DNA from: a virus
Lineage: Duplodnaviria > Heunggongvirae > Uroviricota > Caudoviricetes
Length of the DNA: 64,000 bases
Strand: one strand, 5' to 3'
Virus record (IMG/VR): IMGVR_UViG_3300050190_000017
Under the pieces are notes generated by a model that did no database searches, was not told where the DNA came from, and saw nothing but the letters and a program-made list of their open reading frames with translations. A program made the translations under genes and the position numbers. This document shows, in pieces, positions 1-64,000 of the stretch; positions within the stretch are counted from its first letter, which is position 1; the number at the start of each line of letters is the position of its first letter.

Positions 1-976
1 CCACAAGTGCTTCAACTTCCTTGGGCAGCTTCTTACCCGTAAGCCTGTAGGCCACGCTCTCTGCCACAAGTTCAGTCCACTTGGTCAAGGCGTACTCACT
101 TACTACAGGAGCTAAGTCCTTCTTAGCAATGCCACGGGTCGGCCACACGCTGCGAATGTCATCACGGTAGTCAGCTTCAAACAGTAGGTCCAATTCTTTA
201 ACTGAGATCTGGTGATTCTGTTGAATGTTCTTCAATATTAGTTTGTAGATCTGAGCGTCTTCCTCGCTCAGCACACTCTTATATGCAGACGGGGGATCTT
301 CCTGAGTAAGCAATGCCTCAAGCATCTCAGTGGACTGATCCTTACGGATTGACGATACCTTGATGGTAGAGCTGTATAGTTGAATCCATGCGGCTTGAAG
401 CTTGGAACCTGTAGCAAACTCTTTGTGGAGGTGGTGCGCGAGCTCATGGTAGATAACGTATGGGTAGTCAGAGGACGGCATGATCTCCGGGCGAATCTGG
501 AGACGATGGGGACTAGTCTCCGGCTTCTTGGATCGACAGTACATACCAGCGTATTTCTCTCCGTGGAAGGGTAGCACTTCCCACATGCAGGTATCAGGCT
601 GGACGACGAACTCTAACCGATTCTGCTTTAACACCTTGTACACTTTATCTAGTGCAGCGAAGAGGTTCTGACCTACCTCAGGAGCAGGCTTGTAGAAGAA
701 GTGAATCTGTCCGAAGTGAGTGTGGAGCTTCTTCCCCGTGTACAGGTTGTTCAAGTCACAGCCATGGACTTTACCAGGGTAGGGTTCTGCACCAAGGTTG
801 ATGATAACGTCTTTGATAGGAACTTCTACACTAGACTTGAGACTTGATATGTGTGAGTCCTTAGTAAGAAACCCAGAGACGATACCTTTATGCTGTCCTG
901 TTACTTTGAATAAGAAGGGTTTTGCTTTACCTTCGTTTGACCGGGCTAACCCGATGGCATACTGTCCCTTCTCCAT
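1..976 (-). CDS. Zincin-like metallopeptidase (3' end runs off window)
   Basis: Hand-translated; absent from the ORF track because it is truncated. ATG at 976 with GAGGA RBS, open to the window edge; HELAH (HExxH) plus downstream SEYALTKWTELVAES. Confidence 0.7.
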   Translation of the reverse strand, partial: MEKGQYAIGLARSNEGKAKPFLFKVTGQHKGIVSGFLTKDSHISSLKSSVEVPIKDVIINLGAEPYPGKVHGCDLNNLYTGKKLHTHFGQIHFFYKPAPEVGQNLFAALDKVYKVLKQNRLEFVVQPDTCMWEVLPFHGEKYAGMYCRSKKPETSPHRLQIRPEIMPSSDYPYVIYHELAHHLHKEFATGSKLQAAWIQLYSSTIKVSSIRKDQSTEMLEALLTQEDPPSAYKSVLSEEDAQIYKLILKNIQQNHQISVKELDLLFEADYRDDIRSVWPTRGIAKKDLAPVVSEYALTKWTELVAESVAYRLTGKKLPKEVEALV

Positions 977-1013
977 AATCTTAAATCCTCAATGATGCTA
1001 GGTGGGCGGAATG

Positions 1014-1053
1014 AAAAAAAGCCCACCCAGCCGTTAGTTAGCTCAGGTGGGCT
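1014..1053 (-). terminator. Intrinsic terminator
   Basis: Minus strand AGCCCACC...GGTGGGCT stem followed by a T-run, downstream of 1087..2277. Confidence 0.75.
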
Positions 1054-1086
1054 CATATACTACTTAAGTCTTAACCAGTGGTTTCT

Positions 1087-2277
1087 TTACAGAGCACCGG
1101 GAACATCCGTACCACTTTGATCGAACAACTGCTCGGACGAGGGAGTCATCTGAATAACGGTATCCCGCTGCTCCTGGGTCAGACTATCCGTATTGAACTG
1201 CGCTGTAGTATTCTGGCTAACCAAGTTGTCCGGGTTGATATGGATAGTCGTGCCTTGCACCTGAGTACTCATGCTGTCCATAACACGTTGGGTTGCATCC
1301 CGGAGGTCTGAGTCCAATTCTACCGCAGGTGCTTCTGCTCGGAGCGCTGCGATAAAATCGCTCGCATCAGTGATGTCACCAGCCAGCTCGTCTACAGGTT
1401 CTGCATCACGGAATTCATCCGTACCCAGGATCACCGTGGCGTACAAACCATCGATACGGAACTCAGGGAATACACCAACGTATGAAGTCCAAACAATACG
1501 GTCTTCTGTCAATGTCGTGTGTACGTCCACAATGTCCATCGTGTGACGCTGTGCTTTAGCGGGATCGTTAGGCTGGAACAGGTCTTGCAACGCCTTGATA
1601 GTTACCTGCTCGCTGAGGGCAAACGTAAGGCGATGCATAATCATGCTCTGTACAGTATCCGGGTACTGCGAATACGCAACCAGTGAGGCAGTAAGCTGGG
1701 CCGGATCGAGAACCAGAGGAACCGTGCGCTCCGTGCTGCTCATTGTGCTGAACTCAACCTTCAACGGCGACTTCTTCTTTGTAGCCGTTACTTTCTCCGG
1801 TGGGAGCAACAGGCCGTCGTCCGTTTCGACAGACAGGGCTTGGGCAAGAATCGTTGTAGCTTGCGGAACATTACTCTGCTGAACTTTATCGGCAAAGCGT
1901 TCGGCACGCGCCTGATCTCGAGCGTCAAATGCGTCTATCTCTGCCAGCCCCTTTGCAGTAAGTTGAATCAGCGGTTCACCTTCTGCAGGCTCTTCCACTT
2001 CATCCGTGTCGTCCTCGTTGAACACCAACAGGTTTTCAATACGTGCTTCCAATTCCGGATCAACGTTGTAGAACTTGTAGTATTCCAGGAAGTTATCCAC
2101 GTCACGATTGTAGAAGTTACCTTGGTCGTCTGCATACACAACTTGCGGTGGGTGCTTAACCTGAACCTTTGCCGGAAGGTCCATATTGGTCAACATCAAA
2201 AACTTTACGGTGCGGCCTTTCTCGTTGAGAAACACAGCGCCGGGGGTTAACAGAGAGAGCAGGTTAGAAATACTCAT
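1087..2277 (-). CDS. Hypothetical protein (396 aa, acidic)
   Basis: Long ORF, GAGGA RBS, upstream TGTAAATA motif. Confidence 0.85.
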   Translation of the reverse strand: MSISNLLSLLTPGAVFLNEKGRTVKFLMLTNMDLPAKVQVKHPPQVVYADDQGNFYNRDVDNFLEYYKFYNVDPELEARIENLLVFNEDDTDEVEEPAEGEPLIQLTAKGLAEIDAFDARDQARAERFADKVQQSNVPQATTILAQALSVETDDGLLLPPEKVTATKKKSPLKVEFSTMSSTERTVPLVLDPAQLTASLVAYSQYPDTVQSMIMHRLTFALSEQVTIKALQDLFQPNDPAKAQRHTMDIVDVHTTLTEDRIVWTSYVGVFPEFRIDGLYATVILGTDEFRDAEPVDELAGDITDASDFIAALRAEAPAVELDSDLRDATQRVMDSMSTQVQGTTIHINPDNLVSQNTTAQFNTDSLTQEQRDTVIQMTPSSEQLFDQSGTDVPGAL

Positions 2278-2330
2278 GAGGATCCTCTACAGAAAATTTG
2301 GGAAGGGTTATTCTTTGTATCTACACTAGT

Positions 2331-2338
2331 TATTTACA
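2331..2338 (-). promoter_or_regulatory. TGTAAATA phage promoter motif
   Basis: Intergenic, sense to downstream gene; 18-bp context identical to 23891..23908. Confidence 0.6.
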
Positions 2339-2347
2339 GGAGTAAAT

Positions 2348-2686
2348 CTACTTTGAAGCTGCCACCGAAGACGCCGGAATAACCGTATTTCCAGGCCCGT
2401 CGATGCTGATATTAAACGCCTTGGCCGTTATATCACGGAGCTTCTGGAAACGGAGCATACAGTCTTGGTGTTCTGCTGCCCACGTCGAGGCCACAGTAAC
2501 TGAGTCACCTTGCGAGTAGGTGTGTGTTGGATCAAGTTGTGTCAATGGAGTACAGTCTACAAGGAGTGACGGAGGAATAACTACCGTCTGGTCTTGGTGC
2601 ACAAGCGGTAGGGGCTTCGGTAAGTTCTTCGGAGCAATAGCACATCCAGAAAACACTAAGGATGAAATGATGATTAGCTTTTTCAT
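2348..2686 (-). CDS. o-spanin (Rz1-like outer-membrane lipoprotein)
   Basis: MKK-hydrophobic signal with lipobox FSG-C, Pro-rich, extra Cys; overlaps the i-spanin by 4 bp. Confidence 0.7.
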   Translation of the reverse strand: MKKLIIISSLVFSGCAIAPKNLPKPLPLVHQDQTVVIPPSLLVDCTPLTQLDPTHTYSQGDSVTVASTWAAEHQDCMLRFQKLRDITAKAFNISIDGPGNTVIPASSVAASK

Positions 2687-3096
2687 TGTGCTTCTCCTAC
2701 GATTGCTGGTTGTGCAAGTGAATTAGCGTTGAGCACGCTGTTGATAGTTTGAACTGTGGGAATCGACCAACCACACGAGGCTGCGATCTTCACATACTTG
2801 GTTTTGTATTGCGTGATGATCTGGGTCGTTACCAAGGCTGCCTTTGCTTTAGCTGCGAATGCATCACCGGCTGCTTTGGCAGCGGACTGCTCCAGGCTAG
2901 TGATAGCCGTATTCTGTGCAGTGCGCTGAGTGTTCTCGTCAGTAACCATCTTGTCGATTGTCTTTTGCTGTGCATCCCATCCACTCTTGTAGCCTGTGGA
3001 GTATCCGTGGTTGTACGCTAACACCGAGGCCGCTCCAACTAGGGCTAGAACTGCTAGGCCGATGATTCCGTATTTAACTAATGCTGCTTCAAGCAT
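2683..3096 (-). CDS. i-spanin (Rz-like)
   Basis: Single N-terminal TM helix, Ala-rich helical periplasmic part, C-terminal Cys, directly upstream of a lipoprotein. Confidence 0.7.
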   Translation of the reverse strand: MLEAALVKYGIIGLAVLALVGAASVLAYNHGYSTGYKSGWDAQQKTIDKMVTDENTQRTAQNTAITSLEQSAAKAAGDAFAAKAKAALVTTQIITQYKTKYVKIAASCGWSIPTVQTINSVLNANSLAQPAIVGEAQ

Positions 3097-3119
3097 ACTA
3101 TGCTCCTCATTAAGGCTGG

Positions 3120-4130
3120 TTAAAAGTACTGCGCTTTGATTCTATCCAAGATACGCTGAGGACAACAGCCGGGGTCCCAGGGCTCCATGCCTGCGGCCTT
3201 AGCTGCCTTTGTAGGGTCATCGTGATTCTCGAATTGACGATACGGAGAGCCCCTCATATTCCACAACTTTACTACACGCACATCAAACATCGTATGTGCT
3301 AGCTCATTTATTTTCTCTGTTGCAGTTATACCTGCTTCGTCCCCGTCCATTAAAATTATTAACCGCTTAACACCAGCCAGCTCCAGATGTTCGATCTTCT
3401 TGATGCTTATACTCTGTGTGCCGAAGATACACATGGCCGGAATACCATGAGATACTAAGCGAAGGGCGTCACGTTGACCTTCTACCAAGACCATAGACTT
3501 GGAGCCTATGTCCTTCATAAGCTGCAGTGAATGGTCGAAGGGAAAGAGACCGTGTGTACGACTCCACTTACCTGCTGCATTAAGATACGAGGGCTGGTCT
3601 GCTTCCTTCTTGAGCCGTGCTCTAAAGAATCCCACCTGCTCGTCGTTAATAGTAACTGGAAGGTGTATGAACTTTGTGGAATTCCAGTGCTGGTACTCGT
3701 CACTCCACTTCACACACAACTGCCCACCCAACTCAATCAAGAGGTTAGTGGATAAGCCTCGCCACTTCTTGTTCTTCGGGAGGGGACTGAACTTGAATTT
3801 ATCGTGACGGAAATTCTCTTTGCTCTCAAAGTACTGAGTAGCGGCTGCCACTAGGTCAATCGCAAACTCCTCTTTGGGTTCACCCCTCTTGAAGGGTTGA
3901 AGATTGAGCTTAGGTGCCAATTCGTCCCAACTAGCTTTGGTCCCACACGCATAACAACGAAACGACCCGGGCCACGTTTGAGATAGTGATAGAGAACCGC
4001 TGGGTGTCCCATCATTGTGGAATGGGCAGCGAATCATTACTCGTTCGCCGTACTCCTTCTTCTCTCCACCATATGTTGATAGCTGGGTCTTTATGAAATC
4101 TAACTTCTTCTGTTTGAAGACCGCATCCAT
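3120..4130 (-). CDS. dnaG: DNA primase (CHC2 zinc finger + TOPRIM)
   Basis: CPFH...CYAC zinc finger; EGQRDAL and DGDEAG TOPRIM motifs. Confidence 0.9.
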   Translation of the reverse strand: MDAVFKQKKLDFIKTQLSTYGGEKKEYGERVMIRCPFHNDGTPSGSLSLSQTWPGSFRCYACGTKASWDELAPKLNLQPFKRGEPKEEFAIDLVAAATQYFESKENFRHDKFKFSPLPKNKKWRGLSTNLLIELGGQLCVKWSDEYQHWNSTKFIHLPVTINDEQVGFFRARLKKEADQPSYLNAAGKWSRTHGLFPFDHSLQLMKDIGSKSMVLVEGQRDALRLVSHGIPAMCIFGTQSISIKKIEHLELAGVKRLIILMDGDEAGITATEKINELAHTMFDVRVVKLWNMRGSPYRQFENHDDPTKAAKAAGMEPWDPGCCPQRILDRIKAQYF

Positions 4131-4134
4131 GAGA

Positions 4135-4830
4135 CTAACCCGGAATACTTAGATTGGCGACCGTGGGGTCCTTATATAAAAACTGTTCCAGGGCGTTGAA
4201 AGATCGTAGGAGACCATCTGGTTGATTGAATATCTTAACCCACTCAGCCCACTTGGAAATGATTGCTTGTGAGTATATGAACATAGGACGATCCTTCAAC
4301 ACTGGGTATCTATAGAACACATAACGGGTACCCTCCTTGGTGTTGTCCAAGAACTTAGGATCGTTGGTCCATACTAACCGTACACTTCTATTTACAGTAT
4401 CGTAGATGCCGTAGACGTATAGCGTATGCCCGTTAGTGAGCAGCGTGAAGTAGCTGTGGTTGCTTTGATTGTTGATACAGATGGTGTAGGGTTCATCATA
4501 AGCTATGTCATCCATGAGCATCTGCATCTTGTAGAGGTGACGTGCGCCTTCAAACATAGAGTCAATTGCCAACAGCTTGTCTTCGCAGAAGTTAACCAGA
4601 TGGACTCTATCTTCCTCGTACTCAGATAACACCGTAACCGTAAGGTACTTGTTGCGGGTGGGGAGTGGGACTTCCAGTTCTTCAAAGTCCCCATCAATCA
4701 ATAACAAGTATTGACCTTTGAATGGATGGAGAGCATGGCTACCCTTAAGCGTGTTAGGGTCAAGGAAGACAGGAAAGTCTTGAACGGGTGTGGTGGCTGC
4801 TAGAACTAGCGAGCCGTATATAAGTGACAT
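4135..4830 (-). CDS. Hypothetical protein
   Basis: 231-aa ORF in operon context. Confidence 0.75.
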   Translation of the reverse strand: MSLIYGSLVLAATTPVQDFPVFLDPNTLKGSHALHPFKGQYLLLIDGDFEELEVPLPTRNKYLTVTVLSEYEEDRVHLVNFCEDKLLAIDSMFEGARHLYKMQMLMDDIAYDEPYTICINNQSNHSYFTLLTNGHTLYVYGIYDTVNRSVRLVWTNDPKFLDNTKEGTRYVFYRYPVLKDRPMFIYSQAIISKWAEWVKIFNQPDGLLRSFNALEQFLYKDPTVANLSIPG

Positions 4831-4855
4831 TGCAGAACCTCTAGGGTCGGGTACA

Positions 4856-5227
4856 TCAGTTTGAGTTTAGAACTACAGGAGTCATGATAGCCCTAGACCG
4901 TACCGTACCTCCGAGGAAGTGAGGCAGGTCAATAGGGTCATCGATCTCTAAGTCTTGTAGTGCTTGATGCGTACAGTATACAAAGTCCTCCACACCCTCC
5001 GGTACAGAATAGAAGAAGGTGGAGAACAGTTCCTCAGTAAAAATGGGGAATGCGGTTTTGGAGGCTGAGGCTGCATCGTAGGCAGTCAGTACCAGTTGGT
5101 AGTTGTACGGGCCTTTAACCAAGGGAACAAGGAACAGCAAGTACGTATGCGGAGTACCCCGTCTCTCTCGGTCAAACATAACCCATTCAGCATCGCCAAC
5201 TCGATCGAGAGAGTAGCGTTCGCTCAT
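4856..5227 (-). CDS. Hypothetical protein
   Basis: 123-aa ORF, ATGA overlap with upstream gene. Confidence 0.7.
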   Translation of the reverse strand: MSERYSLDRVGDAEWVMFDRERRGTPHTYLLFLVPLVKGPYNYQLVLTAYDAASASKTAFPIFTEELFSTFFYSVPEGVEDFVYCTHQALQDLEIDDPIDLPHFLGGTVRSRAIMTPVVLNSN

Positions 5228-5406
5228 GCTGGACCATCATTAACAATCAGACTGTAGTACAGGACAGCCCCTATGCAACCTACTTCGAAACTAGATCCAT
5301 CCGTTAAGACAATGTGTATGTCACCTTGGTCATTATTGGTGACTTCTTTTATAGTCTTGCCTACAAGCCAGGCGGCCACCGTAGTACCCGTGATAGTATT
5401 AATCAT
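5224..5406 (-). CDS. Hypothetical protein
   Basis: 60 aa, 4-bp overlaps on both sides. Confidence 0.65.
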   Translation of the reverse strand: MINTITGTTVAAWLVGKTIKEVTNNDQGDIHIVLTDGSSFEVGCIGAVLYYSLIVNDGPA

Positions 5407-8400
5407 GCTACTGCCTCCGCAATTTGTTTATCCAAGTTGAGCACATTCAGAAGTGGGAATTTCTTTTGCAGGAAGTTCCGCATATCTTTATCTCTCCACG
5501 GCTTTAGTATCTCGTCCATAACTTCGTCCTCTGTACCAACGAGCACGCCTAGTTCATTAGCATCGTGGACTGCCTTCTTGAGATTGGCAACCAGATTAGG
5601 TAACGCCCAGTCCCATTTGTAACTCAAGTCATCCCTAGCCGATACCTCTAACTCGATCTCAGGCTCGACGGTAAAGTCCACGTTGAACTCATCCTTGTAT
5701 GCCTTAGTAACACCATACGTTGCTTGGTATTGCAGAACATGGATGAATGGAATAACCATAGAGTACGGCACTGCATAGTAATTCGCATCATGAACACTAC
5801 GATTAAACGGCACACGTAACTCCCATTCCTTCTTGGTAATACCCAACTTCTCTTTGAAGATTTTCAGATTCTTATAGTACTCGGTGAAGATAAGTCGCCC
5901 GGCCTTCATCCCTACTTCCGAGGCCATGCCCTGGACTGGCGCATTAGAACCACGACGTACTTGCTTGGCAACAATCATTCGATCTTTGGTGAGGGCAGCG
6001 GGCAGATACTTGCGCCTACCAATTGGGGAGTACACTTGGTATTCGTTTTCTGCCGATTCACTCATGCGCTCCGTCCACTTAGCACCGGCGCGGAACTCAT
6101 TGAACATCTTATCGATAATATTCTGAGCGTATGCCGAACGATCTTCCTCAAGCAATGCCGTGAGCTTCAAGTCTAGTTCTTCGAGCATACGATTTATCTC
6201 AACAATGCGCTTCTTATCCTTCGACACCAGGGTCTCATTGTAGAGTGCGGAGATCTTACCTTTGAGTTCACTAAGTTCGCCTTGCTTAGTGTCTTGGCCC
6301 AAGGCCTCTGGCCCCTTACCGTATAACACCCCAAACACAACGGCTTTCACTGCGTCACGCAATGGGTGTTCTTTATCGACCAGCTGACCAAAGAATCGTA
6401 AGACGTTCAAGATATGAACGTCGCCCTTCTCTTTGATAGCCTTCTTGTTTGCATCGGATGGGTCTTGAATGAATGCCCTACGAAGTTTCTGTCCTGCCTT
6501 AAATGTCTCTGCCAGTACCTTGTCGTTAGCGATAATAGACCATACACGAACTTCATGTGCTGAATAGTCATAACGGATTAGGAGGTAACCCTCGGGGGCC
6601 ACAAACATGCGCTTGATGATCTTCGCCAGAGGTCCTCGGTTGACAATGTTCTGTAGGTTAGGATTCTTAGACGAGGTACGACCTGTGGTAACAATCTCGT
6701 AGTCTGCACGAAGGTGGTCATCGGTTGCGCCATCGAGATTGGTGGTGATCTTCTTGTAGAATCCCTTAACGTAAGTTGACCGCAACTTGGATAACTTTTG
6801 ATGGTCACCATACAAGGAGACCACCTTGTTCTTATCCTTGTAGAAGTCGATGTAGTTCGAGTCAATCTGATCCGCACCTGATTTAGTCTTAGACAGTGCG
6901 GGGAGCCCCAAGATCTCAACGAATAGCTTCTGCTTGTGGGCACTCTTACCTAAGCTAAACATCCACGAGGGACTTGCAGAAGCAAATAGAGAGCCTGCCT
7001 TAAATCCAGAGTTAGCCAATAGCTCTTTGTTAGCCTGTTGGACTTCCTTGAACACCTTGAACTCACCCTCAGTGCGTTTCAGTTCTGCCAGTAATGGCGA
7101 CTCAGAAGACAGCAAGTGCTTGAGGTATGACCGGGATACATTTGAACCGTCTTCACGAAGATGTGACAGCTGGTGTGCCGTATCGGACATCTGGTGTAAC
7201 ATGTGCCGGACAAAGTAAGGCTTGAAGTTCTTGCCCCCGATAGTTATGTGCGAAGCCATTGCTATCTGCTGCTTTCGCATTGCCAACAGACAGGTAACGT
7301 CCTTTGCTCCATACTGTAGGAATCCTTTGTCTCGTGGGTCAACGGTACCTGTAGTACTCCGATCAGCCTTACTGAATCCTTCCTTGGTATAATAGAAGTC
7401 ATCCCCGTATGAGCAGAGTATGGCAGCTAAGTTACCGACCTTCACGCCCTGCGAGGACAGATCAACGAAGTTATCATCAAGTGACTGCTCACCGTACATA
7501 ATCTCCCACACCTTTAACCAGATGATAGGGATCTTTAGGCAGCGTCGTATAACCCGAAGATCAAACATACCGTTGAACGTGACTAGCTCAGGACCTGTTT
7601 TAGCCGAGAATCGCTTACGCAATTCCTTCTTGATATATTTCCTATCTTCTACAGACCAGTGACACAGAGGATGGTCAACTGCTAATACATAGCCGACTTC
7701 CTCATTGTGATTGGTCGCCATCTGAATCGTGTAGATCTTATTGTGGAGTACGGATAGGTTACGTGTTTCAGTATCGACCGCACACACCTCTGCGTCATCA
7801 AATCGCTGCATCAGTCTATCGAACTTCTCAAGCGTGTCGATGTAACGTGGGGTACTCTGTATGTGCGATAAGTCATGAGGATTCTTACCCAGCATCAAGT
7901 AAGAGAAGTGTCTACACCAGAAGCCTAACAGGTTGGCTTTCTCGCCACCCTTTTCCAGAAGCCGTGCGAAGTCTAAAGTAGAGGTCACCTTGAACTTAAG
8001 ATCACCGGAGGTCAAGTTATGAACCCAGCCCCGTTTGAATTCGGAGTTCTCCACCTGAGGGAAGATTGACTTCATTGCTTGGTCGCCAGAGACCAGGATA
8101 TGAGTTGGCTTGAGCTTCTTGATAGCCTGATTGATACGAGCAGCGAATGCTTGTTCGGATTCGTGCTTGGCAGTGCCCTTCATGTGCAAGTGGCGCCAAC
8201 CATTATAGTTGAGTACAGCGTAAGCTGCTTCTGGTACTCCATCTTCCTTGTAGGCCCCTGCTAACTTGCGGGTGTAGTCAATGGACGAGTGGAAGGCAGT
8301 CTTGACTGAACGATCACCTAACAGTTCTTCTGCTTTAAGGTCACGCCCGTCTACCGTTTGGAGAACAATTAGAATACGACGTTTAGAATTATCCCAGTTA

Positions 8401-8486
8401 TAGCAGCGCTTGAGCACGAGGTCATATGGATCTCGTTTACCGGCTGCTGCCTCTGAGAAGGGGAATTGAAATTTTGAATCTAACAT
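5403..8486 (-). CDS. polA: Family A DNA polymerase with N-terminal UDG-like domain and 3'-5' exonuclease
   Basis: ExoI VDTET, ExoII FNGMFD, ExoIII YGAKD; motif A DYSAHEVR, motif B RDAVKAVVFGVLYG, motif C VHDA; N-terminal KLKPTHILVSGDQA..RGW resembles family-4 UDG. ATG 8486 preferred over GTG 8528. Confidence 0.92.
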   Translation of the reverse strand: MLDSKFQFPFSEAAAGKRDPYDLVLKRCYNWDNSKRRILIVLQTVDGRDLKAEELLGDRSVKTAFHSSIDYTRKLAGAYKEDGVPEAAYAVLNYNGWRHLHMKGTAKHESEQAFAARINQAIKKLKPTHILVSGDQAMKSIFPQVENSEFKRGWVHNLTSGDLKFKVTSTLDFARLLEKGGEKANLLGFWCRHFSYLMLGKNPHDLSHIQSTPRYIDTLEKFDRLMQRFDDAEVCAVDTETRNLSVLHNKIYTIQMATNHNEEVGYVLAVDHPLCHWSVEDRKYIKKELRKRFSAKTGPELVTFNGMFDLRVIRRCLKIPIIWLKVWEIMYGEQSLDDNFVDLSSQGVKVGNLAAILCSYGDDFYYTKEGFSKADRSTTGTVDPRDKGFLQYGAKDVTCLLAMRKQQIAMASHITIGGKNFKPYFVRHMLHQMSDTAHQLSHLREDGSNVSRSYLKHLLSSESPLLAELKRTEGEFKVFKEVQQANKELLANSGFKAGSLFASASPSWMFSLGKSAHKQKLFVEILGLPALSKTKSGADQIDSNYIDFYKDKNKVVSLYGDHQKLSKLRSTYVKGFYKKITTNLDGATDDHLRADYEIVTTGRTSSKNPNLQNIVNRGPLAKIIKRMFVAPEGYLLIRYDYSAHEVRVWSIIANDKVLAETFKAGQKLRRAFIQDPSDANKKAIKEKGDVHILNVLRFFGQLVDKEHPLRDAVKAVVFGVLYGKGPEALGQDTKQGELSELKGKISALYNETLVSKDKKRIVEINRMLEELDLKLTALLEEDRSAYAQNIIDKMFNEFRAGAKWTERMSESAENEYQVYSPIGRRKYLPAALTKDRMIVAKQVRRGSNAPVQGMASEVGMKAGRLIFTEYYKNLKIFKEKLGITKKEWELRVPFNRSVHDANYYAVPYSMVIPFIHVLQYQATYGVTKAYKDEFNVDFTVEPEIELEVSARDDLSYKWDWALPNLVANLKKAVHDANELGVLVGTEDEVMDEILKPWRDKDMRNFLQKKFPLLNVLNLDKQIAEAVA

Positions 8487-8514
8487 GGAACGGAACCTTA
8501 AAGGTATATGACTA

Positions 8515-8522
8515 TATTTACA
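8515..8522 (-). promoter_or_regulatory. TGTAAATA motif upstream of DNA polymerase
   Basis: Just downstream of a terminator, about 30 nt before the ATG. Confidence 0.6.
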
Positions 8523-8533
8523 AGACACAAACG

Positions 8534-8569
8534 AAAAAGCCGCCTCGACCTGTTGAAGTCGGGCGGCTT
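8534..8569 (-). terminator. Intrinsic terminator
   Basis: AGCCGCCCGAC...GTCGAGGCGGCT stem followed by TTTT on minus strand. Confidence 0.8.
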
Positions 8570-8575
8570 ATTGTC

Positions 8576-8944
8576 TTACTTAAATTCTACGTCTAGTACG
8601 TCTGCTAGTGCTTCGACACCAAGACGGTGAACAGCCTTAGGCGCTTTGTGGACCTTAGAATCCAGGGAGTCTGCCTGCAGTACATTCATTGCACCGAGGA
8701 TAAGTGTAGGGTTCTTCGGGTCACGCGAATAATCGAGCTTGACAGGGGTTAGGCATACGAACCACTTGTCTTTCGCATTACCTTCTAGAGCGTGCCACGG
8801 TTGTCCTACTTGAACATACGACATATAGGATTGAGTGAGCTTTCCGTTGGTATAAATCTCTACGGGCTTATCGTTGAAACCTCTGCGGGCCTGCGGTTGG
8901 TCAACAGGAGGAACAATAACATAGGGTGCTAAAATAGTACTCAC
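8576..8944 (-). CDS. Hypothetical protein
   Basis: 122-aa ORF with GGAG RBS. Confidence 0.7.
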   Translation of the reverse strand: MSTILAPYVIVPPVDQPQARRGFNDKPVEIYTNGKLTQSYMSYVQVGQPWHALEGNAKDKWFVCLTPVKLDYSRDPKNPTLILGAMNVLQADSLDSKVHKAPKAVHRLGVEALADVLDVEFK

Positions 8945-8972
8945 GACGACAACTCCAGGTATGATGGATCAG

Positions 8973-9254
8973 TTACCAGGTGGGTTGCTTAAAGCCCTTA
9001 TACGGATAAACGTTGTGCTCCATGTCGAACCTAAATTCTTTCACGAGCTTAACTAGCTGTGAAAGTAGGTGCATAGGGGTATCAGGGAAATTAAGAGCAA
9101 CCCAATGTGAGTCTATGTCCGCTAGAAAATCATAACGGACTGTCCTGGAATCACCGATCCTTGGGTTTATTTGTAACTTCGATGCTGAAATATGGGGTGC
9201 TCCCGTCTGGGCAGCAGTATAGAAAAACGAGTCAGACCAACGGGAGTAGACCAT
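8973..9254 (-). CDS. Hypothetical protein
   Basis: 93-aa ORF with GAGGA RBS. Confidence 0.7.
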   Translation of the reverse strand: MVYSRWSDSFFYTAAQTGAPHISASKLQINPRIGDSRTVRYDFLADIDSHWVALNFPDTPMHLLSQLVKLVKEFRFDMEHNVYPYKGFKQPTW

Positions 9255-9318
9255 AGTGCTTATTCCTCAGTGAAGCTGTCGATGAGTCTAAATAATGCGC
9301 CTACGATAAAATTGTTAG

Positions 9319-10308
9319 TTAAAGCTTAAGCTTGAAGAAGTCCTGCGTCACGTTGCAATCGTCATTGCGGAGTGAGAAGTAACGGCGAATGCCATTGCGG
9401 AGTTCTGGGTTACGTTCTGTCAGTTCGATAAGACCATCATGGCGACGAACCAAATCGAAATCTGGTTCAAAGTTGTTTTCGGTGAACACAGACCACCGCT
9501 CACCGTAGCGGCGGCTTTCCTTCGTACCATGCCAGGAGTGAACGATCATGCCTTGTACTGCACCGAGGTCGCCGTTCACTACATTCTTAAACTTAGTGAG
9601 GTGCTCGCGTACTCGTTGCTTATAGTTGTCTGAGGTTTCCCCGTGGATGCCTACTTCAATGTCACCTACACAAGCCCACGCCATCTGGTGGTCAGCAGTG
9701 CCTAAGACCGAGATGTCAAGGAGGCCATCAGTTTGCTCCCAAACAGAACGACGTGCTGCCCAACAATATCCTGGGTGTCTGTAGAGATTGTAATGTTTCT
9801 CACGTGGCTCTAAGCCTACAGTCTGATAGACGTAGGCAAAACTCTTGATAACCGAACCACCCTTCTCAGGGAAGACCAGTGGTTGTCCATCAGGACCGAG
9901 GTCAACAGCAGTGTTCCACATCTGCACTACTTTGTAGCGTTGCAGCTGAGAGATAGTGTCTTCAACGATATTCGGGTTGATGAAGGTAATGTCAGCATCA
10001 ATCCAGGCCAGATACTTAACGTCATCACCGTGGAGTTCAATAGCGCGATGAACACCAAGGTTAATCATGTTTTCTTTGCGGAACAATTCGTACTTGGCCC
10101 GCTTTTGAATGTGGTACGGATTACTGGCTTCCGTTACCTCGAAGTCCGCATCATTGAGTACAACCTCTACACTGTAGAGAGTGACCCCAAGTTCCTTCAT
10201 ATGAGCTTCAAACTTACGAAAGTTATTCAGTATGTTCTTGCTGTGATTGTGATTGAAGTAGACCGCTACAACGTGAAGACGTGCGGCCCCACTTAGTTTA
10301 GTTGGCAT
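9319..10308 (-). CDS. GT-A fold glycosyltransferase-like protein
   Basis: KENMINLG...AWIDAD (DxD), HPGYCWA and late HSWHG motifs. Confidence 0.65.
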   Translation of the reverse strand: MPTKLSGAARLHVVAVYFNHNHSKNILNNFRKFEAHMKELGVTLYSVEVVLNDADFEVTEASNPYHIQKRAKYELFRKENMINLGVHRAIELHGDDVKYLAWIDADITFINPNIVEDTISQLQRYKVVQMWNTAVDLGPDGQPLVFPEKGGSVIKSFAYVYQTVGLEPREKHYNLYRHPGYCWAARRSVWEQTDGLLDISVLGTADHQMAWACVGDIEVGIHGETSDNYKQRVREHLTKFKNVVNGDLGAVQGMIVHSWHGTKESRRYGERWSVFTENNFEPDFDLVRRHDGLIELTERNPELRNGIRRYFSLRNDDCNVTQDFFKLKL

Positions 10309-10347
10309 TCTTTAATACTCCAGTTTGAGCTTAGGGAGTCAGTGCGG

Positions 10348-10758
10348 CTATGCTAAGAAGAAAATGTCTGCAGCAGAATCATAGCCTTGGACGTTAGCAC
10401 TAGACTTCAAGGATAGTGATAAAGAGTAACCAAATTCATACTCAACTGGCCCTTTGAATTTATCGTAAATGCTATTCTCTACCACTACTAGTAGTCGGGT
10501 AGCTCCACGAAGCGTAGGGGCAAAGTCAGATTTCAAATTATTGACGTTGATAATCTCAGGACGGGTGTGGGGAATGTTAAGGTTAAGCCCTAGACGCGCG
10601 CAGGCAGCTTCTAAAGATTCGTCCGTGTCAACAACTAGGGTAACAAGTAGATCTGTCCCCTCAGGTAGAGCTTTCGCAACTTGCTCGGACCTTGAAGATA
10701 CTGCATTAAATACTTCAAGAAAATGTGCATCAATCATGGGGTACTCCCGGTTAGCCAA
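10348..10758 (-). CDS. Hypothetical protein
   Basis: 136-aa ORF overlapping upstream gene. Confidence 0.65.
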   Translation of the reverse strand: MANREYPMIDAHFLEVFNAVSSRSEQVAKALPEGTDLLVTLVVDTDESLEAACARLGLNLNIPHTRPEIINVNNLKSDFAPTLRGATRLLVVVENSIYDKFKGPVEYEFGYSLSLSLKSSANVQGYDSAADIFFLA

Positions 10759-11134
10759 TAAAGTCTACGTAGTTCACTACGTAGGACAAGCCCTCAAGTG
10801 CGAGGAGAGGAGGTACATCAGGTGTTTCGTAATAGACGTCAACACCGAACGCAACCCCTAGATACTTCTCACCGGGGCGTGCCTTATCAATCTCCGAGAA
10901 CTTAGTCACTATATCCATTGTGTTTACAAAGGACTCGGCAAGTGGGCAGGCAGGTTCAGGGAACTCGGCTTCTTCGGAGAACATACGCGCAACCAACAAA
11001 GCATACACCTCGTTAGAGAGTACTAACGACTTCAAGACTCGTTGATGGGCACAGCTGACTGCGGTAAAGACGTCCACAAGGGAACCTTCTGTGTTAAGGG
11101 TTCCTTGGTGAATATGATGCGACTTGGTAATCAT
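10751..11134 (-). CDS. Hypothetical protein
   Basis: 127-aa ORF with GGAG RBS. Confidence 0.7.
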   Translation of the reverse strand: MITKSHHIHQGTLNTEGSLVDVFTAVSCAHQRVLKSLVLSNEVYALLVARMFSEEAEFPEPACPLAESFVNTMDIVTKFSEIDKARPGEKYLGVAFGVDVYYETPDVPPLLALEGLSYVVNYVDFIG

Positions 11135-11153
11135 GGTAGTTCTCCAGTTTGAG

Positions 11154-11225
11154 TTATGCTTCTAAAAGGTGGCTAGGCAAATGGTACACAGGAGTGGCAA
11201 AATTCAATCGATTAGCTATACGCAC
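11154..11225 (-). CDS. 23-aa micro-protein, internally deleted paralog of 11761..11934
   Basis: GTG start with AGGAG RBS; MRIANRLNFATPVYHLPSHLLEA. Confidence 0.5.
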   Translation of the reverse strand: MRIANRLNFATPVYHLPSHLLEA

Positions 11226-11234
11226 TATGTGCTC

Positions 11235-11492
11235 CTACACTAGTACAATCTTAGTTTCAATATCTTGGTGCTTACTGAAAAGCTGGCTACCAGCAGGTTG
11301 TGATAATACGAAGTCATACAAACGAAGCGCAGTCTTAACAACTTCGTGGATGCTCGAGGCATCCGCCTTATCAACAAGGCTTTCAAGTAGATCCCGGCTG
11401 CCCGGAGTTAGTTCGATACTGACCTTTGATGCCCTACGCTTAGAAGTACCATCTAGGTTATCTTGTTTCATGTATTCATCTATTGACGGCAT
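11235..11492 (-). CDS. Ribbon-helix-helix-like DNA-binding protein
   Basis: KVSIEL strand then two helices (SIHEVVKTALRLY); resembles 53163..53390. Confidence 0.55.
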   Translation of the reverse strand: MPSIDEYMKQDNLDGTSKRRASKVSIELTPGSRDLLESLVDKADASSIHEVVKTALRLYDFVLSQPAGSQLFSKHQDIETKIVLV

Positions 11493-11555
11493 AACTCTCC
11501 TCTGTTATTGGTAGGCCGAGCTGGATTTGAATCACGATAGACTTTCGTCACCACA

Positions 11556-11759
11556 TTATGGGTGATTGAGGTCTATAACTAGACGCACGTATTTTTCAGA
11601 ATCAACTAGTTGAACATCTTCTACGTCGCCCCAGGTGACATTAGGATTGCCTAGATGTACTTCTGTATGCCAGTGTACCAAGGCGTCACCTAACCCAGAG
11701 TTAATGAGCGGTTTAATCTTGTTGAACAGCGCTTCGAGAGTCATAGCTTTCTTTTTCAT
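11556..11759 (-). CDS. Hypothetical protein
   Basis: 67-aa ORF. Confidence 0.6.
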   Translation of the reverse strand: MKKKAMTLEALFNKIKPLINSGLGDALVHWHTEVHLGNPNVTWGDVEDVQLVDSEKYVRLVIDLNHP

Positions 11760-11760
11760 T

Positions 11761-11934
11761 CTAGGCTTCTAATAGGTGTCTAGGCAAATGGTACATAAGA
11801 GTAGAGAACCCTAGACCAAGATGGAACCCACTCCAACGAGGAGGTTTGTCACCTTGGTAGTAGTCGTAGTTGGTATAGTACAGGCCAACCCATTTACCCC
11901 AGTAGCTGAAGCTGAGTCGATTAGTTAATCTCAT
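11761..11934 (-). CDS. 57-aa aromatic-rich hypothetical protein
   Basis: Hand-translated MRLTNRLSF...STLMYHLPRHLLEA; ATGA overlap with upstream frame. Confidence 0.6.
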   Translation of the reverse strand: MRLTNRLSFSYWGKWVGLYYTNYDYYQGDKPPRWSGFHLGLGFSTLMYHLPRHLLEA

Positions 11935-12159
11935 TTTGGATTAGTAACCAGGGTCATACTTGCGTACCAACGGGACAACGGGCGGGAATACGCTTTACCG
12001 TTACCATCGTTAATGTACACAACAGTGGTCGGGTACTTAGAGGCGTCCTTTGTCTCAATGTTGGTAATTATTAGCACTCGGTACTCGTTGCCATTAGAAT
12101 GTTTCCAGTAGGTCCCTAGTGCTGGGGGTTCTCAATAAGGCTAATGGGGTGGGGAGCAT
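11931..12159 (-). pseudogene. DUF1653-like gene split by a +1 frameshift (or sequence error)
   Basis: ATG 12159 with GAGG RBS stops after 21 aa; the shifted frame at the C5 run (12124..12128) reads PALGTYWKHSNGNEYRV...VVY...SRPLSRW and ends in an ATGA overlap. Confidence 0.55.
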
Positions 12160-12247
12160 CTACGTGCCTCAGTCGGTCTAGGGTTAATTGGGCAATGACC
12201 GCCAAGCCTTACCTAACATCACCGCAGACTTAGTGCAGATGCTCCCC
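12151..12247 (-). ncRNA. Candidate structured RNA or 5' leader (extended hairpin)
   Basis: Perfect 11-bp terminal stem GGGGAGCATCT/AGATGCTCCCC with nested shorter helices; starts 7 nt after TGTAAATA at 12254..12261. Confidence 0.4.
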
Positions 12248-12256
12248 AGTTACTAT

Positions 12257-12709
12257 TTACATAGGTTGAACAGCTTGCATCAAACGTGTGAGTACAACGT
12301 TGAGACAGTTAGGGTCGAAGCGCCAGCCTTCGACAAAGCCTAGAGCATAGGCACAGGCTTCACTGCAGAAGTCATCCTTAGTATCGGGACGGAGGATACC
12401 TAAGACGAAACGTGCATCGCCCCAATAGCTATACCCCTTACCTTCGTTGGCAGTGAACCAGTCTATAGCTGCTTGTTCATCTAGGCCGTCAAGGTCCATC
12501 AATTCCCACTGCGTCGTATCAGTGAAGTCGATAGAACCAGGAGTAGTAAATCGTACACCGGCACCGGGAACAGAGGAAGCTGAACGGCCGTCTGAGAATA
12601 CAAGTTCACAATGGGTGTACGTGCCGGCTGTCTGGGTCTGTATAGCCCAATCAAGAATAGCACCTAGGCCGGTAGATGTGCCCTTAAAGAACGCTGCTTG
12701 GAATGTCAT
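12257..12709 (-). CDS. Permuted papain-like (NlpC/P60, YiiX-type) hydrolase
   Basis: His motif YTHCEL precedes Cys motif FCSE; GKGYSY. Confidence 0.7.
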   Translation of the reverse strand: MTFQAAFFKGTSTGLGAILDWAIQTQTAGTYTHCELVFSDGRSASSVPGAGVRFTTPGSIDFTDTTQWELMDLDGLDEQAAIDWFTANEGKGYSYWGDARFVLGILRPDTKDDFCSEACAYALGFVEGWRFDPNCLNVVLTRLMQAVQPM

Positions 12710-12739
12710 AGTGTTACTCCTGTGGTAGACAGGATAAAA

Positions 12740-12934
12740 TTAGAGTTTGACTACTCTACCATCACAAAGACAAGTTAGATAATTGTAAGGGACATGTCGA
12801 GGGTGATCGTAATATTTGTAGCCACAAATTACACACAAGTTATCTCCGCCTACTCGATAGGAATCTGGTACCTCGTACTTACCACTTTGCCTCATGTGCT
12901 CCATTTGTATTTCGTCCCGCTCTAGGAAGAACAT
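12740..12934 (-). CDS. Small Cys/His-rich protein
   Basis: CVICG..H..H..CLC. Confidence 0.6.
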   Translation of the reverse strand: MFFLERDEIQMEHMRQSGKYEVPDSYRVGGDNLCVICGYKYYDHPRHVPYNYLTCLCDGRVVKL

Positions 12935-12937
12935 AGG

Positions 12938-13423
12938 TTACAGTGAGCTAGGGATACCGGGGATACCAGGAGTCTCGTAGCCCTCTGCAGTTGTCGTGGT
13001 ATCGCACCCACCATCCGATGTGTACTGACCATTGGCATTGGTGTAGTTCCGGCTAGTCATAACTTGTTGGCGAACAACGTTAGGAGCGAACACCGTCTTG
13101 AGGGCATCCTTGTATGCTGCCGATACTGCGTTAGCAACAGCTGCAGTCTTCTCGTGCTCAGTGACCTTCAGTTCACGCTTAACCAATTCTTGCTCACGGG
13201 TCTTCCAGTCTATTACTAGACCATTAGCCATCGCGAGTTGGTTACTGAGGGTGCTACGTTCTGCCTTGGAATCCTTGAGTTGAGCTTCCAACTTTAGATT
13301 GGAGTCTTCAAGGTGCTCTGCCTTAACCTTCAGCTCCTGGATTGCCTGGAGAGCATCCATCGTGAAGGTCTTTTCCGTTACCAGCTTGTCGATCATTGCG
13401 GTCAAGTTACTTGCGTTACTCAT
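12938..13423 (-). CDS. Coiled-coil hypothetical protein
   Basis: 161 aa with heptad-like pattern. Confidence 0.75.
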   Translation of the reverse strand: MSNASNLTAMIDKLVTEKTFTMDALQAIQELKVKAEHLEDSNLKLEAQLKDSKAERSTLSNQLAMANGLVIDWKTREQELVKRELKVTEHEKTAAVANAVSAAYKDALKTVFAPNVVRQQVMTSRNYTNANGQYTSDGGCDTTTTAEGYETPGIPGIPSSL

Positions 13424-13703
13424 GTGCTTCTCCGGATGTAATGTTGTGGATTTGTACGAACTTTAGGGCGTCGGCTTTGACTGTTTCTTCCTCAGTCTGT
13501 GGGCCGGCACCTAAAACAATTGCGAGGTCCTTAAAGAACTCCTCGCAGTCGAAACTGATTTCAAGCTTCTTAGAACCATCAGGTAGTACAGCGATTATAC
13601 CTAGCTGCGCCGGACCGAGCTTCTTCGCTTCGGAAACAGCGTGCCGAAAGTAGGGTAAGGCGCCCAGGAGGTTAATCTTTGCTAGGCCAGCGTCGTCACT
13701 CAT
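13416..13703 (-). CDS. Hypothetical protein
   Basis: ATG 13703 overlaps the upstream stop. Confidence 0.7.
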   Translation of the reverse strand: MSDDAGLAKINLLGALPYFRHAVSEAKKLGPAQLGIIAVLPDGSKKLEISFDCEEFFKDLAIVLGAGPQTEEETVKADALKFVQIHNITSGEAHE

Positions 13704-14190
13704 ACGTTGCTCCGTCTTTATCAATGGTTAGGTTTAAGGTAATATACTCAGCAGGCTTTACAGGTGTGAAAAACATATCCACAGGTGCGTACTCACCGAG
13801 TGTATGACGTGCAAGCCTACGTAGAAGCCTACGACTCTTATGCGGCCCTTGGCGGCCTTTCAAAGCCCAGTAATCCGCACGGTGTTCAGATAGAGCTCCC
13901 GTTATGGTATCCCGGCGGTGCTCAATCACATAACCCTTCTTGGTGATCCGAAACTTGTAGACGACGTAAGGGGTACCCACATTAACTGAGAAGTCCTCAA
14001 TAGACTTCTGGTTCTTCATAGACTCCAGGTAGTGCTCAGAAACTTCCATCAGCCATTCAGTTAGTGGTCCGTGGGAAGGCTCTAGCATGATGTTAGGGAC
14101 AGCAAGCGCTTCGGTAATTCTACGCTGTATCTCGGCGACGGTGTCGGGTAGCAGAGGGCAACCATCTTGATTGAATTCAAGATCAGTCAT
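13696..14190 (-). CDS. Hypothetical protein
   Basis: 164 aa, ATGA coupling. Confidence 0.7.
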   Translation of the reverse strand: MTDLEFNQDGCPLLPDTVAEIQRRITEALAVPNIMLEPSHGPLTEWLMEVSEHYLESMKNQKSIEDFSVNVGTPYVVYKFRITKKGYVIEHRRDTITGALSEHRADYWALKGRQGPHKSRRLLRRLARHTLGEYAPVDMFFTPVKPAEYITLNLTIDKDGATYE

Positions 14191-14459
14191 GAGATATCCC
14201 TATAGTGTATAAAGTCATGCACTGCTTGTTTTATACCTTCGTCGAATTCATTTTGGTGGAAGGGATTATGTGCAAGCTCTAGCAGGGAGTCTGGGGTACT
14301 CTCGTTCCGGAGTAGTGTTGACGCGGCGTGGACGTAACCTCGGTTGTATAAGTTGACCTTGCTGGTAGTGCTGTTCATAGAGAACAGCCGGGTGACCACT
14401 ATGTATAAGCAGGTTCCGGCCACTACAACTGCAAAGTCTATTAGTATCTGGTGGTTCAT
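14187..14459 (-). CDS. Membrane-anchored hypothetical protein
   Basis: N-terminal TM helix, GGAGG RBS. Confidence 0.7.
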   Translation of the reverse strand: MNHQILIDFAVVVAGTCLYIVVTRLFSMNSTTSKVNLYNRGYVHAASTLLRNESTPDSLLELAHNPFHQNEFDEGIKQAVHDFIHYRDIS

Positions 14460-14481
14460 ACTACCCTCCTATGTAGTGATC

Positions 14482-14832
14482 TTAATACCCGTTTTCATCA
14501 CTATGTTGCCTAACAGTCTTGCCAAACATATCGGAGTCGTTGACGTACACAGAGTCTTTGTAGATGTAGTCCTCGTACTCAGTGCACGCACCATCCAGAT
14601 CCAGATCGTCTTCATGAATTACCTTGTGAATATTAAAGACCCGAATTCGTGCAACTAGGGAGGTGAAGTGTGTCCGCGTAATAGCAGAAGTCTCGCTTCC
14701 CATCGCCTGCTTGATAATCTCCTCATCTGTGGCCCCGTCCCACATTGGCTGTACTATGGAATACTTACTGTACTTACCAAGGCAGAAGATTTCTTTACGG
14801 CTAAGATTTATACCGTAGTGTAGAGTACCCAT
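14482..14832 (-). CDS. Hypothetical protein
   Basis: 116-aa ORF. Confidence 0.7.
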   Translation of the reverse strand: MGTLHYGINLSRKEIFCLGKYSKYSIVQPMWDGATDEEIIKQAMGSETSAITRTHFTSLVARIRVFNIHKVIHEDDLDLDGACTEYEDYIYKDSVYVNDSDMFGKTVRQHSDENGY

Positions 14833-14834
14833 GA

Positions 14835-15431
14835 TTAGTCTGCCTTCCCGTGGTGTTCGATCGATACCCGATCTTCAAATAGTATAGTAATGTCCTCAAA
14901 GGAGAAAGGGCGATGGGTGCCCAGTACCCTATAGGCATTGTCGAAGCCTACGTCCAAGATTCGTTTATCTGCAAGGTTGGCTTTCTCGTAATCAAAGTCT
15001 CCGTGGGTGTGCCCATGCAACATCCAAGAGCCGTGGTGGCCAGCACTCCATTGGGCGATTGGGTAGTGACAGCAGATAACCCGTTTCCTATTAAGCTTGA
15101 ACTCCGAGAGGATGCTAACGGAAGCAAACAGTCCTGACATTTGATAGAAGTCAGCCAGACGTTGATCGTGGTTGCCTAACACTAGATGCTTCTTACCGTT
15201 GATCGACTCAATGAGAGATCCTGAATGCCACTTCTTGTGAAACGATACGTCACCTAGGATGTACAGTTCGTCTGTAGGCTTGACGTAGTAGTTAAGCTCT
15301 CCGATAACCCACTCATCGTGTTCAGTAATAGCAGGCCGCATTGCGGATAACGGACACTGCGCCCTACGGTTGGTGAATTCGAGAATAGGCTCGTGACCTA
15401 AGTGAAGGTCGGAAGTAAACCAAGTAGTCAT
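14835..15431 (-). CDS. Calcineurin-like metallophosphoesterase
   Basis: DLHLGH, LGDV, GNHD, HYP, HGHTH. Confidence 0.9.
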   Translation of the reverse strand: MTTWFTSDLHLGHEPILEFTNRRAQCPLSAMRPAITEHDEWVIGELNYYVKPTDELYILGDVSFHKKWHSGSLIESINGKKHLVLGNHDQRLADFYQMSGLFASVSILSEFKLNRKRVICCHYPIAQWSAGHHGSWMLHGHTHGDFDYEKANLADKRILDVGFDNAYRVLGTHRPFSFEDITILFEDRVSIEHHGKAD

Positions 15432-16186
15432 CGGTACTGCTCCCAAGGGAAGACGTGCCAGTCGGTATCCAGGACCTCACTGCGAAAACTATTCAGTACA
15501 CGGCCACAGTAGTCAACATCTTTAAAGCTGCTACTCTTCTTGTTCAGGAGTACCGCGTAGTGTACATTCTGGCAGGGGAGCCCTAGGCCAGTGCTCCAGT
15601 TGGATTGGATGTAGCTTAAGGTCTTTCCTGAATCATTAATATCATCGACAACAAGAGCAGCCGGCCAGAAGAGCTCCTCAGCAACTGCAGGCAGCTTCGA
15701 TAGGTTATGATTTGCGTTATCCCGAAACGAAACACTCAAGACATGGAGTGGGACTTTGAAATAGTGTGAAAGCATAACTGCTGGAACTAGGCCACCACGT
15801 GCTACACCTACTATGTAGTCAGGAGTCCAGTCATCATCTATCATCTGCTGCACTATAGAGTCCAGCCAACGTAATACATCTTCATTAGTCCAATACACTT
15901 TGGTCTGCCCTGTACTCACCAGTGGGGTAGTAGGCGGCCATACAGCCTCCTCTTTAACTTGTATGTTTAGGTATTGACCTCGTATATGCTGAGACTGCAT
16001 ACCAGGGTTAAACTTGAAGTATTGGACAGGAACTACTTCACCATAGTTGTTATAAGGCTTTACCCAGTTATTCCACTTTACTACCACTTCACGCTGCTCT
16101 GCTATAGCGAGTGCCATCGCAGTCTCAGCTAGTGCTTTATATTCCGGCCAGTCTCCTGTACCTTCAAAATCGTATGATAGGGTCAT
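15428..16186 (-). CDS. Type I phosphoribosyltransferase (Gpt/HPRT-like) with N-terminal extension
   Basis: GVARGGLVPA, PRPP loop VVDDINDSGKT, C-terminal WHVFPWE. Confidence 0.85.
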   Translation of the reverse strand: MTLSYDFEGTGDWPEYKALAETAMALAIAEQREVVVKWNNWVKPYNNYGEVVPVQYFKFNPGMQSQHIRGQYLNIQVKEEAVWPPTTPLVSTGQTKVYWTNEDVLRWLDSIVQQMIDDDWTPDYIVGVARGGLVPAVMLSHYFKVPLHVLSVSFRDNANHNLSKLPAVAEELFWPAALVVDDINDSGKTLSYIQSNWSTGLGLPCQNVHYAVLLNKKSSSFKDVDYCGRVLNSFRSEVLDTDWHVFPWEQYR

Positions 16187-16192
16187 CTGTTC

Positions 16193-16405
16193 TTACTGTA
16201 GTTGAAATGGTTGGTAGTGGTAGTGCGACTCTACCTCTAGGTATTCGGTGCGAGCTACAGGCTGCATTCTCCCGCACTCTCGAGCCATTACTTGTTCTGC
16301 GTGAGCTTCGGCTATGTCTCGTGCGCGATTGTAGACCTGCTGTTCTTCAGCAGTGCGAGCGTTATACGAGGAGGCGATAATGCTAAGTGCGTCTAAAAGG
16401 TCCAT
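16193..16405 (-). CDS. Hypothetical protein
   Basis: 70 aa, GGAG RBS. Confidence 0.65.
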   Translation of the reverse strand: MDLLDALSIIASSYNARTAEEQQVYNRARDIAEAHAEQVMARECGRMQPVARTEYLEVESHYHYQPFQLQ

Positions 16406-16422
16406 GAGATACTCCAGTAGAT

Positions 16423-16430
16423 TATTTATA
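16423..16430 (-). promoter_or_regulatory. TATAAATA motif (identical to the T4 late promoter consensus)
   Basis: Intergenic, 17 nt upstream of ATG 16405. Confidence 0.55.
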
Positions 16431-16517
16431 GTTCATTAATTCTAAAGGGCATACTCAGTAAGGCTAGTTGTTATAGTAATCCTCTTCTAGTGCTCTGCTG
16501 CTATTCTCTACTACGTG

Positions 16518-16742
16518 TTACTCGGTGAACCCTGGATCGTCACCATTATCATAGCGATTATACAGACGTCGGGATTCAGCGAGTAACTGCTGACTCCGCT
16601 CGTCATTAGCTGTGCAAGAGAAGCCCGAAGCTTCTCCGATAGTTGCTTGTACCTCGTGCCAGTAGGCCAATGCTTTGAGGGCAGTGGGTGATTCTGATAA
16701 CGCCTTGATCTCTGCTTCAGTAAATTTAATCCGCTGCGTCAT
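16518..16742 (-). CDS. Hypothetical protein
   Basis: 74 aa, AAGGA RBS. Confidence 0.7.
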   Translation of the reverse strand: MTQRIKFTEAEIKALSESPTALKALAYWHEVQATIGEASGFSCTANDERSQQLLAESRRLYNRYDNGDDPGFTE

Positions 16743-17595
16743 CTCTATGTTCCTTAGGTAATGAGCTCTCCATCTCCACTAGGTAGCCGTTAGCGTTGCC
16801 CCAAGCCACTGCGTCGGAGAAGAACTCCCATTCTCGTCCGGGGACGCTACCTAGAACCCAACGGTCTCCTTTCTCAGTAGGCACGGAGTAGCATATGGTC
16901 TTCCCTAGATATAAACCTTTATTTAGTGCTTCGACTCGTGCCTGAGCTTTAGCCGTTACTTCTTCCAGTATCCCGTCTTCCTTTAGAACTTCATCGAAGT
17001 TGGAACCAATATGCGTGTGTGCCTCAACTTGTTCTTTAAAAGCAGGATCTAAGTAGTACCGCTGACACTTCTGTAAGTCTGCTACGTTAGTTTCAATGTG
17101 AAACTGCGCACCTGGGTGATTAGGTGACGGATCTACAGGATAGTCAGGCGAAGGCATCCAGGGGAGATTGCCAGGGTGTACAACTACCTCGTGGATTGTA
17201 TAATGTGTAGCGCTCTTCCACTCAGTGTGAGTCTCTGCGATGACCGATAGGATCTTCCCTTCTTCATCTTGTCTTGTAACTGCTACGATACAACCTTCCT
17301 CGTTATAGGAGGCTGTGACACAACCACGAGGATCAGTGTACTCCTCTATCGTAGTAGGAAGCAGTGCGTCAATAGGATTAACTAAAATCTCACCAGAGGC
17401 TGCATCGTGTAGTGCGTCTAGGAAACGTACCGGGGCTCCTACAAGTCCTGCCATCTGGTACAGTGCTGCACACAGATCTTTGTACTGCTCTAGCTTTGAG
17501 GCCAAGGCATCGTAGTCAAAAGCTGACACCCAGCTACCTGAGTCTACGGCAGGGCACATTGCACTACCAATCTGTAAGTATCGTTGGACTTTCAT
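16726..17595 (-). CDS. Hypothetical mosaic protein
   Basis: ATG 17595 with AGGAG RBS; contains HIGSNFDEVLKEDGILEEV segment. Confidence 0.75.
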   Translation of the reverse strand: MKVQRYLQIGSAMCPAVDSGSWVSAFDYDALASKLEQYKDLCAALYQMAGLVGAPVRFLDALHDAASGEILVNPIDALLPTTIEEYTDPRGCVTASYNEEGCIVAVTRQDEEGKILSVIAETHTEWKSATHYTIHEVVVHPGNLPWMPSPDYPVDPSPNHPGAQFHIETNVADLQKCQRYYLDPAFKEQVEAHTHIGSNFDEVLKEDGILEEVTAKAQARVEALNKGLYLGKTICYSVPTEKGDRWVLGSVPGREWEFFSDAVAWGNANGYLVEMESSLPKEHRDDAAD

Positions 17596-17612
17596 TTGCA
17601 ATTCTCCTTGGG

Positions 17613-18323
17613 CTACCGGGTAGGCCACGTATTAAAGAAAATGGTTTGCAGATCCTGATAGGACTGGGGCTGCGGTGGAGGTGTATCGTCGGCTTGATCG
17701 TAGTTGTAGTCGTCACACAGCTCGACTGCGTACTCATGAATCTTAATTATATTCTCCACCTTCTCGATGGTGTCTTCGAGATTGGTCAGCTTCTCATTCA
17801 TTAGGAAACCAACAGGAGAGTTCTCGAAGCTCTCAGCTTTCTTGTTCTTGAACCGCTTCAGCATTGCTTTGTAGCGTCTGATTGCTTTGTGGATACCCAG
17901 TAGGTTCTGTCGAGCGTTAACAAGTTCTTGGCTGAGTTTAGACTTCACCGAAGCTACCGGATTGACACGCCACACTTCCATAGTAGGATCAGGGGATTGT
18001 GCAATCTGGTCGATCACCTGGATCAGGTTGAAGTTCACAACGGACAACGCTTCTTCCCTGAGCTTCTCGTCGTCGATGGGCAGCCTTCCAGTTTCGTCGT
18101 AATGCTTACGCTTCTTAGGGTCCATCAACACTTCGTACGCCCGCTGAACTGCTTGGAATAATTCTGAGCTACCATTCTGCCTATCTGGATGATACAGCAT
18201 AGCAGCCAAACGGTACGCTGCTTTAATTTCCTGAACAGTGGCATCCCGTGGAACATTTAACACTGCGTACAGGTCAGTTAAATCTTTTGGAATTTCGTGA
18301 ACTACAGTTGCTAGATCTGACAT
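17613..18323 (-). CDS. J-domain (DnaJ-like) protein
   Basis: DLYAVLNV...YHPDRQNG...AYEVLMDPKKRKHYD. Confidence 0.9.
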   Translation of the reverse strand: MSDLATVVHEIPKDLTDLYAVLNVPRDATVQEIKAAYRLAAMLYHPDRQNGSSELFQAVQRAYEVLMDPKKRKHYDETGRLPIDDEKLREEALSVVNFNLIQVIDQIAQSPDPTMEVWRVNPVASVKSKLSQELVNARQNLLGIHKAIRRYKAMLKRFKNKKAESFENSPVGFLMNEKLTNLEDTIEKVENIIKIHEYAVELCDDYNYDQADDTPPPQPQSYQDLQTIFFNTWPTR

Positions 18324-18429
18324 TAGAAAACCTCTTCTTTAGGTATATTATCCGGTTTGTGGGTAATTGTGCATAACCCCTATTTTCAGGCCGTAGGATA
18401 GGTCGTACGCTATCGTAGCCTACCTGCAA

Positions 18430-18660
18430 TCACCATTCATGAACATGACATAGAAGTATGTCACCTATAGTTGCTGCAGGCGGTGCGTCTAGAGTGTATT
18501 TACGGATTATCGTAGGTACGACGGTAGGCATCTTTGGATTCTGTATGATCTCCAGTAGAAGTTCTAAAGTAAACTCTAGACCTATGTACAGATTCAGCGT
18601 GTCTTGAACACCAGCGGCCTTCGCTCGGGCACTTAGTTCGTCACTCAACCATACTTTCAT
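18430..18660 (-). CDS. Hypothetical protein
   Basis: 76 aa, preceded by TGTAAATA at 18679..18686. Confidence 0.7.
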   Translation of the reverse strand: MKVWLSDELSARAKAAGVQDTLNLYIGLEFTLELLLEIIQNPKMPTVVPTIIRKYTLDAPPAATIGDILLCHVHEW

Positions 18661-18687
18661 TAGTTTCCCCTTTCCTTTTATTTACAG

Positions 18688-19092
18688 TCAACGAAAAAGT
18701 ACCCAAAGCATGGTGGACACTGCTATGAGGAACACGAGGCCTCCAATCAAAGAATCCCAGTACGTGCCTTCTGTATTGGGTGGACAATACTTTACCTCAG
18801 GTTTTTCTGGTTTGGGAATCTCGGGTTGCCTGGAACGGAACTGTTCTTGGTTTCGCAAACTCTGGTTTAGCCACTCCTCGTACGCTGCATTCTGTTGGAG
18901 TTGGTTCGGGGTAGAATAATTCTGCTGGACACCACTGATGAACGGGTAGTGCTGGGAACTAGTCTCAGATGTTCGGCGCATACTCTCCTCCAATTGTTTG
19001 ATCGTCTTCTTCACCAGCTTGTGCTGGAGACGTTGCCTAACTCGATAGCTAGGTTTAACGATAGTAGGATCTAACATTATAGTCTTCCTCAA
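18688..19092 (-). CDS. Hypothetical protein with C-terminal TM helix
   Basis: Hydrophobic C-terminus. Confidence 0.7.
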   Translation of the reverse strand: MRKTIMLDPTIVKPSYRVRQRLQHKLVKKTIKQLEESMRRTSETSSQHYPFISGVQQNYSTPNQLQQNAAYEEWLNQSLRNQEQFRSRQPEIPKPEKPEVKYCPPNTEGTYWDSLIGGLVFLIAVSTMLWVLFR

Positions 19093-19443
19093 TTAATATC
19101 TGCATACTAGAACTACGAGACAAATTACGATAACTGCAGCGATAGCGAATTGGCAGAGCCTCCGGGTAGCAGTGTCATAGGCCTTAGCATAGGCAGTACG
19201 CTCCGCTATACGTTGAGCAGCTGCCATCTCCCGGAGCAAACAAAGGTTCTCTTTAACGTAAGCGTCCACTGCAGCATCATAGCAACCTAGCATGTCCTCT
19301 AAGCAGGCGTCGTACTGCGCTTCTATAGAATCGTCCTCACCGGCTTTCTTCAATTTACGTGCGTAGCTTCGGAAGCCTGCGTCTGATCTATCCAGCGCTG
19401 CCTTCAGGAGCTTAGACGATTCGCTGATTTCCTTATCGGTCAC
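19093..19443 (-). CDS. Hypothetical protein with C-terminal TM helix
   Basis: Hydrophobic C-terminus, overlap coupling. Confidence 0.7.
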   Translation of the reverse strand: MTDKEISESSKLLKAALDRSDAGFRSYARKLKKAGEDDSIEAQYDACLEDMLGCYDAAVDAYVKENLCLLREMAAAQRIAERTAYAKAYDTATRRLCQFAIAAVIVICLVVLVCRY

Positions 19444-19682
19444 TTGCGTCTCCCGGTAGTTGCTCTACGTTGTTTCTTGCGCTTGTTGAACTGTAGACGC
19501 AGTTTACGTTTCTGAACTTGATAGCGACTCGGGGCACCCCCGAAGTACACTCGGTAACTAGTAGCATCTGGTACCTCTTCAAAGTTTATAGTCATTTTAT
19601 CTGTAGGACTCCAGTCTTTGTTACCTGGGAGTCCTAGACACGGTGTGTACTGTGGTAGAGAGAAAGTAAAGCTACTAGTCAT
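19440..19682 (-). CDS. Basic hypothetical protein
   Basis: Arg/Lys-rich tail, ATGA coupling. Confidence 0.6.
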   Translation of the reverse strand: MTSSFTFSLPQYTPCLGLPGNKDWSPTDKMTINFEEVPDATSYRVYFGGAPSRYQVQKRKLRLQFNKRKKQRRATTGRRK

Positions 19683-20134
19683 TTGGTTTCCTCAAAGTAG
19701 TCAATGTTGCATTCCCATACATTGTTATACAGGGGTTCCTTAGAAGTAACAAACATCCCATAGATCAAACATCCGTTACGAGTGAATGGTGGGTACTTGT
19801 CAGGCACCTTGTCATGGTTATCATTGAGGTGGAACTCAGGGCTACCACTACCGAAGTCCACCAGGATAACGTGGTTATAAACCCTACGTCCTGGAAAGGT
19901 TACGCAATGCCCAAAGTCTATATCTTCGACGGTGTACGATAGCTTGGATAGGACTACTAGATCTTCAGGTACGAGAGGGGCTTCTCGTTGTCTCCATAGT
20001 TCAGCGCGTGCTCGTGTCTCTGGAGTAGCAGTGACATGGAATAGCGATTGTTTTGGCTTCTTCTCTTTCTGGTGGAGACGTATAATTAAGAACACACAGA
20101 TAACTAGGGTTGCCGCTATGAAGTACTCACGCAT
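19679..20134 (-). CDS. Membrane-anchored hypothetical protein
   Basis: ATG 20134, N-terminal TM helix. Confidence 0.7.
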   Translation of the reverse strand: MREYFIAATLVICVFLIIRLHQKEKKPKQSLFHVTATPETRARAELWRQREAPLVPEDLVVLSKLSYTVEDIDFGHCVTFPGRRVYNHVILVDFGSGSPEFHLNDNHDKVPDKYPPFTRNGCLIYGMFVTSKEPLYNNVWECNIDYFEETK

Positions 20135-20135
20135 G

Positions 20136-20384
20136 TTAGTAGGTCCAACGCTGCTTGTATTGTACCTCGTAATCTTTACTGGCTTGCCTAGACTTTCGGA
20201 CCTGCCGAGGCTCACTAGAGACAGTAACAGTAGAACTCTTGATGGAGGTCTGGAAGTCACGAGCTAGGTCTACTAGCTCATTTTGTAACGCCTGTTTGAT
20301 GCACGCCTGAACTTCCTTCTTGGGAATGGCCTTAACGTCGTACTCGAAGTCGATATAGAATCTTTGCTTAACTAGCTTACTCAT
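20136..20384 (-). CDS. Hypothetical protein
   Basis: 82 aa, AGGAG RBS. Confidence 0.65.
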   Translation of the reverse strand: MSKLVKQRFYIDFEYDVKAIPKKEVQACIKQALQNELVDLARDFQTSIKSSTVTVSSEPRQVRKSRQASKDYEVQYKQRWTY

Positions 20385-20865
20385 TTGGATTCTCCTTGTG
20401 GCCTATTTCAGTCTTAGTTCCAAGACTCTTTGCAATCTCACCCAGTATCTTGAACTGCTCCTCCTCTTTGCCGTAAACCCGTTTATCTGTTGATAGGTCA
20501 TACGCTTCTTTAATGCGACGCTCCAGGGCTTGGGCTTTACCAGTGTACCCGGCCTTGCGTAGAATAGGGCATACACTATCTGCATACACAGCAACCTTTA
20601 TCAAAGCCGTAACTTCTGCTTGGAGTGCTGCAAGTCTAGCGAATGCACCATCACGATCTTCCTGCAACATCACGAATTCTAGATCTCGAGCTCGCTGCCC
20701 TTCTTCTACTGCGGGAGCAGGAACACCGTCTTCCGTTGCCTGGGCTGCCAGCATAGCCTGAGCAAACCTAAACCGTAGTGCAGCCTTGTACTCCGTCGGG
20801 CCTAGAGGTATTAGGTCTATGTACGGAAGTGATTTCCAAATTTCTTCAACACGTTCTGGTGTCAT
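20377..20865 (-). CDS. Hypothetical protein
   Basis: ATG 20865 with AGGAG RBS. Confidence 0.7.
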   Translation of the reverse strand: MTPERVEEIWKSLPYIDLIPLGPTEYKAALRFRFAQAMLAAQATEDGVPAPAVEEGQRARDLEFVMLQEDRDGAFARLAALQAEVTALIKVAVYADSVCPILRKAGYTGKAQALERRIKEAYDLSTDKRVYGKEEEQFKILGEIAKSLGTKTEIGHKENPNE

Positions 20866-21017
20866 AGGTGTTCTCCTGTCTCTAGTGGTGTGTAGCACAG
20901 TTTGCAGATGAAGCGTCGCTTGTACCCAATGAAGGTCTGCTCACACTTAATGCAGACGTTCATATATTGTCCGTTCTCGTGATGGAAGTCCTCAGTCCAG
21001 TCTCGATCACTAGTCAT
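20862..21017 (-). CDS. 51-aa zinc-finger protein
   Basis: Hand-translated RDWTEDFHHENGQYMNVCIKC...CKLC; ATGA coupling. Confidence 0.7.
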   Translation of the reverse strand: MTSDRDWTEDFHHENGQYMNVCIKCEQTFIGYKRRFICKLCYTPLETGEHL

Positions 21018-21020
21018 TTT

Positions 21021-21230
21021 TTAGTCCTTGAATATTCCGGGGTACATAGCCTTGTACATGTCGTCATCTCCATCGTCTTGCTTTGCCTTGCGTAACTCTT
21101 GTACGAGTAACGCATTCTTCTGTTTCACTGCCTCCAGTTCATCATTGGTTGCCATCCACAAGTTCTTGAAGTGTTCAGCTGCTAAACACTGAGAACGCAC
21201 CTCTGCTGCTAGGTCATCTGCAATACTCAT
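21021..21230 (-). CDS. Hypothetical coiled-coil protein
   Basis: 69 aa, GGAG RBS. Confidence 0.65.
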   Translation of the reverse strand: MSIADDLAAEVRSQCLAAEHFKNLWMATNDELEAVKQKNALLVQELRKAKQDDGDDDMYKAMYPGIFKD

Positions 21231-21263
21231 TTCGTTTCTCCGTTAGTTGATCTTAGCAATGAG

Positions 21264-21413
21264 TTATTTAACTTTGGGTAGGAGGGATTTAGAACTTTTG
21301 TACTCGGTGTCTAGTGCTTTAAGTTCCGTGTCAACACGCTTTATTATACGAAAGCCCTCTTCCCTCTGATTGTATAACTGTGTACGTTTACACAGATACT
21401 CGTCCTCACTCAT
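21264..21413 (-). CDS. Hypothetical protein
   Basis: ATG 21413 with AGGAG RBS. Confidence 0.55.
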   Translation of the reverse strand: MSEDEYLCKRTQLYNQREEGFRIIKRVDTELKALDTEYKSSKSLLPKVK

Positions 21414-21427
21414 TTCGTTTCTCCTTG

Positions 21428-21724
21428 TTAGGCACCGCAGAGATATTCGCAGACTGCCATCACTATAGCTTCTGCTCCGTGCTCCATACCTCGGCCGCAA
21501 TGGTCCCCTGGCCACTCAGGCTTTGCAAAAGAACAAACAACTAGGCCATTAGACTTTGCAGTAACGTAAATGCAATGTCCTGCTCCTTCGTAATTAGTTA
21601 ACGTTTCACGAGCCCACACGGTAGCCTCACAGATGTCCTCCTTTATGTGCTCAGGAATACCATCGTACATAGTTTGGATGCGAGACTCTATAGATTTCAT
21701 AGCGTGTTTGCTATCGCTGCTCAT
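21428..21724 (-). CDS. Hypothetical protein
   Basis: 98 aa, coupled. Confidence 0.7.
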   Translation of the reverse strand: MSSDSKHAMKSIESRIQTMYDGIPEHIKEDICEATVWARETLTNYEGAGHCIYVTAKSNGLVVCSFAKPEWPGDHCGRGMEHGAEAIVMAVCEYLCGA

Positions 21725-22071
21725 TTTGGTTCTCCTAAGAATTTAATAATTTTAGCTGCTAGTGCTGCCGCTGGTTGTTTGTAGCCTTCCTCATAATGAG
21801 ATGCAATGTAGGCACAAGCATCGGCTAGCAGTTGTCGAGCCTGTTGAAGCTCGTCTACTAGTGCGTGGTTTGCTTGGCGTAGAACCAGAGCATCTGCTGG
21901 CGTACAGACCTCTGGAGACTCTACAACTTCTGCGTACTCTATACAGCCCCAAGAGTACTGTTTAGCTTTCTTCGCCAAGTCTTCGCTGTAGGTGAGCATC
22001 CACTCAGTTGCATCTGTGGGCCAGATCAACCAGTGTCTACCACGTGATGGAACAGCTTCTACTGTTTTCAT
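21721..22071 (-). CDS. Hypothetical protein
   Basis: 116 aa, AGGAG RBS. Confidence 0.7.
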   Translation of the reverse strand: MKTVEAVPSRGRHWLIWPTDATEWMLTYSEDLAKKAKQYSWGCIEYAEVVESPEVCTPADALVLRQANHALVDELQQARQLLADACAYIASHYEEGYKQPAAALAAKIIKFLGEPK

Positions 22072-22074
22072 TTG

Positions 22075-22338
22075 TTACTCCTTTGTTTTCTGAGTACGGT
22101 TGGCCCAACCACGCCATGCATGTTCAGTGTTATCATAGTAGAAGGTTGCTGGACCTATTCCTAGTTCAGTTGTTATACCTGAAGTCTCTATAGTACGCTT
22201 GAGATTGTAGCCTTGGAGTTTCGCAAACTTTATGAATCCTTCATAATCTATGTCATCGAATATGCTCGTGGTTTCTTCCTTGTCTACCCTGTGTGCTTTG
22301 GTACTGGCATACCACACTTGAGCGTCACCCTTGCTCAT
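22075..22338 (-). CDS. Hypothetical protein
   Basis: 87 aa. Confidence 0.65.
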   Translation of the reverse strand: MSKGDAQVWYASTKAHRVDKEETTSIFDDIDYEGFIKFAKLQGYNLKRTIETSGITTELGIGPATFYYDNTEHAWRGWANRTQKTKE

Positions 22339-22759
22339 TTTGAATCCTCGGTGTCAGGTGGGTACTGCTTGAACAGATCTCTTGGTACGGGTTGTCATAC
22401 AGTGAGAAGGTTCCTCGTGCTAATTGGGCTAACACCTCTTTAATGGCTTCGTGCTTATGTGCTAATTGGGCTAACACCTCTTTAATGGCTTCGTGCTTAT
22501 TAGCGTAGAGAATGGGATCACTAATAGATTCAGAGTTGTAGGACGATGCAAAGTCATACAGATGGCTCATTACACATTCGGCTACCAGAGATGCTTCAAG
22601 TTCGTGGTGGTCACTCTCAAGCATCGGATCTAACGTAGGGTCTAACTTAATTGCTGCTTGCACTGCTGTGTAGAGTGCATATTTATACGAGACCGGACGG
22701 TGGCGATTGTACTGCATACGTTCGAGAAACACTTGCAGCATGTCAGATGTAACTATCAT
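22325..22759 (-). CDS. Hypothetical protein with 14-aa duplication
   Basis: KHEAIKEVLAQLA twice. Confidence 0.7.
   Translation of the reverse strand: MIVTSDMLQVFLERMQYNRHRPVSYKYALYTAVQAAIKLDPTLDPMLESDHHELEASLVAECVMSHLYDFASSYNSESISDPILYANKHEAIKEVLAQLAHKHEAIKEVLAQLARGTFSLYDNPYQEICSSSTHLTPRIQNEQG
22417..22500. repeat. Perfect 42-bp tandem duplication
   Basis: 22417..22458 identical to 22459..22500. Confidence 0.95.
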
Positions 22760-23049
22760 ATGGTTTCCTTTTGTACTTCTACGCTATCCCAGAAGGAATC
22801 GGGTAGAGCTTGCTCAAGGGCGGATAGTACGTCGAGAGCTTGTTTCCCATTCTCTCTAAACTCCTCATGACCCCGATGGTCTTCACCAGTTTGTTGCCAG
22901 GAGGAGTCATTCTGTAGCCGCTTAAGTTGCTGCTCACGCTTCCCCTTCTGAAACGTTACCCACTCGATGTTGCGTTCGTTACCGTAGAACGCTAAGACGT
23001 TTAGAAGCTGTTTGATAACGGTAGTAGGTATGATTTGGTCATCACTCAC
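22756..23049 (-). CDS. Hypothetical protein
   Basis: 97 aa, coupled. Confidence 0.7.
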   Translation of the reverse strand: MSDDQIIPTTVIKQLLNVLAFYGNERNIEWVTFQKGKREQQLKRLQNDSSWQQTGEDHRGHEEFRENGKQALDVLSALEQALPDSFWDSVEVQKETI

Positions 23050-23294
23050 TTGCGTTCTCCTGTGTACTCTAGCTGCACCTGAGTTACTTGTAAAGGGAGC
23101 TCCACGGGTTTGATGTCTATGCGAGCAGAACTACAGCTTACTTTGGGTACTGCTCCCTTGTACCAGAAGGATAATGTGGTACGGGTATAGCTGTACTTCC
23201 GTGCTAGTTTAGCTTTACGAGGGGTACCCCGTCTAGCAGTGCCCGTCAGCATCATCAGCCCTTCGATAACAGATTGTTTCCATTCTTCATTCAC
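23046..23294 (-). CDS. Hypothetical protein
   Basis: 82 aa, coupled. Confidence 0.65.
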   Translation of the reverse strand: MNEEWKQSVIEGLMMLTGTARRGTPRKAKLARKYSYTRTTLSFWYKGAVPKVSCSSARIDIKPVELPLQVTQVQLEYTGERK

Positions 23295-23560
23295 TTTGAA
23301 TCCTTTAACAGATTGAATTTACCACCTAACAACTCGATGACTTCATCGCGGGTGAACGTAAAGTTGTGAGTCATCTTGGAGAGCGTAACTTCAACGCGTA
23401 ATCTTGTAATCCATTGTGCTTCGGGGTAGGCTACCCGCAGTACAGCTCGTGCAAACTTCAAGCGAAAGTCTCGTTCTGCTTCCTCAAAAGAACGATAGTC
23501 AATAGAGTCAGGTATTGCATCCCAAATGTCATCAAGCTGGTCATCGGTTAGTTCAATCAT
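23291..23560 (-). CDS. Hypothetical protein
   Basis: 89 aa, AGGAG RBS. Confidence 0.7.
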   Translation of the reverse strand: MIELTDDQLDDIWDAIPDSIDYRSFEEAERDFRLKFARAVLRVAYPEAQWITRLRVEVTLSKMTHNFTFTRDEVIELLGGKFNLLKDSK

Positions 23561-23894
23561 TGTGATTCTCCTTATCAGATTTGAGAGCGTACCACACGCT
23601 AAACATCAGGTTATGTTCTCGTGAGGTAATGTCACCAGTCTTGAAGTTGCGGATCAACCATTGATCGAATACATTATGAGGATCGAAGGTGTAACGACTA
23701 GAGGGCAGACTACCGCTCTGAAGTTCAGCTTCCATCTGTAAGTTGAGTTCTTGCTCTCGAAGCCACAACTCCTTGTAACGTTTGACCCCTGCGAGGAAAG
23801 CCTCGTGTGCTGTAGCTGCTACTCCGTTCTTGCGAGCTAACCATCCTCGGTACGCTTCTTCATCAGTCATTGTATAAGTCTCCACGTTGAACAC
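23553..23894 (-). CDS. Hypothetical protein (first gene of leftward arm)
   Basis: 113 aa; start codon uncertain. Confidence 0.65.
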   Translation of the reverse strand: MFNVETYTMTDEEAYRGWLARKNGVAATAHEAFLAGVKRYKELWLREQELNLQMEAELQSGSLPSSRYTFDPHNVFDQWLIRNFKTGDITSREHNLMFSVWYALKSDKENHND

Positions 23895-23898
23895 TAGT

Positions 23899-23906
23899 TA
23901 TTTACA
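23899..23906 (-). promoter_or_regulatory. TGTAAATA motif driving leftward arm
   Basis: At the divergence point. Confidence 0.6.
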
Positions 23907-24007
23907 GGTAGATTTTTTTACTTATATCCAAACTATAGGTACGCAGGAATCCACACCCTACAATTTCATTTTCGTTAAATGATACGTCATCTCGATATGG
24001 GTATCTC

Positions 24008-24178
24008 ACACATAGTTTAACTATGAGTAACCCTGAGTTTGGGTATAATATAACAATATCAATATATATGAGTAAGTGTATTAATTGCATGAATAGTTAC
24101 ACATAGTTTAACTCAGGGTGAATACGCAGGTAACGAATACGCATGTAAATAGACTACACATAGTTTAGGTATGTGTAG
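24008..24178. repeat. Iteron-like repeats, AT-rich core and hairpin (putative origin or operator)
   Basis: ACACATAGTTTAACT at 24008 and 24099, ACACATAGTTTA at 24156; inverted repeat ACCCTGAGTT (24030)/AACTCAGGGT (24110); 9-bp hairpin 24154..24178. Confidence 0.6.
24144..24151 (+). promoter_or_regulatory. TGTAAATA motif driving rightward arm
   Basis: 56 nt upstream of ATG 24208. Confidence 0.6.
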
Positions 24179-24207
24179 ATTCATAGATCAAGGTAAGGGA
24201 TAGGGCA

Positions 24208-25515
24208 ATGAAGACATACGCAATGGTGGACAATATCAATATGGGAACAGACCTAGATGTTGATGATACGACCTTCGAGAGTAATGGTGTTGAATGCTCT
24301 GATAAGGAAAGTAAGAAGCTAATGGCTGTAATGGAAAAGAATGGAGGACTGCGCGATAAGGATGGGGGAATCATATTCATTATGAACCCAGGGAAGTTCA
24401 AGAAGCTAGGTTCAGCAATAACAGTAACACTACGACAGGATGGTCGTGCAGGATCCACATGGTTCTTCAATGTGTTAGCTAATCCAGCATCAGTGTTCAG
24501 TGGGGACAATACGTTCGGTAACTTGAAGCTACGGACACAGGTGCAGGATATATTCTACTTTGTACTAGAGTTCCTGGGTAAGAAGGGTGTAGACGTTACC
24601 CGGCTAACGCAGCAGGTAAAGATTGGGAATATCAACATTCATTCAGTAACGTTCGCGCAGTATAGTTCACCATTGAAGAATGAAAAGCTAATGAGAGAAT
24701 TGATTGATCGTTGGTATTTTATGTATGAGACGCGGCTGCACACCGGAGAACGTTACATATCACTGTTGCAAGAATTAGCTATGAAGCGTAGCGTAGGGGA
24801 TCAGTACGATGATTCAATAGCCTTGGCGATCTATGCTAAAGGCGATAAGTTAGGGAAGGGTAACAAGCTAATGCATCTGTGTCTTTATAATAAAGCACAG
24901 GAGAAGCGTGATAACGAGAAGGCAATGGGTAGTGAAGAGGAGCAGGACCTGGAGAAACGATTGCGGTTCGATCTTACTGTGAGTAACTACTATCTAAAGA
25001 ACTATTGGAGTTTAGGGGCCAAGCCTACTATCAAAGGTTTGTATGACTACGTGAAGCGGGAGTATCCTGAGCGTGGCTGGAAAGGTGCGGTGGAAGCGTT
25101 GATGACCTATGCTATAGAGCGTACGTGCTTATCCTACATGGTGACTGTAGACAATCCATTTGCTCTACAGCATCGAGGGATGATGAAGCTATGGGAAGAG
25201 GAGTACAAGACTAACGCAGGGAAGAAGAAGGTTGCGTGGGATCCTCGGTTAGTAACGTGGGCGGAATCATTGAACCTAAGTTTAGACATTTCACCTGACG
25301 CGCATCTGATTATGCTGCAGGGGCAGGCAGGGCTGTTGACCAATACGAAGGATCATACTAAGCGGTGGTTATCATCTGCGAAGGGGGCGGCGTTATACTT
25401 GGAAGAGCTATCAGGTATCTTGACTAAAACGCGGGAGTCGAAGAGATTAGCCCAGGCCGCTGCCACACTGAAGCTCGACTTCTCTAAACCTACTTACGTG
25501 GACCAAACGAAATGA
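24208..25515 (+). CDS. Rep_trans / gene II-X-like replication initiator homolog
   Basis: NPASVFSGDNTFG, LYNKAQE (cf. RepD IYNKKQE catalytic Tyr), LRFDLTV. Confidence 0.5.
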   Translation: MKTYAMVDNINMGTDLDVDDTTFESNGVECSDKESKKLMAVMEKNGGLRDKDGGIIFIMNPGKFKKLGSAITVTLRQDGRAGSTWFFNVLANPASVFSGDNTFGNLKLRTQVQDIFYFVLEFLGKKGVDVTRLTQQVKIGNINIHSVTFAQYSSPLKNEKLMRELIDRWYFMYETRLHTGERYISLLQELAMKRSVGDQYDDSIALAIYAKGDKLGKGNKLMHLCLYNKAQEKRDNEKAMGSEEEQDLEKRLRFDLTVSNYYLKNYWSLGAKPTIKGLYDYVKREYPERGWKGAVEALMTYAIERTCLSYMVTVDNPFALQHRGMMKLWEEEYKTNAGKKKVAWDPRLVTWAESLNLSLDISPDAHLIMLQGQAGLLTNTKDHTKRWLSSAKGAALYLEELSGILTKTRESKRLAQAAATLKLDFSKPTYVDQTK

Positions 25516-26468
25516 GAGCACTAGGGATAGCAGATCTGCATCTCGAACCTACCAACATGAAATCGCGCCTGTTCAGGATTTCTCACGTCTGTGACATTGC
25601 GAGAAAGAGGAGGATACAAAATATCTTTCAGTACGGGGACCTTGTAGAGGATGGTGACCTTACCGTTGTCCGCAAGCTACGAAAACTATTTGCCGAGTAC
25701 AATGACCTACGCTTCTGGATCATCGCTGGTAATCATGATCTCTTTAACAATCGGGAAGCATCCTCCTGTAGCCTAGATCTGCTCAGAGCTCATAACGTTA
25801 CCGTCTTCAGTTCTAGGGCCGAAGTGGTAGACATAGACGGAGCTCACGTAAACTTTAATCCGTGGCCTCATGCGCGACTAATGTTCGATGCTCTGAATGT
25901 AGTCCACGCTGCTGTCCCCGAAGTTGAAAAGAAGTTAGGCTTGGACTTTAAGGTAGGAATGAAGAAGAGTGATGCTGTTACTGTAGCTGGACACCTGCAC
26001 AGAGAATTACGATTTAGAAACACCTTCTACGCGGGCACACTGGCAAATAATTCTGATCCCGCTTTCCACTACATAAACTACAAGTCAGATGAGCTATGGA
26101 AGATCGAGAAATGTAATCTGCTCGGCTATTCTCAAGTAACCTCTGAGGGGCACCTGTCCCGGGTCATTAAGAAAGTTAAACCTGCCATCGTTACTGTAGA
26201 AAAAGTAGAGAGGGCCGCTAAGAAGAATAGCGGCTACCTTCACAAAATTTATAGCATGGATGACTTAGAGCAGGTCCCTATGACCGCAATTGCCTTACAG
26301 GTCGAGGCCCCATTTAAAGTTAAACCGTTTTCAGCACCTAATATAAAACGGATTCGAATACTAGCGGGACAGTCTAAAGAGCGACAGCAAGAACTTAGGG
26401 CGACCGCGGCGTCCTTGGCAGCCTTCTTAGAAATTGCTTACTGCCAACCAACTCTAACCAAGGAGTAA
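25512..26468 (+). CDS. Metallophosphoesterase, divergent SbcD/gp47-like paralog
   Basis: DLH, GD, GNHD, GHLH...FYAGTL; similar to 31949..32968. Confidence 0.75.
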   Translation: MRALGIADLHLEPTNMKSRLFRISHVCDIARKRRIQNIFQYGDLVEDGDLTVVRKLRKLFAEYNDLRFWIIAGNHDLFNNREASSCSLDLLRAHNVTVFSSRAEVVDIDGAHVNFNPWPHARLMFDALNVVHAAVPEVEKKLGLDFKVGMKKSDAVTVAGHLHRELRFRNTFYAGTLANNSDPAFHYINYKSDELWKIEKCNLLGYSQVTSEGHLSRVIKKVKPAIVTVEKVERAAKKNSGYLHKIYSMDDLEQVPMTAIALQVEAPFKVKPFSAPNIKRIRILAGQSKERQQELRATAASLAAFLEIAYCQPTLTKE

Positions 26469-26472
26469 CTAA

Positions 26473-26982
26473 ATGATAATCATCGACGAAGACTTCAACA
26501 TGGTAGTCGCTGAAGCCTCGTGGAACAAAGTAAAGCTTGCCAAGGAGCAGATTCAGATCTTGAAGTCCTGGATTAACCCTGAGCCCGAGGTCAAATCAAA
26601 GTTACCTACTGGTGGTGCTCAATACCCAGTGCACGCCCGCTTCACCCGTACGAACCCAGCCTCAGGGTTCTCACAGAAGCTCATGTGTACTTTATTCTAC
26701 GAGGATTCAACAATAACCGGCCTGGAGTGCTTCGAGCAGGATCCATACTTCTACCCCTCTATGTTTAAGCTGTGTAACGGAGAGCTCTATAAGGTTCAAG
26801 CTGTACAAGTCCAACCCTACCAGGACACTGTGTACCCGAAAGTGCATTACGCAGTGTATACGCTCACGCTAGTTGATGATCCCAAAGGCTACAGGTTTAT
26901 CAAGGTACTCTCCATCGGTGAACCTACAGATGATCCGTTCGGTGACGATGAGGACTACGGTGAAGAGTACCCTTGTAAATAA
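26473..26982 (+). CDS. Hypothetical protein
   Basis: 169 aa, AAGGAG RBS. Confidence 0.75.
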   Translation: MIIIDEDFNMVVAEASWNKVKLAKEQIQILKSWINPEPEVKSKLPTGGAQYPVHARFTRTNPASGFSQKLMCTLFYEDSTITGLECFEQDPYFYPSMFKLCNGELYKVQAVQVQPYQDTVYPKVHYAVYTLTLVDDPKGYRFIKVLSIGEPTDDPFGDDEDYGEEYPCK

Positions 26983-27016
26983 ATCATAACTAGTCTCACT
27001 GAGAACTGCCTAGAAG

Positions 27017-27352
27017 ATGAGCACAAAGAAAGATTCACGAGGTAAAGATCACATCATAGGTCTCTACCGTAAGAACACTATACGAACTTTGAACAACGTT
27101 CGACGAGGACTTGTAGACGAACAAGATATAGATCGCCTGCATAACTTTCTGCAAACTAGTCTGGCTCTAATGGCGATGGTTCCCCTTCAGACATTCAGGC
27201 AAGCAGAGAGAAACGCAGAGATCGCAGGGTTCCTCCACGAAGACTCTGACACTGAAGTTATCTTAGATCCGAAGAAACAACCTTTGATCGATTTAGATAT
27301 GGATTCGGTTATAGACCAAGCAGTTCAACAGCTAAAGGACTCCAATGTTTAA
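27017..27352 (+). CDS. Hypothetical protein
   Basis: 111 aa, preceded by TGTAAATA at 26974..26981. Confidence 0.75.
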   Translation: MSTKKDSRGKDHIIGLYRKNTIRTLNNVRRGLVDEQDIDRLHNFLQTSLALMAMVPLQTFRQAERNAEIAGFLHEDSDTEVILDPKKQPLIDLDMDSVIDQAVQQLKDSNV

Positions 27353-27518
27353 ACTACTTATCAGCACTCACGTAGGCGATAGCCACGGCTGCGCAGTTTC
27401 CTCTGTGGTCGTAGACTTCTCCACGCCGCAGTTAGCTGAGGATGCAATACAGCAACTCCAGGCAGCGCCACGAAACACTGATCAATGGTACACCGTAATT
27501 CGTCTCTACAGGAGTTAA
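27345..27518 (+). CDS. 57-aa hypothetical protein
   Basis: Hand-translated, AAGGA RBS. Confidence 0.55.
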   Translation: MFKLLISTHVGDSHGCAVSSVVVDFSTPQLAEDAIQQLQAAPRNTDQWYTVIRLYRS

Positions 27519-27522
27519 GACA

Positions 27523-27939
27523 ATGTACTTAGTTTTCATTGCCGATCAGTACGGTCAACAGGGAGGAGCTGCTGATCTTGTGGGAACAATAGATACCGAC
27601 TCTAACAATCTAGCCGAAGCCCTGATACCCCTGTTACGTAAGTACGCTGGATCAGACGATCCCCAACACAACTGGACTGCGTGCTCTATCTTTGTGTCCG
27701 TGCTAAACCCTACAACACTCGAGATGTTTGGTGCTGAGTTCGATTTGAACCTTCGAGGGAGCCTAGGCTTTAACCCACCTGAGAGTCTTATAGTGAAGGA
27801 GTACGAATACTATAAGGATGGAGAGCGTCAAGAGATGCCTATGATCCCAAGAGCTCTACACGTAGACTGGTTATCAATACTTGGCTACAAAGATAAAGAC
27901 GATGATAGCGACTGGAACGAATACGGAGACCCTCAATAA
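27523..27939 (+). CDS. Hypothetical protein
   Basis: 138 aa, AGGAG RBS. Confidence 0.7.
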   Translation: MYLVFIADQYGQQGGAADLVGTIDTDSNNLAEALIPLLRKYAGSDDPQHNWTACSIFVSVLNPTTLEMFGAEFDLNLRGSLGFNPPESLIVKEYEYYKDGERQEMPMIPRALHVDWLSILGYKDKDDDSDWNEYGDPQ

Positions 27940-28175
27940 TGACAGTTACGAAATTACCTACCTCAGACTTAAGCGACGTACCGGCAATGCTACGTCAGCT
28001 AGCCGATGATCTTGAGAATGGGAAGTACGGCAAGGCGATAGGCGCTGTGGTTGTCCTTGAGGCTACCGGTCTACCAGTCTTAGGATTTGGCAGTGCAGAT
28101 CCTGTTAATGCTAGTGAGCTATTAGCGTGTGCTCACCAGAAGCTTGTGATGCAGCGGTTTGGCGCTATCGTCTAA
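27939..28175 (+). CDS. Hypothetical protein
   Basis: 78 aa, TAATG coupling. Confidence 0.7.
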   Translation: MTVTKLPTSDLSDVPAMLRQLADDLENGKYGKAIGAVVVLEATGLPVLGFGSADPVNASELLACAHQKLVMQRFGAIV

Positions 28176-28187
28176 AGGAGACACCTG

Positions 28188-28295
28188 ATGGATGCGCTGT
28201 TCGCCGTAATATGTATTATAGTTTTAGGTATGATTCTCCTTCTAGTTGGTAAAATGGGACTAGACCTTTTCCTGTTTCTTTGGAACATCGTATGA
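28188..28295 (+). CDS. 35-aa membrane peptide
   Basis: AAGGAG RBS, hydrophobic, ATGA coupling. Confidence 0.55.
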   Translation: MDALFAVICIIVLGMILLLVGKMGLDLFLFLWNIV

Positions 28296-28525
28296 GTGAA
28301 ATCACAATTACAGTAAGGGGTAGAGTAGGCTCGGGTAAGTCTGCCATCCTCGGCGAGATCGAAATCTTAATGAAAGCGTTAGGTATTCCTGTTCGCTACG
28401 CCAACGAGGAGGCGGCGGCCTCAGAGAAGAGAATGACGGGTGCCGACTGGACTACTTTCTTGGAGATGTACAAACCTTCCGTGGTTCTCGTTGAAGACCT
28501 TGTCCGTATAGGGAGCATTAAATGA
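28292..28525 (+). CDS. Small Walker-A (P-loop) protein
   Basis: ITVRGRVGSGKS. Confidence 0.65.
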   Translation: MSEITITVRGRVGSGKSAILGEIEILMKALGIPVRYANEEAAASEKRMTGADWTTFLEMYKPSVVLVEDLVRIGSIK

Positions 28526-28713
28526 ACGTACCTAGTCTATACTCACCTGAGTCCGTTGCGACTATAACTAAAGAACTGCTGAGACTTGTAAACGGCCGCT
28601 GGGTACCCTGTCGTCCTCTCGGCTACTCTGGTCTCTATCTGTTCAGACGATTCAAGTTGGCATACCTCGTGTTCACTGGTAAAGCTGACGTTGTTAAATG
28701 GGAGCAGCAATGA
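28522..28713 (+). CDS. Hypothetical protein
   Basis: 63 aa, coupled. Confidence 0.7.
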   Translation: MNVPSLYSPESVATITKELLRLVNGRWVPCRPLGYSGLYLFRRFKLAYLVFTGKADVVKWEQQ

Positions 28714-28732
28714 GAACCGTAGGAGAACGTCA

Positions 28733-28924
28733 ATGAGCACGGACATGCGACTACCTGAGGGCTTCACTCCCGACGAAGATGGTAACTACAAAGGCATTCC
28801 TCCATGGGCTATGCGAATGGCTAACCAGTTGATGGCTTCCACTAAGCAGGTTCGTGAGTGGGACGTACCACTGATTGCCACGGCACTACTCAACATGTAT
28901 AACAACGGTGGGCACAATGACTGA
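28733..28924 (+). CDS. Hypothetical protein
   Basis: ATG 28733 with AGGAG RBS. Confidence 0.65.
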   Translation: MSTDMRLPEGFTPDEDGNYKGIPPWAMRMANQLMASTKQVREWDVPLIATALLNMYNNGGHND

Positions 28925-29369
28925 ACTAATTACTCAACGAAGAGACCGAGACTGCTACCTCTGCTGTGTGTCGATGGCTGCTTCCGTTAGTCACGCATAC
29001 ATTAGAGGGAAGCTAACCCACGAGGAACTAGCCGAGATGGACCTCAAGGGTACCTCCGGTCCTGTTCTCGAAAAGATTATGAACATTGCAGGGTTCACAT
29101 GGGAGAAAGATTTCCAGTCAATCCACGCTGGCTACCTTCTCACCGACGCACACGGTCTAGTAGAGTTAAAGACTACGATGCTCCGGCTCCTACTGTGGGG
29201 TCGTCGAGCTATCATCCAGGTGCCCTCCCTAAATCTTGAGAACGAGATGCACGTCGTCTATTGGGATGGCTCTGCCTTGTTCGATCCCTCGACTAAGCTT
29301 AGATATGAACGGTGGGAAGACGTACCACTCAACAACTACATCACGATCTTCAACGAGAAAAACAAATGA
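28917..29369 (+). CDS. Peptidase C39-like (papain fold) protein
   Basis: QRRDRDCYLCC (Q-x5-C), later HVVYWDG...FDP. Confidence 0.65.
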   Translation: MTELITQRRDRDCYLCCVSMAASVSHAYIRGKLTHEELAEMDLKGTSGPVLEKIMNIAGFTWEKDFQSIHAGYLLTDAHGLVELKTTMLRLLLWGRRAIIQVPSLNLENEMHVVYWDGSALFDPSTKLRYERWEDVPLNNYITIFNEKNK

Positions 29370-30058
29370 TTAAGAAAATTCACCACAAGTTCAAGCAGTG
29401 GCTGACTGGTAAACCCAAACCCACAACTACCCTCACCAAAATAGAATGGGCTCCAGACTGGGACGCCAAGCGGTTGCAGGACACAATAGAGTCTATGGCT
29501 AAAGAAGCCGAGCCCGAAGTCCTCGCTGTAGTTGAGCTCAAAGAGCTCTGGATACTCAACAACTCAATAGATGTACTAGGTGCTGCAGGTGAGTTTGTAT
29601 TCTCGTTGACCTCCCGTCCTATTGACGATCACATATTCCCCTACCCTCCAGCAGAAAAGGATTGGGCGCACAAGTGGGGTGATTACCACGCTGCACAGAA
29701 GCACCTTCTAGCCAGCCTAGTCGAGGCTAAACAGAATCAGGATTTCTTCACTATCCCGCAGACGTGGTTGCCTATCAACGTTCATGCCCTAGTGTCCCCG
29801 GCGAAGTTATCATTGATCTCTGGCTTCTGGGATCGAGTTAATGACAAGTCCATCTTGATTATAGATCCCTCAGTAGCGCGACGCCTGCTATCGGAACCTG
29901 CCGCACAAGCTGAGAAAGATCGGTTGGCTCAGACTATAGCCGATAAGAAGATGCTCGTTGCGGAGTCTGCTCTTGCACGGGAACAACTTACGCAAGAGCT
30001 CTCAATTCTAAAAGATGCACAGGCTACGATCAACAACATGACCTCCGGGAGTAAGTAA
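29366..30058 (+). CDS. Hypothetical protein, C-terminal coiled coil
   Basis: ATG 29366 coupled. Confidence 0.75.
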   Translation: MIKKIHHKFKQWLTGKPKPTTTLTKIEWAPDWDAKRLQDTIESMAKEAEPEVLAVVELKELWILNNSIDVLGAAGEFVFSLTSRPIDDHIFPYPPAEKDWAHKWGDYHAAQKHLLASLVEAKQNQDFFTIPQTWLPINVHALVSPAKLSLISGFWDRVNDKSILIIDPSVARRLLSEPAAQAEKDRLAQTIADKKMLVAESALAREQLTQELSILKDAQATINNMTSGSK

Positions 30059-30168
30059 TGGACAATATCCTAACTGAAGATGAGGCACAAGCTCTACAAG
30101 AATCCGACGCACAGCCCACTATGCCCTCACTGGAAGACATAGGCCAGATGTTCCTGGATTCACTGTAA
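30058..30168 (+). CDS. 36-aa acidic peptide
   Basis: TAATG coupling, GGAG RBS. Confidence 0.45.
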   Translation: MDNILTEDEAQALQESDAQPTMPSLEDIGQMFLDSL

Positions 30169-30191
30169 ATAACTTAGTTACCGGAGAAGCC

Positions 30192-30473
30192 ATGAGTAAG
30201 ATACACTTGATGTTTGCGAGTGATACACACGACGCCGCAATCCTCGCCAACATAGTTGAGGACGAAGGCGCAACAGTTATCTCTATCACCCACGTCCCAC
30301 ATAGATCAATGTATAGCGTGTTCTTCCGTGCTCCTGAGGACTTCCGTATGTACCAGGTGGAGGACATCTGGGCGAAACACCATGCAGACCGGAACGTGGC
30401 GATGCAAGATTTCCTCAGTACGAAGCAGGAGATCATGGCAGAGATGTTGAACGAGGAGAAGAAACTAAAATGA
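30192..30473 (+). CDS. Hypothetical protein
   Basis: 93 aa, after TGTAAATA at 30164..30171. Confidence 0.7.
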   Translation: MSKIHLMFASDTHDAAILANIVEDEGATVISITHVPHRSMYSVFFRAPEDFRMYQVEDIWAKHHADRNVAMQDFLSTKQEIMAEMLNEEKKLK

Positions 30474-30703
30474 ATACCGCTGCTCAAGAAGCTATACCTA
30501 ACCTAGCAGTATCCACAAACGGGATGGATCACGCTGACAAGACGCTCTGGACAGCTGCCTTTCTTAAACTACTCCCCACTGCTATCTCAGCATCTGGCTG
30601 GAAGATAGAAGGTACACTAGTAACCTCCGGTGAGGGGAAAGTGAAGTTAGCAGGTCTATGGGCTGACTACGCAGTTACGGAACAGCGTAACCGCTTCGGC
30701 TAA
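30470..30703 (+). CDS. Hypothetical protein
   Basis: 77 aa, coupled. Confidence 0.7.
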   Translation: MNTAAQEAIPNLAVSTNGMDHADKTLWTAAFLKLLPTAISASGWKIEGTLVTSGEGKVKLAGLWADYAVTEQRNRFG

Positions 30704-30717
30704 CCAGGAAAGCTAAA

Positions 30718-31089
30718 ATGAAAGAGTACCAACAGAAAGAACGGGTAATGGCCGCAAAGATTACCCGCATAGAGATTGCCTCGGGTCCAGATTCGTTTCG
30801 TGGTGTTCTTATAGTAGAGGACGGCGAGCATATCGACATAAGTAAGGCATTATGCCGTCGAGAATGGCACAACATAGAGGCCGGTAGCTACTACGTTGTA
30901 TCCGGCGAGGAAGCAGTGATTGTCTCAGCTGAAGTCTTTGAACGTGATTGGGAACCCCTGTCCAACAAAGTTCCAGATGCAAGTTTAATTGAACGCCTTC
31001 GTATTCATGCCGCTGATAAAAGTAACACAGCATTCTCTCGTTCGACGATGAATGAGATCTTGGAATTATTTACCGGAGAATCGAAATGA
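30718..31089 (+). CDS. Hypothetical protein, divergent paralog of 31086..31349
   Basis: YQQKERVMAAKI...GSYYVV...SAEVFERDW. Confidence 0.7.
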   Translation: MKEYQQKERVMAAKITRIEIASGPDSFRGVLIVEDGEHIDISKALCRREWHNIEAGSYYVVSGEEAVIVSAEVFERDWEPLSNKVPDASLIERLRIHAADKSNTAFSRSTMNEILELFTGESK

Positions 31090-31349
31090 ACTTGCCACAA
31101 TACCAGAGCCACAAGAAAGTACACGCCTTCAAAATCCTCGCTGTTAGCTATGAAGAAACACCGGATGGTATCTCACTCGTGTGTATAGTACCTACAGACC
31201 CAAACTTATCTCCTGTGTATATAGACTATGACTGGTACTATAAACACAGACCGCAAGCCGGTGGTTACTACGTTGTGTACGAAGACGGCTACACCTCCTA
31301 CAGTCCTGCCGAAGCTTTTGAGAACGGCTACACACTGATTGGTATTTGA
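31086..31349 (+). CDS. Small phage protein with GGYYVVYEDGY-SP-AFE domain
   Basis: PQAGGYYVVYEDGYTSYSPAEAFENGY. Confidence 0.75.
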   Translation: MNLPQYQSHKKVHAFKILAVSYEETPDGISLVCIVPTDPNLSPVYIDYDWYYKHRPQAGGYYVVYEDGYTSYSPAEAFENGYTLIGI

Positions 31350-31350
31350 T

Positions 31351-31535
31351 ATGGTTCACAATTGTAGATGGGTCCTCATACCTAACTCTCCTGGTGTAGT
31401 TGCCAAATACTGTGAGCACCTGTAGGATATACTTTACCTACTGACGACGATGGTAACAAGTATCGCAAGTACAACACGTTCTGCACAGAGCACAAAGCTA
31501 GATTTGAACTAGAGTTTGACGAGGAGGAATACTAA
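31351..31535 (+). pseudogene. Cys/His small protein split by a -1 frameshift (or sequence error)
   Basis: First frame ...AKYCEHL-TAG (31423); -1 frame from 31419 reads PVGYTLPTDDDGNKYRKYNTFCTEH...EEEY and ends in a TAATG overlap. Confidence 0.55.
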
Positions 31536-31750
31536 TGAGAGTTAATCGTAGTGTGCGTTGGAAAACCCTACTAGGCTCTGAGGACAATCAGAAGAAATTC
31601 ATATCTATGATTGAGGACAACTACCCAGACGCCAAAATTGATTTTACTCAGGACACTGCCGGTAGATATCTAGATGATTATGTAGAGGGTCTTTACCTAG
31701 GCTGGTGTCTTAATGAAGCTAAAGCATGGCCTAGTGGCGTATTGATATGA
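31535..31750 (+). CDS. Hypothetical protein
   Basis: 71 aa, GAGGA RBS. Confidence 0.65.
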   Translation: MRVNRSVRWKTLLGSEDNQKKFISMIEDNYPDAKIDFTQDTAGRYLDDYVEGLYLGWCLNEAKAWPSGVLI

Positions 31751-31938
31751 GCGTATTCAGTATTAGCTGTTTAGACGAGGACGGTGCTTCCACTCTGGAA
31801 CTCGATGTTGTTTCCTCCAGCTGGATACAGGCTTGCGATAACCTAGACCCTATCGTACTTCGTAGGCGCTATCACGTAGGAACTGAAAACTTCTCTAAGA
31901 AAGAAACTGTAGAGATTCGTATTAAGTTAAAGAAGTAG
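31747..31938 (+). CDS. Hypothetical protein
   Basis: 63 aa, coupled. Confidence 0.6.
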   Translation: MSVFSISCLDEDGASTLELDVVSSSWIQACDNLDPIVLRRRYHVGTENFSKKETVEIRIKLKK

Positions 31939-31948
31939 GAGAATTGCT

Positions 31949-32968
31949 GTGGCTGAATTTTTGGGCATCGGGGACCTGCACCTGTCGAGCGCAGACGGGT
32001 CGGGTGGACTATCGAAGTACGTGCAGGACTCCGATCAAATGGTAACGGAGGAGATGGAAAAGGTTTTACAATACGGGAGGAAGCATGGGATCAATACCAC
32101 TCTGCTGTACGGGGATATTTTTGATTCACCCAGGGGTTCGTATCAGGGGATGATGGCCCTCTCAAGATTCCTTGCATCAAACGATGACTTCACGTTCCAT
32201 ATCATCCTAGGGAACCATGACCTCTATGGAGAAACACCGGACACCGGGCATTCCCTAGAACTGTTGAAGCTCTTGTACTCTAAGTCTAACGTGAAGTTCT
32301 ACACTAAACCAAAGACGGTAGAGATCGACGGTGCTCCAGTTCGGTTCCTCCCGTACCCTCACGAATCCTTCGATAGTAAGGCTCTCAATGTCTACCATAA
32401 AGAAGTTCGCGGAAGTAAGAACGACGCGGGGCGTGTCATGGGATCAGATGATCTTACAGACTCCAAGTCCGTTATCGTCGCTGGACATTTGCATACCGCT
32501 CATAGAGTCCGTAACACGTATTACAGCGGAACACTATATCAACAAAACTTTGGAGAAAGCCTTCCAAAGTATTTCCATCACATAGAATTCAACGGGCCGA
32601 AGGATTACGAAATCCGGCTGGTCAAGCACGACCCCAAATACAAGCTGCACACTATCGTACTGAACACTCGAGATGACCTGGCAACTATTCCAGAGGGTGG
32701 GTTCAATCTAGTGAAGCTAGTCATCCAGGATGGGGCGGATGTATCGGCATCGGACTACGGTAAGTTTTCAAACATCGTAATGATTAAGCCATTCAAGTCG
32801 AAGGAGGACCTGCAGATGGTCCTCACCGAAGACTTAACCGAGGGACAGGCTGTGTCGTTCAAGACGGAAGACTTCTTTCGCACCTGGGTTTCCAGCCTAG
32901 ATGTAGACGAGGCTATGCGGAAGAAAATAAAATCTATTAGACGAAAGATTCTTAACACTGTAAGTTAG
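31949..32968 (+). CDS. Recombination exonuclease subunit (SbcD/Mre11/T4 gp47-like)
   Basis: GDLH, GDIFD, GNHD, GHLH, YSGTLYQQNFGE, C-terminal helical tail. Confidence 0.85.
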   Translation: MAEFLGIGDLHLSSADGSGGLSKYVQDSDQMVTEEMEKVLQYGRKHGINTTLLYGDIFDSPRGSYQGMMALSRFLASNDDFTFHIILGNHDLYGETPDTGHSLELLKLLYSKSNVKFYTKPKTVEIDGAPVRFLPYPHESFDSKALNVYHKEVRGSKNDAGRVMGSDDLTDSKSVIVAGHLHTAHRVRNTYYSGTLYQQNFGESLPKYFHHIEFNGPKDYEIRLVKHDPKYKLHTIVLNTRDDLATIPEGGFNLVKLVIQDGADVSASDYGKFSNIVMIKPFKSKEDLQMVLTEDLTEGQAVSFKTEDFFRTWVSSLDVDEAMRKKIKSIRRKILNTVS

Positions 32969-32978
32969 GAGCTCCCTC

Positions 32979-33650
32979 ATGCGTTTTAAGAAACTACCTC
33001 GCCTGAAGTTTCTCAAAGAGTGCTTTGACTACGATCCAGAGACGGGAAACTTAGTGTGGAGAGTTCGCCCTTATAGTCATTTCCCTTCGAGTGGTAATGC
33101 GGATGGCTGGAATTCCCGCTTCTCCGGTAAAGTGTTATCCAGTACTACCTCAGGAGGCCGCCCGATTGTTCAGCTTAACCACTCTAACTTCTACATACAC
33201 CGAATCATCTGGAAGTTGGTTACTGGTAAAGACCCTGGGAAATTTGAAGTGGATCACGCCGACACAGATAACACTAACAACAGCTGGAAGAATCTCAGAC
33301 TAGCAACTAACGCACAGAATCAAGCCAACTCCTCTCTAGCATCAAATAACAAATCTGGAATTAAAGGTGTTAGCTGGGCTGCTAGGAAGAACAAGTGGTT
33401 CGCTCAGATTAGGTCTAACGGTGTTCTGTACTACCTAGGATACTTCGACGATCTTCATGAAGCGGCTGCTGTCGTTGAAGCTAAACGAAAAGTTCTACAC
33501 AAGGAATTTGCTAATGACGGAACTAAGGTAGTTCAGCCTAAGCAGGTTGACTTCCCGTTCAAAGAGTGGTTGAAGTCCTTGGACGTCGATGAAGAGTTGA
33601 GAAAACGTATTCGCTATCAACGTCGAAAAATACTTAATGGAGTATCGTGA
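32979..33650 (+). CDS. HNH homing endonuclease with AP2-like domain and SbcD-derived tail
   Basis: HRIIW, EVDHADTDNTNNSWKNLRLATNAQN, SGIKGVSW...KWFAQI...YLGYF. Confidence 0.9.
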   Translation: MRFKKLPRLKFLKECFDYDPETGNLVWRVRPYSHFPSSGNADGWNSRFSGKVLSSTTSGGRPIVQLNHSNFYIHRIIWKLVTGKDPGKFEVDHADTDNTNNSWKNLRLATNAQNQANSSLASNNKSGIKGVSWAARKNKWFAQIRSNGVLYYLGYFDDLHEAAAVVEAKRKVLHKEFANDGTKVVQPKQVDFPFKEWLKSLDVDEELRKRIRYQRRKILNGVS

Positions 33651-33898
33651 TGACTGCCTACTGCATTATCATCCACAAACAGTTATCGGTAGCAGAGTGC
33701 CCACTGGAGACTTCTCAGTGTATGTGGAAGCACCGCGTCAACGGCCTCTGTAAATATAGTGAGGTATTCGCAAACTCAGACTTTACCCCAGTTGAGTTCG
33801 CAGCCTTAGTAGGTCTACCACCAATTGATTCTGCTGTTGTAAATATCTTACGCAATAGTTTAGCATTCAAGATCAAACACGAGCTACAAGACTCGTGA
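33647..33898 (+). CDS. Cys-rich hypothetical protein
   Basis: 83 aa, four Cys. Confidence 0.7.
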   Translation: MMTAYCIIIHKQLSVAECPLETSQCMWKHRVNGLCKYSEVFANSDFTPVEFAALVGLPPIDSAVVNILRNSLAFKIKHELQDS

Positions 33899-33971
33899 TC
33901 CCGTGAACCAACGAGTTCACAAAGACCATCCCGGTCAACCACCCTTCCCAGGACTATAATGGAAAATCAAA

Positions 33972-34691
33972 ATGAAGACGCTTACCGTTGCACAATTGGA
34001 AACTCTCGGCCCCCTGGGTTCTGTTTGGGTTCGTAACACTGGCGCAGAGTCCCTCCTGGAAATCAACGGAGACATCTTGTTGTCCATCCCAGGTAACGTT
34101 GGTCAACAAGGACAAGCTCTCAAGGTTCCCTCGACTTGGTTGCCTGTTGACTTGACCACCAACTTCCCGAAGCATCGTATCCTCGAATCAACAGATTTTC
34201 GGGCAGCAGTGCGTAATGGTTTGTTGACTATCATCGACGAACCTACCGCACAAAAGATTCTCCGTGAAGATGGTGCCAAGGAAGAACGTCAACGTTTGTT
34301 CGCCATCACGCAGCACATCAAGGAAGCAGGTGCTCCTCGTACTATCGCTGATTCCAACGTGTCGATTACTCGCACTGATGGTTTCAAAGAAGACGAAGAG
34401 AACCCAGTTTCGGTGATCGGACCCAATCAGGAAATCACACTGGCTTCGGCAGCTAAGGCAGGATTGGAAACTGACGAGAACGGCCTCACCGCTTCTTTCG
34501 TTATGTTTGCCGACAAGGTTGCAACGGAAGCGGATATTAAGGCATTGAATGCTTTGCGTACCCGTGCCCGTTTCAATCGCCGTGAGCTGAAGTATCTGCG
34601 TGACAACCTGAAGAACCATCCGAAGACTGTAGCAGCAGTCAAGACCAAGCTGAGTGCTATGTCTAAGGCTTCCAAGTCGGCTGCAGTGTAG
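33972..34691 (+). CDS. Hypothetical protein
   Basis: 239 aa; two upstream TGTAAATA motifs (33749, 33838). Confidence 0.85.
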   Translation: MKTLTVAQLETLGPLGSVWVRNTGAESLLEINGDILLSIPGNVGQQGQALKVPSTWLPVDLTTNFPKHRILESTDFRAAVRNGLLTIIDEPTAQKILREDGAKEERQRLFAITQHIKEAGAPRTIADSNVSITRTDGFKEDEENPVSVIGPNQEITLASAAKAGLETDENGLTASFVMFADKVATEADIKALNALRTRARFNRRELKYLRDNLKNHPKTVAAVKTKLSAMSKASKSAAV

Positions 34692-34725
34692 GACGGATTT
34701 CACCTCCTCCGTTAAGTGAAGTAGA

Positions 34726-34911
34726 ATGACTCAGAGGTTCGCAATTACCCAGCAGTCACGTATCGAAGAAGTTCACAAAGCACTCAACTCGCTGCCTAAC
34801 GGTCTACCTAAGACCAGGGCATCGATGTTGGTTGCCCTTGCAAAGAACAGAACTCCTACGCTAGTTCCCCGACTGGTAATTAACGCAATCCGTAATTTAG
34901 GTTCCCCATGA
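34726..34911 (+). CDS. Hypothetical protein
   Basis: 61 aa, coupled to next gene. Confidence 0.55.
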   Translation: MTQRFAITQQSRIEEVHKALNSLPNGLPKTRASMLVALAKNRTPTLVPRLVINAIRNLGSP

Positions 34912-35255
34912 CCACCACCGAATCCCCACCAGTACCCACTGCCCCTGCTATAGTAGCCGAGACCGAAGTTAAAGGCGGCCGCACGAATTACTACCTAGTG
35001 CAGGTGCCCAACCCTCAGCGTGAAACCCAACCCGCGTACACCGCAGAGTGCGAAGATATTATCGACGCCCTGAACTTGACGTTCGATGAAGCGAACATCT
35101 TCAAAGAGATTTGGCGGTCGGCTAACGCACGCAGTGGCAACGGCAAGCCAGGACACGGTTCCTTGTATGGTGCTCAGAAAATCGTACACTACGCAAAACG
35201 TATTCTACGCAAGCGCGAGAATGAAGCAGGCAACCAACCTCAACTGGAGGCGTAA
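34908..35255 (+). CDS. DUF3310 / T7 gp1.7-like nucleotide kinase family protein
   Basis: ECEDIIDALNLTFDEANIFKEIWR...AQKIVHY. Confidence 0.55.
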   Translation: MTTTESPPVPTAPAIVAETEVKGGRTNYYLVQVPNPQRETQPAYTAECEDIIDALNLTFDEANIFKEIWRSANARSGNGKPGHGSLYGAQKIVHYAKRILRKRENEAGNQPQLEA

Positions 35256-35720
35256 GTGCAAGACAATACTAATTCTGTCATTGCGACGTCGAGCTCTCCT
35301 CAGCATAAGTCAGGTGTAAGGAGCGGTTGGATCTCCGAAGTCCTATCGTTCAATGTAGGCTTTGCCTTCACCTATGTTTTTCACCTTGATGCCTCTCCGG
35401 AACCTCTTAAGGACTTGAACACCGCGAAGGAGTATATCAATCGTGAGATCACCCGCCTCATTACTCTATGCGCTACTACGCCCAGTGGCCGAGATGTGGT
35501 GTCCAACCCAGATCTTACTGAACGACACTTCGATTTGATCGACCGTGTAATAGATGTAGAGGCCGTCGGTTCACCTGTGCGTGAGTTGTACATGAACCTT
35601 TTGGACTCGCTAAAGATTCCGACCTACACGAAGTGCCTAGAGCAAGCACTTATCGATCTCGACCAGATTATCGAAACCTACCAACAAGGAGCAACCGCAG
35701 ATGGCAACCTCATCCAGTAA
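35256..35720 (+). CDS. Degenerate DUF3310-like protein
   Basis: SFNVGFAFTYVFH...KDLNTAKEYINREI. Confidence 0.45.
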   Translation: MQDNTNSVIATSSSPQHKSGVRSGWISEVLSFNVGFAFTYVFHLDASPEPLKDLNTAKEYINREITRLITLCATTPSGRDVVSNPDLTERHFDLIDRVIDVEAVGSPVRELYMNLLDSLKIPTYTKCLEQALIDLDQIIETYQQGATADGNLIQ

Positions 35721-36147
35721 GAAGACCCGAACAGCTGATGACGTTAAGCGCACCCTGAGCAGTACCAAGCTACCCCCTGATATGGCAGCGCAGGCTTTCG
35801 CAGACAAGATTAATCGGGTACCGCCCTCGATAATTACGCAGGCACCTGCTCCAGTAGCTGACGTGGCTAAAGATGAAGCACCAGTTGCCGAAGCCCTGAA
35901 GCAGCTCGACCAGCTGATAGCTACTGGTCACGGCGAACTGCTTAACCTTATGAACACGCTCGAGCCCTATCTACCGCGTTTCCTGTTTGAGGAGAACAAT
36001 GATAAGGCCGAAGCTGACACGAGTGTTTATCGTCCCACTGTAGGCTCGACCTTGTCCCCTACGCAGGTTGCGTTAAACATTTCCTTAGACAATCTTGAGC
36101 GCCTGATCGATCGTATTAAATACCTTCGCAATCAGGTCATCCTGTAA
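35701..36147 (+). CDS. Hypothetical protein
   Basis: 148 aa, AGGAG RBS. Confidence 0.75.
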   Translation: MATSSSKKTRTADDVKRTLSSTKLPPDMAAQAFADKINRVPPSIITQAPAPVADVAKDEAPVAEALKQLDQLIATGHGELLNLMNTLEPYLPRFLFEENNDKAEADTSVYRPTVGSTLSPTQVALNISLDNLERLIDRIKYLRNQVIL

Positions 36148-36161
36148 TTCAAGTTTCAAGC

Positions 36162-36202
36162 GAGCCCTGCTCTGGTCTTAAATGATCGGTGCGGGGCTCT
36201 TT
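36162..36202 (+). terminator. Intrinsic terminator
   Basis: GAGCCCTGC...GCGGGGCTC stem followed by TTT. Confidence 0.65.
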
Positions 36203-36400
36203 GCATTTCATGGGCTAAATTCATATCAGGGAAACCTTCCATTGCAGGTAGGCTACAGCGTCGTAGGCACCCTCTGGCGGGCCAAAATACAGGCTTTTGA
36301 TGAAATACCCATGAATCACGGAAAATGGTTAAAAGAGGGTCAAAAAGGCTTAAACGCTGCACAAAATTTAGGCAGATTCGTGTTATTTGCAACAAAATTG

Positions 36401-36429
36401 TTGTTTCCTGTCGAAATACGTGTTAAAAT
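36401..36429 (+). promoter_or_regulatory. sigma70-type early promoter
   Basis: TTGTTT-17 bp-TAAAAT with extended -10 TG; CAACAA/TTGTTG inverted repeat over the -35. Confidence 0.55.
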
Positions 36430-36479
36430 GAGGTGTAGAGGCACAAGATAGAAAACCGATAGAAAACGGAGAATAGAAA

Positions 36480-36794
36480 ATGTGGCTCGTCAAAGCAAAT
36501 ACAGTTATTCGCATAAATGCGCCTTTTGGCAAAATCAATGGCCCTCGCACAGTGAACAGCGGCGACTGTTCACTGACTGACACGGCACCTTGGAAGCCGT
36601 ACACCACGAAGTCCGACAAGATTTACGAGAAAGAAGATGTGTACGATTTTGTACGTGTCCACAATGACGTCTGCGGCGACGTACCAAGCTGGATTCGTCA
36701 CAACATTGAACTTAGCAAGGGTCGTGATGTTGTTATCCACTGCGACGGCAAGTACGCAATGGTGCGGCGCGACCAAATTGAATATCTCGATTAA
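36480..36794 (+). CDS. Hypothetical early protein
   Basis: 104 aa, GGAG RBS. Confidence 0.75.
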   Translation: MWLVKANTVIRINAPFGKINGPRTVNSGDCSLTDTAPWKPYTTKSDKIYEKEDVYDFVRVHNDVCGDVPSWIRHNIELSKGRDVVIHCDGKYAMVRRDQIEYLD

Positions 36795-36812
36795 CCCCCA
36801 TCGAAAAGGAAA
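36792..36812 (+). repeat. Start-associated leader repeat, copy A
   Basis: TAACCCCCATCGAAAAGGAAA identical to 37080..37100. Confidence 0.8.
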
Positions 36813-36816
36813 GATC

Positions 36817-37074
36817 ATGACAAGAACTGCCATCCAGTACGCCGAGTGGCTTATCAATCGGGCTCTTAAGAAAGGCGAGCCGCGTAAGTTAAAGCGTGCC
36901 CTTAACGCGACCCTAAAACGTCTGCGCCGTCAGGAGAATTTTGGTAACGTCACTGTGGTCCGTAACGAGATTCGCAATGTTGTCAGGAGTTGTCGCAAGT
37001 TCCGCGAGCACATGGCGAAGGTTCACCCCAGAGGTACGGCTAGTATTGTTATCTCCCAGAACGACCGCGTGTAA
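36817..37074 (+). CDS. Basic hypothetical early protein
   Basis: ATG 36817 after leader repeat; Arg/Lys-rich. Confidence 0.7.
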   Translation: MTRTAIQYAEWLINRALKKGEPRKLKRALNATLKRLRRQENFGNVTVVRNEIRNVVRSCRKFREHMAKVHPRGTASIVISQNDRV

Positions 37075-37100
37075 ACTGATAACCCCCATCGAAAAGGAAA
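37070..37100 (+). repeat. Start-associated leader repeat, copy B
   Basis: TGTAAACTGATAACCCCCATCGAAAAGGAAA. Confidence 0.8.
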
Positions 37101-37106
37101 AACATC

Positions 37107-37442
37107 ATGTCGTATAAATTTGTAAATAGTAAAAAACCTCGCGAGTACGCCAACCGCTTGAACGGAGTTAAACAAGAGCTCGCTGAGTTGCGCGAGAAGC
37201 TCAAAGCATTGAAGGCCGAGGAAGAATCGCTGACAGACTTTCTGGCGGCGAAATCAGCAAATGAAAATTTCCAGTTCAACGGCGATGAAGGGTATCTCAT
37301 GCAATTGGAATTCTCACATCGTACTCGCAAGGATATTGACGCCACGAAGGTGCAGGCGATATTTGCAAAGTTGGGTAAGGCAGTTCCGATGAAGACTTCG
37401 GAATGGGTTCAAACGAAAATCAGTTACGTCTCGGAGGAATAA
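37107..37442 (+). CDS. Hypothetical early protein with coiled coil
   Basis: 111 aa. Confidence 0.8.
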   Translation: MSYKFVNSKKPREYANRLNGVKQELAELREKLKALKAEEESLTDFLAAKSANENFQFNGDEGYLMQLEFSHRTRKDIDATKVQAIFAKLGKAVPMKTSEWVQTKISYVSEE

Positions 37443-37445
37443 GCC

Positions 37446-38123
37446 ATGCTAACTCTTGCACAGCGCGCTAAACAAAATCTTAGTCTCGCCACTTATGCTG
37501 TGGCCGATCAAACATTGCAATCTTTCGCGTGTGATCCTACCACACCGAAGGATCAATACATACTTCGCATGATGGTGAAGTCGCCGTGGTCGAAGGGATT
37601 GCAGATTCCCAAAGAACTCCACTGGCTCAGCCATACCATCGCCCGTTGTGTGTATCAGCAGAACCAGTTGTGCGTGGATCACCCATTCGTGTACGTGACT
37701 GTGCGCTCTGGTGAAGTACGGTCAGTGACAGACGATCAATGGCACGGCGATGGGTTCTCAATGCGCGTACCCCACGCACCCGAACAGAATTACATTTGGA
37801 CTGACGTTCAGCCTACCGAAGTGTTGGACCAGCGTTTTGAATTCCCGGAAGACTTCGACCCATTCAAACATAACGTACACACGTTCTTCCAAGACCGTGC
37901 TGGGGAACAAAACATACGGGTGCTCAAACCCAAACGTCTGTATCAGATTGATCCGTACATCGTACATCGTCGGCCACCTGTAACAGCAGGGACACAGCGC
38001 ACGTTCTTTCGTATCTCATTCGTCCCTGTGGAAATTGAAGACGACACGTGTACACAGAACCCGCTGTTGCCGGTCAAGCACTACGGTCGCCCGGATATAC
38101 GCGATACACTAATCAGCTACTAA
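37446..38123 (+). CDS. 2OG-Fe(II) oxygenase-like protein
   Basis: WHGDG (HxD), distal HRRP, RTFFRISF. Confidence 0.6.
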   Translation: MLTLAQRAKQNLSLATYAVADQTLQSFACDPTTPKDQYILRMMVKSPWSKGLQIPKELHWLSHTIARCVYQQNQLCVDHPFVYVTVRSGEVRSVTDDQWHGDGFSMRVPHAPEQNYIWTDVQPTEVLDQRFEFPEDFDPFKHNVHTFFQDRAGEQNIRVLKPKRLYQIDPYIVHRRPPVTAGTQRTFFRISFVPVEIEDDTCTQNPLLPVKHYGRPDIRDTLISY

Positions 38124-38134
38124 GGAATAAGAAA

Positions 38135-38479
38135 ATGAAGACCAAGATTCTTACTGAAATGATGGACCTCATCCGGGTTCTCGAAAGCGAGAAGGGTGTG
38201 TTGCATGAACCTGCGCCGGGTGCGCACTATTGTGAAATCACGTATCCGGATGAGGAGTACGTAGCGTATGAGTGCCCCACCGTATTCTACTCAAGGTTAG
38301 CCTCTGCATCAAACGCTGCGACCGCACATGGTGAAGTCGCACGGTTTACTCGGGTGTACCTTCTAGAGCCTGGGTGTGCCGGTGGTTGGTCGATTGTATG
38401 CAAGACTAACCGCGAAGCCCTGCTGTATCAGATTGAGGCGCCAAAGCTAGTTCCCCTAGCCTACACAGACGAGGAATAA
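38135..38479 (+). CDS. Hypothetical protein
   Basis: ATG 38135 with AAGGA RBS. Confidence 0.7.
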   Translation: MKTKILTEMMDLIRVLESEKGVLHEPAPGAHYCEITYPDEEYVAYECPTVFYSRLASASNAATAHGEVARFTRVYLLEPGCAGGWSIVCKTNREALLYQIEAPKLVPLAYTDEE

Positions 38480-38593
38480 CATGATTGACAGGTGGGAGCG
38501 TCCGTGGCTTCCATTGGAAGAGGAAATCATCGACGATCACTCAGTGGACGAAGAGTTAGCAGATCGTCCACGCCGCAAGAAAATCTAAGGAAT

Positions 38594-38750
38594 AAGAAAA
38601 TGTCAGAACCTGTGTTCCCCTGGGATTTTGAAGATGACACTCAGGAGTGGCTCGAAGACGAAGACGTACCGGACGAGGAGCAAGAAAATGTCAGAACCTA
38701 TGTTCACCTATGTTCCCTTGGGATTTTGAAAATGTCAGAACCTATGTTCC
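38594..38750 (+). repeat. Triplicated translation-start segment
   Basis: GAAAATGTCAGAACCTRTGTTC at about 38596, 38684 and 38728. Confidence 0.85.
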
Positions 38751-38911
38751 ATCCAATTCGCAACCCCGCAATCAGCCACTCCCGTGTGACGTGGTGGCTG
38801 TATCACCAACATGACGCCAAGCCTGGAACCTATGTGATGGACGACTTCGGTTCACTCATTCAGGTTGACCCTTACCGAGTTGCTCCACTATTCTACCGGG
38901 AGAAAATATGA
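38600..38911 (+). CDS. Hypothetical protein
   Basis: ATG 38600 with AAGGA RBS. Confidence 0.65.
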   Translation: MSEPVFPWDFEDDTQEWLEDEDVPDEEQENVRTYVHLCSLGILKMSEPMFHPIRNPAISHSRVTWWLYHQHDAKPGTYVMDDFGSLIQVDPYRVAPLFYREKI

Positions 38912-39042
38912 GCGATCTTGCTGTTGGAATAGCACTCTTCGGGTGCTTATTCGCACCGCTAGTGGCAGCAGCCACTCTATTGCATTCCGCGTACGTCTGG
39001 GTACGAGACAAGCTGACACCGGATTGGCGTCAGATCAAGTAA
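38908..39042 (+). CDS. 44-aa membrane peptide
   Basis: Hydrophobic N-terminus, coupled. Confidence 0.5.
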   Translation: MSDLAVGIALFGCLFAPLVAAATLLHSAYVWVRDKLTPDWRQIK

Positions 39043-39054
39043 CCAGGGGTAAGT

Positions 39055-39471
39055 ATGAACATGGTAGAACAATCAATATGCCGCCACTGTGGCGTGGCAA
39101 TTACCCACTGTCACGGTAGGATATGGCGCGATGACTGCCTTATCTTCGCACAGTACTGCCGTACGACCCCTGAGAACCAAGGCTCGCAATTACACGAGCC
39201 TACTCCCCTTACCGACCAAGGAGTGAGCATGACAATCGAAGACAAGAAAGTAAACGCGGCGGCCGTGTGGCCCTTCCCTACGCCTAGGCAAGACTTCACG
39301 AACAGTGAAGTCGATGATGACGATGAAGAGGACTACGGCGAGTACGACGAAGAGGAAGACGAGGACGAAGAGGATATGTTCGGCGGTGGCCCATTCACCG
39401 ACAAAGAGATTGAAGAGCGGGCAAAGGCTGATCCCGATGCCCCTCCCGCCAAGTGGCGTTTCCCTGGGTAA
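39055..39471 (+). CDS. Hypothetical protein (CxxC N-terminus, acidic C-terminus)
   Basis: Possible internal start at 39229 with AGGAG RBS. Confidence 0.65.
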   Translation: MNMVEQSICRHCGVAITHCHGRIWRDDCLIFAQYCRTTPENQGSQLHEPTPLTDQGVSMTIEDKKVNAAAVWPFPTPRQDFTNSEVDDDDEEDYGEYDEEEDEDEEDMFGGGPFTDKEIEERAKADPDAPPAKWRFPG

Positions 39472-39515
39472 ATAACCCCGTACACTGGGCTTGTAGCTTC
39501 ACTGAGGATTAACAT

Positions 39516-39620
39516 ATGACAGTAGCATTCATTTTAGTTGGCATCACCATTTGCGTGATCGCCGTTGCCTATGTAGTAATTAAAGATTTAGCTGAGGCAC
39601 GTAGTGACTATAACGATTGA
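39516..39620 (+). CDS. 34-aa membrane peptide
   Basis: GAGGA RBS, TM helix. Confidence 0.5.
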   Translation: MTVAFILVGITICVIAVAYVVIKDLAEARSDYND

Positions 39621-39713
39621 CCCACACATTCTCATCGCGGTGCTGAAACGAAAAGCTGTGTGCATCGTAGACGCTCAGGGCACACCGATCGACTTCTACA
39701 ACAAGGATAAATC

Positions 39714-40292
39714 ATGGAAATAACCTCTGCACCGTATCTCCTAGACCCAACCCACTTCAACCTCAAGGACCCTGAGTCTAACAAGCGTAGGCTTCAGGAC
39801 TTCTACGACAAATACCCGAACAAGAAGATTGGGTTGCACCGTGAACTACCACTCATCGAGTTTACCGTATCGGAAAAAGAATCGTACATTGTACTGGTGC
39901 ATCCTACATCAGCGATTCTATATTTGGTGCATCTCAAAGCGGAGAAGCTCCCGCAGCTAACTTCTAGTAGCATAACTCAAGTTGAAGTTTGGCGTAGGCT
40001 GGGCGCCCCACAAGCTCGTGGACTGGCAAAGTTTGTGGTGTTCAGTATTCTTCTCCATCGCTATAAATACATTGTGTCGGACAAGTCACAAACAGAACGC
40101 GGCCGGGATTTCTGGATAGACCTACTTGGTGACGCTGCTAGTCTAGGCCACAAGGTTGGAGTTACTATTGACGATGATCCAGTAGAGTGGAAGGGTGACA
40201 CATCCTACGTGCAATGGATGCGACTTGTCGAGACGGAGTCATGGGGTACGGGAAATAAACACTTCTACACTCGTTTCGTTATAGCAGCCTAG
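39714..40292 (+). CDS. GNAT-fold-like protein, paralog 1
   Basis: TQVEVW...RGLA...IVSDKSQTERGRDFW. Confidence 0.55.
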   Translation: MEITSAPYLLDPTHFNLKDPESNKRRLQDFYDKYPNKKIGLHRELPLIEFTVSEKESYIVLVHPTSAILYLVHLKAEKLPQLTSSSITQVEVWRRLGAPQARGLAKFVVFSILLHRYKYIVSDKSQTERGRDFWIDLLGDAASLGHKVGVTIDDDPVEWKGDTSYVQWMRLVETESWGTGNKHFYTRFVIAA

Positions 40293-40301
40293 GAGCAAAC
40301 A

Positions 40302-40478
40302 ATGAGAAAGCCACTAGCAGGGAAGCGTTACTTCGAGGCGTTAGGTCGCCGGGCTCAATCTAAGGATCTTAGGCGATCGGTAGGGGACTGGCCGTTTTGG
40401 GCAATATCTGCGTATCTAACAGGCAATAGCCTCCAGAAACCCTGGCGCAAAGACTTGCACTACGGAGAAAAGAAATGA
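40302..40478 (+). CDS. 58-aa hypothetical protein
   Basis: AGGAG RBS, hand-translated. Confidence 0.55.
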   Translation: MRKPLAGKRYFEALGRRAQSKDLRRSVGDWPFWAISAYLTGNSLQKPWRKDLHYGEKK

Positions 40479-40633
40479 ACGAGGAATGGGTTGAACGTTG
40501 TATGCAGCTGGCTCACGATTGGGCTGTGGCTTCGTACCTAAAAGCATTAGGTAAGCCCTTCGCAGACTTTGGACAGATTCAACGTGAGTTACGCAAGGAA
40601 CTCCGCAAAGCAGTTGAGCAGAAACAACCGTAA
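40475..40633 (+). CDS. 52-aa hypothetical protein
   Basis: ATGA coupling. Confidence 0.55.
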   Translation: MNEEWVERCMQLAHDWAVASYLKALGKPFADFGQIQRELRKELRKAVEQKQP

Positions 40634-40673
40634 ATAGTAACTGATATATCCCCTAACGAAAAGGAACGAACAA

Positions 40674-41606
40674 ATGAGCAACCGCAACCACTGGTCAAAC
40701 GAGCAGAAGAATAGTGTAGCACGTCGTAGCTTTGAACTCCGCAACGATCCCCAGAACGTAGAAGTGTCCGACCTTCATTGCGTGCGGCAAGCATAGGACG
40801 AATTGATTCCTATTGAAGAGCATCGAGTTCTCAACTCCACGCAGAAGATTGAATGGATACGTCCCTACTGGGTTGAGCTGATGACTGAGTTTCGTGCTCA
40901 TGCTGTCCATAACACGTTGGGTCGTATGGCTAACGGCACGGCGGGGGTCGAGCCTGCTCCCAAACCGGAGACGGTAGTGGCTATTACTAGTCTAGGTGCT
41001 GTAACGATCAATGAGGACGCACCTAGGCCTCAGCGGAAGCGCAGTACAAGCGCACTCAAAGTAGTATCTGTAGAGGCACGGCACCCTCAAGCAATCAAGC
41101 CAGTGTTCAACCCCGAGGTGGAGAAGGCAGCAGCACCTGTTCCCAAGTTATCTGAATTCCCCTTGGCTGATCTGTGGGCAGAGTTAGGTCGCCGCATTGA
41201 AGAAGCCACTAGTGCCGATCGCTTGCAATCGCTAATACGCCAAGAAGTTAATGCAGTGTTGGATCGTCGCCTCCCTGGTATCCTGGCCCCGGACGTTGAA
41301 CCCGTGGAGGAAGCAGTGGTTACGGCCGAAGTCTTCAAACTCAAGATATGTGTTATCGGATTGCTAAATGGTCAGAAGGATTTGATTACTCAAGAGTATA
41401 AGGACCGTGTGGACTTCCTATTCATGGAGCAGACTCCTGGTCTACACAAGATACAGCAGACCGCTAACCATTATCACTTTGTGGTGCAAATGATTAAATA
41501 CTCGAACCACGTCAAAGGCACAAACAAGATTGATAACTTTGTAACCCTCGGCGGACTGTTGACGCAGCTCCGCGCATTCATCGAACGTAAGCTAACCAAG
41601 GAATAA
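40674..41606 (+). pseudogene. 310-codon gene interrupted by one in-frame TAG at 40794..40796
   Basis: Strong leader and RBS before ATG 40674; frame continues RQA-TAG-DELIPIEEH into ORF 40803..41606. Confidence 0.65.
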
Positions 41607-41610
41607 TAGA

Positions 41611-42243
41611 ATGGAACTCGAAAAGAAACGCAAGGTAGTAGGCCCGACGATAGATCAACGGCCGGAGCATAAAGCAAAGAAGCTAACGACACTTAAGCCC
41701 TGGCCACCGAGCCGTGAGATTTTCATACAAGGGACTGCGGAGGGCGAAGGGATAGATGACTACATGCCCAAAGAGGCATCTCTTGAATCGCTTGGTACTG
41801 AGGACGAGCCATTTAACCCGAGGAAAACCAAAGACCGAGATGCGGAAGCAGCGCACCTACGGGATAACAAAGCTCGCCTGTTCGATATTCTCACCCATGC
41901 AATACTAGCTGGCGAGCACTACTCCACTACGGTGACGTGGCGGTTCGATCCGGAGATGGAGTTCAGGGGACGCACCGGTGATCTCAAGTTGCCAGGTCTC
42001 GCCATTGTTATCCACATACGCCACCCACACGCCAAAGGCCCGCTTGAATTCTACGTGCGTGTAGATAGTCCTGACTGGGAGTTCGATGAACTAGAAGCCG
42101 AACTCAATAAGTTGAAACAGGAGCACGAGGAAGAGAAGATTAAGGAAGAGGCACGCAATATCATACTGAGTCGCCTGACTGCAGTAGAACGAGAGCTCCT
42201 AGGTTTCGCCAACTGGAAGAATACCACCAAGGAAAGCAAATGA
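41611..42243 (+). CDS. Hypothetical protein
   Basis: 210 aa, AAGGA RBS. Confidence 0.75.
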   Translation: MELEKKRKVVGPTIDQRPEHKAKKLTTLKPWPPSREIFIQGTAEGEGIDDYMPKEASLESLGTEDEPFNPRKTKDRDAEAAHLRDNKARLFDILTHAILAGEHYSTTVTWRFDPEMEFRGRTGDLKLPGLAIVIHIRHPHAKGPLEFYVRVDSPDWEFDELEAELNKLKQEHEEEKIKEEARNIILSRLTAVERELLGFANWKNTTKESK

Positions 42244-42440
42244 AACTACATGATCGTACACGTATGGTAGCCATCGCCCAGTGTGATATTGAGCTGGGAA
42301 TATTGAAAATTGCAGATGCAAATGAGCTGACGTGTGGTGAACTTATGTCGATCTTGGGTAGAGTCCTTACTAATTTTGCTAAATATCAGATTCGAGAAGA
42401 GCGTCATGGCGACGCATCAAAGAAAGGAGATGAAGCATGA
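42240..42440 (+). CDS. Hypothetical protein
   Basis: 66 aa, coupled. Confidence 0.65.
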
Positions 42441-42886
42441 ACGATACTAAAGAAGGCATTGAAGAGCGGGTTAAGAAAGTTATCGAGTTCCAACTCGGTA
42501 CCTCCCGTCTTGAGATAAAGAACGACGCTAGGATCATCGATGACTTAGGGGCTGATAGTCTGGACTGTGCTGAACTCATCATGGCTCTCGAAGATGAATT
42601 CAACATAGAGGTTAGCGATGAGGAGGCCGAACAGTGCTCTACTGTGCAATCGATTATCAACACAATCGCAAACAGCTCCTGGGTAATAAAACCTAGGCCC
42701 ACAGAGGCAATTGCCTCTGTGGTTAAAGTTCCTTCTGTAGAAGAGGAGGTGGAAAGCATAATGCTACAGGCTTACTTCTTCGCCGTAGGCTACGAGGCTG
42801 CCGCACGCGATCCGGAAGCACACAGCAAGTCACATAAAGAATTTAAAGATCGTATTCGCACCCTTGTGGAGGCCAGCAGAAAATGA
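42437..42886 (+). CDS. acpP: Acyl carrier protein with C-terminal extension
   Basis: IEERVKKVI...DDLGADSLD (Ser41)...[24 protein letters not shown]. Confidence 0.9.
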
Positions 42887-43458
42887 AACTAATCGACGCA
42901 CTACGCAATGTAGACCGCAGTGATTCCCAGTACGCAGACGGTGAGGAGCTTGCCCGAGAGCTAGGCTTGCCGCCTGACCTCTATTACCACGACCTGCCAA
43001 AGGACTTCGATGACCGTGTTAAGGCTTACTATGTAATCAAGTGGAATTGCACTGATACGTGGGTTGGCCTCATGGCAATCTACTTCGATGACCGCCTAGC
43101 AGGTTACTCGTGGCAAACAGCCCGCAAGAGTGATACCGAGTATGAGTTCGTTAGTGAAGAGCTTGCGCTTGAATTGCGGTCCTACCTGGAAAGCACCCGA
43201 CCAAAGCCTAAATTCAGTATCATTGATCCTGAGGAGGAGCAGGACGACTACTATACAGTAGCCTATGGTTCGCAGCTACTGGCAGATAAGGGATTCTACA
43301 ACGGAGAACCCGTTGAGGTAGTCAAGAAGTTCGACCGCGACTTGTATAATAACTGGAAGAACGTTGAGGTTAAGAACGCAGCAGGGGCAGTGGTGATGAT
43401 TCCCCTGAGTGAGTTTCAGATTCCACTGCATCTGAATCCTGAATTGAAGACTGAGTAA
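42883..43458 (+). CDS. Hypothetical protein
   Basis: 191 aa, coupled. Confidence 0.8.
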
Positions 43459-43464
43459 CAAATG

Positions 43465-43507
43465 GAAGAGGGCCACCTAAGCTAATAAAAGTTAGGTGGC
43501 CCTCTTC
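43465..43507. terminator. Bidirectional terminator between convergent genes
   Basis: Perfect 16-bp stem GAAGAGGGCCACCTAA/TTAGGTGGCCCTCTTC. Confidence 0.85.
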
Positions 43508-43512
43508 TGCTT

Positions 43513-43722
43513 TCAACAACGACAACCTCTACCCCATCCACTTGCTGCAAGGTAGGGTCCATATGGTGCAAGGTACCCACCAAGGAACGGCCCAGGGAAG
43601 AACGACCGACGCACATACGGAGTGGGGAACGCTAATCCATTGAAACCAAAACCGAACGGGGAGCCAAAGCCTCCTACGAACGGGCCACCAAAGCCACCGA
43701 AACCAAATCCGTACGGGTACAT
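43513..43722 (-). CDS. Gly/Phe/Pro-rich low-complexity peptide
   Basis: GFGFGGFGGPF repeats, ends GCRC; GGAGG RBS. Confidence 0.7.
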   Translation of the reverse strand: MYPYGFGFGGFGGPFVGGFGSPFGFGFNGLAFPTPYVRRSFFPGPFLGGYLAPYGPYLAASGWGRGCRC

Positions 43723-43723
43723 A

Positions 43724-43924
43724 TTACCTCCTGATCGCTCCGTCTATAATCCACACCTGTGGACGGGGAGCACTACTACGCCCTAGCAAGTAGGCAACGG
43801 CAAGTAAGGCCAACCCATTACCTTCAAGGAAGCTAGGACTCCGATTGGTGCAACACTGATGTTGCTGAATCAAGTTCTCAAGTTGGTTAGGTTCTGGTGT
43901 TGGGGGCACCCAGGGCCTTCTCAT
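43724..43924 (-). CDS. 66-aa protein with hydrophobic helix
   Basis: GGAGG RBS; QCC and LALLAVAYLLG. Confidence 0.7.
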   Translation of the reverse strand: MRRPWVPPTPEPNQLENLIQQHQCCTNRSPSFLEGNGLALLAVAYLLGRSSAPRPQVWIIDGAIRR

Positions 43925-43943
43925 AGTTTCCTCCCACTATCTT

Positions 43944-43972
43944 AAAAAGAGAAAGGGCAATGCTTCTGCCCT
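43944..43972 (-). terminator. Internal intrinsic terminator or attenuator
   Basis: AGGGCA-7 nt-TGCCCT followed by TTCTCTTTTT. Confidence 0.6.
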
Positions 43973-43979
43973 GTCCTCC

Positions 43980-44135
43980 TCAGACTATTGATACGTTCAA
44001 CGTTATGGGTTGTGCGTAGGTCGAGCCCCCAACACACTCCACAACCTCTTTTACAAACTCTTTTACAAACTCTTCTACCAGGTGTACCACATCCTCGATA
44101 ATATCTTCTACCTGGTGTACTAGTGGCCCTGGCAT
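43980..44135 (-). CDS. 51-aa acidic amphipathic peptide
   Basis: Hand-translated MPGPLVHQVEDIIEDVVHLVEEFVKEFVKEVVECVGGSTYAQPITLNVSIV; 12-bp tandem repeat 44046..44069. Confidence 0.6.
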   Translation of the reverse strand: MPGPLVHQVEDIIEDVVHLVEEFVKEFVKEVVECVGGSTYAQPITLNVSIV

Positions 44136-44136
44136 A

Positions 44137-44448
44137 TCACGTCACCACGATGGCGATAGGGGATACCGGTTGGTTGAACAACAGATCAGATACGTCAAAC
44201 GGCTGGGGTACTGCTATACCCAGAGGTGCCCCTGTAGAGTCCAGCGCTGTGACACTCGCGATGTACGATCCATCTTCGATACCGGTAAACGTATAAGTCA
44301 GCAGAGGAGCAGGTACGTTAGCGGTGGCCACTACAACTGGCGTAGCGTCCGTACTAAGAATCTGCATTAGCAGCATAGCACCATCTGCTACACCAGCTGG
44401 GAGTACAGCAGGAGCGGTTGTTACGGTGAAGGTTACATTACGTGCCAT
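44137..44448 (-). CDS. Small beta-sandwich (Ig/Fn3-like) protein
   Basis: ATG 44448 with AGGA RBS; YTFTGIEDGSYIASVTALD. Confidence 0.65.
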   Translation of the reverse strand: MARNVTFTVTTAPAVLPAGVADGAMLLMQILSTDATPVVVATANVPAPLLTYTFTGIEDGSYIASVTALDSTGAPLGIAVPQPFDVSDLLFNQPVSPIAIVVT

Positions 44449-44506
44449 TTGTGAAATTCCTAGAAAGTATTTATCGATCAGGAAGGCTAGGTATTTCGAT
44501 AGACGT

Positions 44507-44905
44507 TCACGAATGGATAACAACCCGAATTGAGTTAAGAACAGGAGGTATGGTAAAGATGAAGGTTGTCGTATTTATACTTGTATGCTGAATTACAGAT
44601 ATGATCTCAGCGAACGGGGCTGCTGATGAGTACACTGATTCAACTGTATCCTGAGTTCCCAAGTTGTGCGTTATAGCATAGGATAGAGCTACACCATCGC
44701 CAATCGTCTGCGCGAATCTCGCACCGCCTGTAGAGAACATAGATGTCCAGGCCGTGCCGTCCCACACAAATGGGGTGTTGCTAACTGTATTGTAGTAAAT
44801 CTGCCCTACAACAGGTGTTAAGGGAGCTGTGGCTTGGTTGTCCAAAGCCATGCTATTGATCTGGTTTTGGTTCAGACCAAGAGCTGCATAAATTTGAAGT
44901 GCCAT
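44507..44905 (-). CDS. Beta-rich protein with GQIYYNT/WDGTAW and ITHNL modules
   Basis: FAQTIGDG...ITHNLGTQD...RVVI, paralogous to 45358..45687. Confidence 0.8.
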   Translation of the reverse strand: MALQIYAALGLNQNQINSMALDNQATAPLTPVVGQIYYNTVSNTPFVWDGTAWTSMFSTGGARFAQTIGDGVALSYAITHNLGTQDTVESVYSSAAPFAEIISVIQHTSINTTTFIFTIPPVLNSIRVVIHS

Positions 44906-44964
44906 GATAGAACTCCATTAAGTTAGATTCAATGCTGCTAACTCAATAAGGCTCTTTTACATCA

Positions 44965-45276
44965 CTACATATTCAAATATGCTACCCCTGCTACTGGTGT
45001 AGAGAATACAACCAATACAGTATTAGCGTTTAGATACTGCACCTGCCCAACTATTACATTACCTGCTAAGTCGGTGGTAGTGACCGAAGGGAACCCATTT
45101 AAGTTATGCGTAATCAACCAAGAGGCTGCAGGAGTAGGTTGACTAAAGGTGAACGAAGTTACATCTACTGGTACGGTAGGTACTACAGGTCCACTGGTAC
45201 CTGATCCGCTACCAATCGATCCGCCGGTAACAGAAGGACCTTCACCGCTAATTGAACCACCAATAACGTCAGCCAT
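44965..45276 (-). CDS. GGS-leader + ITHNL module protein
   Basis: MADVIGGSISGEGPSVTGGSIG; SWLITHNLNGFPSV...AYLN. Confidence 0.8.
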   Translation of the reverse strand: MADVIGGSISGEGPSVTGGSIGSGSGTSGPVVPTVPVDVTSFTFSQPTPAASWLITHNLNGFPSVTTTDLAGNVIVGQVQYLNANTVLVVFSTPVAGVAYLNM

Positions 45277-45328
45277 GGTAACTCCATAGATTGGAACTGG
45301 CTCAGTGGGGAGAACTGGCGTCTAACGA

Positions 45329-45356
45329 TGAAGCCGGGAGGATCCTCCCGGCTTCA
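45329..45356. repeat. Perfect 28-bp palindrome
   Basis: TGAAGCCGGGAGGATCCTCCCGGCTTCA, immediately after a stop codon. Confidence 0.9.
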
Positions 45357-45357
45357 C

Positions 45358-45687
45358 TTAGGCTTCGATAACAGCCCGTGCAGCACCGGCAGCAGGTGCT
45401 GTGGTGAAGGTCAACGTCGTAACGTTAGCACTCGTGTGAACAGCAGTGTACGCCGTCGGCGGTACTTGAAGACCCGTGATCGGATTGTACACTTGAGTCT
45501 GCGTGTCCAAAGTTCCCAGGTTGTGAGTAATTGCAAACACTGTGGTAACACCATCACCAATAGTTTGCGCGTAGGTACGCACCGGTGCGGGCGTAGCCAC
45601 CCCTTCGTAATGATGCTCCTCACCAATCGATCCACCAATCACACTGGGGCCGTCCCCATGAATTGAACCACCAATAACATTAGGCAT
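45358..45687 (-). CDS. GGS-leader + ITHNL module protein
   Basis: MPNVIGGSIHGDGPSVIGGSIG; YAQTIGDG...ITHNLGTLD. Confidence 0.8.
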   Translation of the reverse strand: MPNVIGGSIHGDGPSVIGGSIGEEHHYEGVATPAPVRTYAQTIGDGVTTVFAITHNLGTLDTQTQVYNPITGLQVPPTAYTAVHTSANVTTLTFTTAPAAGAARAVIEA

Positions 45688-45727
45688 GATAACTCCTTAT
45701 AAGGTACTTACGTGTGTATAAATGAAT

Positions 45728-45910
45728 TCAACCTACGTTCGTAGGATTCGCGTTCTGGTAGCCCGTCTGCACCGCTCCGTAGTTGCCGGTGATGACAGTC
45801 TGGTTAGTTGCTTTTGACGCCTGCAGACGCATAGCACTAAGCAGGCTCATGTTACGTAGTTGAAACAACAGCTGGTCCTGACGAGCTGCAAACAGTGGTG
45901 CGCTTAACAT
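45728..45910 (-). CDS. 60-aa protein sharing the C-terminal tail of 45993..47045
   Basis: GGAGG RBS; ATNQTVITGNYGAVQTGYQNANPTNVG. Confidence 0.75.
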   Translation of the reverse strand: MLSAPLFAARQDQLLFQLRNMSLLSAMRLQASKATNQTVITGNYGAVQTGYQNANPTNVG

Positions 45911-45932
45911 ATTAGTCCTCCGTCTTTCAGAT

Positions 45933-45961
45933 GGGGTTCAACCCTCGTGAGACTGAACCCC
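45933..45961. other. Intergenic stem-loop
   Basis: GGGGTTCA/TGAACCCC 8-bp stem. Confidence 0.6.
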
Positions 45962-45992
45962 TGATCCTCCATACACCTAATCTACTTACAGA

Positions 45993-47045
45993 CTAGGCGA
46001 CGTTCGTGGGATTGGCATTCTGGGGACCAGTCTGCACAGCACCACTGTTACCAGAAATCACATTCTGGTTCGTAGCATGAGCGATCTGGGTAAGACCGGA
46101 CAAGCTAGCTGCAATTTGCGAAAGGATAGCAAACTGCTGTTGTTGCTGTTGTTGCTGTTGAGCCTGAGCAGAAGCTTGCGACACGTTCTGGCTAACAGTA
46201 ACTTCCGTGCCACGATGTGCTTCACGCATGTTGCGATCACCGCGCAGTTCGATAATCTCATTCTGAGCAGTCGTGAGCAACCGTTGCAGGTTAGCTTCGT
46301 ACTGAGCAACAATGAGGGAACGAGTCTTATCGCCGTCATCACGGATTTGATCCGTAAGAACAGACGTTTGTTGAGCAGTCTGAAGACCCAGGTTAGCAAT
46401 ACCCAACTGGGTTGCGGCACTATAGTTTGCAGCTTGCAACGAAGCACTAGAGAAACCGTTTGCTGCTTCCGAGCGACCCAGGTGAATGTTATCGTTAATA
46501 TCCTTGCGGGCTTCAACTACACCTGCCGTAATCGCGGCTTGCCCTGCGAGTTGGGAAAGCACACCTGCATGGATGTTATCGTTGATGTTGTGGCGTGCGT
46601 CTGCAACGTTGTTGGTCAGCAGGGCCGTGGAAGCAGCAACTTGCAACTGCCCTTGCGAAGCTTGGTTAGCTGCCGCCAGTTGACCTTGTGAAGCTTGATT
46701 GCCCAAAGCGATCTGAGCACCGGCGATAGCCGCTTGAACGCGACCCTCGTTCTCAGGGATCAGCTGCTGGATGGTAGCCAAGCTTTGCAGAATGTTGTTG
46801 GTATTCTGGCTCTGGGTTTGTTGATTCAATGCCGATTGAAGATGAGCAGTAGTCACAGTATCCCCAGCAGTAGCAGCCAAACCATTACGGCCACCAAAGC
46901 CACCACCCAGGCCACCGCCAAACAGAAGAGCACCGATAAGCAAGGAGCCAATACCATCCCCGCCCATCAAGCCACCGTTGTTGCCATAACCACTACCCAT
47001 GAGACCGCCAGTGCTCAGTACCGTGGGATTAACAAGATCAGCCAT
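45993..47045 (-). CDS. 350-aa Gly/Gln/Ala/Asn-rich protein
   Basis: ATG 47045 with GAGGA RBS; Gly-rich hydrophobic N-terminus, NQASQGQL x2, INDNIH x2, DGDKTRSLI, poly-Q. Confidence 0.85.
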   Translation of the reverse strand: MADLVNPTVLSTGGLMGSGYGNNGGLMGGDGIGSLLIGALLFGGGLGGGFGGRNGLAATAGDTVTTAHLQSALNQQTQSQNTNNILQSLATIQQLIPENEGRVQAAIAGAQIALGNQASQGQLAAANQASQGQLQVAASTALLTNNVADARHNINDNIHAGVLSQLAGQAAITAGVVEARKDINDNIHLGRSEAANGFSSASLQAANYSAATQLGIANLGLQTAQQTSVLTDQIRDDGDKTRSLIVAQYEANLQRLLTTAQNEIIELRGDRNMREAHRGTEVTVSQNVSQASAQAQQQQQQQQQFAILSQIAASLSGLTQIAHATNQNVISGNSGAVQTGPQNANPTNVA

Positions 47046-47250
47046 TTTGAGTTCCTCTTTAACTAGTTTAGGAGAGATCAATACAGCTATCAATCCGGCT
47101 AGTCCCGAGGCTAAGATACGTAACAGAGCCTTGTTCTATAATTCTATGGCTATCTGTCAGTCTAAAGATAAATCCTGTGTTTTGGATTTGTGTAAAATTG
47201 TGGAATGTGTGAATTCCTCTTACACATTAAAAATGCGATATGCGAATTCC

Positions 47251-47258
47251 TGTAAATA
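47251..47258 (+). promoter_or_regulatory. TGTAAATA motif
   Basis: 29 nt upstream of ATG 47288, in a divergent intergenic region. Confidence 0.6.
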
Positions 47259-47287
47259 TAGCATATACCCCACCAACGGAGTAGGCG

Positions 47288-47710
47288 ATGACCGACGATA
47301 AAATTCAGCCGCACCAGCAACGCATAATGGCTATGTTGAAAGAAAAAGGATTAAGCCCTACTGGTAGAACAGTAAAACCGGAACCTGAGCTACAACCTGT
47401 TCCCCTCTCGGGAAAGACGATCAACTCCATGTTTCAGAATGCTTTCAGTCGAAGCCTCGAGAAGACCATCTTGTTTACGGAACGTTACAGTAATCCTAAT
47501 CCCTTCCCTGATAAACTCCTGCGGATGCAAACAGAGTATCTACGATTCAGCGACCGCGACTGCACTCCGACTGAGGAGTGGCTCGGTGATGGACCTGAGC
47601 AAGACTTCAACAAGGCGAAGACCCCAAAGAAGCAACTCGAAGCGCGTCTACACAAGAAAGACAAACCGAAAGTATCATCCCTGCTCTCTAAGCTAGTTAA
47701 GAAAACCTAA
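47288..47710 (+). CDS. Hypothetical protein
   Basis: 140 aa, GGAG RBS. Confidence 0.7.
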   Translation: MTDDKIQPHQQRIMAMLKEKGLSPTGRTVKPEPELQPVPLSGKTINSMFQNAFSRSLEKTILFTERYSNPNPFPDKLLRMQTEYLRFSDRDCTPTEEWLGDGPEQDFNKAKTPKKQLEARLHKKDKPKVSSLLSKLVKKT

Positions 47711-47721
47711 AAGGAAAAATC

Positions 47722-48303
47722 ATGGAAGTAACTTCGGCCCCATATCTAGTAGACCCAGTTCAGTTCGGTCTAAAAGATTTTGAAGACAACAGACGTAAGT
47801 TACAAGAGCTGTACACGAAGTACACACATGAGCAAATCTCGATTTATAATGAGTTACCACTGGTAGAGTTTAAGATCTCTAGTAAAGAATCGTACATTGT
47901 TGCGATTTCCGATGAAGCGGAGATCGTGTATCTAGTACATCTCAAAGCAGAGAAGTTACTTCAGCTACCCTCAAATAGCGTTACCCAAGTAGCGGTGTGG
48001 CGCCGCGCAGGTAACTCAGCCGTTACCGGATTAGCGAAGTTTGTAGTGTTCGAGATTCTTCTGCATAGGTATAACTATATAGTCTCAGATGCGTCTCAGA
48101 GTGATGATGGGAAGCGCTTCTGGCTAGACCTATTGGGCAAAGCAACAAAGTCTGGACATAAAGTAGGTGTTATGTTTGATACGAATCCGGTTGACTGGCA
48201 GGACGATTCATCCTTTAGGCTGTGGCTACGGTGCATCGAGTCAGAAGCCTGGGGACATAATCTACAGAAACACTTCTACTATCGTTTTGTAATTGCAGCT
48301 TAA
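47722..48303 (+). CDS. GNAT-fold-like protein, paralog 2
   Basis: Colinear with 39714..40292; IVSDASQSDDGKRFW. Confidence 0.55.
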   Translation: MEVTSAPYLVDPVQFGLKDFEDNRRKLQELYTKYTHEQISIYNELPLVEFKISSKESYIVAISDEAEIVYLVHLKAEKLLQLPSNSVTQVAVWRRAGNSAVTGLAKFVVFEILLHRYNYIVSDASQSDDGKRFWLDLLGKATKSGHKVGVMFDTNPVDWQDDSSFRLWLRCIESEAWGHNLQKHFYYRFVIAA

Positions 48304-48323
48304 CCCCTGGAGAATTAAAAAAA

Positions 48324-48707
48324 ATGCGACAAGTCACGAGCCACAAAGTAGCAGGCAACGAAAAGAATGAACTATTTATTGCCGTAACAGACGAGCCAGG
48401 TGCCGGCGGTGCTAGCCACGAGTATGTTGCGTACTACTCTCCAGACCCAGAAGGTATAGAATACGCAAGCCCTATTGTGAATATCAATTTCCAGAACGGG
48501 CCGATCCCTGTGAATGGTATCAACGGCGTTACTCACGAAGTCCTGTTGGCAATCGTAGCAGATCGGCTTAACTCATTTCAGATTGGTCCCTATCCCTGCG
48601 CTGAGAATGATATGGCACTGCATCACGTAGTTCAAGCACTTAACTGGTTGAAGCAGCGCACTGAAGATCGTATCAAGCGTGCAGTCGAAGGTCAACTCAA
48701 AGCGTAA
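48324..48707 (+). CDS. tad1: Tad1 (Thoeris anti-defence 1) signal-sponge protein
   Basis: GAGGASHEY, INFQNG, LLAIVADRLNSFQIGPY..EN..AL.HV..AL.W...R.EDRI.R.V.G match the recalled Tad1 pattern along the whole length. Confidence 0.85.
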   Translation: MRQVTSHKVAGNEKNELFIAVTDEPGAGGASHEYVAYYSPDPEGIEYASPIVNINFQNGPIPVNGINGVTHEVLLAIVADRLNSFQIGPYPCAENDMALHHVVQALNWLKQRTEDRIKRAVEGQLKA

Positions 48708-48758
48708 CATGCTGGCGCCCCGAGAGGCGCTAACTAACAACATAAAAAGAGAAAACAA

Positions 48759-49469
48759 ATGGCACGCCTTCCCCGTCTATTCATTCCTAACGAAGTACAG
48801 TACGTGATTCTTGACACCATATCTGGAGTCAATCCGTTCCCTGCCCTGGCCGATCAAGCAAAGTTTTATAATCTGCTCGTAGCGAATGCCAAACGCCACG
48901 ACTTGAAGATCCATGCGTACTCTATGCTCCCTAGCGGTGTTCAACTACTTGTTACCCCAGGTAACGATCAAAGTTTATCGAAAACAATTCAAGGTGTAGG
49001 CCGCACATATGTTGCTCTATACAATAGGGCCTACAAGCGGAGTGGCACGCTGTGGCAAGGCCGTTATCGCGCTACCGTTGTAGACTCCGCTGAGTGGTTC
49101 CTACGTTGCTCTGTTCTAATTGACGCAGAGGCTGCTACGCATCAGTTACCTAGCAAAGCATCTAGTCAGCTACACAACCTAGGCGTTTCCCTAGATACAA
49201 ATTTGACGCCTCACGCTGAGTACTGGGCCTTGGGCAATACTCCCTTCGCGCGCCAGGCGGCATACTCGAAGCTTGTAGCGGAGTCTGTATCTGAGCAGCA
49301 CGCCAAGACAATTATCAAGTATGCTCACGCAGGCTGGGTACTGGGTGGCGAGGAGTACCGTGCTACCGTGGCACCAAAAGCTAACCGTCGAATTGACGAG
49401 CTGTCCCGAGGCCGCCCTCGTAAAGATGGACTACCTGTAGTCTCTACTCTGGCAAAGGAAAGATCATGA
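48759..49469 (+). CDS. Catalytically inactivated REP-associated tyrosine transposase (RAYT) homolog
   Basis: MARLPRL, IHAY, RSGTLWQGRY, PHAEYWALGNTPFARQAAY, GWVLG and GRPRK conserved; HUH reads SGVQ and YIxxNP reads LIDAEA. Confidence 0.85.
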   Translation: MARLPRLFIPNEVQYVILDTISGVNPFPALADQAKFYNLLVANAKRHDLKIHAYSMLPSGVQLLVTPGNDQSLSKTIQGVGRTYVALYNRAYKRSGTLWQGRYRATVVDSAEWFLRCSVLIDAEAATHQLPSKASSQLHNLGVSLDTNLTPHAEYWALGNTPFARQAAYSKLVAESVSEQHAKTIIKYAHAGWVLGGEEYRATVAPKANRRIDELSRGRPRKDGLPVVSTLAKERS

Positions 49470-49678
49470 GTAAAGTTAAGCGGTGGGATAAAATACAGGG
49501 TGCGCGAGTGGAGTCTCCGCAGAAGGTTGAGGACTTCATAGCGGCGTACGACGAACTATGTCGTGTGCATGGCCTTACCCTTTCGCATGAGGACGGTCAT
49601 GGGTGCTTCATCATAGAGAATCTAAGTGAACGCAATCTCGATCGGGTTAAGGACGCACGTCTTCGACTTGAAGATTAA
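49466..49678 (+). CDS. Hypothetical protein
   Basis: 70 aa, coupled. Confidence 0.7.
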   Translation: MSKVKRWDKIQGARVESPQKVEDFIAAYDELCRVHGLTLSHEDGHGCFIIENLSERNLDRVKDARLRLED

Positions 49679-49687
49679 GGAATAACG

Positions 49688-49882
49688 ATGCGTGAAAAGT
49701 ATGTGGACGAGAAGATTGGCATCTACATGATCTGGGGAACACGTCCTGACGGTACTGTAGACGTGGCAGACCAACGTGGGGATATTTTTGATGGTATACC
49801 AAAGGACGTTGCTGAGAAGATCATAGCGGCACATGATCTGTTTCGTCATACCGTCTATGACTTACTATGTACGAAAGTGTAA
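49688..49882 (+). CDS. Hypothetical protein
   Basis: 64 aa, AAGGA RBS. Confidence 0.7.
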   Translation: MREKYVDEKIGIYMIWGTRPDGTVDVADQRGDIFDGIPKDVAEKIIAAHDLFRHTVYDLLCTKV

Positions 49883-49891
49883 GGAACGATC

Positions 49892-50179
49892 ATGCAACTC
49901 ACACAGAAAGAGAAAGAGCTTCTCGCTAACACGTTGAAGGACCGGTACGATCAGTCGCACAAGTACAATGTAGGTGACATGGAACTGGGTTCCACGGTTA
50001 TCGTTCGTTGTGCGGAGAAGGTCGACGGTGTAGAGGATGTAGCCCACGCTATCCTAGTTGTGTTCCGTCAGAACAGGAAGGACACGCTGCTCGCCTCTAT
50101 AGACTTCGACACAGTTGATCCAAGCTACAGGCTTAAGCACGAGGAGCAGGTGGCACCTCTCGTAATTATACGGGGCTAA
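49892..50179 (+). CDS. Hypothetical protein
   Basis: 95 aa, AAGGA RBS. Confidence 0.7.
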   Translation: MQLTQKEKELLANTLKDRYDQSHKYNVGDMELGSTVIVRCAEKVDGVEDVAHAILVVFRQNRKDTLLASIDFDTVDPSYRLKHEEQVAPLVIIRG

Positions 50180-50182
50180 CTT

Positions 50183-50425
50183 ATGTACAAAATAACTTAC
50201 CCTAATTCCGCCTGGGAACAAAGTGCTAGTGGGGCCGACATAGTACAAGATTATATTACTCACTCAAGATCCTGGGAGAAAGCCCCCTGCCTAGAGGAGC
50301 AGGTACAACGCTTGGCACAATTAGTTGGTGTCATCTCTGACAAGCTGGGTATCAACCTGCTGGAGGTCATCGACAGGGGTGCCGTGGATAAACCGTACAC
50401 TCATGTTAGGGATGATAAGCAATGA
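50183..50425 (+). CDS. Hypothetical protein
   Basis: 80 aa. Confidence 0.65.
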   Translation: MYKITYPNSAWEQSASGADIVQDYITHSRSWEKAPCLEEQVQRLAQLVGVISDKLGINLLEVIDRGAVDKPYTHVRDDKQ

Positions 50426-50760
50426 GAATACTAAGTAAGCTCAACCGTCGTGACTTTAAAACCCTACCTGACATGGGTATTCATAAGCTGGAGGCAGTAT
50501 ATCGTTTCGTCCTACGTAAGCGTGGTGCTAAAGCGTCAAAGCTCACCCTATTGTTTCAACTTAGTGCTCACCAAGTAGCGTCTCTAGGCAATGACGGTCG
50601 CTTCTCTTCCTTCGGCCCACTAGGCTCAGATCGCAAGCTACTCGGTCAGCGGCGAACGTCTCGCTTCCTACGTTATAACTTTGTCTTTGCCCGAGTTAAC
50701 GATCTGACTATGATGCGTCGCTTTTACGCAAAGCGCGGATGCAGGAGGGTCTTCCCATGA
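50422..50760 (+). CDS. Basic hypothetical protein
   Basis: 112 aa, Arg-rich, coupled. Confidence 0.65.
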   Translation: MRILSKLNRRDFKTLPDMGIHKLEAVYRFVLRKRGAKASKLTLLFQLSAHQVASLGNDGRFSSFGPLGSDRKLLGQRRTSRFLRYNFVFARVNDLTMMRRFYAKRGCRRVFP

Positions 50761-50948
50761 GTTCGCTAAGGCATCTGAATCTGAAACATTACCCGAACAC
50801 CCATGTAGTGTTAGCATTCTTCGATGGTGTCCTCTATAGGGTGTCGGTCAACGGTCAATCGGTTCACTATTTCCCCGCAGAGGGCCGGAGGGAGGCAATC
50901 CGCAAGTTTGAGGCATGGCTAACCCTCAAATACCCGCCTAAATTCTGA
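50757..50948 (+). CDS. Hypothetical protein
   Basis: ATG 50757 coupled, GGAGG RBS. Confidence 0.65.
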   Translation: MSSLRHLNLKHYPNTHVVLAFFDGVLYRVSVNGQSVHYFPAEGRREAIRKFEAWLTLKYPPKF

Positions 50949-51029
50949 GCAAAAGAGGTCGTTTTTCTGTTGTTTTTACGCAAATTTGACCTTCCAGACG
51001 ATATTTATTGTACAAAACCCCTAAAACTG

Positions 51030-51038
51030 TGATATACT
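51030..51038 (+). promoter_or_regulatory. Extended -10 sigma70-type early promoter
   Basis: TG-A-TATACT in an AT-rich intergenic region; TTGTAC 19 bp upstream of the hexamer. Confidence 0.5.
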
Positions 51039-51065
51039 GAAAGCGTAAGGCAAAGGAGGTTCAGA

Positions 51066-51428
51066 ATGGACAAGAAAATAGAATTGAATGCGGCGCAAAG
51101 ACTTGAAGCGTCATTCAGAATTGAGGCAATGGCAACGTTGCAAGGTAAGCGAACAGGCTTGGGTAACATTCTGGTTTGGATTTCAAAACGCTACCCCCAA
51201 CATGCTTGTCGCGTTAAAGTTTCAAACATACGAAACACTTATTCACCCGACGATAACTTCACTCTTGATCTTGAGGGTGTCCATCGAAATGGTGATGTAA
51301 AGATTTCCCAGTCGGAGTTGTCCAAGGTTCGAGATTGGATAGCGTTGAACAGGGAAGTCATTCAGCGCTTCTGGGACGATGACACGTTCCTAGATGATGA
51401 TATGCGTGACGAGCTCCAGAAAGTTTAA
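51066..51428 (+). CDS. Small early protein (DUF4160-related fold, tentative)
   Basis: TGLGNILVWIS...HACRVKV...VRDWIALNREVIQRFW; AGGAGG RBS. Confidence 0.7.
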   Translation: MDKKIELNAAQRLEASFRIEAMATLQGKRTGLGNILVWISKRYPQHACRVKVSNIRNTYSPDDNFTLDLEGVHRNGDVKISQSELSKVRDWIALNREVIQRFWDDDTFLDDDMRDELQKV

Positions 51429-51431
51429 TAC

Positions 51432-51465
51432 TGTAAACTGATTTCACACTCCCACCGAAAAGGAA
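51432..51465 (+). repeat. Start-associated leader repeat
   Basis: TGTAAACTGAT...CCCACCGAAAAGGAAAA. Confidence 0.75.
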
Positions 51466-51470
51466 AACAA

Positions 51471-51857
51471 ATGAAAGCCAATGTAAAGCAAGCTAAGAAG
51501 TTTATCAAGATGGTGTTCGCAGTTGAAGCAACACTTGTTCGTAATGAGAAGAACAGCAATGCTTTGTTTGCTGCTACGTTTATCAAACATGTTCCTATGG
51601 ACGAGTTGTTCGCACACGCCAAGCTTGTGCTCGCTAGTGTGAAGGGTGCAACAGTAAAGCGCCTCAAGAAGGCAAACTACGGCGCTGCCAATATCATCGA
51701 GATCTGGTTTGCTGGCAACCAAGTTCGACTTACTCAATACAGTGGCGAGCGTGAAGTTCACATCGAGTTGGTTGATGCCTCCTGCAATCGCTCGTGCCGA
51801 CACAAAGACGCATACGGTGTGTATCTCCCAATCAACAAGCACTCAGTTACCCGTTAA
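51471..51857 (+). CDS. Hypothetical early protein
   Basis: 128 aa. Confidence 0.8.
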   Translation: MKANVKQAKKFIKMVFAVEATLVRNEKNSNALFAATFIKHVPMDELFAHAKLVLASVKGATVKRLKKANYGAANIIEIWFAGNQVRLTQYSGEREVHIELVDASCNRSCRHKDAYGVYLPINKHSVTR

Positions 51858-51861
51858 GTTT

Positions 51862-51889
51862 TAAACTGATTATCCCTAACGAAAAGGAA
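51862..51889 (+). repeat. Start-associated leader repeat
   Basis: TAAACTGATTATCCCTAACGAAAAGGAA; near-identical to 40639..40666. Confidence 0.75.
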
Positions 51890-51896
51890 TTCTCAA

Positions 51897-52202
51897 ATGA
51901 ACATCGCTCAATTCTACGCACTCGATGACTCTGAACAGGCTGCTATTCTGGATAAAGCAGACGCCGCAATTCTGGCATTACCGGGACTGACCCCGGATCA
52001 CGGATCCACTATGGTTCTTGAGTGTGATGGTTATGAAGACGACATATACATCAAGATGATGAGCTGTCACGGTGTCACGGATGATGCTAACGGCCTTGCA
52101 CTGCAAGCGTACCTTAATAGTAAGGGCATTGGTTTTGACTCAAGCCGCAACCGTAGTATGGGTATGAAGCTGTCGGATTTCCTCTCTGAGTTCTGCCGGT
52201 AA
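51897..52202 (+). CDS. Hypothetical early protein
   Basis: 101 aa. Confidence 0.8.
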   Translation: MNIAQFYALDDSEQAAILDKADAAILALPGLTPDHGSTMVLECDGYEDDIYIKMMSCHGVTDDANGLALQAYLNSKGIGFDSSRNRSMGMKLSDFLSEFCR

Positions 52203-52248
52203 ACTAGTATCACCGATTTCAAACTCCCTAAGAAACGGAGATTCAAAA

Positions 52249-52695
52249 ATGCAAATGTTCCCCCACTTCCAAAACGACGAAGTTGCTCACGTTACTCTGC
52301 GTCTCACCAAAGACGAAGAATTAAGCTTGCGCGCCTTCATGCACGTCGAAGAGCTGAATGGCCGAGTGGCATTCCCGCATGGTGTTCGTATGTTCTACCG
52401 CTCGATGGGCTGGTATCGTCTCAATGCCTCTAACACGTTCCGTGCTTCAGAGAAGTTGAAGCTTGCGACGTCGATTATTCGCAAGTGGTATCGTGAGTAC
52501 GACGCTCAGCGTGTTCAGGAGTTGCGGCTGCTGATGTTACGGGCAAACCCGGAAGTGAAAGTCACGGCGTACATCGACAATCAATACCTTATTCGTACTT
52601 CACAGTCGAGCACTCTCCAGACGATTGATGAAGCATACAAAGTTCCTGCAGCTGCTGATAAGCTCGCAGCCCTCGCTCAGCGTTTCGCACGCTAA
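52249..52695 (+). CDS. Hypothetical early protein
   Basis: 148 aa. Confidence 0.8.
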   Translation: MQMFPHFQNDEVAHVTLRLTKDEELSLRAFMHVEELNGRVAFPHGVRMFYRSMGWYRLNASNTFRASEKLKLATSIIRKWYREYDAQRVQELRLLMLRANPEVKVTAYIDNQYLIRTSQSSTLQTIDEAYKVPAAADKLAALAQRFAR

Positions 52696-52704
52696 ACTAA
52701 AGGG

Positions 52705-53151
52705 ATGACTATGATTACTGAACTGACTGCTAACACTACAAAACAAGAGCTGTTCGACTACATCACGACCTTCTTGTTTAAGCAAGGCGAGCCATCAGTA
52801 GATGGCGATGGTAATTGTGCGTACCGTGGCAACGGAGGCCTTATGTGCGCTTTTGGTTGTGTTATTCCTGACTCTATCTACCACTGGAGAATGGAGAACG
52901 TTCTATCCCAGGACGTGATACGCGACGGCCGCGCTTACCACGCCAGGCATGTTGATTACTTCAATGCACTAAAGACCCATGAGAATGTAATACAGAGCTT
53001 GCAAGATGCACACGACGGTGCTCCCCACAAGGGGAATTTAGAGCAAGGTCCAAAGAACCAAGACTATCGAAACCGAGTCCGGGCTTACTGGATTAAAGAG
53101 TTTGCGAGGGTTGCACGTAAGTATAAGCTGAAGTTCACGACACCACTGTAA
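52705..53151 (+). CDS. Hypothetical protein (Cys-containing)
   Basis: QGEPS...CAYRG..GLMCAFG. Confidence 0.8.
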   Translation: MTMITELTANTTKQELFDYITTFLFKQGEPSVDGDGNCAYRGNGGLMCAFGCVIPDSIYHWRMENVLSQDVIRDGRAYHARHVDYFNALKTHENVIQSLQDAHDGAPHKGNLEQGPKNQDYRNRVRAYWIKEFARVARKYKLKFTTPL

Positions 53152-53162
53152 AGGAATAAATC

Positions 53163-53390
53163 ATGCGCCCGGAGAAGAAGCTTCCTAAGGTTCGCCTAAA
53201 CCTCGATATGCCTGTTGAGGTCAAAGAGAAGATCGAGGCTTTGCGTGACGCCCACGGCATCGAGAGCCTGTCGGAAGTCGTACGTCGTGCCTTAGCTGTC
53301 TATCAACTAATCATGTCTAAGCAGGCCGAAGGGACCGCAATCGTTTTCAAGCCTAAAGAAGGTCCAGAACAACACATCCACTTTTTCTAA
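53163..53390 (+). CDS. Ribbon-helix-helix (CopG-like) protein
   Basis: RLNLDMP...IEALRD..GIESLSEVVRRALAVY. Confidence 0.75.
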   Translation: MRPEKKLPKVRLNLDMPVEVKEKIEALRDAHGIESLSEVVRRALAVYQLIMSKQAEGTAIVFKPKEGPEQHIHFF

Positions 53391-53440
53391 AAGCCCTCGC
53401 TCAGCGTTTCGCACGTTAAATTAAACTAAAGGAAAACCAA

Positions 53441-53797
53441 ATGAAAGTCATTGCCTGTACTCTTGACAACAAAACGTATCAGTACCTCGCCATTGATTCA
53501 CAGAGTGGTGGTTATCCTTACTGGTCAAATCATCTCCGGAGCGCCGAGCAGTATTCAGACAGCGAAGAAGATCATCGGCGTATGCGGACTGAGCTGAACA
53601 GCATTATTAACGGTCCTGATCGTGTGTTCTCTGATGGTGGGCTGTCCCCTAACGTGATGAAGCACTCAGCACTTGGCCTGTGTAACAAGAAGACTCAGGG
53701 CGATGGTTGGGTAGTAGTGCTTGAACTCCGACTTGAGCGTGTGGAGACCGCCTATATCGAAGGCGCAATCAAGAAACCGAAGGGCTACACTTATTAG
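53441..53797 (+). CDS. Hypothetical protein
   Basis: 118 aa. Confidence 0.75.
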   Translation: MKVIACTLDNKTYQYLAIDSQSGGYPYWSNHLRSAEQYSDSEEDHRRMRTELNSIINGPDRVFSDGGLSPNVMKHSALGLCNKKTQGDGWVVVLELRLERVETAYIEGAIKKPKGYTY

Positions 53798-53854
53798 CAC
53801 TGTAAATACAAGTTTCACAATTTAAATTTTCAATGATATAAGGAACACACGAAA

Positions 53855-54181
53855 ATGTTCAACACAAACAAATCACATCTCCCCGCAGTCGCTATTGAAT
53901 ACCGCGCCCCTCATTTCATCGTGTTGATCCGTAGCCCTGGACAATCCAAGTGGATACCCGTGCGCTCTGCAACTCGCAAGGTTACGGTGCAGAATGAATT
54001 TGGAACCGCGATTAAAACGTATGCGGCGATCGAGCCCTTCCCTACGCAAGCAGCAGCCGAACAATGGGTAGAACTCAACGTCCCGAATAATGTTCGGAAA
54101 GCACGTCCGCAGGAAGGTGGTTTGCGCTCCCTGTTTTCTTTCTCTACCCCAGATCAATTCTTGCAAGGACAATCAGCATGA
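53855..54181 (+). CDS. Hypothetical protein
   Basis: 108 aa, after TGTAAATA at 53801..53808. Confidence 0.75.
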   Translation: MFNTNKSHLPAVAIEYRAPHFIVLIRSPGQSKWIPVRSATRKVTVQNEFGTAIKTYAAIEPFPTQAAAEQWVELNVPNNVRKARPQEGGLRSLFSFSTPDQFLQGQSA

Positions 54182-54468
54182 ACAAGTATATGATCCCGCC
54201 AGTCGGCACGCTGGTTGCAGTTCAAGAGGGTGACACCGTGGTTTCCGCAGACGAACATACACACATCTGCCGCATTGTGTATTCTGAGAAGGAACAGCAG
54301 TGGGTGAGTAACCCCGCAGATGTACGTCGCGGCTTCATTGTGTTTCTGAATGACGAGCCGACGATGTATACCACTCATATAAGGATTTCCGCAATTCAAC
54401 CAACTGGTAAAGGCGCGTGGGCTGATCCGGTTGCAATGACGCATGAGGCGCAGGGTTACTATGACTAA
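54178..54468 (+). CDS. Hypothetical protein
   Basis: 96 aa, coupled. Confidence 0.75.
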   Translation: MNKYMIPPVGTLVAVQEGDTVVSADEHTHICRIVYSEKEQQWVSNPADVRRGFIVFLNDEPTMYTTHIRISAIQPTGKGAWADPVAMTHEAQGYYD

Positions 54469-54742
54469 GTTCGACTTGATGCGAATCAATCGCTATCGTG
54501 GTAAGTTCGGCGCAATGACGAGCAGTGAAGCACTGCTTATTGCCCTCGATGCATCACAGTTCAAACAAGGTATGAGGCCGTTTGATCCCGCTTTTAGAAA
54601 GTTTGCACAGGACGAGATAGACTTCACGGAGTACGCGGAACTCTTGGAGAAGGAGGAGAACGAGAGGCCGTGTGTCCATCCTCCTGGCTGTACCCGCTGT
54701 AACTGGTGTGGATTTAAGAAGGGGGAGAACGAGCGTGAGTAA
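54461..54742 (+). CDS. Hypothetical protein with C-terminal Cys cluster
   Basis: CVHPPGCTRCNWC. Confidence 0.7.
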   Translation: MTKFDLMRINRYRGKFGAMTSSEALLIALDASQFKQGMRPFDPAFRKFAQDEIDFTEYAELLEKEENERPCVHPPGCTRCNWCGFKKGENERE

Positions 54743-55406
54743 GTGTACCGCGTTAGTATGTTCCGATAAGGCGGTGATTGACTTAGGTAACGTTCATCGA
54801 TACACCGTCCTGTGGTCTCAAGTTGAAAAGGAACGTCAAAAGTTCAAGAAGCTATATCAGCAGGTTCTGACAGTTTGCAATTTGTATTATGCAGAGCACG
54901 AAGGACTAACCAAGCTGGTTAAGCATCTGCGGTATGAAATCCGAATCAACACTAAGGGAACCCCCGCAACGATTGCCCAGGATTCGATAACGGCAGCAGG
55001 CTTCATACCGAATGGCACGGAGCAGCTTTATAATGCCCAAGCCCACCTGTTGAAAACCGCGTATCGAATGCTTGCCCCCCTGGTTCACCCTGACAGAGGG
55101 GGGTCAAACGAGTTATTTCAGCAAGTTTTAACGGCATATCGGTTAAAAGACTATACATTTTTGCAAGAACTGTATATAATCCTTACACGGGACAGTCTGT
55201 TCTGGAGGAGTTCCCAGGAATCTGTTGATTATTGTGAACAGGAAAAGGAGCGCCCCAGGCTTTCCCTGAATCTTTTGCAAAACACGGCCGAGTTTCAAAT
55301 CGTGAGGCAGCATGTGTTAGGTAAACCGAAGAAGGCAGCAGAGTACGCCGAGCAGCGCCTCAGGGCGTCGATTGTTGAATTGCAGCGAGAGCTTGCAGAC
55401 CTTTGA
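54735..55406 (+). CDS. Protein with internal J-domain (HPD)
   Basis: YRMLAPLVHPDRGGSNELFQQVLTAY; GTG start. Confidence 0.75.
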   Translation: MSKCTALVCSDKAVIDLGNVHRYTVLWSQVEKERQKFKKLYQQVLTVCNLYYAEHEGLTKLVKHLRYEIRINTKGTPATIAQDSITAAGFIPNGTEQLYNAQAHLLKTAYRMLAPLVHPDRGGSNELFQQVLTAYRLKDYTFLQELYIILTRDSLFWRSSQESVDYCEQEKERPRLSLNLLQNTAEFQIVRQHVLGKPKKAAEYAEQRLRASIVELQRELADL

Positions 55407-55429
55407 TAACCAGCTAAAGGAAATAGCAG

Positions 55430-55723
55430 ATGATTACCGCACAAGAAGCAACTGATCTGCACCATCGCTCTAATGAAGATGAATCTCAGGAAGAACGTAT
55501 AGCCCGGATTCTGTCTAGGCTGGATACACAGATCCGAGCCCACGCGTCTACTGGACGCGAGCTTGAGTACATCGAGTTTCTTAATGACGCAGAGTTCACT
55601 GCGGTCGTTCAGGGATTGAGGAGTGCCGGATTCAAGTACGAAGAATTCAAGTACGAAGACGAATTTGTTTCAGTCCCTGGCAAAGATGGACGCCGCGAGG
55701 TAGAATTTTTAATCTGCTGGTAG
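55430..55723 (+). CDS. Hypothetical protein
   Basis: 97 aa; 15-bp duplication at 55631..55660. Confidence 0.7.
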   Translation: MITAQEATDLHHRSNEDESQEERIARILSRLDTQIRAHASTGRELEYIEFLNDAEFTAVVQGLRSAGFKYEEFKYEDEFVSVPGKDGRREVEFLICW

Positions 55724-55851
55724 CCCTGTAAATACGAATTCAATATAAGTGGCAGCAAGGGGAATTTAGATTCATCGAGTAGGTAGCTTCACTGATATGC
55801 AGCAAAGAGCCACACACCCAATTTCAAGACTCACCAAACCCGGAGCATCAA

Positions 55852-56658
55852 ATGGCAATCGCAACTAAGAAAGTAGCAGCAAAGGCACCCGTTAAAACCA
55901 AGGCAAAGGTTATCCCGATCAAGAAGGTTGGCACGATGGTGAAGTCCACGAAGGCACCTGCGAAGGCAACCAAGGATATGACGCCGCTGGAGAAGGCGCG
56001 TATCGCTCGCGCAAACGGTACGGCTAAGCCGAAGGCCAAAGCAAAGAAGAATGCACTGCCGACGTTTGAAGCACCTGCAGACTTCAAGCCGCACTTCTTG
56101 GAAGTATCGCTGCGTACTGAGAAGGACGGCCTCCTGGGTTCGCAAATCAAGGCCACTCGTTATGTAGGTCGATATGATCCGAACGCTGACGACAAGAAGA
56201 AGTTTGATCTGATGGGTTACGACCCCGTGACGATGATCGGTATCATGTCGCGTTTCTCGGCAGTCACGTTCAAGGCAACGAATGACAAGAAGTACCCGGC
56301 TGACTTGAAAGAGCGTATGACAACGGAGAAGTTCACGGCAACTGACGGCGAAAAGAAAACGCGTCTGGTGCATCGTGCAGCAATGCGCCTCCCGGCTAAC
56401 ACGAGCTTCAAGCTTCTTTTGCGTATCAATCGTAAAGCAGCGGATGGTTCGATCTCGGTTATTGTGAAGTCGATTGCCCAGGGCGTGAAGTCGGCGAAGA
56501 CTGGTCGCATGTCCGCAGTTGACCTGGAGAAGAATGATCCGGTGTATCGTGCATTCCGTAAAGCCTCGCGTATCCTCCCGGCAGCATTCAAGACTGTCCT
56601 CATGCCCCCGAAAAAGGTGCGAGGCAAGAAGGTTGAAGCTGACGCAGACGAAGAATAA
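55852..56658 (+). CDS. Lys/Ala-rich (histone H1-like N-terminus) basic protein
   Basis: KKVAAKAPVKTKAK repeats; upstream TGTAAATA at 55727..55734. Confidence 0.85.
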   Translation: MAIATKKVAAKAPVKTKAKVIPIKKVGTMVKSTKAPAKATKDMTPLEKARIARANGTAKPKAKAKKNALPTFEAPADFKPHFLEVSLRTEKDGLLGSQIKATRYVGRYDPNADDKKKFDLMGYDPVTMIGIMSRFSAVTFKATNDKKYPADLKERMTTEKFTATDGEKKTRLVHRAAMRLPANTSFKLLLRINRKAADGSISVIVKSIAQGVKSAKTGRMSAVDLEKNDPVYRAFRKASRILPAAFKTVLMPPKKVRGKKVEADADEE

Positions 56659-56797
56659 ATTCAGACTGTAAATATGCAATACGTAGTTCAGCATTTTCAC
56701 TTTTAAAGTTCTCTTGTAAATACGTTGTATAAGTAAACGAGTTTCCGGTGCTCGCGCAACACTGGAATTTTTCCAACATCCTAGGAAGTTATCAAAC

Positions 56798-57658
56798 ATG
56801 GCGATTCAAAAGAAAGTAGCAGGTAAGGTTGCGGCTAAGACTGTTGCAGCAAAGAAGGTTCCGGTAAACGCAGCAAAGGCAAAAGCAATGGCACTCGCAG
56901 AAAAGAAAGCAGCACGTATCGCAGCGAAAGAAGCAGCAGCGAAGAAGGAAGCACTGGCCGCAAAGAAAGCAGCGCGCCTAGCAGCGAAGGAAGAGGCGGA
57001 AGCCGCGGCAGCAGCCGAAGCAGCAAGTCCGATTGGCGCACAGGTGTTCATCAAGATGACCGTGCAGACCGAAGCTGGTGGTAACAAGCCGACGGCAGCA
57101 GCATACTTTGGCGCAGACGGTTCGATTATCCCGATGGCTACGGTGAAGGCTGTTGTGGGCACAACGATTGTGCATGAGGCATTGGTTGCAATCGGTATCA
57201 TCCAGGAAGTCAAGGAAGTGCGCGGCAAGACTGTGTACGTGACGGACCAGGGTGCGGTTGGCGTGTTGGACCCGGCAGCAGTGTTCATCAGTAGTATCAA
57301 CCCGTTCGGTGGTGCAGTCGAAGCCGAAGCCGAAGAAGAGGCTGACGACGAATCCGAAGAAGACGAAGCTGACGAGGAAGACGAAGCTGACGACGAGTCG
57401 GAAGATGATGAAGCCGAGGAAGAAGAGGAAGAAGAGGACGACGAAGAAGAGGAAGAGGAAGAGGAAGAGCCGGCACCGAAGAAGCGCGGTAAGGCTAAGA
57501 AGGTAGTCGAGGAAGAAGAAGAGGAAGAAGAAGACGACGAGTCGGAAGAAGACGACGAAGATGACGAGTCGGAAGAAGACGACGAAGATGACGAGTCGGA
57601 AGAGGAAGATGATGAAGACGACGAAGCAGAAGACGACGATGAAGATGCACTGTTCTAA
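56798..57658 (+). CDS. Bipolar protein: Lys/Ala-rich N-terminus, very long Asp/Glu C-terminus
   Basis: AAKKAA repeats; acidic tail about 110 aa; two upstream TGTAAATA motifs (56667, 56715). Confidence 0.85.
   Translation: MAIQKKVAGKVAAKTVAAKKVPVNAAKAKAMALAEKKAARIAAKEAAAKKEALAAKKAARLAAKEEAEAAAAAEAASPIGAQVFIKMTVQTEAGGNKPTAAAYFGADGSIIPMATVKAVVGTTIVHEALVAIGIIQEVKEVRGKTVYVTDQGAVGVLDPAAVFISSINPFGGAVEAEAEEEADDESEEDEADEEDEADDESEDDEAEEEEEEEDDEEEEEEEEEPAPKKRGKAKKVVEEEEEEEEDDESEEDDEDDESEEDDEDDESEEEDDEDDEAEDDDEDALF
57536..57603 (+). repeat. 27-bp tandem repeat (2.5 copies) in the acidic tail
   Basis: GACGAGTCGGAAGAAGACGACGAAGAT twice plus a partial copy. Confidence 0.85.
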
Positions 57659-57673
57659 TATGTAGTGACTACG

Positions 57674-57710
57674 GGCCTGGGGAGAAATCCCTGGGCCTAT
57701 TTGCGTTTTT
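57674..57710 (+). terminator. Intrinsic terminator
   Basis: 10-bp stem with GAAA loop followed by a T-rich tract. Confidence 0.75.
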
Positions 57711-57728
57711 CTCACATGGAAGAGCGAA

Positions 57729-58061
57729 GTGGACAAAAACAAAATTAGAAGCACAGAGAAAGAATTCGTAGCACTGTACTCGAATCAGTGCAAAGAATGT
57801 AAGTATCTAGATGCACAAGCAACAAAGAAGTTCACCAACTGTCATTACACCAAGGGCAACCAGCATTGCCCTGCTGCAGAGATTCAAATAGTCGTAGTCG
57901 GTAAGGCATACCGATACGCCCAGCACGTACTGCAAGCCCGCAACTCAAGAGACGCAGAGGCGGAGGCACGCATCCTGGCTACTGTTGCAAAGCAGAGTCC
58001 CGCATTCCAAGAGCGATTCTACGCAGCGTTAGAAAATCCCTCGGAGATCATAGAGCAATGA
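57729..58061 (+). CDS. Cys-rich hypothetical protein
   Basis: CKEC...CHY...HCP; GTG start. Confidence 0.7.
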   Translation: MDKNKIRSTEKEFVALYSNQCKECKYLDAQATKKFTNCHYTKGNQHCPAAEIQIVVVGKAYRYAQHVLQARNSRDAEAEARILATVAKQSPAFQERFYAALENPSEIIEQ

Positions 58062-58834
58062 AAGCTCCTGTCAAAGAAATTCAGCTAACCAAAATCAAAC
58101 AATGGTACATACCGGCTAACACTGAGTCCTATCTAGCCCTAAGAAAAGCGGGCGTCCCCTTACTAAGAATTCATCAAGACTTCATCCCCACCCTTGGTCT
58201 CATGGTCAAGAACAAGATCAGGGCCAAGGAAGTAAACTTCAAGACAACTATACTTGAACCCTTCCTCGATAAGGTTGGTGCATCGTGGTTACGCAAAGAC
58301 AATAGGCGCTGTGACATTCAAGCGACGTCCATGCGGTTCGACGCGGTGAAGCCTGAGTCATTCGCTGAGGCTACGGAAACGATACCCAAGCTGCAAGCAG
58401 TGTTGGAGAAGTTCTTCACCCGCTGGGGCTATGGATTTACGTTCGAGCTGTCGCAAGTGAAAACCCGTATGCGGCTCAATGTAAACTATTGGTTGGACTC
58501 AGAGAAGTTGCCAGTCATAGAATTAGAGCAAGATCCTGAGGAATTGACCCCGATTCGTTTGAAGCTCGGGTTCACCCGATTGACATTCACCTTCGACAAT
58601 TATAAATCGAAGACGGTCAGTGTGGCACCTCCGCCTATGTCTCAAGAGCGTGGCAAGGAACATCGCATTGGGTATGTGCATCTCTTGATTGAGGTATCCC
58701 AGGGCGGTGTCTACAAGCCGTTACATAGCACCCGGTGTACATACACAGAGCTCTCAACGGTCAAGCCATTGATTGCAGCACTCATGTCCATCCCAAACTT
58801 CGATCAACATAATTTTGATAACCCGGCAGAATAA
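58058..58834 (+). CDS. Hypothetical protein
   Basis: 258 aa, coupled. Confidence 0.8.
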   Translation: MKAPVKEIQLTKIKQWYIPANTESYLALRKAGVPLLRIHQDFIPTLGLMVKNKIRAKEVNFKTTILEPFLDKVGASWLRKDNRRCDIQATSMRFDAVKPESFAEATETIPKLQAVLEKFFTRWGYGFTFELSQVKTRMRLNVNYWLDSEKLPVIELEQDPEELTPIRLKLGFTRLTFTFDNYKSKTVSVAPPPMSQERGKEHRIGYVHLLIEVSQGGVYKPLHSTRCTYTELSTVKPLIAALMSIPNFDQHNFDNPAE

Positions 58835-58836
58835 GA

Positions 58837-61380
58837 ATGGCAACCAAGAAGGTAGCAGAGTACGATAGCAGTCACATCGAGACATTACGATTCCCGGAAT
58901 CAATCCGCCGAAACCCCTCTATGTATCTTGGCAGTGTGGATGCCTCCGGGGTATGGCTTTGCGCCCGAGAGCTCCTCGACAATGGACTGGACGAGCACTT
59001 GGCTGGGCGTAACGACTCGGTGCATCTCCATGTTGACTCAGACGGTTCGTACTGGGTGACGGACAATGGACACGGCATTCCGCAGGGCATTAAGAAGTGG
59101 GAAGCAACTACGGGAAGCGGTGAAAAGATTTTCACCATGTCCACTATGCAAGCAGTGTTCGGGGAATTGCATACGTCAGGCAAATATCGTGATGACGCTT
59201 ACAAGATTTCAGTGGGCACGCACGGCGTAGGCGCGAAGGGCACGAATGCCACGGCTGACTTCTTCGACGCGTGTACCTTCTTCAAAGGCAAATGGCACAC
59301 GATTGGTTTCAAGAAAGGTAAACTTACGTCCCCTGTTGCTGCGGCTAAGACAGCACCTAAGCTGTGGAATGGTAAGCGCCCTACATCTGGTACGGTGATC
59401 CATTTCAAGCCTGACTCCACCATCTTCTCAGCCAAGTCATTTCCTGCATCAATGGCGGTAGAGTGGGCTGAGATTATGTCATACCTCAACCCTGGGTTCT
59501 CCATCACTATAAGTAGCGCAAAGGGTGCAAAACAATTTCTGTCGAAGAAGGGTCCGACGGAGTACGTAGCCCAGCGTATGCTGAAGCTAAAGACTGAGGG
59601 CGAGCGTCAGATGTTTGAGAACAGCTCAAGCCTTGCTGATGTGGTTGTCGCATTCTCAAACTATGATGGCTGTGATGTGCGAGGCTTCACTAATGGTTTG
59701 AACAACGGGCAGGGCGGTAAGCACGTTGATTCAGTAACGGGTGCTCTGTATGCAGGCTTGAAGCCATTCATCAAAACGAAGAAGGTGGACGGCAAGCAGG
59801 TTCCGGTATTCCGTGAGGCCGACTTGAAGGAAGGTTTGGTGGGCCTCGTGAATGCAAAGTTGCACAAGGCACAGTTCAGTTCCCAGGATAAGGCAAAGCT
59901 GACTGACGATCGAGTGGGTAAGGACTTTGAAACGGCCCTCACGCTTGCGACAACGAAGTTCTTCAAAGAGAACAAGGCATTGGCTCAGCGCATTGCAGAC
60001 CGCGCTACGCAGATGAATGAGTTGAAGACCAAGTTCACAATGTCGAAGAAGGCAGCAGGCAAGCTCAACGCGGTAAAGCGCAATGGGCTACCCGCAAAGT
60101 ATGCCGCATTCGACAGTCGGACTAAACCGCAGGACCGGGAGCTGTTCTTAGTAGAGGGAGACAGTGCCGGGGGCACGACCAAGGAGGCTCGTTTTCCATA
60201 TCAAGGGGTGCTTCCACTTCGCGGGAAAATTCTCAACAGCTTAAAGGATAATAAGGGCAAGGCATTAGAGTCAGAGGAAGTGATTAACATTCTGGCAGCA
60301 ATTGGCTACGACGTGAAAGCAAGTGATCCCTACTCGAAGCTGACTATCGGTAAGATCATCTGCTTGGCCGACCCGGACCCAGACGGCCCGTTTGTGCGTG
60401 ACACCAAAATTCGAGTTCGTATAAATGGTTCAGAGTATGAGCGGGAGATTTACGAACTTACTGCCGTAGACCGCGGTGGCCCGTACTCTGTAGCAGCTCC
60501 CATCTTCGAAGTTCCGGTGTGGACTGGCGCTAAAGAGACATGGGCACCTGCAACAGCAGAGCTAGTTAAGAATGTGGACACGCTCGTTGCCTTGGAGATC
60601 GGAGGTACCAAGTACAAAGTGGATATGTCGCATAAGTGGATGTGTTTGGTCACCAATGCAATGTATGGTCGTCGTACTCAGCCGACAAACTTCGATAATC
60701 TGGTGTATGTTGCATCAGAGGACTTGAAGATTGGCGATCGGGTATTCCTTCCCTCGTCCAACAAGTCACGCAATCCCTCGAGCTGTGACAAGCTGACCGG
60801 CCTTGGGTTTGCCCCTGTGTCGAAGATGCGGATTCAGAAGTTGAAGGAGCCTGTACCTGTTTACTGTTTGACGGTCCCGCGTTATCATAACTTCATTCTA
60901 CCTTCTGGTATCGTCTCCAGTAACTGTCACATCAATAGTCTGCTGCTAACCCTATTCTACCGTTACCTACCCGAACTATTCAAGAAGGGTATGGTGTACG
61001 TGTCAAATGCCCCTGAGTTCTATGCAGTTCACAAAGGGCAGTTGATTACAGGAGACACTGTATCCGAGACGCAGAAGAAACTGCTGAAGTTCAAAGCCCC
61101 CTCCACGGTCCTTGTAAATCATATTAAAGGGTGGGGTGAGCTAGACGCAAATCTCATGCGGATCCTCGCAATGAATCCAGAGACTCGTAAGGTGATACGT
61201 ATCAAAGCTATCGAATCCGATGATAAGGTGGATTTTGTAAAGTTGATGGACGATAATGTTCAGTACCGAAGAGACATGCTAGGCTTACCTTCCAGTTCTA
61301 CGGGCAATGACGCCGAGGAAGCTCCCGTAAAGAAAGTGGTAGCCGTTAAGAAGGCCCTCATTAAACGTAAAGCAGCGTAA
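58837..61380 (+). CDS. gyrB: Type IIA DNA topoisomerase subunit B (GyrB/ParE-like), intein-containing
   Basis: ESIRRNPSMYLG, ELLDNGLDE, DNGHGIP, GTHGVGAK, EGDSA, PLRGKILN, DPDPDG/CHI, IKGWGE. Confidence 0.93.
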   Translation: MATKKVAEYDSSHIETLRFPESIRRNPSMYLGSVDASGVWLCARELLDNGLDEHLAGRNDSVHLHVDSDGSYWVTDNGHGIPQGIKKWEATTGSGEKIFTMSTMQAVFGELHTSGKYRDDAYKISVGTHGVGAKGTNATADFFDACTFFKGKWHTIGFKKGKLTSPVAAAKTAPKLWNGKRPTSGTVIHFKPDSTIFSAKSFPASMAVEWAEIMSYLNPGFSITISSAKGAKQFLSKKGPTEYVAQRMLKLKTEGERQMFENSSSLADVVVAFSNYDGCDVRGFTNGLNNGQGGKHVDSVTGALYAGLKPFIKTKKVDGKQVPVFREADLKEGLVGLVNAKLHKAQFSSQDKAKLTDDRVGKDFETALTLATTKFFKENKALAQRIADRATQMNELKTKFTMSKKAAGKLNAVKRNGLPAKYAAFDSRTKPQDRELFLVEGDSAGGTTKEARFPYQGVLPLRGKILNSLKDNKGKALESEEVINILAAIGYDVKASDPYSKLTIGKIICLADPDPDGPFVRDTKIRVRINGSEYEREIYELTAVDRGGPYSVAAPIFEVPVWTGAKETWAPATAELVKNVDTLVALEIGGTKYKVDMSHKWMCLVTNAMYGRRTQPTNFDNLVYVASEDLKIGDRVFLPSSNKSRNPSSCDKLTGLGFAPVSKMRIQKLKEPVPVYCLTVPRYHNFILPSGIVSSNCHINSLLLTLFYRYLPELFKKGMVYVSNAPEFYAVHKGQLITGDTVSETQKKLLKFKAPSTVLVNHIKGWGELDANLMRILAMNPETRKVIRIKAIESDDKVDFVKLMDDNVQYRRDMLGLPSSSTGNDAEEAPVKKVVAVKKALIKRKAA
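60388..60924 (+). mobile_element. Class 3 mini-intein (179 aa, Pro1)
   Basis: PFVRDTKI...DMSHKW...VYCLTV..HNF...GIVSSN followed by Cys; removal restores DPDPDGCHI; no LAGLIDADG motifs seen. Confidence 0.85.
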
Positions 61381-61388
61381 GGACTAAA

Positions 61389-62903
61389 ATGGTAACGAAG
61401 AAGAAAACTAAGGCACCTACTGGTGGTCTGGTACCTGCTGCTGATAAGCATGTGAAGGACGAGGCACTGCGCGACTTCGGTAAGCGTAACATGACAACGT
61501 ACGCCATAGCAGTTAATCTTGATCGGTCAGTGCCTGACTTGTACGACGGTCTCAAGCCGGTGCAGAGGCGTATCCTGTGGGGAGCGTCTAAGGAGTCCTT
61601 CTCCACGTTTGAGAAGACAGCGCGTGTAGTGGGGTTGGTTATGGGTAGGTGGCACCCTCACGGAGATAGTTCCATCGCAGGTGCAATCACTACAATCGTC
61701 AATCACCCCACGCCTGCCATTCACGGTAAGGGGAACTGGGGTAACATGATCGACGACGCAGCTGCGATGCGTTATACGAATATGCGCCTCTCTGCGTACG
61801 GTCAATCGTTCTTCCTGTCGGACTACATCCACAAAGATGTTACAACATTTGTGCCTAACTACGACGACAAGGATATTGAGCCAGTAACATTACCTGCACA
61901 GTTGCCTAATGTCATTATCAACGGAGGTGAGGGTATCGGTGTGGGTATCACTACCTCACTACCAACGTTCACTCCCGAATCAGTGATCGGTGTACTCGAA
62001 CGTTTGTTGAAAGGTGAGAAGCTTCAATCTTTAGACTTCGCCAAAGCGTTGAAGTTCGCCCACAAGTGGGGCGGGCATCTTCTCAATACCAAGGAGAACA
62101 AGGAAGCGTGGATCAAGATGTTCAGGGAGTCGGAAACGAACGTGAAGTTTGAATCTGACATTGAGGTAGACCGGGATCATAAGAAGATGGTGATCTCTGA
62201 CTGGCCTCCAGGTACCAACCTGCAACGCTTCATTGATAAGGTTAGGGCTATGCCTGAAACCCAACGGTGCTATAACTCTAAAGGTTCAGCCACCCTCACC
62301 ATCGAATGCAAAGCTGCATACAACTTTACCCAGTTCGATAAGTATGTGGAGAAGGTGCAACTGGCAACTCGTCAGTCATGCTCGTTCAAGATCAACGTAA
62401 CGAAGCGAGAAGCACAAACAGTCGATGGCATTACAACGTTCGAGACCAAGTTCTTGGCCTTGTCTGTTCCACAGCTGATTGTGCAATGGCTGAAGATGCG
62501 TATCGAGTTGGAACTCAAGAGTTTGGCGTATCGTGTGCATAAGCAGGAGGCAGCGATTGCCTACTCCAAGCTGTTGATCTTCGCAGTGGACAAGTTGGAT
62601 ACGGTTATCTACGCGGTGCGGAAGACACCAGATCCTACGGCGTACATTGTGAAAAAGCTGAAACTCACTGTCGAACAAGTGAAGCAAATCTTGGCTTTGC
62701 GGCTCGACCAGTTAACACGTTTGGAAGAGCAGGCGCTAAATACCAAGATGAAGGAGCAGCAAGGCGTATTGAAACAATTACAGGCGTGGCAAAAGAAGCC
62801 GAAGTCGAAAATCCTGTTAGACCTGGCTGACACACGGGCAGCAATCGAGAAGGATCGAAGCTTCAAACACGCCAAGGATAATGAAACCCTGACAGTGGTC
62901 TAA
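61389..62903 (+). CDS. gyrA: Type IIA DNA topoisomerase subunit A (GyrA/ParC-like, no CTD)
   Basis: DGLKPVQRRIL, HPHGDSS, AAMRYT catalytic Tyr; only 504 aa. Confidence 0.92.
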   Translation: MVTKKKTKAPTGGLVPAADKHVKDEALRDFGKRNMTTYAIAVNLDRSVPDLYDGLKPVQRRILWGASKESFSTFEKTARVVGLVMGRWHPHGDSSIAGAITTIVNHPTPAIHGKGNWGNMIDDAAAMRYTNMRLSAYGQSFFLSDYIHKDVTTFVPNYDDKDIEPVTLPAQLPNVIINGGEGIGVGITTSLPTFTPESVIGVLERLLKGEKLQSLDFAKALKFAHKWGGHLLNTKENKEAWIKMFRESETNVKFESDIEVDRDHKKMVISDWPPGTNLQRFIDKVRAMPETQRCYNSKGSATLTIECKAAYNFTQFDKYVEKVQLATRQSCSFKINVTKREAQTVDGITTFETKFLALSVPQLIVQWLKMRIELELKSLAYRVHKQEAAIAYSKLLIFAVDKLDTVIYAVRKTPDPTAYIVKKLKLTVEQVKQILALRLDQLTRLEEQALNTKMKEQQGVLKQLQAWQKKPKSKILLDLADTRAAIEKDRSFKHAKDNETLTVV

Positions 62904-62915
62904 GGAGAATCTTTT

Positions 62916-63251
62916 ATGTACGATGTTGATACGCAACGTGGGACAGGGCGCACAACTCGAATGTTAGAGGAGGCAATTCGATTATCCAGCGAGGGCTACG
63001 AGGTGTGCGTGATTACCCATAGCCATAGCCACGCGAATATGCTCCGAATAATGCTAGAGGACTTAACTAAGCTAGATGGCCACGAGGTTCGGGTTATGCC
63101 TGCAGCTCAAGCAGATGAGCGGGACTTCGATTGGGTGTTCATGCGGTTTCCCTGGGGTTCCGCAAACCAGAGGGTGCTGGTTGACCATTGGGCGATTGAA
63201 TCACGGTATGCCACGATGCTTGAAATGCTGCACCAATTCGACAAGGAGTAG
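62916..63251 (+). CDS. Small degenerate P-loop protein
   Basis: RGTGRTTRML...VLVDH. Confidence 0.65.
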   Translation: MYDVDTQRGTGRTTRMLEEAIRLSSEGYEVCVITHSHSHANMLRIMLEDLTKLDGHEVRVMPAAQADERDFDWVFMRFPWGSANQRVLVDHWAIESRYATMLEMLHQFDKE

Positions 63252-63254
63252 CAT

Positions 63255-63392
63255 ATGACTAAGGTACGGACTTCGGTTCGTAACCCAGTAGCAAGATATG
63301 GGTTGAAGATTAACCGATGCTCTAGGTTTGCCAATCGCAAGCACTTGCAGAAGCAAGGGTACGGCAAACATAAGAATCGTAACGAGGACTGA
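63255..63392 (+). CDS. 45-aa basic peptide
   Basis: AAGGAG RBS; RNPVARY...NRKHLQKQGYGKHK. Confidence 0.6.
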   Translation: MTKVRTSVRNPVARYGLKINRCSRFANRKHLQKQGYGKHKNRNED

Positions 63393-63393
63393 G

Positions 63394-64000
63394 ATGAAAG
63401 TTATTGCTGACGAAGGGTCTAGGTTGATTAGGTTGTGGACTGACGATATTGAAGACGCGGCGTTAAACCAGGCGAAGAACATTGCGCGTCTGCCCTTCAT
63501 CCACCACAACGGTGTGGCACTCATGCCCGATGTACACGCAGGTAAGGGGTCAACAATCGGTACGGTGATCGCAACTGAGAAGGCAGTCATCCCTGCGGCA
63601 GTCGGCGTAGATCTTGGGTGTGGCATGAACGCTGTCCGCCTGTCGCTCAAAGCTTCAGACCTACCAGATAACCTGAAAGAGATTCGGAACCAGATCGAAC
63701 GGGATGTACCAACTGGTCGCTATGAACACAAGGAGGATCGAATTCCTAGGGAGTGGTCTGATACTCATAGTTCCGAACTGTCCTCTATCCAAGAACGCAG
63801 CCCTGGGATCGGAAAAATCGATAGGCTTACACGTAAGGCAGCACAACAAGTAGGTACCCTTGGTTCTGGTAATCACTTCATCGAAATCTGCATAGACGAG
63901 AATCAGGACGTGTGGATTATGCTCCACTCTGGTTCTCGTGGTATAGGCAACATGATTGCTTCTCACTTCATCGAGAAGGCGAAGAAGGCAATGCAAGGAT
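63394..64000 (+). CDS. rtcB: RtcB RNA-splicing/repair ligase (partial, runs off window)
   Basis: Hand-translated MPDVHAGKG, VGVDLGCG, GTLGSGNHFIE, LHSGSRGIG. Confidence 0.95.
   Translation, partial: MKVIADEGSRLIRLWTDDIEDAALNQAKNIARLPFIHHNGVALMPDVHAGKGSTIGTVIATEKAVIPAAVGVDLGCGMNAVRLSLKASDLPDNLKEIRNQIERDVPTGRYEHKEDRIPREWSDTHSSELSSIQERSPGIGKIDRLTRKAAQQVGTLGSGNHFIEICIDENQDVWIMLHSGSRGIGNMIASHFIEKAKKAMQG

Follow-up and report, generated by a model that had tools for sequence, protein, structure and literature searches.

A probable homing-endonuclease cassette with a replacement gene end in the SbcD gene of a phiRSL1-like jumbo phage

Introduction

Why should an HNH homing endonuclease of a phage end in the same peptide as the SbcD/gp47-like protein that is encoded immediately upstream of it? 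The two open reading frames lie next to each other in a 64,000-nucleotide stretch of phage DNA, hereafter the window, which originates from an IMG/VR phage record that is 218,861 bp long and has direct terminal repeats. The reading that we favour, with a probability of about 85%, is that a 682-bp HNH homing-endonuclease cassette in the 3′ end of the SbcD gene brought a replacement tail with it and displaced the native tail onto the endonuclease. Most of the argument turns on contigs from close relatives in which the same SbcD gene is found without the endonuclease.

The SbcD gene and its genome

The upstream ORF (31949-32968, plus strand, 339 aa) matches the Metallophos profile (E 1e-6) and, over residues 3-336, the 'SbcD-like' family PHROG 100. 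The protein is 56% identical to its counterpart in Ralstonia phage phiRSL1 and 54% identical to that in Burkholderia phage BcepSauron, which are the nearest named phages; both are jumbo phages, and the carrier is a phiRSL1-like jumbo phage. Across 90 homologues, residues D9, H11, D56, N89, H90, H180 and H182 show little or no variation. A sequence search against the PDB returned spurious ankyrin matches together with E. coli SbcD at an E value of about 0.7-0.9. The AF2 model (pLDDT 95.3) was compared with the PDB using Foldseek, and the top matches were the full-length Mre11/SbcD chains of the Mre11-Rad50 complexes 3QG5, 3THO and 6S6V (E values from 6e-16 to 1e-12). As predicted, the structure is an Mre11 fold, with a nuclease domain, a capping domain, a linker and a C-terminal helix-loop-helix at residues 306-337 (helices 306-316 and 321-337). 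As in the Mre11/SbcD proteins of T. maritima (3QG5/3THO), E. coli SbcCD (6S6V) and T4 (gp47), the peptide that is duplicated at this locus is the C-terminal helix-loop-helix, and it follows the capping domain and the linker of the Mre11 fold. Unlike in those systems, one copy of the helix-loop-helix is here joined to an unrelated endonuclease.

The body of the resident SbcD/gp47 (Mre11-type) gene, codons 1-309 (31949..32875, plus strand), is supported by the profile matches, the model and the DNA of relatives. It shares 88-100% DNA identity with two HNH-less contigs, L010 and L011, up to base 32877. The gene is a fine-scale mosaic among these close relatives. A first block (31949-32170) has zero mismatches to L010 and another (32264-32488) has zero mismatches to L011, while 32534-32848 is 10-14% different from both, which exceeds the difference between L010 and L011 over the same bases. 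The last block is possibly a co-conversion tract from the previous host of the cassette. A second SbcD/Mre11-like metallophosphatase of 318 aa is encoded at 25512-26468 of the window (plus strand; PHROG 100, E 1.6e-10), and shares 33% identity with the protein encoded at 31949 over about 220 residues.

Boundaries of the insert

The initial annotation had reported that the HNH and SbcD-like proteins share a C-terminal tail, and this is borne out. Both ORFs were confirmed, and BLASTP of the pair aligned SbcD residues 300-339 with HNH residues 183-223 at 23 of 41 identities (E 6e-10). The 3′ coding segment of SbcD is thereby present on both sides of the HNH ORF, as a divergent upstream copy and a native downstream copy. 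The upstream copy, tail A (32876..32968, plus strand), is a foreign replacement for SbcD codons 310-339 and the stop codon. It is in phase with the resident body, so that a full-length SbcD of 339 aa is still encoded. The downstream copy, tail B (33558..33650, plus strand), consists of the displaced native codons 310-339 and the native stop, and is read as residues 194-223 of the HNH protein.

In blastn comparisons of L010 and L011 with the window, homology breaks at 32877 and resumes at 33549-33558. These breaks define a 682-bp insert (32876..33557, plus strand) made up of the replacement tail, a spacer and the HNH core, all of which is absent from the close relatives. The point of insertion in SbcD is codon 309/310, the junctions have a 2-base ambiguity, and the hexamer GACTTC stands just before each of them. 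The GC content of the insert is 45.2%, versus 48-49% for the flanks. The insert is 3n+1 bases long, and it is in the frame of the HNH ORF that the native tail is translated correctly; of the two other frames, one would close after 4 codons and the other after 10. The arrangement is not an artefact of assembly, since an independent Logan contig (L012) matches it at 100% identity over 6,283 bases.

Presence or absence of the HNH gene is polymorphic at this one site in SbcD, with L010 and L011 both having no HNH and a single SbcD tail. Nor does an HNH gene follow SbcD in the more distant relatives that were compared, namely phiRSL1, BcepSauron, six IMG/VR contigs and L013. The gene that follows the insert is a conserved one of 82 aa (33650..33898, plus strand), the ATG of which overlaps the native stop (ATGA). 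In L010 the same 82-aa gene directly follows SbcD with the same overlap of stop and start, and its homologue in phiRSL1, ORF297, also lies directly after SbcD. More generally, the gap between SbcD and the small CPL...C gene (the phiRSL1 ORF297 family) is a variable hot spot which holds different cargo in each relative, as seen at L011:1907-2536 and at the equivalent places in L002, L004-L009 and L013. The cargo in L011 is a 209-aa gene that has no Pfam match and whose start overlaps the SbcD stop.

Origin of the two tails

A search of protein databases with the HNH sequence recovered two SbcD proteins, P0060 and P0061, through the tail alone. These proteins, encoded on L010 and L011 respectively, are 94% and 90% identical to the SbcD of the window, and end in tail B rather than tail A. 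Tail B matches the SbcD tails of L010 and L011 at 30 of 30 residues, and at 89/90 and 85/90 bases respectively. At the single mismatch to L010, L011 agrees with the window, and so zero changes in tail B are private to this phage. Because the SbcD of the HNH-less L010 and L011 ends in exactly tail B, the copy borne by the HNH protein is the ancestral one. This also settles, by comparison with HNH-minus relatives as the initial annotation had advised, which of the two tails came first. The accompanying proposal, that the endonuclease inserted near the 3′ end of SbcD and became fused in frame to the displaced tail, agrees with the insertion at codon 309/310 and with the matching tails of L010 and L011.

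Tail A has a quite different history. Over the 30 codons past the junction, it shares 19 identical residues with tail B (11 of 30 differ from the native tail) and 48 of the 90 bases differ. Against all known tails, 41-48 of 90 bases differ, as compared with 0-14% in the flanks. Synonymous sites between tails A and B are saturated (pS about 1), with pN at 0.39. Each tail diverged as an SbcD tail in a separate phage lineage, and the divergence between them therefore pre-dates their union. Judged from these sequences, tail B is the displaced native tail and tail A is foreign, having arrived with the HNH gene.

This dating bears on two further claims made for the locus. The many synonymous differences between the tails had been taken to imply selection on the HNH-borne peptide, but they accumulated earlier, when both were SbcD tails in separate lineages. 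For the same reason dN/dS between the two tails was rejected as evidence of constraint, since it measures the divergence of two SbcD lineages and not that of the fused copy. The related suggestion that the peptide had been 'kept' by selection finds no footing in a fused tail with no private substitution, on which such a test is without power.

Other comparisons delimit the provenance of the insert. Megablast of 31500-34700 against GenBank phages gave no match. The SbcD proteins of the IMG/VR relatives are at most 64% identical to that of the window, and the named phages, at 54-56% SbcD identity, are too distant to polarise the tails. No donor SbcD with tail A was found in a set of 5.8 billion proteins, in which P0060, P0061 and P0064 were the sole matches to the region; the absence of a donor bears on provenance and is not a class-defining feature of a cassette of the mORF type (see below). 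A donor that already held the duplication was also considered, by comparing the codons for HNH residues 184-192 with those for SbcD residues 301-309. These agree at 15 of 27 bases, or 9 of 21 once GACTTC is left out, which is not significant, and the idea was rejected.

The HNH endonuclease gene

The HNH ORF (32979-33650, plus strand) encodes 223 aa and matches HNH_3 (E 2e-15), PHROG 99 (E 1.5e-62) and AP2 (E 1.6e-4); the HNH_3 match is above the cut-off and the AP2 match below it. The HNH_3 and AP2 homing-endonuclease core occupies residues 1-193 (32979..33557, plus strand), a segment without a stop codon of its own. Homologues of the HNH protein terminate 2-17 residues past an EFA motif, at about the end of the cassette. 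The catalytic residues D92-H93, N105 and N117 are conserved, and the motif is therefore intact. The best PDB match of the HNH model is I-HmuI, with AP2 domains next. Upstream of the ORF, a spacer (32969..32978, plus strand) is associated with a GGAG ribosome-binding site which overlaps the SbcD stop and lies 7 bases before the HNH start. A scan of 31300-34100 for promoters and terminators found nothing above shuffled sequences.

This is the only HNH_3 gene of the genome. Diverged carriers of this HNH gene were sought by protein search; apart from the protein of the window itself, the best match was 44% identical. In common with T4 MobA-E and with I-HmuI (PDB 1U3E), the protein has an HNH nuclease domain and a C-terminal DNA-binding region. 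Like the T4 mob genes, it is patchy among close relatives and sits beside or inside a conserved gene of DNA metabolism (PMC2988022). The mob and seg genes of T4 differ in being intergenic, or in overlapping their neighbours by a few bases, without a replacement piece of the target gene. Moreover, the T4 review (PMC2988022) reports no duplication.

Proposed route of insertion

The favoured reading implies a cassette that would consist, in order, of foreign SbcD codons 310-339 with their stop, a ribosome-binding site and a stop-less HNH_3-AP2 ORF. The HNH enzyme would cut SbcD alleles that lack the HNH gene, either at the point of insertion or upstream of it. On this reading the target cannot lie wholly within the 93-base native tail, because this tail survives in the carrier and equals that of L011 where L010 differs. 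Double-strand-break repair would then copy the cassette into the cut allele. The recoded tail would allow the element to occupy a conserved, essential stretch without harm to the host gene, and would also remove homology that might otherwise allow excision of the cassette by looping out. Since the cassette is without a stop codon, its in-frame fusion to the native tail, expected in one frame out of three, is most likely a by-product; even so, the resulting protein may well bind SbcC.

A single carrier genome is known, from two identical assemblies. With this one carrier, and with neither a donor of tail A nor a close HNH relative in the databases, mobility of the cassette as a unit is inferred rather than observed.

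The SbcC partner and the fused tail

The principal alternative assigns a use to the fusion. The native tail would have been retained on the HNH protein so as to dock on the phage SbcC, either coupling cleavage to end processing and homing or competing with SbcD. The initial annotation, which made this proposal, called for the SbcC/gp46 gene to be sought, and it has now been located at G000:C1:200560-202806 (L014:561-2807). It encodes 748 aa with a CxxC hook, matches SbcC_Walker_B, AAA_23 and the 'SbcC-like' PHROG 77, and is unlinked to SbcD, being about 95 kb away. A possible partner for a tethered endonuclease, an SbcC with a CxxC hook, is consequently encoded by the same genome.

Several structural points favour docking. 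In Mre11, the C-terminal helix-loop-helix attaches to Rad50 at the base of its coiled coil (bioRxiv 10.1101/2025.07.29.667502), and the best PDB matches of the SbcD model are, as noted above, full-length chains from Mre11-Rad50 complexes. All of the 90 homologues in the alignment have the helix-loop-helix; its hydrophobic positions are conserved, and tail A and tail B both retain them. In the HNH-less relatives, tail B itself forms the end of SbcD. The HNH model has a core at residues 1-177 and a linker of lower confidence, followed by a predicted helix (194-200), a loop and a second helix (205-221), the same helix-loop-helix as in the SbcD model. Set against this is Pro193, which takes about four residues off the first helix of the fused tail as compared with that of SbcD (306-316). 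As modelled, the fused tail is an essentially intact helix-loop-helix, for which docking on SbcC is plausible.

Complex prediction lends weak support. With SbcC 1-255, SbcC 510-748 and HNH 170-223 (the two halves of the SbcC head and the fused tail) the score was 0.52, versus 0.00 for the best of three controls; at least 59% of contacts agreed between runs and the partner pLDDT was at least 63. Of 80 solved complexes, 58 reached the mark used, as did 2 of 110 mismatched pairs; only 7 of those 80, but both of the mismatched pairs that passed, reached it with a score of 0.60 or less. Resemblance to solved Mre11-Rad50 complexes may account for the pass. A precedent for the involvement of such proteins comes from T4, in which homing uses phage exonucleases, 'possibly gp46, gp47' (PMC2988022).

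Several observations count against a retained function. Tail B has zero private changes, and the insertion is hence too recent to reveal selection. An in-frame fusion has a prior chance of about one in three, and detection through protein-level repeats tends to over-notice the in-frame cases. In the same genome a GIY-YIG cassette has its own stop, and the tail that it displaced is out of frame (see below). A competitor for SbcC could, besides, equally harm the phage, and docking by the fused tail could as easily be neutral or harmful, through competition with the foreign-tailed SbcD, as useful. We therefore think it unlikely that the native tail was retained for docking. The same doubt attaches to the more specific idea that the fusion docks on the base of the SbcC coiled coil and exploits the captured helix to hand breaks to resection, to displace SbcD, or to tune resection and co-conversion. 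If true, this would be a natural tether between a nuclease and a repair complex, made by the insertion itself.

A second displaced gene end

Self-BLASTP of all ORFs of the genome revealed a second case of a displaced tail, at G000:C1:207485-210424 (L015:486-3425). Here the gene of a 514-aa ResIII/DEAD helicase precedes that of a 416-aa GIY-YIG endonuclease, after which comes a displaced helicase tail of 46 codons. This tail is 46% identical to the one in use, and lies 8 bases past the endonuclease's own stop in another frame. The displaced copy is closer to the tails of the nearest helicase relatives than is the in-use tail, and none of the closest helicase relatives has the endonuclease. Endonuclease genes thus repeatedly displace the ends of host genes as they settle in this phage, but need not become fused to them. 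The unfused GIY-YIG case fits the view that the HNH fusion is an accident of frame.

This second locus also bears on another explanation of the first, in which a free-standing HNH gene downstream of SbcD in a distant phage was joined to the resident gene by one-off illegitimate recombination through GACTTC microhomology, and the segment does not home as a unit. The 6-base match just before both junctions is what would be expected, a single carrier genome with no known donor agrees with it, and recombination is rife here given that SbcD is a mosaic among close relatives. Against this, the two junctions coincide at one codon of the duplicated unit, which a single insertion site would predict. 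Moreover, the same design recurs in this genome with a different family of endonuclease, and again in mitochondria, where the endonuclease has been shown to drive mobility (PMC3630166). Recombination of this kind seems to us less probable still than a retained docking function. In-place tandem duplication of the tail, with later divergence of the upstream copy and no foreign DNA, would account for two homologous and adjacent copies, but is most improbable since it needs 48 of 90 base changes upstream and none downstream between flanks that differ by 0-14%, and leaves aside an HNH gene absent from all relatives and an insert with GC below that of the flanks.

Comparison with known systems

The arrangement that remains best supported, a cassette with a replacement end, has a counterpart outside phages. 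Mobile endonuclease ORFs (mORFs) of fungal mitochondria create 'gene hybrids' (PMC3630166, citing Paquin et al. 1994), for example in atp6 of Allomyces macrogynus and in atp6, atp9, cox2 and nad3 of Glomus sp. (PMC3630166). As in the window, the endonuclease ORF lies in the 3′ part of the host gene, the element bears a divergent C-terminus in phase with that gene, and the native C-terminus, pushed to a downstream position, is nearly identical to that of the ORF-less sister genome (PMC3630166). The mitochondrial elements differ in that they encode LAGLIDADG or GIY-YIG enzymes in a mitochondrion, whereas an HNH_3-AP2 enzyme is found here in a jumbo phage. A further difference is that here a stop codon separates the host gene from the endonuclease, and it is the endonuclease that reads into the native tail.

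A phage system with some of the same features is mobE of Aeromonas phage Aeh1, an HNH gene inside an essential phage gene, nrdA, where insertion-derived sequences restore the function of the host gene by way of protein-protein contacts (PMC3045599). In that case, however, nrdA is split and the new tails reassemble the halves, whereas the SbcD gene is kept whole by a complete replacement end. A published phage example of the replacement-end design was not found in the searchable literature, the coverage of which is incomplete. The feature is a phage instance of a known mORF-type element, and what is special about it is the nature of the captured peptide.

In this light, a homing endonuclease of a phage is able to settle in the coding end of an essential gene if it supplies a recoded substitute for that end, and HNH-less sister phages serve here as direct controls. 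This adds a fourth strategy to introns, inteins and split genes. Since one genome holds two independent cases with different families of endonuclease, such insertions may be common among jumbo phages. The design can also mislead annotation, by giving rise to endonucleases that seem 'extended', to gene ends that are chimeric and to short orphan ORFs. The present case is unusual in that the displaced piece is a self-contained docking module for a repair complex that may help to process homing breaks. It thus offers a ready-made natural construct for asking whether tethering a homing endonuclease to Mre11-Rad50 alters homing.

Other repeats in the genome

Two more GIY-YIG paralogues are encoded in the genome (G000:C1, 163476-164582 and 171412-172473), and neither is accompanied by duplicated ends of neighbouring genes. 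A third C-terminal repeat was found in the window, between a 60-aa ORF (45728-45910, minus strand) and a 366-aa Gln-rich protein encoded just upstream (45993-47093, minus strand). The last 30 residues of the 60-aa ORF are 77% identical to the end of the larger protein. This pair was considered as an endonuclease cassette and rejected, there being no endonuclease between the two copies; it looks instead like a C-terminal module shared by paralogues of a fibre island.

Follow-up and report, generated by a model that had tools for sequence, protein, structure and literature searches.

A mobile gene cassette of tailed phages, built around an unnamed long-helix protein family, as a possible accessory virion fibre

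A phiRSL1-like jumbo phage of 219 kb carries a nine-gene island on its minus strand, which we analysed within a window of 64,000 nucleotides (the whole stretch of DNA under study, with positions counted from its first letter). We propose, with a probability of roughly 0.4, that this island is an autonomous cassette for an accessory virion fibre. The cassette would move between tailed phages, most likely building an extra virion appendage in which the 350-aa protein p350 forms an alpha-helical shaft of three parallel strands, about 30 nm in length, with a Gly-rich hydrophobic segment at one end and a poly-Q helix and invariant 27-aa tail at the other. The small protein p60 would join the tail end as a cap or adaptor, the small proteins p103, p109 and p132, each a leader followed by a beta-sandwich tip domain, would act as exchangeable binding tips, and a possibly Ig-like protein and a Gly/Phe/Pro-rich peptide may be further accessory parts. 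Virion association, the contacts between the proteins and the binding target of the appendage are what we infer. An earlier note on this DNA had offered several kinds of assembly, and we find that a virion fibre or decoration fits best, given the matches to fibre tips and the trimer model described below, while the amyloid, coat-matrix and compartment options are left without evidence.

Organization of the island

The whole-genome gene map agrees with the earlier description of the island as the sole inverted block, since it interrupts a 113-kb plus-strand arm with about 169 genes, which is the replication arm of this genome. All nine of the minus-strand genes previously proposed are present as ORFs in their proposed places, as listed here together with the associated elements (L numbers denote loci in other phages):

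43465-43507, both strands: 16-bp perfect inverted repeat between convergent genes
43516-47045, minus: nine-gene island
43516-43722, minus: p69, Gly/Phe/Pro-rich peptide with a CxC motif at its end; homologues in L004, L009 and L012
43727-43924, minus: p66, with a strong ribosome-binding site
43954-43972, minus: terminator-like hairpin with a T-run, between p51 and p66
43983-44135, minus: p51, acidic amphipathic 51-mer
44140-44448, minus: beta-rich protein of 103 aa, possibly Ig-like; homologue in L004
44510-44905, minus: p132, mini tail-fibre-like; putative Mtd_N-like motif at the N-terminus, beta-sandwich at the C-terminus
44968-45276, minus: p103, GGS leader followed by a beta module (LITHNL)
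45329-45356, minus: perfect hairpin with a 14-bp stem, after p109 (-27 kcal/mol, z -5.9)
45361-45687, minus: p109, GGSI-repeat leader followed by an ITHNL beta module
45731-45910, minus: p60, 60 aa, short helix followed by a p350-type C-terminal tail
45933-45961, minus: hairpin without a T-run, between p350 and p60 (-18.6 kcal/mol)
45996-47045, minus: p350, 350 aa, founding member of an unnamed phage protein family
47046-47287, minus: control region upstream of the island

The genes are tightly spaced, have their ribosome-binding-site context in common and end at a shared terminator, with strong Shine-Dalgarno sites before both p66 and p69. We place the start of p350 at the ATG at 47045, matching the start in its homologues, and that of the possibly Ig-like gene most likely at the ATG at 44448, as in L004. 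That enzyme motifs are lacking was borne out when the nine proteins were compared with Pfam, NCBIfam and PADLOC, with zero matches to enzyme families. The ORFs and Pfam searches revealed no lysis gene or lipoprotein gene in the island, and there were no secretion genes either there or in related loci. When the nine sequences were read, none had an evident signal peptide, which fits assembly in the cytoplasm.

An unnamed protein family with a conserved architecture

The p350 family comprises at least 521 clusters at 50% identity and is almost restricted to uncultured phages. Every member has the same architecture, namely a Gly-rich hydrophobic N-terminus (about residues 14-52 in p350), a helix of about 210 residues (66-277), a poly-Q helix (291-324) and a 27-aa C-terminal tail that is almost invariant and is the most conserved part of the family. 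Some members carry an additional N-terminal beta domain of 100-250 aa before the Gly-rich segment, and in many of them GLFG-like motifs follow the Gly-zipper. We found no match for the family in Pfam, PHROG or NCBIfam. Searches with p350 itself gave nothing among PHROGs at E<0.1, nothing among PDB profiles below E 0.1 and nothing among the Pfam Gly-zipper families at E<0.1, and a comparison of 147 members with Pfam gave no family, Gly-zipper included, at E<0.001. Not every part of the island thus corresponds to a well-characterised tail-fibre protein. Across the genomes of 185,579 bacterial species the family appeared on one 4-kb contig; it is essentially absent from bacteria and is therefore not a prophage conversion gene.

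Three members come from cultured phages (phiPLPE gp38, KLER1-1 gp74 and Acinetobacter phage At2 NNFDKGAK_00065), and these share the Gly-rich segment, the conserved motifs and the C-terminal tail with p350. They are annotated merely as hypothetical or as 'putative tail-fiber protein', and the record of phiPLPE gp38 bears no 'confirmed by MS' note, such notes being used sparingly there. All three are solitary, with no p60, p103 or p132 partners, and in phiPLPE a small divergent basic gene, gp37, takes the place of the partners.

AlphaFold models the p350 monomer as a single helix over residues 66-277 (pLDDT 80-92) with both termini disordered, including the tail (320-350) and the Gly-rich segment (pLDDT 32-39), which is not modelled as a membrane helix. 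The latter segment is nevertheless at the centre of a rival reading that is live, though in our view unlikely. Here p350 would be a membrane-anchored envelope structure, its Gly-zipper lying in the host inner membrane and its 30-nm coiled coil crossing the periplasm, with a role in superinfection exclusion, in lysis control or completion, or in envelope remodelling. The hydrophobic segment has a GxxxG pattern and is conserved family-wide, and its maximal 19-residue Kyte-Doolittle mean (median 1.52; at least 1.6 in 53 of 147 members) is near the usual threshold; a helix of about 210 residues, or some 30 nm, is moreover near the width of the periplasm. Consistent with an envelope role, p350 homologues lie beside lysis genes in L009, L011, L012 and L026, the small, divergent, regulator-like gene found at many loci suggests a product whose expression needs control, and the named hosts of the cultured carriers are all Gram-negative. 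However, lacking signal peptides, the partner proteins could not come into contact with p350 in the periplasm, in some members the Gly-rich segment is preceded by a beta domain (100-250 aa), and neither the disordered AlphaFold segment nor the Pfam Gly-zipper families provide a membrane helix or a match. In addition, L009, L011 and L012 have an Rz-like gene of their own beside the p350 homologue, so that p350 is not their i-spanin. Compared with the Rz-like i-spanin of a two-component spanin, which has an N-terminal transmembrane domain and a periplasmic coiled coil, p350 is of borderline hydrophobicity, with its segment disordered in the model; we rejected it as the sole spanin of a lysis cassette, paired with an outer-membrane lipoprotein gene, on account of these separate Rz-like genes and the lack of a lysis or lipoprotein gene in the island.

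A predicted three-stranded coiled coil

Returning to the fibre reading, a model of three copies of p350 residues 200-350 scored 0.51 against 0.00 for the best control. In calibration, 20 of 30 proteins solved as pairs of one chain attained this mark, compared with 1 of 23 solved as single chains, under a set-up unlike that of the trimer run, which used its own alignment and three copies. The trimer runs agreed in at least 66% of contacts with a partner pLDDT of at least 64, and contacts over residues 201-260 join equal residue numbers, i.e. the strands are parallel and in register. At the level of the model, the C-terminal part of p350 is thus a parallel, in-register, three-stranded coiled coil, with the tail absent from the confident interface.

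Several observations sit uneasily with a fibre. A soluble fibre would not usually have a Gly-rich hydrophobic segment, yet this one is conserved family-wide. The C-terminus of ordinary fibres varies with the host, and here the opposite holds, with the C-terminus most conserved. The small divergent basic gene found upstream at roughly half of the loci would be an odd companion for a structural gene, the p350 gene lies among replication genes in several phages and in the replication arm here, and the trimer model leaves the tail without a confident placement.

A trimeric coiled coil preceded by a Gly-rich segment also recalls class I viral fusion proteins, of which the p350 family could conceivably be the phage counterpart, an idea to which we give little credence. 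The N-terminal 'fusion-peptide-like' segment would then enter the host membrane and the conserved tail end would carry the exchangeable beta-sandwich binders via p60 as an adaptor, the whole being a mobile, self-regulated cassette used in many tailed phages for envelope penetration, attachment or lysis.

The shared C-terminal tail and p60

The tail of p350 recurs in p60 (77% match over 30 aa), just as the earlier note had it. Its further proposal, that modules are reused with synonymous divergence, holds for 13 of the 30 tail codons, which differ synonymously, while another 7 of 30 differ non-synonymously. The tail has a high content of N, Q, G and T, is under purifying selection in both proteins and occurs as one unit in each. 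Homologues of p60 come after p350 homologues in L004, L009, L012 and L028, and in L027 a single protein fuses a p60-like tail segment to the p103 module.

Such a tail could also drive polymerisation or condensation, and the remaining option of the earlier note was a self-associating matrix, intracellular or released, in which the tails, poly-Q and Gly/Phe-rich segments would give an amyloid-like, coat-like or gel-like material. We consider this very improbable. The purifying selection on an N/Q/G/T-rich tail in two proteins, the GLFG-like motifs of many members, the abundance of FG dipeptides in p69 and the disorder of both p350 termini in the models would all be in keeping with it. Against it, there is a single tail unit per protein versus the five repeats of curli subunits, export signals and secretion genes are lacking, the tail-fibre-like beta modules would have no obvious role, the trimer model is an ordinary coiled coil, and no structural prediction backs cross-beta stacking. 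A curli-type amyloid (CsgA/CsgB) was rejected on the grounds of no tandem repeats, no evident Sec signal peptide and no secretion genes.

Beta-module and other small proteins

Parallels in favour of the fibre reading come from p109, p103 and p132. Their proposed paralogy was upheld, with a match of 47% over 73 aa between p109 and p132 and of 46% over 59 aa between the leaders of p103 and p109. All three align with the C-terminal ends of PHROGs whose annotation is head decoration, virion structural or tail fibre protein (the last 60-75 positions of phrog_2647, 38707, 16122, 30556 and 10272) with E-values of 1e-9 to 1e-22. The model of p132 has 64 BFVD matches at E<=0.001, headed by Mtd_N-containing and tail-fibre proteins, the best being an Mtd_N-containing protein (E 1.8e-8), and the structural neighbours of p103 include proteins with Mtd_N, PTL_trimer, Phage_fiber_rpt or Collagen. 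PF26696 appears in the precomputed annotation of one p132 homologue, for which hmmscan gave no Pfam family; hmmscan of the window proteins, p132 included, likewise gave no match in Pfam. By sequence and predicted fold, then, the beta-module proteins are similar to the tip regions of tail-fibre and head-decoration proteins.

The leaders vary between phages. In L016 a homologue with the GGSIHGD leader of p109 directly follows the p350 homologue, and in the p103 homologues of L009, L010, L026, L027 and L028 Q-rich leaders replace the GGS leader. Full-length homologues of p132 occur in L009 and L010 (43-53% identity), with further ones at the HMM level in L026, L027 and L028.

The beta-rich 103-aa protein is 58% identical to its L004 homologue and is possibly Ig-like, on the basis of a language-model lead to tail-tip J Ig-like clusters (score 0.83-0.87). 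The likeness of p51 to a 53-aa protein at the equivalent position in L004 is limited to the last ten residues, and p66, which the earlier note took for a membrane peptide although its hydrophobic stretch spans only about 12 residues, is unique to the present genome, no homologues having been found.

Co-occurrence in other phages

Synteny supports the idea that the genes act as one functional unit, as the core genes co-occur in unrelated phages with their order kept, contrary to the lack of co-occurrence that the earlier note had named as a refutation. This conserved unit consists, in order, of p350, p60, a p103-type protein, a p132-type protein and the Gly/Phe/Pro-rich peptide, and four to five of its genes are found in constant order in at least five unrelated tailed-phage backbones, usually beside tail-fibre or lysis genes. 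Its carriers include a 90.8-kb contig with a GpJ-type tail (L009), an 80-kb contig (L010), a locus where it adjoins a GH19 lysis cassette (L026), an E217-like myovirus in which it forms an inverted block between tail and head genes (L028), and relatives of the present phage (L004 and L027). In a search that started from p132 homologues, a p350 homologue lay upstream in 3/3 new loci. The unit does not extend to all nine genes, for p66 is unique here and p51 and the possibly Ig-like gene are limited to close relatives.

That unrelated accessory genes have simply been carried together by chance, as neighbours with no joint function, is hard to credit. The majority of p350 homologues do stand without other cassette genes, cassette content differs between loci, and p66, p51 and the possibly Ig-like gene are not conserved past close relatives, all of which one would expect of a chance patch. 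It would leave aside, however, a gene order repeated across at least five unrelated backbones, the tail common to p350 and p60, the fusion in L027, and the tight spacing with common ribosome-binding-site context and terminator.

Homologues of p350 are often found among tail-fibre or other virion genes, with neighbours such as a collagen-like tail fibre (L017), virion structural proteins (L024) and a CBM-bearing 1348-aa protein (phage At2).

Comparison with known phage fibres

Trimeric coiled-coil fibres are known from phages, as in T4 fibritin (gp wac) and the P22 tail needle gp26. Like these, p350 would have a long parallel three-stranded shaft with short breaks (its trimer being at the level of a model), as well as an N-terminus that varies and, at the C-terminus, a short conserved element (about 27-30 residues). 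It differs in that there is no detectable sequence similarity (PHROG, Pfam and PDB profiles), its N-terminus is Gly-rich and hydrophobic instead of a folded anchor, and its gene is a mobile accessory outside the core virion set; nor is the p350 tail predicted to adopt a foldon-like structure.

With Mtd-type tip proteins (Mtd_N PF18454, PTL_trimer PF26696; PHROGs 2647, 38707, 8309 and 30556) p132, p109 and p103 have the C-terminal beta-sandwich in common, and p132 possibly also the Mtd_N-like N-terminal motif. The island proteins, however, are tiny (103-132 aa), have no shaft of their own, bear GGSI-repeat or Q-rich leaders and always come after a p350 homologue.

A looser analogy is offered by the branched receptor-binding complex of CBA120 (TSP1-4), in which one protein has docking sites for others. 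There too a carrier and several exchangeable binding proteins would be encoded side by side, the carrier here being a coiled coil and not a tailspike. The N-terminal domains of CBA120 TSP4 are among the weak fold matches of p132, which are not significant (Foldseek E ~0.1; VIA-align Z 5.0-5.7, a range the tool calls common).

If the fibre reading is true, many environmental phages are equipped with a plug-in appendage kit, a coiled-coil carrier with swappable small tips, that moves between very different virion types. This would bear on the ways in which phages acquire or alter attachment properties while leaving the core tail genes alone, and might provide a compact scaffold for engineering. 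Whatever its function, p350 defines a large unnamed phage-specific family with a striking architecture and a C-terminal peptide that is nearly invariant across unrelated phages and hosts, and which is directly testable through phiPLPE, KLER1-1 and At2.

Hairpins and upstream region

The bidirectional terminator reported earlier is present as the perfect repeat at 43465-43507, which has a folding energy of -33 kcal/mol on either strand (z -7.4 and -6.6). As for the three internal hairpins that had been described, those at 45933 and 45329 are where they were expected, the former being weaker (z -2.0), while the third lies at 43954-43972 and not at 43944; with its T-run it looks like a terminator. 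The hairpins may plausibly tune stoichiometry, as the earlier note proposed. In the upstream control region a sigma-70-like site at 47065-47093 is no better than chance. The block surrounding the 13-mer TAGAATTATAGAA (47134-47146) is conserved in the relative L004, whose version of the 13-mer has one change.

A minus-strand island in a phiRSL1-like jumbo phage

The window is part of a single contig of 218,861 bp, where it occupies bases 75129-139128 on the reverse strand. Its large topoisomerase subunit shows 63% identity to the counterpart in Ralstonia phage phiRSL1 and 56% to those of two Burkholderia phages, BcepSaruman and BcepSauron; DNA polymerase, primase and SbcD-like proteins are also encoded in the window. 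We therefore take the genome to be that of a phiRSL1-like jumbo phage, whose replication region the window covers. When genes were mapped by codon usage over the whole genome, two long divergent arms emerged, and the map bore out the earlier note: within the plus arm (~113 kb, ~169 genes) the only stretch on the minus strand is the block at 43.5-47.1 kb. All nine of the minus-strand open reading frames proposed for this island were found:

43516-47045, minus strand: p350 (350-aa Gly-rich/poly-Q protein), p60 (60 aa), p109, p103 and p132 (small beta-module proteins), a 103-aa Ig-like protein, p51, p66 and p69 (Gly/Phe/Pro-rich peptide), in that order
45933-45961: hairpin after p350
45329-45356: hairpin after p109
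43954-43972: hairpin after p51
43465-43507: 16-bp inverted repeat closing the island
42437-42886: acyl-carrier-protein-like gene, convergent with the island
48324-48707: 127-aa gene beside the island

The internal paralogies were confirmed by tblastn within the genome, which returned no additional copies of the island modules elsewhere in it. We found that p350 and p60 are 77% identical over their last 30 residues, that p109 and p132 have in common a 73-residue module (47% identity), and that p103 and p109 have in common a leader of ~59 residues (46% identity). The synonymous divergence claimed for the reused tail is likewise real, as 13 of 30 codons differ between p350 and p60 by synonymous change only versus 7 that change the residue, which argues that the tail peptide is under selection. 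The terminal inverted repeat folds far better than shuffled sequence, and of the hairpins proposed to punctuate the block the 14-bp one after p109 does so too; the one after p350 is modest in this respect, and that after p51 looks like an intrinsic terminator. Strong ribosome-binding sites precede p66 and p69. As the earlier note had supposed, no enzyme family was among the matches of any island product (Pfam, NCBIfam, PADLOC), and p350, p60, p51, p66, p69 and the Ig-like protein matched no family in Pfam, NCBIfam, PADLOC or a PDB profile search. Weak matches of island proteins to DUF6603, CdrL_M, a type I specificity subunit and a haemagglutinin chain (E 0.11) fell below any threshold and were discarded.

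Megablast with the island against 50,697 phage records gave no near-identity DNA match, and a search via the island-flanking genes found no syntenic place in phiRSL1. The product of 48324-48707 matches phrog_2428 (E 1e-29) and its positional equivalent carries Pfam Acb2_Tad1_hairpin in two relatives, in agreement with the Tad1-like call made previously. On the other side, a PP-binding gene lies at the position of the acyl-carrier-protein-like gene in two relatives (the P0007 contig and locus L027), and thus the island flanks appear conserved within this phage group.

p350 and its family

On sequence comparison p350 defines a large unnamed protein family, of which it is the founder. A word-indexed search returned 158 relatives and an exhaustive profile search 521 clusters (50% identity, E<=0.001), 110 of them at E<=1e-30; most members have 180-430 aa, and the profile match reaches their C-terminus or stops a few residues short of it. 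None of 147 members carried a Pfam domain, and p350 itself had no PHROG, NCBIfam or PDB-profile match. An IMG/VR scan with the long p350 alignment was swamped by poly-Q patterns; a tail-only alignment was effective. Only three cultured carriers were present among the 50,697 phage records:

Iodobacter phage phiPLPE, gp38, annotated 'putative tail-fiber protein'
Pararheinheimera phage KLER1-1, gp74
Acinetobacter phage At2

Among prokaryote genomes (185,579 species, one genome each) a single 4-kb contig had a p350 match, and by these counts the gene belongs to phages, mostly uncultured, and not to prophages in sequenced bacteria. Literature searches on KLER1-1 and on phiPLPE gp38 yielded nothing useful.

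Alignments revealed an architecture that is fixed across members. Following a variable N-terminal part (a short peptide as in the window, a helix-type extension, or a ~100-aa beta domain) there is a Gly-rich hydrophobic segment with a GxxxG pattern, a GGLFG-like motif, a long Q/N/A-rich helical region with conserved IPENEG and DGDKTR blocks, and a poly-Q stretch ahead of a C-terminal tail that is almost invariant (mean column identity 68% among distant members). AlphaFold modelled residues 66-277 of p350 as one helix (pLDDT 80-92) with both ends disordered. The hydrophobic periodicity of this helix mixes heptad-like and 11-residue spacings, which contradicts a clean heptad. When three copies of residues 200-350 were modelled they formed a parallel, in-register trimer with a score of 0.51 versus 0.00 for the best control. 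In calibration, 20 of 30 proteins whose solved structures are pairs of one chain attained this mark, as did 1 of 23 with single-chain structures; the calibration set-up differed from the trimer run, which used its own alignment and three copies. Contact agreement between runs was at least 66% and partner pLDDT at least 64, and the tail was placed without confidence. The modelling thus supports a predicted trimeric shaft. In architecture p350 also resembles class I viral fusion proteins, in that a Gly-rich hydrophobic peptide would adjoin a trimeric coiled coil; that the family is their phage counterpart we consider unlikely.

A smaller core recurs in other phages

One small HMM per island protein was scanned over every fetched locus.

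Cassette contents at other phage loci
L004, close relative of the window phage: p350, p60, Gly/Phe/Pro-rich peptide, Ig-like protein, 53-mer
P0007 contig, further relative: eight co-directional genes (read from gene table only)
L009, 90.8-kb contig with GpJ-type tail: p350, p60, p103-type, p132-type, Gly/Phe/Pro-rich peptide
L010, 80-kb contig: p350, p103-type, p132-type, after large tail-fibre-like genes
L012, 4-kb contig: p350, p60, Gly/Phe/Pro-rich peptide, adjoining an Rz-like gene
L016, 44.5-kb contig: p350 homologue, then a p109-type protein with the same GGSIHGD-repeat leader
L026, found via p132 homologue: after a GH19 endolysin
L027, found via p132 homologue: another relative of the window phage
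L028, found via p132 homologue: inverted block between tail and head genes of an E217-like myovirus

From these contents we conclude that the conserved unit consists of p350, p60, a p103/p109-type protein, a p132-type protein and the Gly/Phe/Pro-rich peptide. The synteny proposed as a check is therefore present for this core, including on unrelated backbones, and the idea of nine genes as a unit does not hold, as p66 occurs only in this genome and p51 and the Ig-like gene are shared with L004 only. In L009 identities are 52% for p60 (with the same tail), 52% for the p103-type and 53% for the p132-type protein over full length, and for each of the three p132 homologues looked up, a p350 homologue lies two or three genes upstream. 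At the sequence level, nothing hints more strongly at joint action of the tail-bearing piece and the beta module than a single protein (L027:900-1343) in which a p60-like helix with part of the tail, at the N-terminus, is connected through a highly charged linker to a p103-type beta module. Most p350 homologues are without partner genes, and therefore p350 must also work alone.

The L004 cassette is divergent from the Tad1/Acb2-like gene, and the P0007 block is flanked by Tad1/Acb2-like and acyl-carrier-protein genes like the window island. The inverted-island form occurs in the window phage and L028. In the latter, 97-aa and 55-aa proteins considered as Ig-like and p69 homologues were unsupported (BLASTP E 1.1 and 9.6), and the block ends with two proteins (L028:6536-7499; 126 and 173 aa) that have clear signal peptides, are rich in G, S, T and N and have no Pfam match.

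Many p350 homologues lie at the end of, or within, the structural region, and other settings were also seen:

L017: adjoins a collagen-like tail fibre
L024: adjoins virion structural proteins
L020: upstream of terminase and portal genes
At2: after a 1348-aa protein with a carbohydrate-binding module
phiPLPE: between head and tail modules
L003 and KLER1-1: among recombination and replication genes
L011: faces a lysis cassette

This variety suggests that the cassette behaves as a self-contained transcription unit able to insert at different sites. Holin-like, endolysin and Rz-like genes directly adjoin the cassette in unrelated phages (L009:4894-6598, where it immediately follows the lysis cassette; L011:8002-9707; L026:1659-2742), which may reflect no more than that both sit where the late region ends. 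A simple i-spanin role for p350 is excluded by separate Rz-like genes in three loci.

The cassette as a putative accessory fibre

We found that p109, p103 and p132 align with the final 60-75 positions of PHROGs for head decoration, virion structural and tail fibre proteins, and that tblastn places them in genes for tail fibres and head decoration in unrelated phages. As modelled by AlphaFold, p132 comprises a beta-hairpin motif (36-55) and a six-strand sandwich (63-131); a search of predicted viral structures with this model gave 64 matches at E<=0.001, with Mtd_N-containing and tail-fibre proteins on top. No match at E<=0.001 was found in the PDB (Foldseek), a wide VIA-align 2 search reached a best Z of 6.8 that the tool rates as a common arrangement, and weak, non-significant matches to solved structures were to C-terminal sandwiches of tailspikes, pyocin fibres and baseplate/neck proteins. 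Structural neighbours of p103 carry Mtd_N, PTL_trimer, Phage_fiber_rpt or Collagen domains. Together the PHROG, tblastn and structural matches suggest that the three are miniature, shaftless fibre-tip proteins.

With such fibre-tip-like partners and the trimer model, and because the cassette is without signal peptides, frequently neighbours tail fibres and is distributed in phages only, we favour an accessory virion fibre, at a probability of roughly 0.4. Of the co-assembling structures first envisaged the fibre or decoration option thus stands, with a core smaller than nine genes. The conserved hydrophobic Gly-rich segment of p350, its C-terminal conservation and a regulator-like gene do not fit easily with a fibre. 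These same features, namely the hydrophobic segment, a C-terminal end that is conserved more than any other part in phages and hosts that are unrelated, and the frequency of the small regulator-like gene, leave room for a membrane-anchored, periplasm-spanning structure, which we hold to be possible though doubtful. A self-associating amyloid or matrix material, to which composition is the sole pointer, is improbable. Neither the cassette nor the p350 family has been described before, and the fibre role is putative.

Candidate regulatory sequences

The gene in question, small, basic and divergent, lies just upstream of the p350 homologue in 11 of ~22 distinct loci, among them:

L003:7687-7893
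L007:5338-5529 (phiPLPE gp37)
L009:6674-6934
L010:6690-6902
L011:6673-6912

It is absent from the window phage. The product (60-86 aa) combines a GRP-type motif at its N-terminus with a conserved GNxSEGIRxAIE-like helix, and to the eye looks like a DNA-binding protein, so that the gene may be a dedicated regulator. It had no Pfam match, and as the motifs were read by eye only we do not retain an 'RHH' label.

The octamer TGTAAATA has 45 copies in the genome, every one oriented like the genes around it (minus throughout the left arm, plus throughout the right), and usually a start codon follows 12-65 nt downstream (window examples: 47251, 53801, 24144 and 23906). It recalls the T4 late promoter and has the look of a phage-specific promoter of that type (TATAAATA-like); none of the 45 copies is on the island strand. 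A sigma-70-like site lies upstream of the island, and since such sites are no commoner than in shuffled sequence it was rejected as a clue to expression timing. The 13-mer TAGAATTATAGAA has exactly two genomic copies, both intergenic and each upstream of a gene:

Window 47134-47146, minus strand: upstream of p350
L025 (same genome), minus strand: ~27 nt upstream of a 225-aa gene (L025:4400-5077), in PHROG annotated DNA topoisomerase

The surrounding block is conserved upstream of the L004 p350 homologue with one change inside the 13-mer, which may be a shared operator or promoter element; common to one other gene only, it does not define a promoter class. Separately, several start codons are preceded at a distance of 24-49 nt by a TAAACT[AG][AG]T motif (window 37072, 47070 (minus), 51434, 51862 and 52200), often with a AAAAGGAAAA-type ribosome-binding site after it. 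The motif is also present in the p350 leader, and overlaps what the earlier note called a 'start-associated leader repeat'.

Follow-up and report, generated by a model that had tools for sequence, protein, structure and literature searches.

A catalytically dead TnpA-Y1 subclass 2.1.1 protein in a jumbo phage belongs to a conserved, selected branch of the family

A 236-aa protein encoded by a jumbo phage has the fold of the Y1/HUH transposases, has lost all of their catalytic residues and is a member of TnpA-Y1 subclass 2.1.1 (TIRYT, 'Group 1 RAYT'), not of the REP-associated RAYT kind found in E. coli. The protein is probably a host-derived, non-catalytic binder of nucleic acid, taken by a jumbo-phage ancestor from a Burkholderiales-type host and kept under purifying selection. 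Loss of the catalytic residues is itself widespread in the bacterial relatives, among which the dead branch is conserved and under selection.

Introduction

The cellular benefit of RAYT-type domesticated transposases is considered an open question (Bertels et al. 2017, PMC5581495). In the classification of Quentin et al. (2018, PMC6006769), subclass 2.1 is equated with the Group 1 RAYTs (PMC5581495) and with the TIRYTs (Di Nocera et al. 2013, PMC3733652), and no REPs are known for this group (PMC6006769, PMC3733652). Family sequences without the core motifs were put aside in the same study as probably non-functional (PMC6006769). Described members of subclass 2.1.1 are ~235 aa long, with a WSS/SS motif after the core and a C-terminal extension; they carry NH[VYF]H and YIELNP, and inverted repeats of the GGGGWSAS type often flank their genes. 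In the E. coli protein TnpAREP (RayT), H59, H61 and N119 are metal ligands, Y115 is the nucleophile, and K82 and R97 make base-specific contacts with the hairpin (PMC3479197). A literature search turned up no functional work on subclass 2.1 or on its member gene upstream of gltB described below.

Results and Discussion

The gene and its locus

The window analysed here is a stretch of 64,000 nucleotides, part of a 218,861-bp virus record (IMG/VR IMGVR_UViG_3300050190_000017) with direct terminal repeats, that is, a jumbo phage. The RAYT-like gene (48759..49469, plus strand) stands in a block of small accessory genes. A sequence-only reading of this DNA had described an intact open reading frame with a ribosome-binding site and coupling to the following gene, and all three features are present: the frame is uninterrupted, a weak AAGAG Shine-Dalgarno motif lies 7 nt 5' of the start, and the TGA stop shares bases with the ATG of the following ORF (ATGA, 49466-49469). 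This translationally coupled ORF (49466..49678, plus strand) encodes 70 aa and had no family match in a domain search. It is deleted in one phage relative, L002, and unrelated genes stand in its place in another, L003.

Two details of the local sequence were observed beside these features. A 14-nt repeat comprising ribosome-binding site and start codon, AAGGAAAGATCATG, occurs at three gene starts in the window (47711-47724, 49455-49468 and 49881-49894). The deletion of the 70-aa ORF in L002 falls between two copies of an AAGGAA ribosome-binding-site repeat; as a result the RAYT-like frame continues in frame into the next gene and yields a 300-aa fusion (L002:1111-2013, compared with window 49455-49700).

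A Y1 transposase fold with a family-specific extension

Homology of the phage protein to Y1 transposases is weak by sequence and clear by predicted structure. The Pfam family Y1_Tnp is matched at E 1.7e-4 and 22.2 bits, slightly below its 23-bit cut-off, and the NCBIfam equivalog REP_Tyr_transpos (NF047646) at E 3e-4 and 20.6 bits, which does not reach the 80-bit cut-off; phmmer with the single protein had no match in the PDB. With a profile of 122 homologs, ISDra2 TnpA is reached at E 0.002 and E. coli TnpAREP (4ER8) at E 0.005; the HUH and Tyr positions line up, and the alignment to 4ER8 covers residues 6-145 of the phage protein. AlphaFold2 modelled the protein with very high confidence (pLDDT 95, pTM 0.89). 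The top PDB match of the model is again 4ER8, at a Foldseek E of 4e-6 and a TM by target of 0.69; in Swiss-Prot the model matches E. coli RayT (Q47152) over query residues 1-148. These structural matches, together with the profile alignment, place the Y1 HUH-endonuclease fold shared by RAYT/TnpAREP in residues 1-148 of the predicted structure (48759..49202, plus strand). The sequence-only reading had the protein colinear with RAYT from end to end; this is incorrect, because nothing in the 165-aa E. coli protein corresponds to residues ~149-236.

The additional part begins with a helical extension (49203..49403, plus strand) that is specific to the family, conserved in the 122 homologs and modelled with high pLDDT. 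The conserved C-terminal motifs are YWALGNTPF.R..AY and GW.LG, both in the extension, followed by RR......RGRPRK. Residues 126-236 folded alone gave a pLDDT of 84.7, and this fragment resembled no solved structure in Foldseek against the PDB (E >8) or with VIA-align (best Z 2.0); no Pfam family matches the extension either. The helix-turn-helix domains Bac_DnaA_C, HTH_23 and HTH_28, as in subclass 2.1.2, were considered, and since the extension alone matches no solved fold, such an assignment is without support. Beyond the extension a flexible tail (pLDDT 67-74) carries the AT-hook-like basic motif R217-G-R-P-R-K222 (49407..49424, plus strand), in which G218 is invariant and R219 near-invariant among the 122 homologs, R217 and P220 being invariant in the 19 nearest. 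The motif has the form of an AT-hook, with an R-G-R-P core, basic flanks and a disordered segment around it, and judging from this motif the tail may bind DNA.

The known systems closest in fold differ from the phage protein in several respects. E. coli TnpAREP, with its catalytic H59, H61 and Y115, its association with REP/GTAG sequences and a short autoinhibitory tail, is ~11-14% identical to the phage protein, which in contrast has no catalytic residues, no REPs, a ~90-aa extension and the RGRPRK tail. The IS200/IS605 TnpA proteins (ISDra2, IS608) share the Y1 core fold and are ~140-aa obligate dimers encoded by multicopy insertion sequences with subterminal hairpins, whereas the phage gene is single-copy and has neither element ends nor catalytic residues.

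Assignment to subclass 2.1.1

A large protein collection holds 3603 homologs of the phage protein, and an exhaustive search of 50%-identity representatives returned 994 clusters with E <1e-10. The best cellular homologs align with residues 1-222 at E 1e-48 to 1e-54 and 40-47% identity; they are ~230-240 aa long, or longer where low-complexity tails are present. Burkholderiaceae and Oxalobacteraceae have full-length homologs at 37-47% identity. Full-length homology to ~238-aa proteins, the C-terminal extension and the SS motif (S136 is conserved) all identify the phage protein as a member of subclass 2.1.1, in agreement with Table 1 of PMC6006769, as do the lack of REP association, the low copy number and cellular homology down to E 1e-54. 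It departs from the described members in being phage-borne and in lacking the HuH motif (NHVH or NH[YF]H), YIELNP, and flanking inverted repeats with a GGGGWSAS core.

As a member of subclass 2.1, the phage protein falls outside the REP/GTAG-associated kind. The sequence-only reading had linked it to host REP hairpins and thereby built on the wrong relative, since subclass 2.1 has no known REPs (PMC6006769, PMC3733652) and the score for the REP transposase equivalog falls as far short of its cut-off as given above.

Catalytic positions are lost and contact positions kept

Residues of the phage protein were mapped to TnpAREP through the profile alignment, with residue roles taken from PMC3479197. 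The HUH motif is degenerate (48933..48944, plus strand): S59-G60-V61-Q62 aligns with NHLH or DHVH of intact orthologs and with H59-M-H61 of 4ER8, so that the metal-binding histidines H59 and H61 correspond to G60 and Q62. In the Tyr motif (49116..49133, plus strand), L120-I-D-A-E-A aligns with YIELNP of intact orthologs and with Y115...N119-P120 of 4ER8; the nucleophile Y115 has become L120, and Asn-Pro has become Glu-Ala, with E124 at the position of N119. Both the HUH metal-binding motif and the catalytic Tyr in Y-x-x-x-N-P of RAYT/TnpAREP are hence absent. At the N-terminus, VQYVILDTISGV stands where xQHVILRGNNRQ is expected. The replacements had been read from the sequence alone exactly as the alignment gives them, including loss of the N-terminal HH/RGNNR, and the fold match together with the replaced H, H and Y bears out the description of lost catalysis on a retained scaffold.

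The positions that contact the hairpin in TnpAREP have fared differently. K82 and R97 correspond to R82 and R102 in the phage protein, near-invariant and invariant, respectively, among the 122 homologs; the W-x-x-R and alpha-C basic hairpin-contact positions of TnpAREP are retained. The N-terminal arginines R3 and R6 are also invariant in the family, and the phage protein keeps every residue that is invariant or near-invariant in the 122 homologs.

Catalytic loss is widespread in bacterial relatives and fixed in Burkholderia sensu lato

The sequence-only reading had treated loss of catalysis as domestication in the phage, a view that the bacterial relatives contradict. In the 151 representative clusters most similar to the phage protein, both HUH and Tyr motifs are absent from 86, HUH only from 32 and Tyr only from 5, and both are kept in 28; as the sample was ranked by likeness to a dead query, the dead share is perhaps inflated. 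An alignment-free regex re-check found both motifs absent in 85 of 140. In Burkholderia, Paraburkholderia, Trinickia and Caballeronia the loss is fixed, all 56 of 56 orthologs being dead (xxVQ or xAVH, and VVEMxP). Orthologs of Pandoraea and of most Oxalobacteraceae are intact, with NHLH/DHVH and YIELNP, and HUH has been lost independently in some Herbaspirillum, Undibacterium and Massilia.

The bacterial genes are orthologs of one another and occupy a constant position: gltB lies directly downstream, on the same strand and within a few hundred bases, at 77 of 80 Burkholderiaceae and Oxalobacteraceae loci (L004-L083; e.g. L007:4001-4714). Copy number, checked in two genomes, was one in both, and in an even sample of Burkholderiales 73 of 151 species had a match, mostly one per genome. 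Between the genomes compared, dead orthologs share 84-99% of their amino acids, and their dN/dS of 0.015-0.11 indicates strong purifying selection. The motif-less branch is conserved and under selection, contrary to the view of such sequences as probably non-functional (PMC6006769). Because the ortholog keeps losing HUH and Tyr and is nevertheless strongly conserved, the function retained by the family needs no DNA cleavage.

Two observations on gene context stand apart from this. In Burkholderia sensu lato, ompW and a ugp operon are found on the side of the ortholog opposite gltB. One representative, P0136 on a 3.5-kb contig (L087:1440-3313), lacks the HUH histidines and still has Y at the Tyr position; unlike the genes in the gltB context, it directly follows two minor-pilin-like genes (N_methyl with GspH; ComP_DUS). 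The contigs that carry three dead representatives were too short to inform on their gene context.

Origin and maintenance of the phage copies

Two phage relatives of the protein were found, P0001 on L002 (96% identical) and P0002 on L003 (59% identical). Together with the query they form one clade (support 100/100) on a stem of 0.88 substitutions per site, inside the Burkholderiaceae and Oxalobacteraceae group; at its point of attachment the tree is a polytomy. The GC content of the gene (~0.50, vs 0.48 for the phage genome) equals that of the phage, and the capture is therefore old.

The comparison with L002 gave 21 synonymous and 9 non-synonymous differences (dN/dS 0.13), and that with L003 a dN/dS of ~0.16 at saturated synonymous sites. 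Tad1 and the upstream 193-aa gene gave similar values. A dN/dS near 1 among relatives had been proposed as the mark of decay, and the two values point to purifying selection instead. A pseudogene was considered as well and rejected in view of dN/dS and the retained invariant residues.

Neither tblastn of the protein nor megablast of the locus against 50,697 records of isolate phages gave a match, no close relative came up when IMG/VR was scanned with the single protein, and a metagenome scan with the phage-clade alignment yielded nothing beyond relatives of 30-35% identity. An IMG/VR scan with the 19-sequence family alignment A1 returned only L084, L085 and a fragment, L086. L084 (171,762 bp) encodes a 277-aa homolog at 6001-6834 with a broken HUH motif (NAVH), nesting in the dead Burkholderia clade with Caballeronia nearest at 50% identity; the only other match between L084 and the present phage is one short protein segment. 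This placement marks the L084 gene as an evident independent phage capture of an already dead gene. The gene adjoins a member of the N4 gp49/Sf6 gp66 family and groups with Caballeronia/Paraburkholderia orthologs, and the contig is jumbo-phage-like. L085 was left out of the phage captures because the position of its gene, at one edge of a Mu-like prophage contig, means that it could belong to the host.

The Tad1 neighbour

As the sequence-only reading had recognised, the gene directly follows Tad1: the upstream neighbour (48324..48707, plus strand) is a true homolog of Thoeris anti-defence 1 (PDB 8kbb, E 2e-18; 7uav, E 2.7e-16), and its ortholog in L002 carries PF24729 (Acb2_Tad1_hairpin). A Tad1 homolog stands immediately upstream of the RAYT-like gene in the window, L002 and L003; downstream of it, L003 and the window have unrelated genes. 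The two independent comparisons are suggestive of a pair that is kept together, and plain synteny is compatible with them too. No further Tad1 relatives were found in IMG/VR.

The spacer between the two genes contains a small GC hairpin with a 6-bp stem (48714..48731, plus strand; fold -13.5 kcal/mol), which is not significant against shuffled sequence (z -1.56). L002 retains the stem around a different loop, and L003 has no such stem.

What the protein may do

The reading that we consider probable is that of a non-catalytic subclass 2.1.1 protein of host origin. Most of the closest sampled bacterial relatives are dead as well, so the phage probably stole a DNA-binding protein rather than inventing one. 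An ancestral jumbo phage would have acquired the gene from a Burkholderiales-type host, and the protein would act as a nucleic-acid-binding module without cutting. R82 and R102, which match the hairpin contacts, are candidate contacts along with R3, R6 and the RGRPRK tail. In the infected cell it might replace the host ortholog, or compete with it, at the DNA targets of the host protein. Several findings count against this explanation. The C-terminal extension has no match to a known DNA-binding fold, the terminal-repeat motif of intact bacterial orthologs is not enriched in the phage genome, the phage clade attaches at a polytomy, and the dead share of the family was counted among the hits most like a dead query. 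Burkholderia genomes have a GC content of ~62-67%, and that of the phage genome, 48%, is well below it. A wider version, which we put forward tentatively and think unlikely, is that dead subclass 2.1.1 proteins are exapted DNA binders, specific for a sequence or a structure, that serve the cell, perhaps in connection with the adjoining gltBD locus. Burkholderiales jumbo phages would then have captured the gene at least twice, mimicking or displacing the host protein at takeover, and fixed a Tad1 partner in one lineage.

Other readings give the protein a different task or none. It could be a counter-defence factor acting with or beside Tad1 that sequesters the nucleic-acid trigger or the effector of host immunity, so that Tad1 and the dead RAYT form an anti-defence module. 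Anti-defence genes cluster, the surrounding region is composed of small accessory genes, and the Tad1 homolog persists directly upstream in the window, L002 and L003 despite the different downstream genes of L003. However, these three contigs amount to two independent comparisons, no Tad1 or defence-related gene is recognisable beside the independent L084 copy, and the bacterial orthologs are conserved genes beside gltB, outside defence islands; we regard this role as unlikely. The proposal made from the sequence alone, that the protein binds host REP (GTAG-hairpin) DNA or is a dominant-negative poison of a host RAYT/HUH enzyme, draws on the fold match to E. coli TnpAREP bound to a REP hairpin and on the two hairpin-contacting positions retained as Arg. 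It is very improbable, given a subclass without REPs (PMC6006769; PMC3733652) and an equivalog score of 20.6 bits against a cut-off of 80. The nearest solved relative, E. coli TnpAREP, is a monomer and so offers no precedent for poisoning by mixed dimers either, and the nearest cellular homologs, in Burkholderia and its allies, are already dead, which leaves no active ortholog to poison in such hosts. Sequestration of retron msDNA, another suggestion of the sequence-only reading, is likewise speculative.

A gene without function in the phage, either a neutral passenger or what is left of a captured host gene in decay, would fit the long stem of the phage clade (0.88 substitutions per site) and the fusion by deletion of the L002 frame to the downstream ORF. 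The dN/dS of 0.13-0.16, the presence of all family-invariant residues, the very confident model, a frame intact in all three relatives and a fully ameliorated GC content, which implies long residence in the phage, make this more improbable still. Least credible of all, and hardly to be entertained, is an enzyme in which other residues have taken over from HUH and Tyr. The protein does have H52 and H128, and E124 stands in for the metal ligand Asn119 of TnpAREP, but both HUH histidines and the nucleophilic Tyr have become G, Q and L. The residues found at these positions differ freely from one dead bacterial member to another, a pattern that speaks against another conserved active site.

These results correct the view that motif-less family members are merely broken, and reveal no new mechanism. 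In a large branch of the RAYT family the scaffold has stayed under strong selection although all catalytic residues are gone; a conserved Burkholderia gene beside gltB is part of this branch, and on at least two occasions phages apparently acquired the dead form. This makes the Burkholderia ortholog, itself dead, and the small phage protein simple subjects for studying the non-catalytic function.

Repeats in the phage genome and around bacterial orthologs

The absence of flanking REPs reported by the sequence-only reading holds, and extends to terminal inverted repeats, of which none was found around the phage gene. Across the 218,861-bp phage genome there is no REP-like repeat family, and no 16-mer occurs more than 4 times; the REPs or REPINs that accompany RAYT/TnpAREP, flanking or genome-wide, are accordingly missing. 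Some intact bacterial orthologs have a terminal-repeat motif, GGGGTCAG/CTGACCCC, which is not enriched in the phage genome and therefore points to no target there. Inverted repeats of this motif were found neither around dead orthologs nor around the phage gene. Inverted repeats with the GGGGWSAS core lie on both flanks of 3 of 17 HUH-intact orthologs, vs 0 of 63 dead ones.

The repeats differ among genera. TIRYT-type inverted repeats (GGGGTCAGAGT ... ACTCTGACCCC, beside AT-rich tracts) flank intact orthologs of Collimonas and Noviherbaspirillum, and Herbaspirillum and Pandoraea orthologs have copies downstream only (loci with TIRYT-type repeats: L062:3943 and 4817; L073; L075; L077:4787-4846; L067). 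The 63 HUH-dead orthologs have none of these repeats; on the gltB side of the gene they show only CCCCAAT(A/T)AAA-like remnants, located before gltB.
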